Positions 1 to 64,000 of a DNA stretch of 64,000 bases are shown here, in pieces; the stretch's first letter is position 1, and each line of letters begins with the position of its first letter. Under the pieces are notes generated by a model that saw nothing but the letters and a program-made list of their open reading frames with translations, was not told the DNA's origin and made no database searches. Location of the stretch: contig OX597826.1 in the NCBI GenBank assembly GCA_951406725.2, positions 49,724,001-49,788,000 of the forward strand, read 5' to 3'. Source of the DNA: Octopus vulgaris. Lineage: Eukaryota. The position numbers and the translations under genes are program-made.

Positions 1-41433: not shown

Positions 41434-41803
41434 CAGGGCCGGATTAAGACATATAGAGGCCCTAAGCACTTAAAAATATTTTGGTGACCCCATATATATG
41501 TAATTCAAAGTATATGCTATAGTAAACCATAAAATAAAATTTTATTTTTCAAAATTAAACAAAACTAACAGGAAAATGAAAAATATTATTTACTTTTGTA
41601 TACTTGCTCTCTTTACTCTTTTTTACTCTTTTTACTTGTTTCAGTCATTTGACTGCGGCCATGCTGGAGCACCGCCTTTAGTCGAGCAAATCGACCCCGG
41701 GACTTATTCTATAGGTCTCTTTTGCCGAACCGCTAAGTGACGGGGACGTAAACACACCAGCATCGGTTGTCAAGCAATGCTAGGGGGACAAACACACACA
41801 CAA

Positions 41804-41896
<93 letters not shown>

Positions 41897-42510
41897 TACG
41901 ACAGGCTTCTTTCAGTTTCAGGCTACCAAATCCACTCACAAGGCATTGGTCGGTCCGGGGCTATAGCAGAAGACACTTGCCCAAGATGCCACGCAGTGGG
42001 ACTGTACCGGAACCATGTGGTTGGTAAGCTAGCTACTTACCACACAGCCACTCCTGCGCCTATATTCATATTTGAAAACTTTTCTCCAACTTCTTTTTAA
42101 TTACAAAGTCTTTGATCAGATCCTCACTGTGACACTATGAACAATTAGAAATTATACTTCCAATAATATAAACTAGTTTTAATATTATTTTAACAAATTT
42201 AAAGTCATTCCTTTTGTGCTGTAAACCATCCCTTTTGTGCCCCACTTCCTTTGATTCCCTAAGCACATACTTATGTTGCTTAAAGGTTAATCCATCGCTG
42301 GGTTCAAACTTCTCAGGACTCACAATACTCACATTTCTATGCACAATCCTTTCTTCACGGAATATCGGCCCTCTGAAATCCCATTACTGTTTATTGGTTT
42401 CCCGCATGAGTTGACTTTAAAAAGGCTCAAGAGAATATTAAAGGCATCAATCTCACCGGTTGTCTCGGAGAGGTTGTGATGATCATGACCACGGCCCCTA
42501 CATCCAGACC
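41434..42510. mobile_element. Possible hAT-derived element interrupted by SINE A
   Basis: CAGGGCCGGATTAAG terminus; weak opposite end near 42500. Confidence 0.35.
41607..42061 (-). mobile_element. SINE family A
   Basis: Highly similar to 157-550 with longer internal (TA)n. Confidence 0.9.
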
Positions 42511-43593
42511 AAGCTAGTTAAAAAAAAATAAGTAGAAATCCATTCCAGCAATTCTAACGAAATAGTTCTACATTGTCAACCTGAACTGCTGTGTCGGTGG
42601 TTTAAAGACTTGCAAACAGTTTGCATATGTAAGTGCTGCTAATCGAAAGCTCCAAATACTGAACGTCGATAAGTTTCAGGGGTCATCAGGTGAGATCCAT
42701 GGTGAGGTCATCTCGACGACTTTACAACGCTCAAGCCCTATCTCACTGAAGTGTGGCCCCACCTACTAGATCAACTGACAAGTATTTAATCATTGACATT
42801 CGATCTTAAGTCTTTCATCTCGTGATCATGAGCACCATTCAAATTATGGAGTCATGCAGATCTGACTTGCCATACAGTCAAACAAATACCTGCCTCACAC
42901 CTTTACATTACTTTTCTAACCATATTTCATCATCCTTTGGTTGTTGACAGATATATATTTTTTTTTCTCTGAAGAGCACAAACTGGAAACGATAGAATTT
43001 CGTCCCGTTTGACTAGTTTAACACCATAAAATATTGGTAGATTGTAAGACCTAGCTATTAAATAAATATTGATTTGTTAATTTCCACATGGCCACAAGAT
43101 TGTCAGTATAAGTCATTAAATCTAAATTAGCATACGACTAGTATATATTTTATCGGTTACTAAAGAACGAATAGCAAAATAAAATCTGTTGAAAATTAAA
43201 AGCAAAACGTAGAAGATCGGAACAAACATTTGCTAACTCTCTATTCTTGGGTTATTTCCTCTTCCACCAACTTTCTCCTACCTTCTCTCTCTCTCTTTTT
43301 CTCTCTCCCTCCCCTTACTCTCCGTCTCCCACCCACATACTATTAAATTATTGATGCTTCAGCCAATAGACATGTCTTTCTTATCAAAGCCCAGCTCGAA
43401 ATATTTGGACAAATTTGACAAACATACCTTTCACGGTGATATTTAGACCGCACACCTGGCTCAAATATATAAATTATTATGCCAGTATTTTTAAATATTC
43501 TGTAACAGATATATATATATATATAAAATTAAATAAGGGTGGCCTAGCATAAAAAATCCGAAGATTAAAAATTTTTTTACATACAAAATTTTG

Positions 43594-43686
<93 letters not shown>

Positions 43687-44123
43687 ATATGTATGTATGT
43701 ATGTATGTATGTGTGTATGTATGTATGTATGTATGTATTATGTATGTCTGTATGTATGTGTGTGTATAATTTGGGAAAACAAATTTCCAAATCAATCAGG
43801 TGTAACTCTACAGCATTATATGCATCTACATATCGTACTTTGGGATCTTATTTATCGTATATTTATATATTTATCTATAAATATACAAAGTATCTGATAA
43901 AAGTCAATATTCAATTTTGGGGGATTAATCGATATGCGGGTATTCTATTTCAGATAATGCAAAAATTATCTAATGAGTATATCTTACAGTAAACTCATGG
44001 TACCAGTTTGCACATTACGAAATAGTACTTAAAGGATATAACTAATATTTCCAGATGGGTATATAATGTACTTCATTATTTATATCATACTTTAGTTAAT
44101 ACTTATATTTATTAAATATGAAG

Positions 44124-44257
44124 GAACTACACGTGTTTCAATATTGGAAGATTACAATATATATACATATACACGACTGTATACCCATATATATACATAT
44201 ATAAATACATATATGCAATCGTCAGATTTACAATTATTCCAACACATCTTCAGGTTC
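44124..44257 (-). ncRNA. Type I hammerhead ribozyme with extended stem II (predicted)
   Basis: Minus strand GAAC-CUGAAGA-UGUGUUGGAA...UUCCAAUAUU-GAAA-CACGUG-UA-GUUC. Confidence 0.7.
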
Positions 44258-44261
44258 TATT

Positions 44262-45064
44262 TCAAAATATTATATAACTAATTTTACATCCCTTTAAAAA
44301 TAAGCAATACAAGTAAGCATTAAAGATTAAAAATTACGAATTAAAAATTAAGAATAAAAATTATACTTTGTAATATAAAGAATTAAAATTTATAAATTAT
44401 GCATTATAAATATGAATTAGTGTATATATCAATCATGTAAAATCAAGTATATGCCAAATACAGAATGTGGGATATAAGATTAAACATTAGAATAAAAATG
44501 TCTGTGTTTAAAGGTGATATATAACAAGAAAAATTCAAATACATATCTTCCATTTTTCTTCTTTTTTTTTGCTGGTACTAAAATGGTGATTTGAGGAAGA
44601 AGATAGTAGGGAACTATGGGTATTTATAGGTGATTAGTATCAAGGGGGGTAATTACACTATACATGGTTTTGATTTTAAATTACCCGCTATTATTATTTT
44701 CAAATTTACTTATATTGGGAGGTATATCAAATTTGTTATATAATTTTAGTAATATCTAATTCATATATTTATTTTATTTTAATTATTGCATTATTTATTT
44801 TTTATATAGTCTATTCAAGTGATTTAAAAATAAAATTATGTGGTTAATTATGCGGTATTTGACATATACTTGATTTTACATGATTGATATATATATACTA
44901 ATTCATATGTATAATGCATAATTTATAAATTATAAATTTGTAATTCTTAATATTACAAAGTATAATTTTTATTCTTAATTTTTAATTCATAATTTTTAAT
45001 CTTTAATGCTTAATTGTATTGCTTATTTTTAAAGGGATGTAAAATTAGATATGTAATATTTTGA
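44262..45064. repeat. ~200-bp AT-rich inverted repeat (44262-44461 / 44855-45064)
   Basis: CTAATTTTACATCCCTTTAAAAATAAGCAATACAA matches the reverse complement at ~45015-45050, colinear over the arm. Confidence 0.9.
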
Positions 45065-45069
45065 TAAAC

Positions 45070-45692
45070 GCAGATACGGTAGAACATTAAACAATAGCGT
45101 CTTTCCATCCCAGATCGAATGGAGAGGCAGAGCTTTTTGTGGAGACTTTTAAAAGAGCATTGAGAAAAGCAAACATGGAAACCACAGGCTAAGTTGCTCT
45201 GCAGCAATTCCGAACCCCGATACACCAGCAGGAAGCTCACCAGCTGAACTGATGTTTGTGAGGAAGGTGAAATTAGTTTCTGGTAATCTGTTACCTGGCT
45301 AGAAATGAAAAAGTACCAGGAAAGACAACCCAAAAATTTTTCAAAATTAGTGATAAGGTGTACATGAGGTCGTATAAAAACGGAAAACAATACTGGGGAG
45401 AAGGAAAAGCCACAAAGTACATAGGGAAAATGATGTACGGAATTAAAAGCAGAAAACGTATTGAAAAAGGACACAGAAACCAATTGAAGAAGAGATTCAT
45501 AGAAAATGAACCAGATTGGAAGAACCTATGGAATGGCTGTATGACACATTCCAGGTACCAACACCGTTACAAGTAGTTGTACTCACGCATACAAGTGGAA
45601 GAAAAAGGAAGAACACAGAGTTCCTACAAATAGACGCCAAAAAGAAAAAAAGTACTAAGTTGAGGAAAAAACGCTAAAAAGGGAAGAAGGGT
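45070..45692 (+). pseudogene. Gypsy-type LTR retrotransposon integrase C-terminal remnant
   Basis: FHPRSNGEAELFVETFKRAL, GSSPAELMF, DKVYMRSY..W..G..HRNQLKKRF, polypurine run AAAAAGGGAAGAAGGG then TG. Confidence 0.8.
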
Positions 45693-45962
45693 GAATAAAG
45701 TAAAATAAATTTTTTAAACTTCTACTGAACAGGACCGTGTGTGTGTGCGAATGCATATGCATGTATATATATATATATATATATGTATATAATTCAAAAC
45801 AGTTTGATTCGGATTCGGATTATTGCCAACCTAACGAGAAAGGCTCCGTTAGGGCCTTCGAAACTTGAAGTGTCATGGAATCCGAACCAAACCATTTTGG
45901 ATAATATATGTAACACCCAATAAATGTGTTGGGTGCCCTATCTTTCGTTTGTTCGCTCACTT

Positions 45963-46019
<57 letters not shown>

Positions 46020-47050
46020 TATATATGGGAGGGAACTGTTGCTAATTACATTCGGCTATCCTTTTGATTGCATCCTTCTGAGGATGGGCTTTTGCACTTG
46101 GAGTATATAAAGATTTTTCAACTTTCCTCTCTGCATTGTTAGAAGCATTCCTAAATTTCCCTTATTTGTTTCTAATATATATATATATATATATGAGTAT
46201 TTATGTGTGAGTGTGTGTTAGTATGTGTATGTGTGTACTTGTGTGTGTGTGTGCTTGCGTGTTTGCGCGCACATATCCTGCGGGGGACCTTTATTTTTCC
46301 CACGCATCTCTACACACGAACCCTATGTGAAGACATTCTTTGCTTTCTTTATTGTTAATAACGTTATTATAATATATATCGACCCCTTGATCCATTTATT
46401 TTTTGCCAAGATTATGAATAAGGGTTTGCTGAACAATTGTCTCTATCCAGCTACAGTTATCTCGTTTATCCTTCAACCCAACCCCGCAAAACCAAACCGA
46501 TTTTAAACCCTTACATTAGACTTCTATTCCGCCACACGTTTTATGGCGTTCCAGCACCTCTGAGAAGTTGGACGCTTGTAGTTTCCCATAGTTGAAGGAT
46601 ATATAAAAGACAGCATGACAGCATGTAGTCACTAGGGGGTTAAAAGTCTTGTTTCACTACTCAAATATATTAAAAATTGTACGAGATTGTACAAGATTGT
46701 ACAACGGGGCGCTTCAAACAAGACAGCGATTACTATTTCGTGGACAGCGAGATAACTGGAATGTTTTATATTTCTATAGATATAGTAGGGGTGCCCTAAA
46801 TTATTTTGGAAATAATTCTGCTATTTTTTAAATATGTTTTTCAAAATTCTTTGTGTGTAGCTATTTGTAATGGACAGTAAGTATATGTATGTGTTTATGT
46901 ATGTGTATATATACGCGCACGCACGCACACACACACGTGTGTATATATGTGTGTATGATTTCTGAGAAAGATGTAATCGATGCAATCTAAAAGTTCACTT
47001 CCTTCTATCTTTTCTACTCCGCTCCTTTCTCTCTCTTTCTCTTTCTCTCC

Positions 47051-47100
<50 letters not shown>

Positions 47101-47101
47101 G

Positions 47102-47134
<33 letters not shown>

Positions 47135-47299
47135 GCACATATACACACATATACATAGGATAAACATGTATATTTTTAAATATATATGTATACGTTTATG
47201 TGTATATAGATATTTACGTATGTAAGATATATATATATATACAAAAAAAGGGTGGGTAACTAGAAGATGTGGGAGGGAAGGAGTAAGGAAATAATAATG

Positions 47300-47345
<46 letters not shown>

Positions 47346-47960
47346 TGATGATGATGATGATGATGATAATCCTTTTTAATAAGGCACAAGTCCTGGAATT
47401 TGAGGGGAGAAGACTAGTGAATTATATAGACCCCAGTGTTCAAGTGGTACTTATTTTATCGACCCCGAGATGACCTGCAAAGTCGACCCCGGTAGAATTT
47501 GAACTCAGAACATTAAGACTGACGAAATGCCGTAGAAATCTGCCTGAAACTATTAAGTGTTAAATAACAATAATAATAATAACACACACACACGCACACG
47601 CACACACACACGCACACGCACACACACACACATATATATATATATGTATGTATATATATTAATAACAAATTCTTTTCACAGATTATACTGTTCCTGATTT
47701 TTCTTTCTAGTGCAATCAAGTTTCACTTTCTTGTAATTGTTGCCAAAATTCTGTTCTTTCGTGAAATGAGATTGTATACACAAACACAAACACACGGATT
47801 CTCCCACAAGCATACTCATGCAAATACACGTCCCCATACATACATACATACATACATACATACATACATACATACATAAATACATAAATACATACATACA
47901 TACATACATACATACATACATACATACATACATAAATACATACATACATACATACATACA

Positions 47961-47993
<33 letters not shown>

Positions 47994-48216
47994 CTTTTAA
48001 ATTTGTTTCCGAGAAACGTTTTGAATAAAGCTCTAATTCCATTATGCCAGCCACTAGTGAGCCAGTCGGGGTTGCATCAATTTATACCAATATAATTTAG
48101 AATAAATATAATAAGAATAGCAATAATCCTCGGATGGAATTTATAAACATTTAATTAAATCTTTATAAATTCTATTCTAGGATTATTGTCATATATACAA
48201 TATATATATATATTGA

Positions 48217-48884
<668 letters not shown>

Positions 48885-49190
48885 TCCTATATATTCCTCA
48901 CTTCTGTGTGACGTAAACATGACTGTGTGGTTAGAAGCATGCTTCTCAATCACATAGCTCCGGGTTCAGTCCTAATGCATGGCACCCGAGGAAAGTGACT
49001 TCTGCTATAACCGCGAGCCTTATAAGTGGATTTGCTAGGTGGAAATATATATGTGTTTTCGTTTTGCCTACAGCTTCGGTTGACAACCAGTGTTGATTTG
49101 TTTACGGTTGCGTAACTTAGCGGTTCGACACATAGAAACCGATATAATATGCTCCAGGTTTAAAAGTGAATACTAGGGTCAACTTACAAT

Positions 49191-50073
49191 ATTTTGGCGA
49201 ATGTTTTTTTGCACTACGTTAAAAAGAAAAAAAAAATTGGAAATCGGTGGTCACCATTACAATCTCAACTTCCTTGATTTTCAAACAGAAAAATGAAACG
49301 TAATTTAAAAACAATGAAGTTGATTTTAATTTTTTCATTAACCCCACCACTCTTGTGAATCCTATACTTCCGGCTTTTTTTCGAAATTTTTAAAATCATA
49401 GTTTTAGAATACGAACAGACCGAATCTACAATTTGTTGCTGTTTATAATTTCAAAATAATTTTCAGACGGAAAGGTGTGTGATTTAAGGGATATTTAACT
49501 GCTGTTTCTAGCACATCCCACGAACACCTGTCACTCGTTTCTTTGTCACAATGAATTGATGTTTTTAAATATTTTACCCTATAAACACAATCACATGGAA
49601 TGACAATTAAATTTTTAATCACCACCCTGCACCAAGCGAGTCCGTATGTGTGCATAGATATATGAGGACAAATATCCGTCGAATGTAAATAATGTAAATA
49701 ATGTATATAATTCCTCATCTTTTAAATATAGAACTGTAGGGTCAACTTGTTTGACTAAGCCTTTCAGGATGGTGCCCAAGCATGGCCGCAGACCAATGAT
49801 GTATATATATATATGTGTGTGTGTGTGTGTATGTATACATATATGTACATACACACACGCACACTATATAAATACGTCTTCGAGAAAAATGAATTTTGAT
49901 TTTCGAAATCTGCGTCCCAAGGACAAGATCGCCCGTAAATAATAATAAAAAATATAATTTGCTGCAAGAAGTAACTCAACTTTTAGATCGACAACTCTCC
50001 CACTCTCTATTAATCGCCATCAATTTATCTCTCTCTATCTCACTATCATTCCTTCTCTATCTCTCACTCTATA

Positions 50074-50104
<31 letters not shown>

Positions 50105-50689
50105 CTCTCTCTCCCTTTCTCTTTATGTATGTATTATTTTTCACACATTGTTTTCATTTTGTTTAAAACTTCCTCTTCTAATGTTTACTTCCATTTTATC
50201 ACAGCAATTGCGCACAAACCCTGTTTTCTGATCGGGTAAAAATGATCAAACTTTAAACTTCTAGAAATTTTTTCTAAAATCTTCTCGAGAATAAATAAAT
50301 CACAAACTCGGATTCAGCATGTAAAAGTACATCAATATATCAAATTTGAAAATTTTCAAGATCTGTGACAGCAACAGAAAAGATCATGCTGACTATCTCT
50401 TTCAGTCTTGACTTTTCTTATGATAAACTTTTCCCCTCTCTATACATTTTTATCACATTCTCATTCATTTTCTGTAAAAGTATATAGTTTACATTGTGTG
50501 TGTGTGTGTGTGTATGTGTGTGTGTGTGTGTTTGTCAGTGCGTGTGCGTGAGGAATTTCATTAGGACAACAGAGTGACTTTAAAAAGATATGTTGAAGAT
50601 AAGCGTACTTTTCTGTCAGTAAATGTTTCTTCTTTCGATCGCTCACACAAACACACACACATACAAACACACACACATACACACACACA

Positions 50690-50725
<36 letters not shown>

Positions 50726-51185
50726 CTCGCTTGATGCAGGGTGGTGATTAAAAATTTAATCATCATTCCATATGTGTTTATGGGGGCAAAATATTTAAGA
50801 AACATCAATACATGTCACAAGGAAACCAGTAAGGCAACAGGTATTCGTGGGATGTGCTAGAAACAGCAGTTAAATATTCATTAAAACACATACCTTTTCG
50901 TCTGAACATCATTTTGAAATTATAAACAGCAACAAATTATAGATTCGGCTTGTTCGTATTTGAAAATTATGATTAAAAATTTTTCGAAAAAAGCCGGAAG
51001 TATAGGATTCACGAGAGTGGCGGGATTAATGAAAAAAACAATAACAATTTCATTATTGTTTTTAAATTACTTTTCATTTTCTGTTTGAAAATCAAGGAAG
51101 TTGAGATTGTAATGGTGACCACTGATTTCCAATTCTTTTTACTTTTTATCGTAGGGTAAAAAAAAAAAAAAGCGTTCGCCAAAAT
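49191..51185. repeat. ~455-bp diverged inverted repeat pair (49191-49645 / 50721-51185)
   Basis: For example GGTCACCATTACAATCTCAACTTCCTTGATTTTCAAACAG and its reverse complement; colinear along the arm. Confidence 0.9.
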
Positions 51186-51291
51186 CATTACTGAGTAGGG
51201 GAGGCGGAGTTGAAAAAATTCATAGATATTCGATTTTCTTTTTTTTTTTTTGACATCAAAGGCGTTTCCCATTGTTTTTAAGTGTGTAGTG

Positions 51292-51674
51292 TGGAGGCGC
51301 AATGGCCCAGTGGTTAGGGCAGCGGACTCGCGGTCATAGGATCGCGGTTTCGATTCCCAGACCGGGTGTTGTGAGTGTTTATTGAGCGAAAACACCTAAA
51401 GCTCCACGAGGTTCCGGCAGGGGATGGTGGTGATCCCTGCTGTACTCTTTCACCACAGCTTTCTCTCACTCTTACTTCCTGTTCTGTTGTACCTGTATTT
51501 CAAGGGGCCGGCCTTGTCACTCTCTTTGTCACGCTGAATATCCCCGAGAACTACGTTAAGGGTGCACGTGTCTGTGAAGTGCTCAGCCACTTACACGTTA
51601 ATTTCACGAGCAGGCTGTTCCGTTGATTCGGATCAACCGGAACCCTCATCGTCGTAACCGACGGAGTGCTTCCA
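51292..51674 (+). mobile_element. SINE family C with 14-bp TSD
   Basis: TTAAGTGTGTAGTG at 51278-51291 and 51675-51688. Confidence 0.9.
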
Positions 51675-51952
51675 TTAAGTGTGTAGTGCAAAAAAAAAAA
51701 ACAATAGAAAAGAAAAGAAACGGAAAAAGAAAAAAGGACAAAATCGGAAGAGAGGGGGGATTCATAAAATTTCAAACTTTTCTTCATAGAAAGCTTCCAA
51801 CCATCATGTGCAAAGCTGTGATGAGAAGAAATGTGAAAAATCACAGCCAAAACTTATATCGAACTTATGTGGGTGTGCTCTACAGAAAGTCCGTAAAGGC
51901 ATTCTATTATGAACGACGGTATGCTTAAAGTGTGTGTTTGTGTGTGTGTACA

Positions 51953-53060
51953 CAGGGTGGGGAAGCAAAATTTGGAATATTTTGGCAGCCTTATTTTTCA
52001 TATATATCTGTTTTCTATTTCAGTGTGGAGGTATATAGAGTTAATTTAAGCAGAAGCCCTAGTCATACGATCTGATATATGAACTTAAGAAACCAAGAGA
52101 CAACGCATTGCAGATTTGCTTCGTGCCGGGGTTACAATTAGACGTATTGCTCGGACAGTTGTGGCCTCTGTGAGCACTGTTTTCGACGTTAAGAACCGAA
52201 TGCTGGATATTGGAGGCATCAAGAGAAAGCAAGGAAGTGGAGACATTTTTGCTAAAAAAAAAACGGGATAATGCATTTCTTAAATCTCTCAAAGCCAAAA
52301 TTTCGAAAGACCCAACAACATCCATGAGAAAACTGTCCATGGACAAGAAAATTGATCTAAAGACCATCAGAAATACTGTACATACTGATTTACATTTGGG
52401 ATCATATGTGAGGACCCTGAGACACCTATTGATTCGTGATTCGTGCAATAGAAGCCAAAAGTTATGAAAGGGACAAAAAAGCTTTTGTCAAAATCTTTTC
52501 AGATGAAAATATCTTCATCGTTGATGCTGTTTTAAAACGTCGCAATGATCGATACGAGGGGCGTTCAATAAGTAATGCCCCTGATCAACTTCCCATAGCA
52601 GTAGAGCAACGAAACTTGGCACAGTTATTAGTCTTTTTCTACATAGGAACAACCCAGAGTTACGCATTTCTCCCATCGTTTGATGCAGCTCTGGAGACCG
52701 TTTTCGTAGAAGACCCCAGCTTGGTCCTCCAACCACGACGTGACTTCAGAAATCAAGGCTGCATCATCTGGGAAACGTACATTGTTAGGTTACCTTCTGA
52801 AGTAAAGGGCGTTTTTCGGACCAAGCCTCTATTCAAGTCATGACACTGTGAGTCGTAGCATCTGACGGAAAAAAAGATGCCTCTCCACTTTTTCAAGTAT
52901 GGGGAAAAGGTGGTGGAGGCTGATGTTTATTATAAAGTCCTGCGGTATAAGGTTTGCCTTGGCTGAGGTCTAACTACACCAACGGTAATTATGTGTGGAC
53001 CCAATATGGTTCTGCTCAAACCATAAGAATACTACCGGCTATTTGGAAATTCTATGGGTG
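51953..53060 (+). pseudogene. Tc1/mariner superfamily transposase, maT/DD37D-like, degraded
   Basis: CAGGGTG terminus; KDPTTSMRKL, FSDENIFIVD..RRNDRY, VVASDGKKMP, YYKVLRYK, NYVWTQYGS. Confidence 0.8.
52555..52777 (-). mobile_element. Mariner 3' end fragment nested in the maT-like transposase
   Basis: TIR CGAGGGGCGTTCAATAAGT, TA duplication, minus strand FYENGLQSCIKRWEKCVTLGCSYVEKD*. Confidence 0.8.
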
Positions 53061-53067
53061 AACGAGC

Positions 53068-53160
<93 letters not shown>

Positions 53161-53237
53161 GTATATGCGTATATAAATACATATATGCATACATCTATAC
53201 AGATGCATACATATATAAATAAATAAATATATATATA

Positions 53238-53329
<92 letters not shown>

Positions 53330-53856
53330 TATCTTTTTTCAGATTCTATATCGTTGGCAATAATCTTAACTCTAGATACGGAGATTCACTTTAGTTTTTC
53401 TAAGTTTAAAATTGACAAATGCACTCCTTCTAACTTTTCATTCAGACCTTGTACCCTCTTCCTTTCTCCTGCCTTGTATAACTAACACAGATTAGTGGGT
53501 GTATCATCATCTACGCTAATACCACAACCACCACCATCATCACCATCTTCATCATCATGTCCATCAAGTGGATGAAGTAGAGAAGAAATTCAAAAGGATC
53601 AAAGCCAATAACAAATATTCTTTGCTTCCTTACCTCGTTGATCCTATCTAAAATATTTCCTCTTCCCTATTTATTATTATAATTATTAGTATTATTATTA
53701 TTATTATTATTACTATTATTGTTGTTGTTGCTGTTGTTGTTGTTACTATTACTATTATTATTATTATCATTATCAATTATTTTTTTCAGTTATCTCCATG
53801 TAATATTTGATATGGTGCACGCAAACACCTGCAACAGGGCGTGGATGTGTGTGTGT

Positions 53857-53898
<42 letters not shown>

Positions 53899-53992
53899 AT
53901 GGGTTAGATGCTGTCTGCAACAGACTTCGTGTGAACATGTGCAGGCTGGCATGTGCATGTGAAATCGTTCGGTGTATATATATATATATACG

Positions 53993-54086
<94 letters not shown>

Positions 54087-54372
54087 TATCTATATTATAT
54101 AATGTGCTTGTATATACGTATGTAAATCAGCCTCTAAATCTTGGTGTCTATCTGCAGGATCATAACGCCTACAAATCTACAAGGCACTGAGAATGCCTAC
54201 TGAGTTATCTCTCCAACCCCATCTGCCTCGCTCCCTCTCCCTCTCTCTCTCTCTTTCTTTCTTCATTTCTTCCTTTCTTTCTTTCTCCATGTGTGTGTAT
54301 ATGTATGTACTAATGTTTCTCTATCCATCTCCTCACCGCACTCTCTATCACACTTATACACACCACAACAAC

Positions 54373-54438
<66 letters not shown>

Positions 54439-54550
54439 AGGGAAAGAGGCTCACAAAGATAGAGGCGGTAAGAAAAAAATACTAAATATACGTTTATAAG
54501 GCAAATATTTTCATGTGTATACATACGTACATATATATAAATATTAATAT

Positions 54551-54624
<74 letters not shown>

Positions 54625-55026
54625 CATTTATATATATACATTTATATATATACATTTATATATATATATGTATTGAGAAAGGCAGACAGAGACAGGATTA
54701 CGCCTACACACACACACATACGCAAAACCATGCAGTGTTGGTACATTTGTTATGAAATTCACCACCGTCAACTTAGATTTTTTTAAGACACTAAAAGTTT
54801 AAGTTTTTTACCAGTTCATATATATTCTTATCTCTCTCATTCTTTTTTTTATCTCAGTGCCAATGTATAACCACGGCACAGTACAATATATATGTGTGTG
54901 TGTGTGTGTGTGCGTGTGCGTTTGTGTGTGTGTGTATAAATATATATAATGTGTGTATATGTATGTACATGTATATATATATATATGTATGTGTGTGTGT
55001 ATGTGTGTATGCGTGTGTATGTATAT

Positions 55027-55059
<33 letters not shown>

Positions 55060-55066
55060 CGTATTT

Positions 55067-55226
55067 AGGAGTAGCTATGTGTTAAGAAGCTTCCTTCCCA
55101 ATCATATGGTTTCGGATTTAGTCCCACTGCGTGGCAATTTGGGCAAGTGTCTTCTACTATAGTCTCGGGCCGACCAAAGACTTGTGAGTGGATTTGGTGG
55201 ACGGAAACTGAAAGAAGCCCAACGTA
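55067..55226 (+). mobile_element. SINE family A 5' half
   Basis: AGGAGTAGCTATGTG..AGTCCCACTGCGTGGC..GGAAACTGAAAGAAGCCC. Confidence 0.8.
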
Positions 55227-55227
55227 T

Positions 55228-55690
<463 letters not shown>

Positions 55691-55704
55691 TATAAATTTT
55701 TATT

Positions 55705-55754
<50 letters not shown>

Positions 55755-55759
<5 letters not shown>

Positions 55760-56272
55760 TGTCAAGTGATGGTGGGAGGACAAACACAGACACACGAACA
55801 TTTATTTATACACACACACATGCACACACACACACACATTTTTATATATATATATATCAAAATAAGCACCCCATTTTGAATTATATGGATATTACCATAC
55901 TAAATTCTGGTACATTTAACTTAAGTACCATATTCAACTGAATCTAAATTTTACTGAACTTATATATATATATGTATGTATATATACATATATATATGTA
56001 TATATACATACTTATATATATGTATGTATATATACATATATATATATATATGTATGTATATATACATACTTATATATATATATATGTATTGATATATACA
56101 TATATATATATATATACGACGGGCCTCTTTCAGTTTCCGCCTACCAAATCCACTCACAGGGCTTTTGTCGGCTCGAAGCTATAACAGAAGACATTGGCTC
56201 AAGGTGCAACGTAGAGGGACTGAACCTGGAACCATGTGGTTGGTAAGGAAGCTACTTACTACAAAGCCACTT
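55755..56272 (-). mobile_element. SINE family A, interrupted and degenerate
   Basis: TCGGTTGTCAAG at 55755; head region 56115-56272. Confidence 0.7.
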
Positions 56273-56679
56273 CTGTTGTATATACATATTTATGCATATC
56301 TATATCTATACGTGTATGTGTGCGTGCGTATTTGTGCGCATACGTGTTTGTGTGTGTGCGTGTGCATGTATGTGTTTGCGTGTGCGCATATACACTTGTA
56401 TATGTCTGGTAATACGCCAGATGTCTGTTAACAATCATTGCTCAACAACTATATCATGCATATTTTATCATACTATATGATTCTGTATCATATATCAATG
56501 ATATCTATGATAGCTGATAGATATCCTGCTGCAATACTGGAAAATATTGTTAGACAACACTTATATTGTAGAGTTCTATGATGTTAAATTTCTATGATTG
56601 CAATAAAATAGATCGCATTACTTATCACCAGACAATACTGCAAAATGAACCTGATATATACATATATATATACATACAT

Positions 56680-56739
<60 letters not shown>

Positions 56740-56961
56740 TTTATTTTAAGCAGCAGAAAATTCAACAAAATCTATACATACATAAATACATACATACATA
56801 CATACTTGTACATACATGAATACATGTACACACGCATATATATATATGTGTATGAATATTTACATATAGCTAGAAATACGTAGATGTACGTATATGTATA
56901 GACGTATGTGTGTGTATGTATGTGTATGTGAGAGTGTGTGGGTGCGTGCGTGAGTGAGTGT

Positions 56962-57082
<121 letters not shown>

Positions 57083-57348
57083 GTCAGTTTGTTTCACTAA
57101 ATCCTTCATGATGATGCCCTAACATGGCTGCAGTCCAGTGATTGAAGCAAGTAAATGATGAGAGATATGATATGAGTGTACGGCATGCTAGAGCCCAGAG
57201 CAGACCAATAGCTCTGATTTCTAGCAATGTATGTGTTCTAACACCCTATTCATATTTAGTAAAAATTATAGTTTTCTTTTTTGTTAAAACATTACACACG
57301 GATGTCTATATATACAAAACATTACACACGCTGCCTATGTGTGTGTGT

Positions 57349-57591
57349 GTGGAGGGGCATGGCTTAGTGGTTAGGGTGTTGAACTTATGATCGTAAAGTT
57401 GTGGTTTCGATTCCTAGACCGGGCAACGCGTTGTGTTCTTGAGCAAAACACTTCATTTTCACGTTGCTCCAGTCCACTCAGCTGGCAAAAATGAGTAATC
57501 CTGCGACGGACCGGCGTCCCGTCCAGGAATTTCTCCGCCACTGAAACCGGGAAACTGGCCATTATGAGCCTGGTATGGCTTGAGAAGGAAC
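57349..57591 (+). mobile_element. SINE family D with alternative tail
   Basis: Same head and CORE-like domain as 48563, then AATCCTGCGACGGACCGGCGTCCCGTCCAGG. Confidence 0.85.
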
Positions 57592-57593
57592 AT

Positions 57594-57625
<32 letters not shown>

Positions 57626-57634
57626 CGTACATAT

Positions 57635-57689
<55 letters not shown>

Positions 57690-57691
<2 letters not shown>

Positions 57692-57885
57692 TATGTTTGT
57701 GTGTCTGTGTTTATCCCCCCACCATCGCTTCTTGACAACCGATGTTGGTGTGTCTACGTCACCGTAACTTAGCGGTTTTCGGCAAAAGATATCGATAGAA
57801 TAAGTACTAGGTCGACTTGTTCGACCAAAGGCGGTGCTCCAGCATGACCGCAGTCAAATGAGTGAAACAAATAAACGAATAAAAG
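57690..57885 (+). mobile_element. SINE family A 3' half
   Basis: GACAACCGATGTTGGTGTG..GGCGGTGCTCCAGCATGACCGCAGTCAAATGA. Confidence 0.8.
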
Positions 57886-59899
57886 AATTAAAAAATAATA
57901 TGTATGTATGAATAGATGTATGTCTATGCATGTGTGCGCGCATGTCTCTTCCCCGTTTTGTTATCCCCTCCCACAGTCTGACAGCCAATGATAGTCTATT
58001 TACGTCACCGTAAGGACTTTTACCAGACGTAAAATAAGCACTGATATCGATTAGTTCATCTAATCCTACAACGCGGTGCTCCAGCATGGCCGTTGTCTTA
58101 TGACTGGAACACACACACACACACATATGTATGCATGTAATAACATTTTGACTCAGTCCCACATTACTTAAAGTTTCGTTGACGTATGACACGTCCCGCG
58201 CGTCAGATGTTTATCAGAAAAAGAGTAGTGAGGATTTTTGAAAGAAATTTAAGAAGGTTCCTTAGTGATTTTGTTAGTTTTTTTATCAGTCAATTAAGGT
58301 TACATGTTTACATTTGCTATCATAGCGACATTAGTTATTTCATTGGCAAACTCAACATGGTGTAACAAACAGGATGTTGTCGTCACTTTGTCGGCATTGT
58401 GCAGGATTTGATTCGTTCCCTCCTTTCTTTTGAGCAAGACGAAGGTATTTATAGTTCTTTTATAGATAGTTCCTGTTGAACATTATTCTATTGAACTCAA
58501 CTATTGTATCGTTTTATTTTACAATAACTAAGTTATTTAAGTCAATTTTGGGCATTACTTATCATTTTTTCGTCACTTTAAAGTCACACAACTTTTTTCG
58601 TAACAAATATTTTCACGCGGTTTTCACCAAAAGATACTCTTCAATGAGCACAGTCTTTTAAACCCGATTAATTTATACTTTTCTTTTAATATAACTGAGA
58701 TATCTTGATTCAAAATCAATATTTCACCTTGCTCTCCCATTTCTGACCTCACATATTTTAACCTAACGTTTTTTTCTAATGGACCAAATTTCAAGTATCA
58801 TATTTTATCTCCTAATGTAACATAGGACTGGACCATCATTGTCCAAACAAACTTCATTCAATTTGGTTGAGAACTGAATTAGTGATGAAGGCTAAAAGTG
58901 CTCGCGAGTAACTAAAAGTTGACCTGAAGAATATAATGCCCCTCTGAAAGATGGCGTCGAATAAAGATTTTTGTTGGTGTCTTAGTTTCTTTTCTCGATC
59001 CTATGCTTAGAGGTGACGTCAGCCTTCGTGCATTTGAATCATTTCAGCAGTAGCGATAGGTGTGGTTGCAATAGTAATATTAAAAAAATAGCAACATATC
59101 TGTTCAGGATTATCATTTTAGAAATTAAGATGAACCGGAAGTTCTCTAAAGTGAAGGCAAACAACAAGCGACAAATTAGTAAAGAGTGGGTGGGACTAAA
59201 GAGCGTGTGCGTGTGTGTACGTGTGTGTGTGTGCCTATACATATATATATATATACACACACACACATTTATATGCATATGTAAATATATATATATATAT
59301 ATATATATATACAAATGCATGCACACACATAGGAGTAACTATGAAAGCTTTTGTTTACATAATGTATCAAATTTTAACTGTTAATGTGTGTGTATACATA
59401 TATATACATATATATAGGAATGTATGGGTATATAAATATATACATACACACACACACACACATATATATATAAATATGCATGTGTGTGAGAACGCACGTT
59501 TTATATTTCTTAGATAAATATTTAAATATATAATTATTTATGAATGTACACGTGTTTCTGAATCTATTTTATATAGCTACGTATTTAGCAAGACTGTGGA
59601 ACAAAACGTCTTACGTTCCTTAATGTTTTCAGTTCGAATCCTACGGAGAACAACTTTGCTTTTCTTCTTTGCAGGGTCGGGTACCAAGCCTGTGTGGCCC
59701 TTCCACCACTGTTAGAAGTCATTATATTCTGTAAGCATTTTGCTGGATTCATGGCGGTCTCTTTCAAAGGGAGAAAACTTATTTGTGCACAAGTATGTGG
59801 GTAAGGATGAATATATGGATGGACAGATGGAGGGAGGGAAGGAGGGAGGGAGGATGGAGGGAGGGATGGATGGATGGATGGATGGATGGACGGATGGAA

Positions 59900-59956
<57 letters not shown>

Positions 59957-60043
59957 ATGTTCTGTGATAAAAAAATTCAACAAAAACTGCTCAAATGATT
60001 CAAAGTTAAAGTCCAACGTCTTTACAGGGGACGTGATCCTTCT

Positions 60044-60110
<67 letters not shown>

Positions 60111-60115
<5 letters not shown>

Positions 60116-62086
60116 TTAGATAAAACTTAGATGTGTTTCGACCAGAGATTGGTCCAGGCCATGTCTAACTTAATAGCACCACCTGATAGGATTATTCGAA
60201 TCCTGTTTAAGTCAAGTTTTGTTCAAGTAGTGAGTTCTTGTTGGGTGAGTTGTATCCAGTTTTGTTCAAGTAGTGAGTTCTTGTTGGGTGAGTTGTATCC
60301 AATTATGGGTGGCTTGTCTGGTATTCTTTGAAGGAATCTATCCAGACTCTGTTTGAAGTTGATGGGATCCTTTTCCTCTTTGATCTCCCTCGGGACAATG
60401 TTAAATAGGGCAGGGCCTGTTGAGGAAAAGAAATTATGTTGCAGTGTACATGTATGTTGTGATCTTGAATTTGGCAGGGGACGTATAGCCCGTGGTCCAA
60501 GTCTCGGATGAACCTTGAAGCTAATGTTTAGGTCGTTTGGGCAAAGTTGGCGGTATATTTTCCACATCGTACAAATGATGTACCGCTCACGGCGACGCTG
60601 GAGGGAGTAAAGTTTCAAGGCTTTAAGGCGATCCCAATAGTCGAGAGCAGCCATGCCTTCAATTTGTTTAGTAAGAGCCCTCTGGGGTGACTCAATTCTG
60701 GAGATGTTTTGTCTTGTGTGAGGAGACCACAGTGGGCAGCAGTATTCAAGGTGTGGCCGTACAAAGGATGAAAAAAGTGGTATGATGACACCTTGTTCTC
60801 TGGACCGGAAAGTTCTTAAGATCCAGGAACTCATCCTACGAGCTGTATCGACCTTCTTGTTGATGTGTGCACTCCAACTGAGATCGTCATCAACAATTAC
60901 ACCCAGGTCTCTGATATTGTTGGAGGCTGTGAGCGGTTCCCCTGAAGGAAGAGAGTATGGTTGTTTTAGTGAGGAATTTCTTCCAAAATGCATCAGCTCA
61001 AATTTTCCCTCATTCAGTTGCATTTTGTTTCTGTCTGCCCATTGACTCACAGCATATAGGTCAGACTGGAGTTGAGTTCGGTCTGCTTCTTCATTGACGA
61101 TTTGCTGGAGCTTAGTGTCATCAGCGAATATTTTCACTTTGCAGTGATGTACGACACTGGAAAGGTCGTTTACATAAATTATGAAGAGTAGCGGACCCAA
61201 AACAGTTCCCTGGGGAACACCGCTGGTGACTTTTGCTGGGTTTGAGTGGACTCCATCAACTACAACATGTTGTGTTCTATTCGCTAGGAAATACTGAATC
61301 CAGTGTAGAACTTTTCCACGGATTCCAACATTTGCCAATTTTGAGAGTAGGATGTTATGGTCTACCCTGTCGAACGCTTTACTGAAGTCAAGGTATATGA
61401 CGTTAGAGTTCGAACCTGTTCCCAAGGCTTTGAGTACATCTTCAAGGTGGTGTAAGAGCTGTGTTAGACAGTCCCTGCCACAGCGAAAGCCATGTTGATT
61501 TGAATTTAGGAGTTTGTGGGTCTCCAGGAAGTCAGCTATCCTTGATCTTAACACTCTTTCAAACACTTTAATGATGTGGGAGGTGAGTGAGATTGGGCGA
61601 TAGTTGACTGCGAGGGATCTGTTTCCCTGTTTGAAAACCGGGATGACCGACTGGGATAGAAACTTTTTCGGTATATAACCTGCGTCTAACGAGTTTCTCC
61701 AGAGGTTGGTCAGAGGGACTGCAAGTTGATATCTACATTCCTTCAGGAGACTGGCGGGAAATCTATCAGGGCCTACAGCGGAGTAATGTTTGACCTCATT
61801 TATTGCTGCTACGATGTCGGTGGCAGTGAAGGTTATGTCTGCGATTTTGTGTTGGGAGTCAGCTTCGTTCGTTTCCCTCACATCAATATCAGTGGGAACA
61901 CTGAAGACAGAGCAATATTGTTTCTGCAGTATTTCTGCCATTTCTTTAGCATCGTGTTGGGGAATGCCGTTTTCATCAATCAATGGCCCAATAGGTGAGA
62001 CAGTGGTTCTATGCTTATTTGCATAAGAATAGAACACTTTTGGGTTCTGTTTGATGTTTTTGATTACCCATTGTTCCTCCACAGCT

Positions 62087-62089
<3 letters not shown>
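60111..62089 (-). mobile_element. 5'-truncated CR1-clade LINE inserted in (TA)n
   Basis: Contains RT ORF; 3' end TCTAAGTTTTA tandem; (TA)n on both flanks. Confidence 0.92.
60223..62082 (-). CDS. LINE ORF2 reverse transcriptase (5'-truncated, uninterrupted 619 aa)
   Basis: [52 protein letters not shown]; no endonuclease domain and no true start codon. Confidence 0.92.
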
Positions 62090-62162
<73 letters not shown>

Positions 62163-62243
62163 AGGTTAATCCAAACGGGAAAACAGAAAAAACAACAACA
62201 CGTGGAACAATTACAGTATTATTATTATTATATATATATTATT

Positions 62244-62305
<62 letters not shown>

Positions 62306-62340
62306 TGTGTGTGTGTGTGTTCACCCATCGCACGCACATA

Positions 62341-62427
<87 letters not shown>

Positions 62428-62432
62428 ATATT

Positions 62433-63575
62433 AACTGGTGTACCCGGTAATTCCCGGGGATAAAGATGTTCTATTGAAACGACTTATTACTCTGATATAA
62501 GAAAGCAATTTCGTTATAACACAAAAGGTGTATTTTCCATCACGAAAATGTACAAAAAAACTGTCAGCTGGAGGAAGGAGAGATTGTTGGAGGTTGGTGA
62601 GAGAGGTTTTTGTAGGTTGCCGAGAAAGATTGTCGGGGGTTGGTGAGAGAGGTTGTTGGAGGTTGGTGAGAGGCAATGACATTATTATGCTTAGCGAAGG
62701 CATCTGGGAAATGCATAACTGCTGTCATTCACAGAAAAACTATTGTTTTACCGTGAGAAAAGTCCTGTTGAAATGTTAAGTGACATTTGGTAATCGACGA
62801 TCGAATCCACGCTCTGCCTGCACGAAGCCACTACAAATACGTTGTGGAATAAAAAAAATTATCTACTGTCATGGAACAAGTGTAACTGTAAAAATTCAGA
62901 ATTTTCGGAGTAATGGGCATTCAAAAAAGTACGTATGTATAGAAATGTATGAATGAAATCTTTAATGTTTAAGATTCAAATTAAGAAAATGCAATAATAA
63001 TGTTTAGCAGTTCAAATCTGTGAGTAGTGAAATGTAGAATTAGGTCGGTTGATCGTGGGAATCAAATATTGATCGCTTCGCTAAAATCTGCAGGTAGTAT
63101 GGGTTATTTCTCTTGGGTTGTTTAAATAAAATATTAGTAATATGTAGTAGATAGAAAGATCCATTGGAAGGGCCCTATTATCGATTTTTCTTCAATATAA
63201 ATATGTCACGAGGTTTCCAGACATGAGTTCTACTAACGTGTCAAATAAAGTATAAAAGTGATATTGTCTGCAATAATTAGAAATATGACACACAAAAAAT
63301 CAATATTCAATGAAATGGGTTATTTCTCTTAGGTGTTTTAAAAAAATATTGTACAGGTGCTATGGGTTACTTCCCTTGGGTGTTTAAAAAAATTACTTAT
63401 ATGCGGTAGATATAAAGCTCCCTTCCAGGGGCCGTGTTATCGATTTTTTCAACAATATAAGTATGTCACGGGGTTTCCAGTCATGAGTTCTACTCACGTG
63501 TCAAGTTAGCTAGGATGAGTTAGCTAACAACACTACAAACAAACACACGCCGATTTTCCACATATGTAGTAGATA
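62433..63575 (+). mobile_element. Possible non-autonomous Helitron-like element with internal repeats
   Basis: Start AACTGGTGTACCCGG..CCCGGG hairpin, end ACAAACAAACAC..TAGTAGAT, ~150-bp internal direct repeats at ~63091 and ~63354. Confidence 0.4.
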
Positions 63576-64000
63576 TAATACATACATTTCCACCCATCCA
63601 TTCCATTATTCAAGTATCCATTGAACCATCCATCTATCCACATATATATGGATGGATAGATGGATGGATGGTTGAATGGATAATGGAATAGTGGAATGGA
63701 TTGGGGAGAGGTGAGTGAGTGTCATAATTAAAGTTTAGATTTGAAATTTAAAATTTATTGCCTAAACTATATTTTGGGTATGTCCCCAGTAGTGTGGGGG
63801 CGGAGCACGCTCTCCTCTTATGACTACTTGGCGTCATCCACAGTAAATGTACACTCGTCGCTGGATCTACGTTAGGAATTCTTCGAGTGCAGAATGTTCC
63901 GAAACGATCGTTGTGATAAAAATAGTTTCCAGTCTACTCTAAATTCGGTATCAATTATTTAGAATATATATATATCTGAGACCCCCTTCGGTCACGACAC

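What the first reader, a model, noticed from the sequence alone, without database searches (positions are those of the whole stretch)
44124..44257. Second U-U hammerhead with ~107-nt stem II containing a microsatellite
Its stems are unrelated to the 14172 HHR, yet it has the same CUGAAGA-U...U-GAAA core, GUA site and palindromic stem III (CACGUG). Stem II pairs UGUGUUGGAA/UUCCAAUAUU and extends into a further hairpin around AT repeats; stem I can continue past an internal loop. Recurrence of U10.1-U11.1 in two families argues for a real variant. The long insert would likely defeat ordinary motif searches.
Basis: partly seen in the sequence, partly recalled or inferred. Interest (0 to 1): 0.7.

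Follow-up and report, generated by a model that had tools for sequence, protein, structure and literature searches.

The report
Long-armed hammerhead of Hydra-type retrotransposon
This is a real hammerhead-ribozyme motif in a truncated, likely inactive copy of a multi-copy Penelope-like jumping gene; its U-U mismatch is already published for this group of elements, and only the very long, AT-rich side arm is unusual, although self-cutting, predicted to need a pair of RNAs, is untested.

Summary
The motif is there as described (minus strand, 44257-44124; predicted cut after 44128) and is not chance. It lies in the pseudo-LTR of a Penelope-like retroelement family with at least 100 copies. The family ORF has Hydra-clade marks (RMKWK, SDKT, CxCX5C). 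The window copy is a 1.1-kb 5'-truncated fragment with an inverted 5' piece and no partner ribozyme.

U10.1-U11.1 is real (72 of 82 and 83 of 86 copies) but known. Perreault 2011 reports it, an axolotl U-U hammerhead cleaves, and 14 of 26 published Hydra-clade rows have it. It is therefore likely inherited, not recurrent. The G-U next to it is this copy's mutation; the family has G-C.

The 107-nt arm exceeds published Hydra arms (12-26 nt), and Rfam misses it. It is labile: 77-450 nt among copies, 16-70 nt in sister families. Its TA apex attracts insertions and 5' truncations. The core is conserved more than the flanks (p=4e-4); stem II is not. Folding predicts monomer off, dimer on. Cleavage is unshown.

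This scan already noted long-armed Hydra hammerheads elsewhere in this genome. Verdict: a modest variant of a known kind.

The parts
43765..44849 (-). 5'-truncated copy of a Penelope-like element (Hydra-type): 3' UTR, hammerhead, then the 5'-UTR tail, i.e. a pseudo-LTR-only copy without ORF
   Evidence: 44849 matches L031 just after the ORF's last stop; 44130-43766 matches the stretch ending about 20 nt before the ATG of tandem copy L282; 21 of 100 copies end at 43765-43766
44855..45064 (+). inverted 5' piece (91% copy of 44262-44461); stops 5 nt short of stem I, so carries no second ribozyme
   Evidence: inverted 5'-truncated copies are a described PLE layout (PMC8557442)
44254..44257 (-). 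stem I 5' strand GAAC (extension UGAA at 44264-44261)
44247..44253 (-). core C3-A9, CUGAAGA
   Evidence: intact in 82 of 104 family halves
44246..44246 (-). U10.1
   Evidence: U in 72 of 82
44237..44245 (-). stem II 5' strand GUGUUGGAA
44150..44236 (-). long stem II interior; fixed arms with an AT-microsatellite apex at about 44157-44217 that expands, takes insertions and is where many copies start
44219..44225 (-). second CUGANGA box (CUGACGA) inside the insert; no stem II abuts GAAA from it; relic or chance
   Evidence: CUGANGA in 69 of 104; ATGAYGA in 12 of 104
44141..44149 (-). stem II 3' strand UUCCAAUAU (family majority ends in C)
44136..44140 (-). U11.1 then G12-A13-A14-A15.1
   Evidence: U in 83 of 86
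44129..44136 (-). 8-nt palindrome ACACGUGU, predicted intermolecular stem III
   Evidence: (-10.3 kcal/mol duplex)
44124..44128 (-). A17 (predicted cut between 44128 and 44127) and stem I 3' strand GUUC
   Evidence: cut site inferred from the hammerhead consensus
43600..43763 (.). TA/CATA microsatellite at the element's 3' junction (likely target site)

Best explanation
The motif is the type I hammerhead in the pseudo-LTR of a Hydra-type Penelope-like retroelement family, here in a truncated and likely inert copy, and it is predicted to cut only as a pair of RNAs joined through the ACACGUGU palindrome. Shown: the anatomy, the family, the ORF link, the conserved core, the tandem layout that puts the cut about 385 nt upstream of the next ATG, and three fixed 3' ends. 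Predicted: alone, the RNA misfolds, with the stem II 5' strand pairing to the palindrome or to the 3' flank. Two copies (tandem pLTRs of one transcript, or two RNAs) would swap strands into a double hammerhead and cut after GUA, likely slowly and likely helped by the element's protein. Inferred: cutting processes tandem precursor RNA, but new copies were made from uncut or re-ligated RNA, since they run across the site and none of those sampled starts at it. U-U is an inherited, tolerated clade variant. The long arm is likely tolerated length: a dimer-type hammerhead that does not use loop I-loop II contacts would leave loop II free to grow by AT slippage.
For: Repeat: 481 candidates, 40 scored at 89-100%; 100 exact hits of the 17-nt 3' half, control 0 (a lower bound). 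ORF link: L031 carries RT thumb, CSC-RDKTK-C and a YIG motif, ending about 590 nt before the core. Full-length broken copy L277 has RMKWK and SDKT; L082 has CLLC and KCRH. These are the Hydra features of PMC8557442 section 11. Seven EN rows of this family form one clade, 99/100. Core mismatch 11 of 409 against flanks 345 of 4947, p=4e-4, and stem I 8 of 276, p=0.006, in copies fetched by ORF or 3' flank. Across families stem I varies with pairing kept (GAAC/GUUC, CCAC/GUGG, UUGG/CCAA) and the palindrome varies as a palindrome (CACGUG, CAAUUG, CGAUCG, CAUAUG). Monomer stem II pairing probability is 0.07-0.29; the constrained double hammerhead equals or lies within 0.8-3.4 kcal/mol of the dimer MFE for three window extents. 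3' ends cluster at 43906-09 (28), 43858-60 (14) and 43765-66 (21) of 100. 0 of 30 copies fetched with the post-cut flank start at the cut. Arm lability: 77-450 nt in 20 of 30 pattern hits; 16-70 nt in sister families 73-96% identical in the EN region. Stem II (48 of 610, p=0.40) and the rest of the insert (61 of 1088, p=0.11) are no more conserved than the flanks. Precedent: PMC4209133, PMC11167929, PMC7229834.
Against: No cleavage data. Pfam recognised none of the 4 ORF pieces scanned (one weak unrelated hit), and no tree with published Hydra proteins was built, so the clade rests on motifs and on likeness read by eye. The conservation test counts related copies, which are not independent. 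The arm was kept long in all subfamilies aligned, with a possible longer irregular helix, which neutral tolerance does not predict. For two other family copies (L194, L185) the double hammerhead lay 3.8 and 13.6 kcal/mol above the dimer MFE. Alternative folds stay close in energy even in the dimer.
Confidence: 0.8

Rival explanations
1. Same element, but the long arm is a selected functional module: a handle for the element's RT-EN protein, or a TA tract that anneals to (TA)n targets and promotes 5' joining of new copies.
For: A long arm is present in all subfamilies aligned; changes at 44238, 44236 and 44155 shift rather than destroy an extended helix, as read by eye. The insert folds at z=-3.6. 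Of 11 copies tested, 10 lack the 5' half within 10 kb and 9 of those start at 44159-44217. PAc HHR cleaves only with its protein (PMC11167929).
Against: Stem II and the insert are no more conserved than the flanks. AT repeats fold well by nature. Sister families with 16-19-nt arms have long open ORFs. Starts in the apex could be later deletions or insertions over 10 kb, and the sample was selected on the 3' half. Copies that start there lose the ribozyme, which is a cost.
Confidence: 0.2
2. The motif is a catalytically dead relic throughout the family: U-U plus the huge arm abolished cleavage and the sequence just rode along in the pLTR.
For: The monomer is predicted to misfold. No copy starts at the cut (0 of 30). 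HHR mutants did not impair PAc insertion in vitro.
Against: Core and stem I are significantly more conserved than the flanks across subfamilies. U-U hammerheads cleave.
Confidence: 0.12
3. This particular copy has been kept by the host as a regulatory self-cleaving RNA.
For: Its core, stems I and III are intact.
Against: The intact outer box is common by descent (82 of 104). The copy has lost the G-C pair. It has no partner on its strand in the window, as the other two hammerheads lie on the plus strand. Its flanks are a microsatellite and an integrase-like remnant.
Confidence: 0.03

Closest known systems
Hammerheads of Hydra-clade Penelope-like elements (Craig et al. 2021, PMC8557442; passages, section 11, supplement parts 1-2 and searches read)
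   Same: Type I, sense strand, 3' of a C-terminal-EN ORF; U..U flanking stem II in 14 of 26 rows; Hydra-1_cRog has gaac ctgaagat ... tgaa acac a gtgt; (TA)n targets; inverted 5' pieces
   Different: Published spans between CUGANGA and GAAA are 12-26 nt (loops 3-10), against 107 here; most published palindromes carry a central 1-3-nt loop, here none. Two spike-moss PLE-X rows reach about 50 nt.
Minimal/palindromic dimer hammerheads of PLEs (Cervera & de la Pena 2014, PMC4209133, parts 1-2 of 4 read; Lunse et al. 2017, not held, seen only as cited in PMC6765202 passages)
   Same: Short stem I, palindromic stem III, predicted dimer action, low in-vitro activity expected
   Different: Those keep G10.1-C11.1 with one extra nucleotide after A9; here a U lies on both sides, and helix II is 9 bp plus about 87 nt rather than 6-8 bp with a small loop
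U10.1-U11.1 hammerheads (Perreault et al. 2011, PMC3088659, section 8 and passages read; axolotl HHR_Amex2, PMC7229834, section 15 read)
   Same: U-U at the base of stem II, reported as the best-tolerated mismatch; Amex2 cleaves 22% in 1 h as monomer and more as dimer
   Different: Amex2 sits in 350-nt tandem retrozymes and has loop I-loop II contacts; this one is in the pLTR of a protein-coding element, with no such contact evident
PAc Poseidon hammerhead (Frangieh et al. 2024, PMC11167929, parts 1-2 of 4 read)
   Same: pLTR hammerhead upstream of discrete RT start sites that give fixed 3' tails; uncut RNA as main template
   Different: Different clade; there the ORF starts in stem II and the cut is 26 nt into the ORF, here the cut is about 385 nt upstream of the ATG

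Membership tests
Type I hammerhead ribozyme | CUGANGA, GAAA and NUH core joined by stems I-III, stem I open | tested here: met
Type I hammerhead ribozyme | Paired 10.1-11.1 (usually G-C) | tested here: not met
   U-U in 72 of 82 and 83 of 86; not strictly defining, since U-U is a published active variant
Type I hammerhead ribozyme | Core conserved above background, stems covarying | tested here: met
   core p=4e-4 and stem I p=0.006; cross-family pairs; stem II not above flanks within the family (p=0.40)
Type I hammerhead ribozyme | Self-cleavage after H17 | not testable with these tools
   needs an in-vitro assay; RNA reads too few
Rfam hammerhead families | Match to a covariance model | tested here: not met
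   no hammerhead family among 14 matches to E<=10; expected with a 107-nt arm
Dimer-type PLE hammerhead | Palindromic stem III able to pair between two copies | tested here: met
   (prediction only)
Penelope-like element | RT plus C-terminal GIY-YIG ORF contiguous with the ribozyme region | tested here: met
   by motifs and blastp E=1e-62 to sister ORF L072; Pfam silent
Penelope-like element | pLTR tandem layout, inverted 5' piece, discrete 3' tails | tested here: met
Hydra clade of PLEs | RWK-type motif, DKT, CxCX5C linker, CxxC and CxH in EN | tested here: met
   RMKWK and SDKT in L277, CSCRDKTKC in L031, CLLC and KCRH in L082; definitions
Hydra clade of PLEs | Insertion into (TA)n | tested here: met
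   most printed 3' junction examples run into TA repeats (up to 4 shown per end, not counted)
Hydra clade of PLEs | Absence of the CCHH motif; placement in the Hydra clade by RT phylogeny | not tested
   published proteins were read in a supplement but not put into a tree
Hydra clade of PLEs | Generally short (<3 kb) | tested here: inconclusive
   L277 spans about 3.6 kb without its insertion; a tendency in the paper, not a strict criterion
Non-LTR retrozyme | Non-coding tandem 150-450-nt units each with a hammerhead | tested here: not met
   single copy here; the family is joined to an ORF
Neptune clade of PLEs | DKG motif and CX2-5CxxC linker | tested here: not met
   DKT and CxCX5C found

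The most novel reading that the evidence does not exclude
Octopus Hydra-type elements evolved a 100-nt stem II that is a working module. It makes the ribozyme a monomer-off/dimer-on switch, its TA apex serves as a built-in anneal point for (TA)n targets during 5' joining, and copies are made from re-ligated circular RNA spanning the cut.
Probability: 0.15. Interest if true: 0.6.

Novelty: new variant of a known kind. Interest (0 to 1): 0.3.

Why it matters
It shows that PLE hammerheads can carry arms of 100 nt or more, which Rfam misses and which exceed the 7-17-nt core spacer used in PMC8557442. Ribozyme censuses of such genomes therefore undercount. The family also offers a natural series (arms 16-107 nt; U-U, U-A, A-U, A-A, G-C at 10.1-11.1) to test what PLE hammerheads do, which is still open. 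The U-U pair itself adds nothing new, and this copy is likely a fossil.

Tried and rejected
Neptune assignment: my first reading, from recalled motifs; dropped after earlier scan notes pointed to Hydra and searches showed DKT and CxCX5C.

Expression: no RNA holder was listed. Three raw RNA runs of a coded organism gave 37, 37 and 9 reads at 85% likeness or more, on both strands, with no pile-up of ends; one contig run gave 24 records. This is uninformative either way. Contigs of four other runs cover both halves but none spans the microsatellite.

Pfam found nothing relevant in 4 ORF pieces. Rfam over the whole window returned 536 matches; the 150 shown were microsatellite-type artefacts.

Copies starting at the cut: 0 of 30; L044 starts near it but as a deletion junction. 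Inner CUGACGA as an alternative core: rejected, because no stem II abuts GAAA and a sub-lineage reads ATGA. Linking the 14172 family to an ORF: 1 of 20 loci had an EN nearby, but the element sits there in a TA run, so this is unresolved.

The strict two-half pattern gave only 5 hits. The catalogue filter missed most long-arm motifs, so searches were used instead. In one search the stem II pair probabilities used wrong coordinates and were redone. One search was swamped by repeats and redone.

Lunse et al. 2017 is not held; it may already describe U-U or long-arm PLE variants. Searches that found no report of arms near 100 nt or of octopus PLE hammerheads beyond Hydra-1_oBim: (listings only, unless named as read). 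PMC13282606 has no occurrence of 'hammerhead'. Supplements of PMC4209133, PMC3088659 and PMC7229834 were not opened and may hold longer arms. bioRxiv 10.64898/2026.07.22.740005: part 1 of 5 read.

Full report
Observation. The minus strand at 44257-44124 holds a complete type I hammerhead layout: stem I GAAC/GUUC, core CUGAAGA, U, a 9-bp stem II enclosing 87 further bases, U, GAAA, the palindrome ACACGUGU and A17 at 44128. A permissive descriptor found 3 hits in the window (14172, 16189, 44257). Forty shuffled windows gave 6 hits in all and none as strong. A 9-bp closing stem arose in 44 of 5000 insert shuffles. Rfam gives no hammerhead match here.

What it sits in. The stretch is a dispersed repeat: 481 candidates, 40 scored at 89-100%, and 100 exact hits for the 3' half with 0 for the control (a lower bound). 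Longer copies run upstream into an ORF with an RT thumb, a CSC-RDKTK-C linker and a YIG endonuclease motif. That ORF is 43% identical to an 852-aa open frame of a sister family. A full-length but broken copy, L277, has RMKWK and SDKT, and L082 has CLLC and KCRH. These are the marks given for the Hydra clade of Penelope-like elements (PMC8557442 section 11). I first read the element as Neptune from recall and corrected this after earlier scan notes and these tests. Pfam was silent and I built no tree with published proteins. That the genome is likely an octopus is inferred from those notes and from its size and repeats.

The window copy. It spans 44849-43765, begins just after the ORF's end and carries an inverted piece (44855-45064) that stops 5 nt before stem I. 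It ends about 20 nt short of where the ATG lies in tandem copy L282. Family 3' ends cluster at three sites (28, 14 and 21 of 100), like the PLE tails tied to internal RT starts in PMC11167929. It has no ORF and no partner ribozyme on its strand, so it is likely inert.

The U-U pair. It is a true family trait (72 of 82, 83 of 86). The neighbouring G-U is private: 76 of 86 halves have C, as does nearly all contig depth in four other runs. It is not new. [quoted passage not shown] Axolotl HHR_Amex2 has it and cleaves. 14 of 26 Hydra rows in File S2 of PMC8557442 read gat...tgaa (my count). Sister families here show U-U, U-A, A-U and A-A at this position. The match to the 14172 motif is thus likely shared ancestry, though that family's clade was not fixed.

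The long arm. Published Hydra spans are 12-26 nt and two spike-moss rows reach about 50; my searches found nothing near 107, but Lunse et al. 2017 was not available. The arm is labile. Of the first 30 pattern hits, 20 have both halves, with spans of 77-450 nt, and 10 do not. Two of the 10 (L186, L193) have the upstream region by blast but a damaged 5' half. Of 11 copies followed 10 kb upstream (8 of those 10, plus 3), 1 had the 5' half 1.5 kb away and 10 had none, 9 of them starting at 44159-44217. The TA apex holds nested insertions: a 14172-family element in L202, another window repeat (likely a SINE) in L198, and 2.9 kb in L277. A sister clade, 73-96% identical internally in the EN region, has arms of 16-19 and 39-70 nt (ribozymes assigned to ORFs by proximity; 27 rows, none dropped).

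Selection. In copies fetched by ORF or 3' flank, the core differs from the majority at 11 of 409 sites against 345 of 4947 in the flanks (p=4e-4), and stem I at 8 of 276 (p=0.006). Stem II (48 of 610, p=0.40) and the rest of the insert (61 of 1088, p=0.11) do not differ from the flanks. Copies are related, so these p values are indicative. Against pure neutrality, every subfamily aligned kept a long arm.

Mechanism. As a monomer the RNA is predicted to misfold: stem II pairs have probability 0.07-0.29 and the centroid pairs the stem II 5' strand with the palindrome. With two copies, the double hammerhead equals the dimer MFE for 44120-44262 and lies 0.8 and 3.4 kcal/mol above it for two longer extents. 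Four other family copies gave gaps of 1.0, 3.1, 3.8 and 13.6. This fits the dimer model and low activity reported for PLE hammerheads and protein-assisted cleavage in PAc. In a tandem transcript the cut would fall about 385 nt before the ATG. Copies run across the site, and 0 of 30 fetched with the post-cut flank start at it, so templates were likely uncut or re-ligated. RNA data were too thin to test cleavage.

Verdict. A real motif, a Hydra-type PLE hammerhead with a known U-U variant and an unusually long but labile arm. Earlier notes of this scan report long-armed Hydra hammerheads on other pieces of this genome; a look-up by this sequence found none. New variant of a known kind; interest 0.3.

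Noticed in passing
window 16189-16274 (+): Third hammerhead, G10.1-C11.1, 59-nt stem II, palindrome ACAAUUGU; a high-copy family (1793 candidates), often with a nearby inverted copy; 1 of 20 loci has a divergent EN upstream.
   Followed up: partly
window about 14047-14245: The 14172 hammerhead belongs to a short two-armed fold-back element between TA runs (678 candidates). The window copy lacks part of the mirror arm's core, and stem III is ACAG/CUGU with an 8-nt loop, so it may work as a monomer. One such element sits inside the TA apex of a copy of the 44124 family (L202).
   Followed up: partly
window 44219-44225 (-): A second CUGANGA box inside the arm, followed by UUGC as in Hydra Penelope-HM ribozymes; possibly a relic of a duplicated 5' half. 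CUGANGA in 69 of 104 halves.
   Followed up: partly
window about 45090-45260 (+): Broken frame reading FHPRSNGEAELFVETFKRALRK, like a Ty3/Gypsy integrase core (recalled likeness, not searched); the element's inverted end abuts it.
   Followed up: no
window 60223-62238 (-): 671-aa stop-free frame with RT-like motifs ([15 protein letters not shown]), likely a CR1/L2-type LINE (recalled).
   Followed up: no
L066-L104 (G000, several contigs): Sister PLE clade with many 820-860-aa open frames containing a long Asn-rich insert between RT thumb and linker; likely young.
   Followed up: partly
window 23223-23681: Tandem of a 183-nt repeat (2.5 copies) that is also common elsewhere in the window and was found inserted in the ribozyme arm of L198; likely a SINE.
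   Followed up: no
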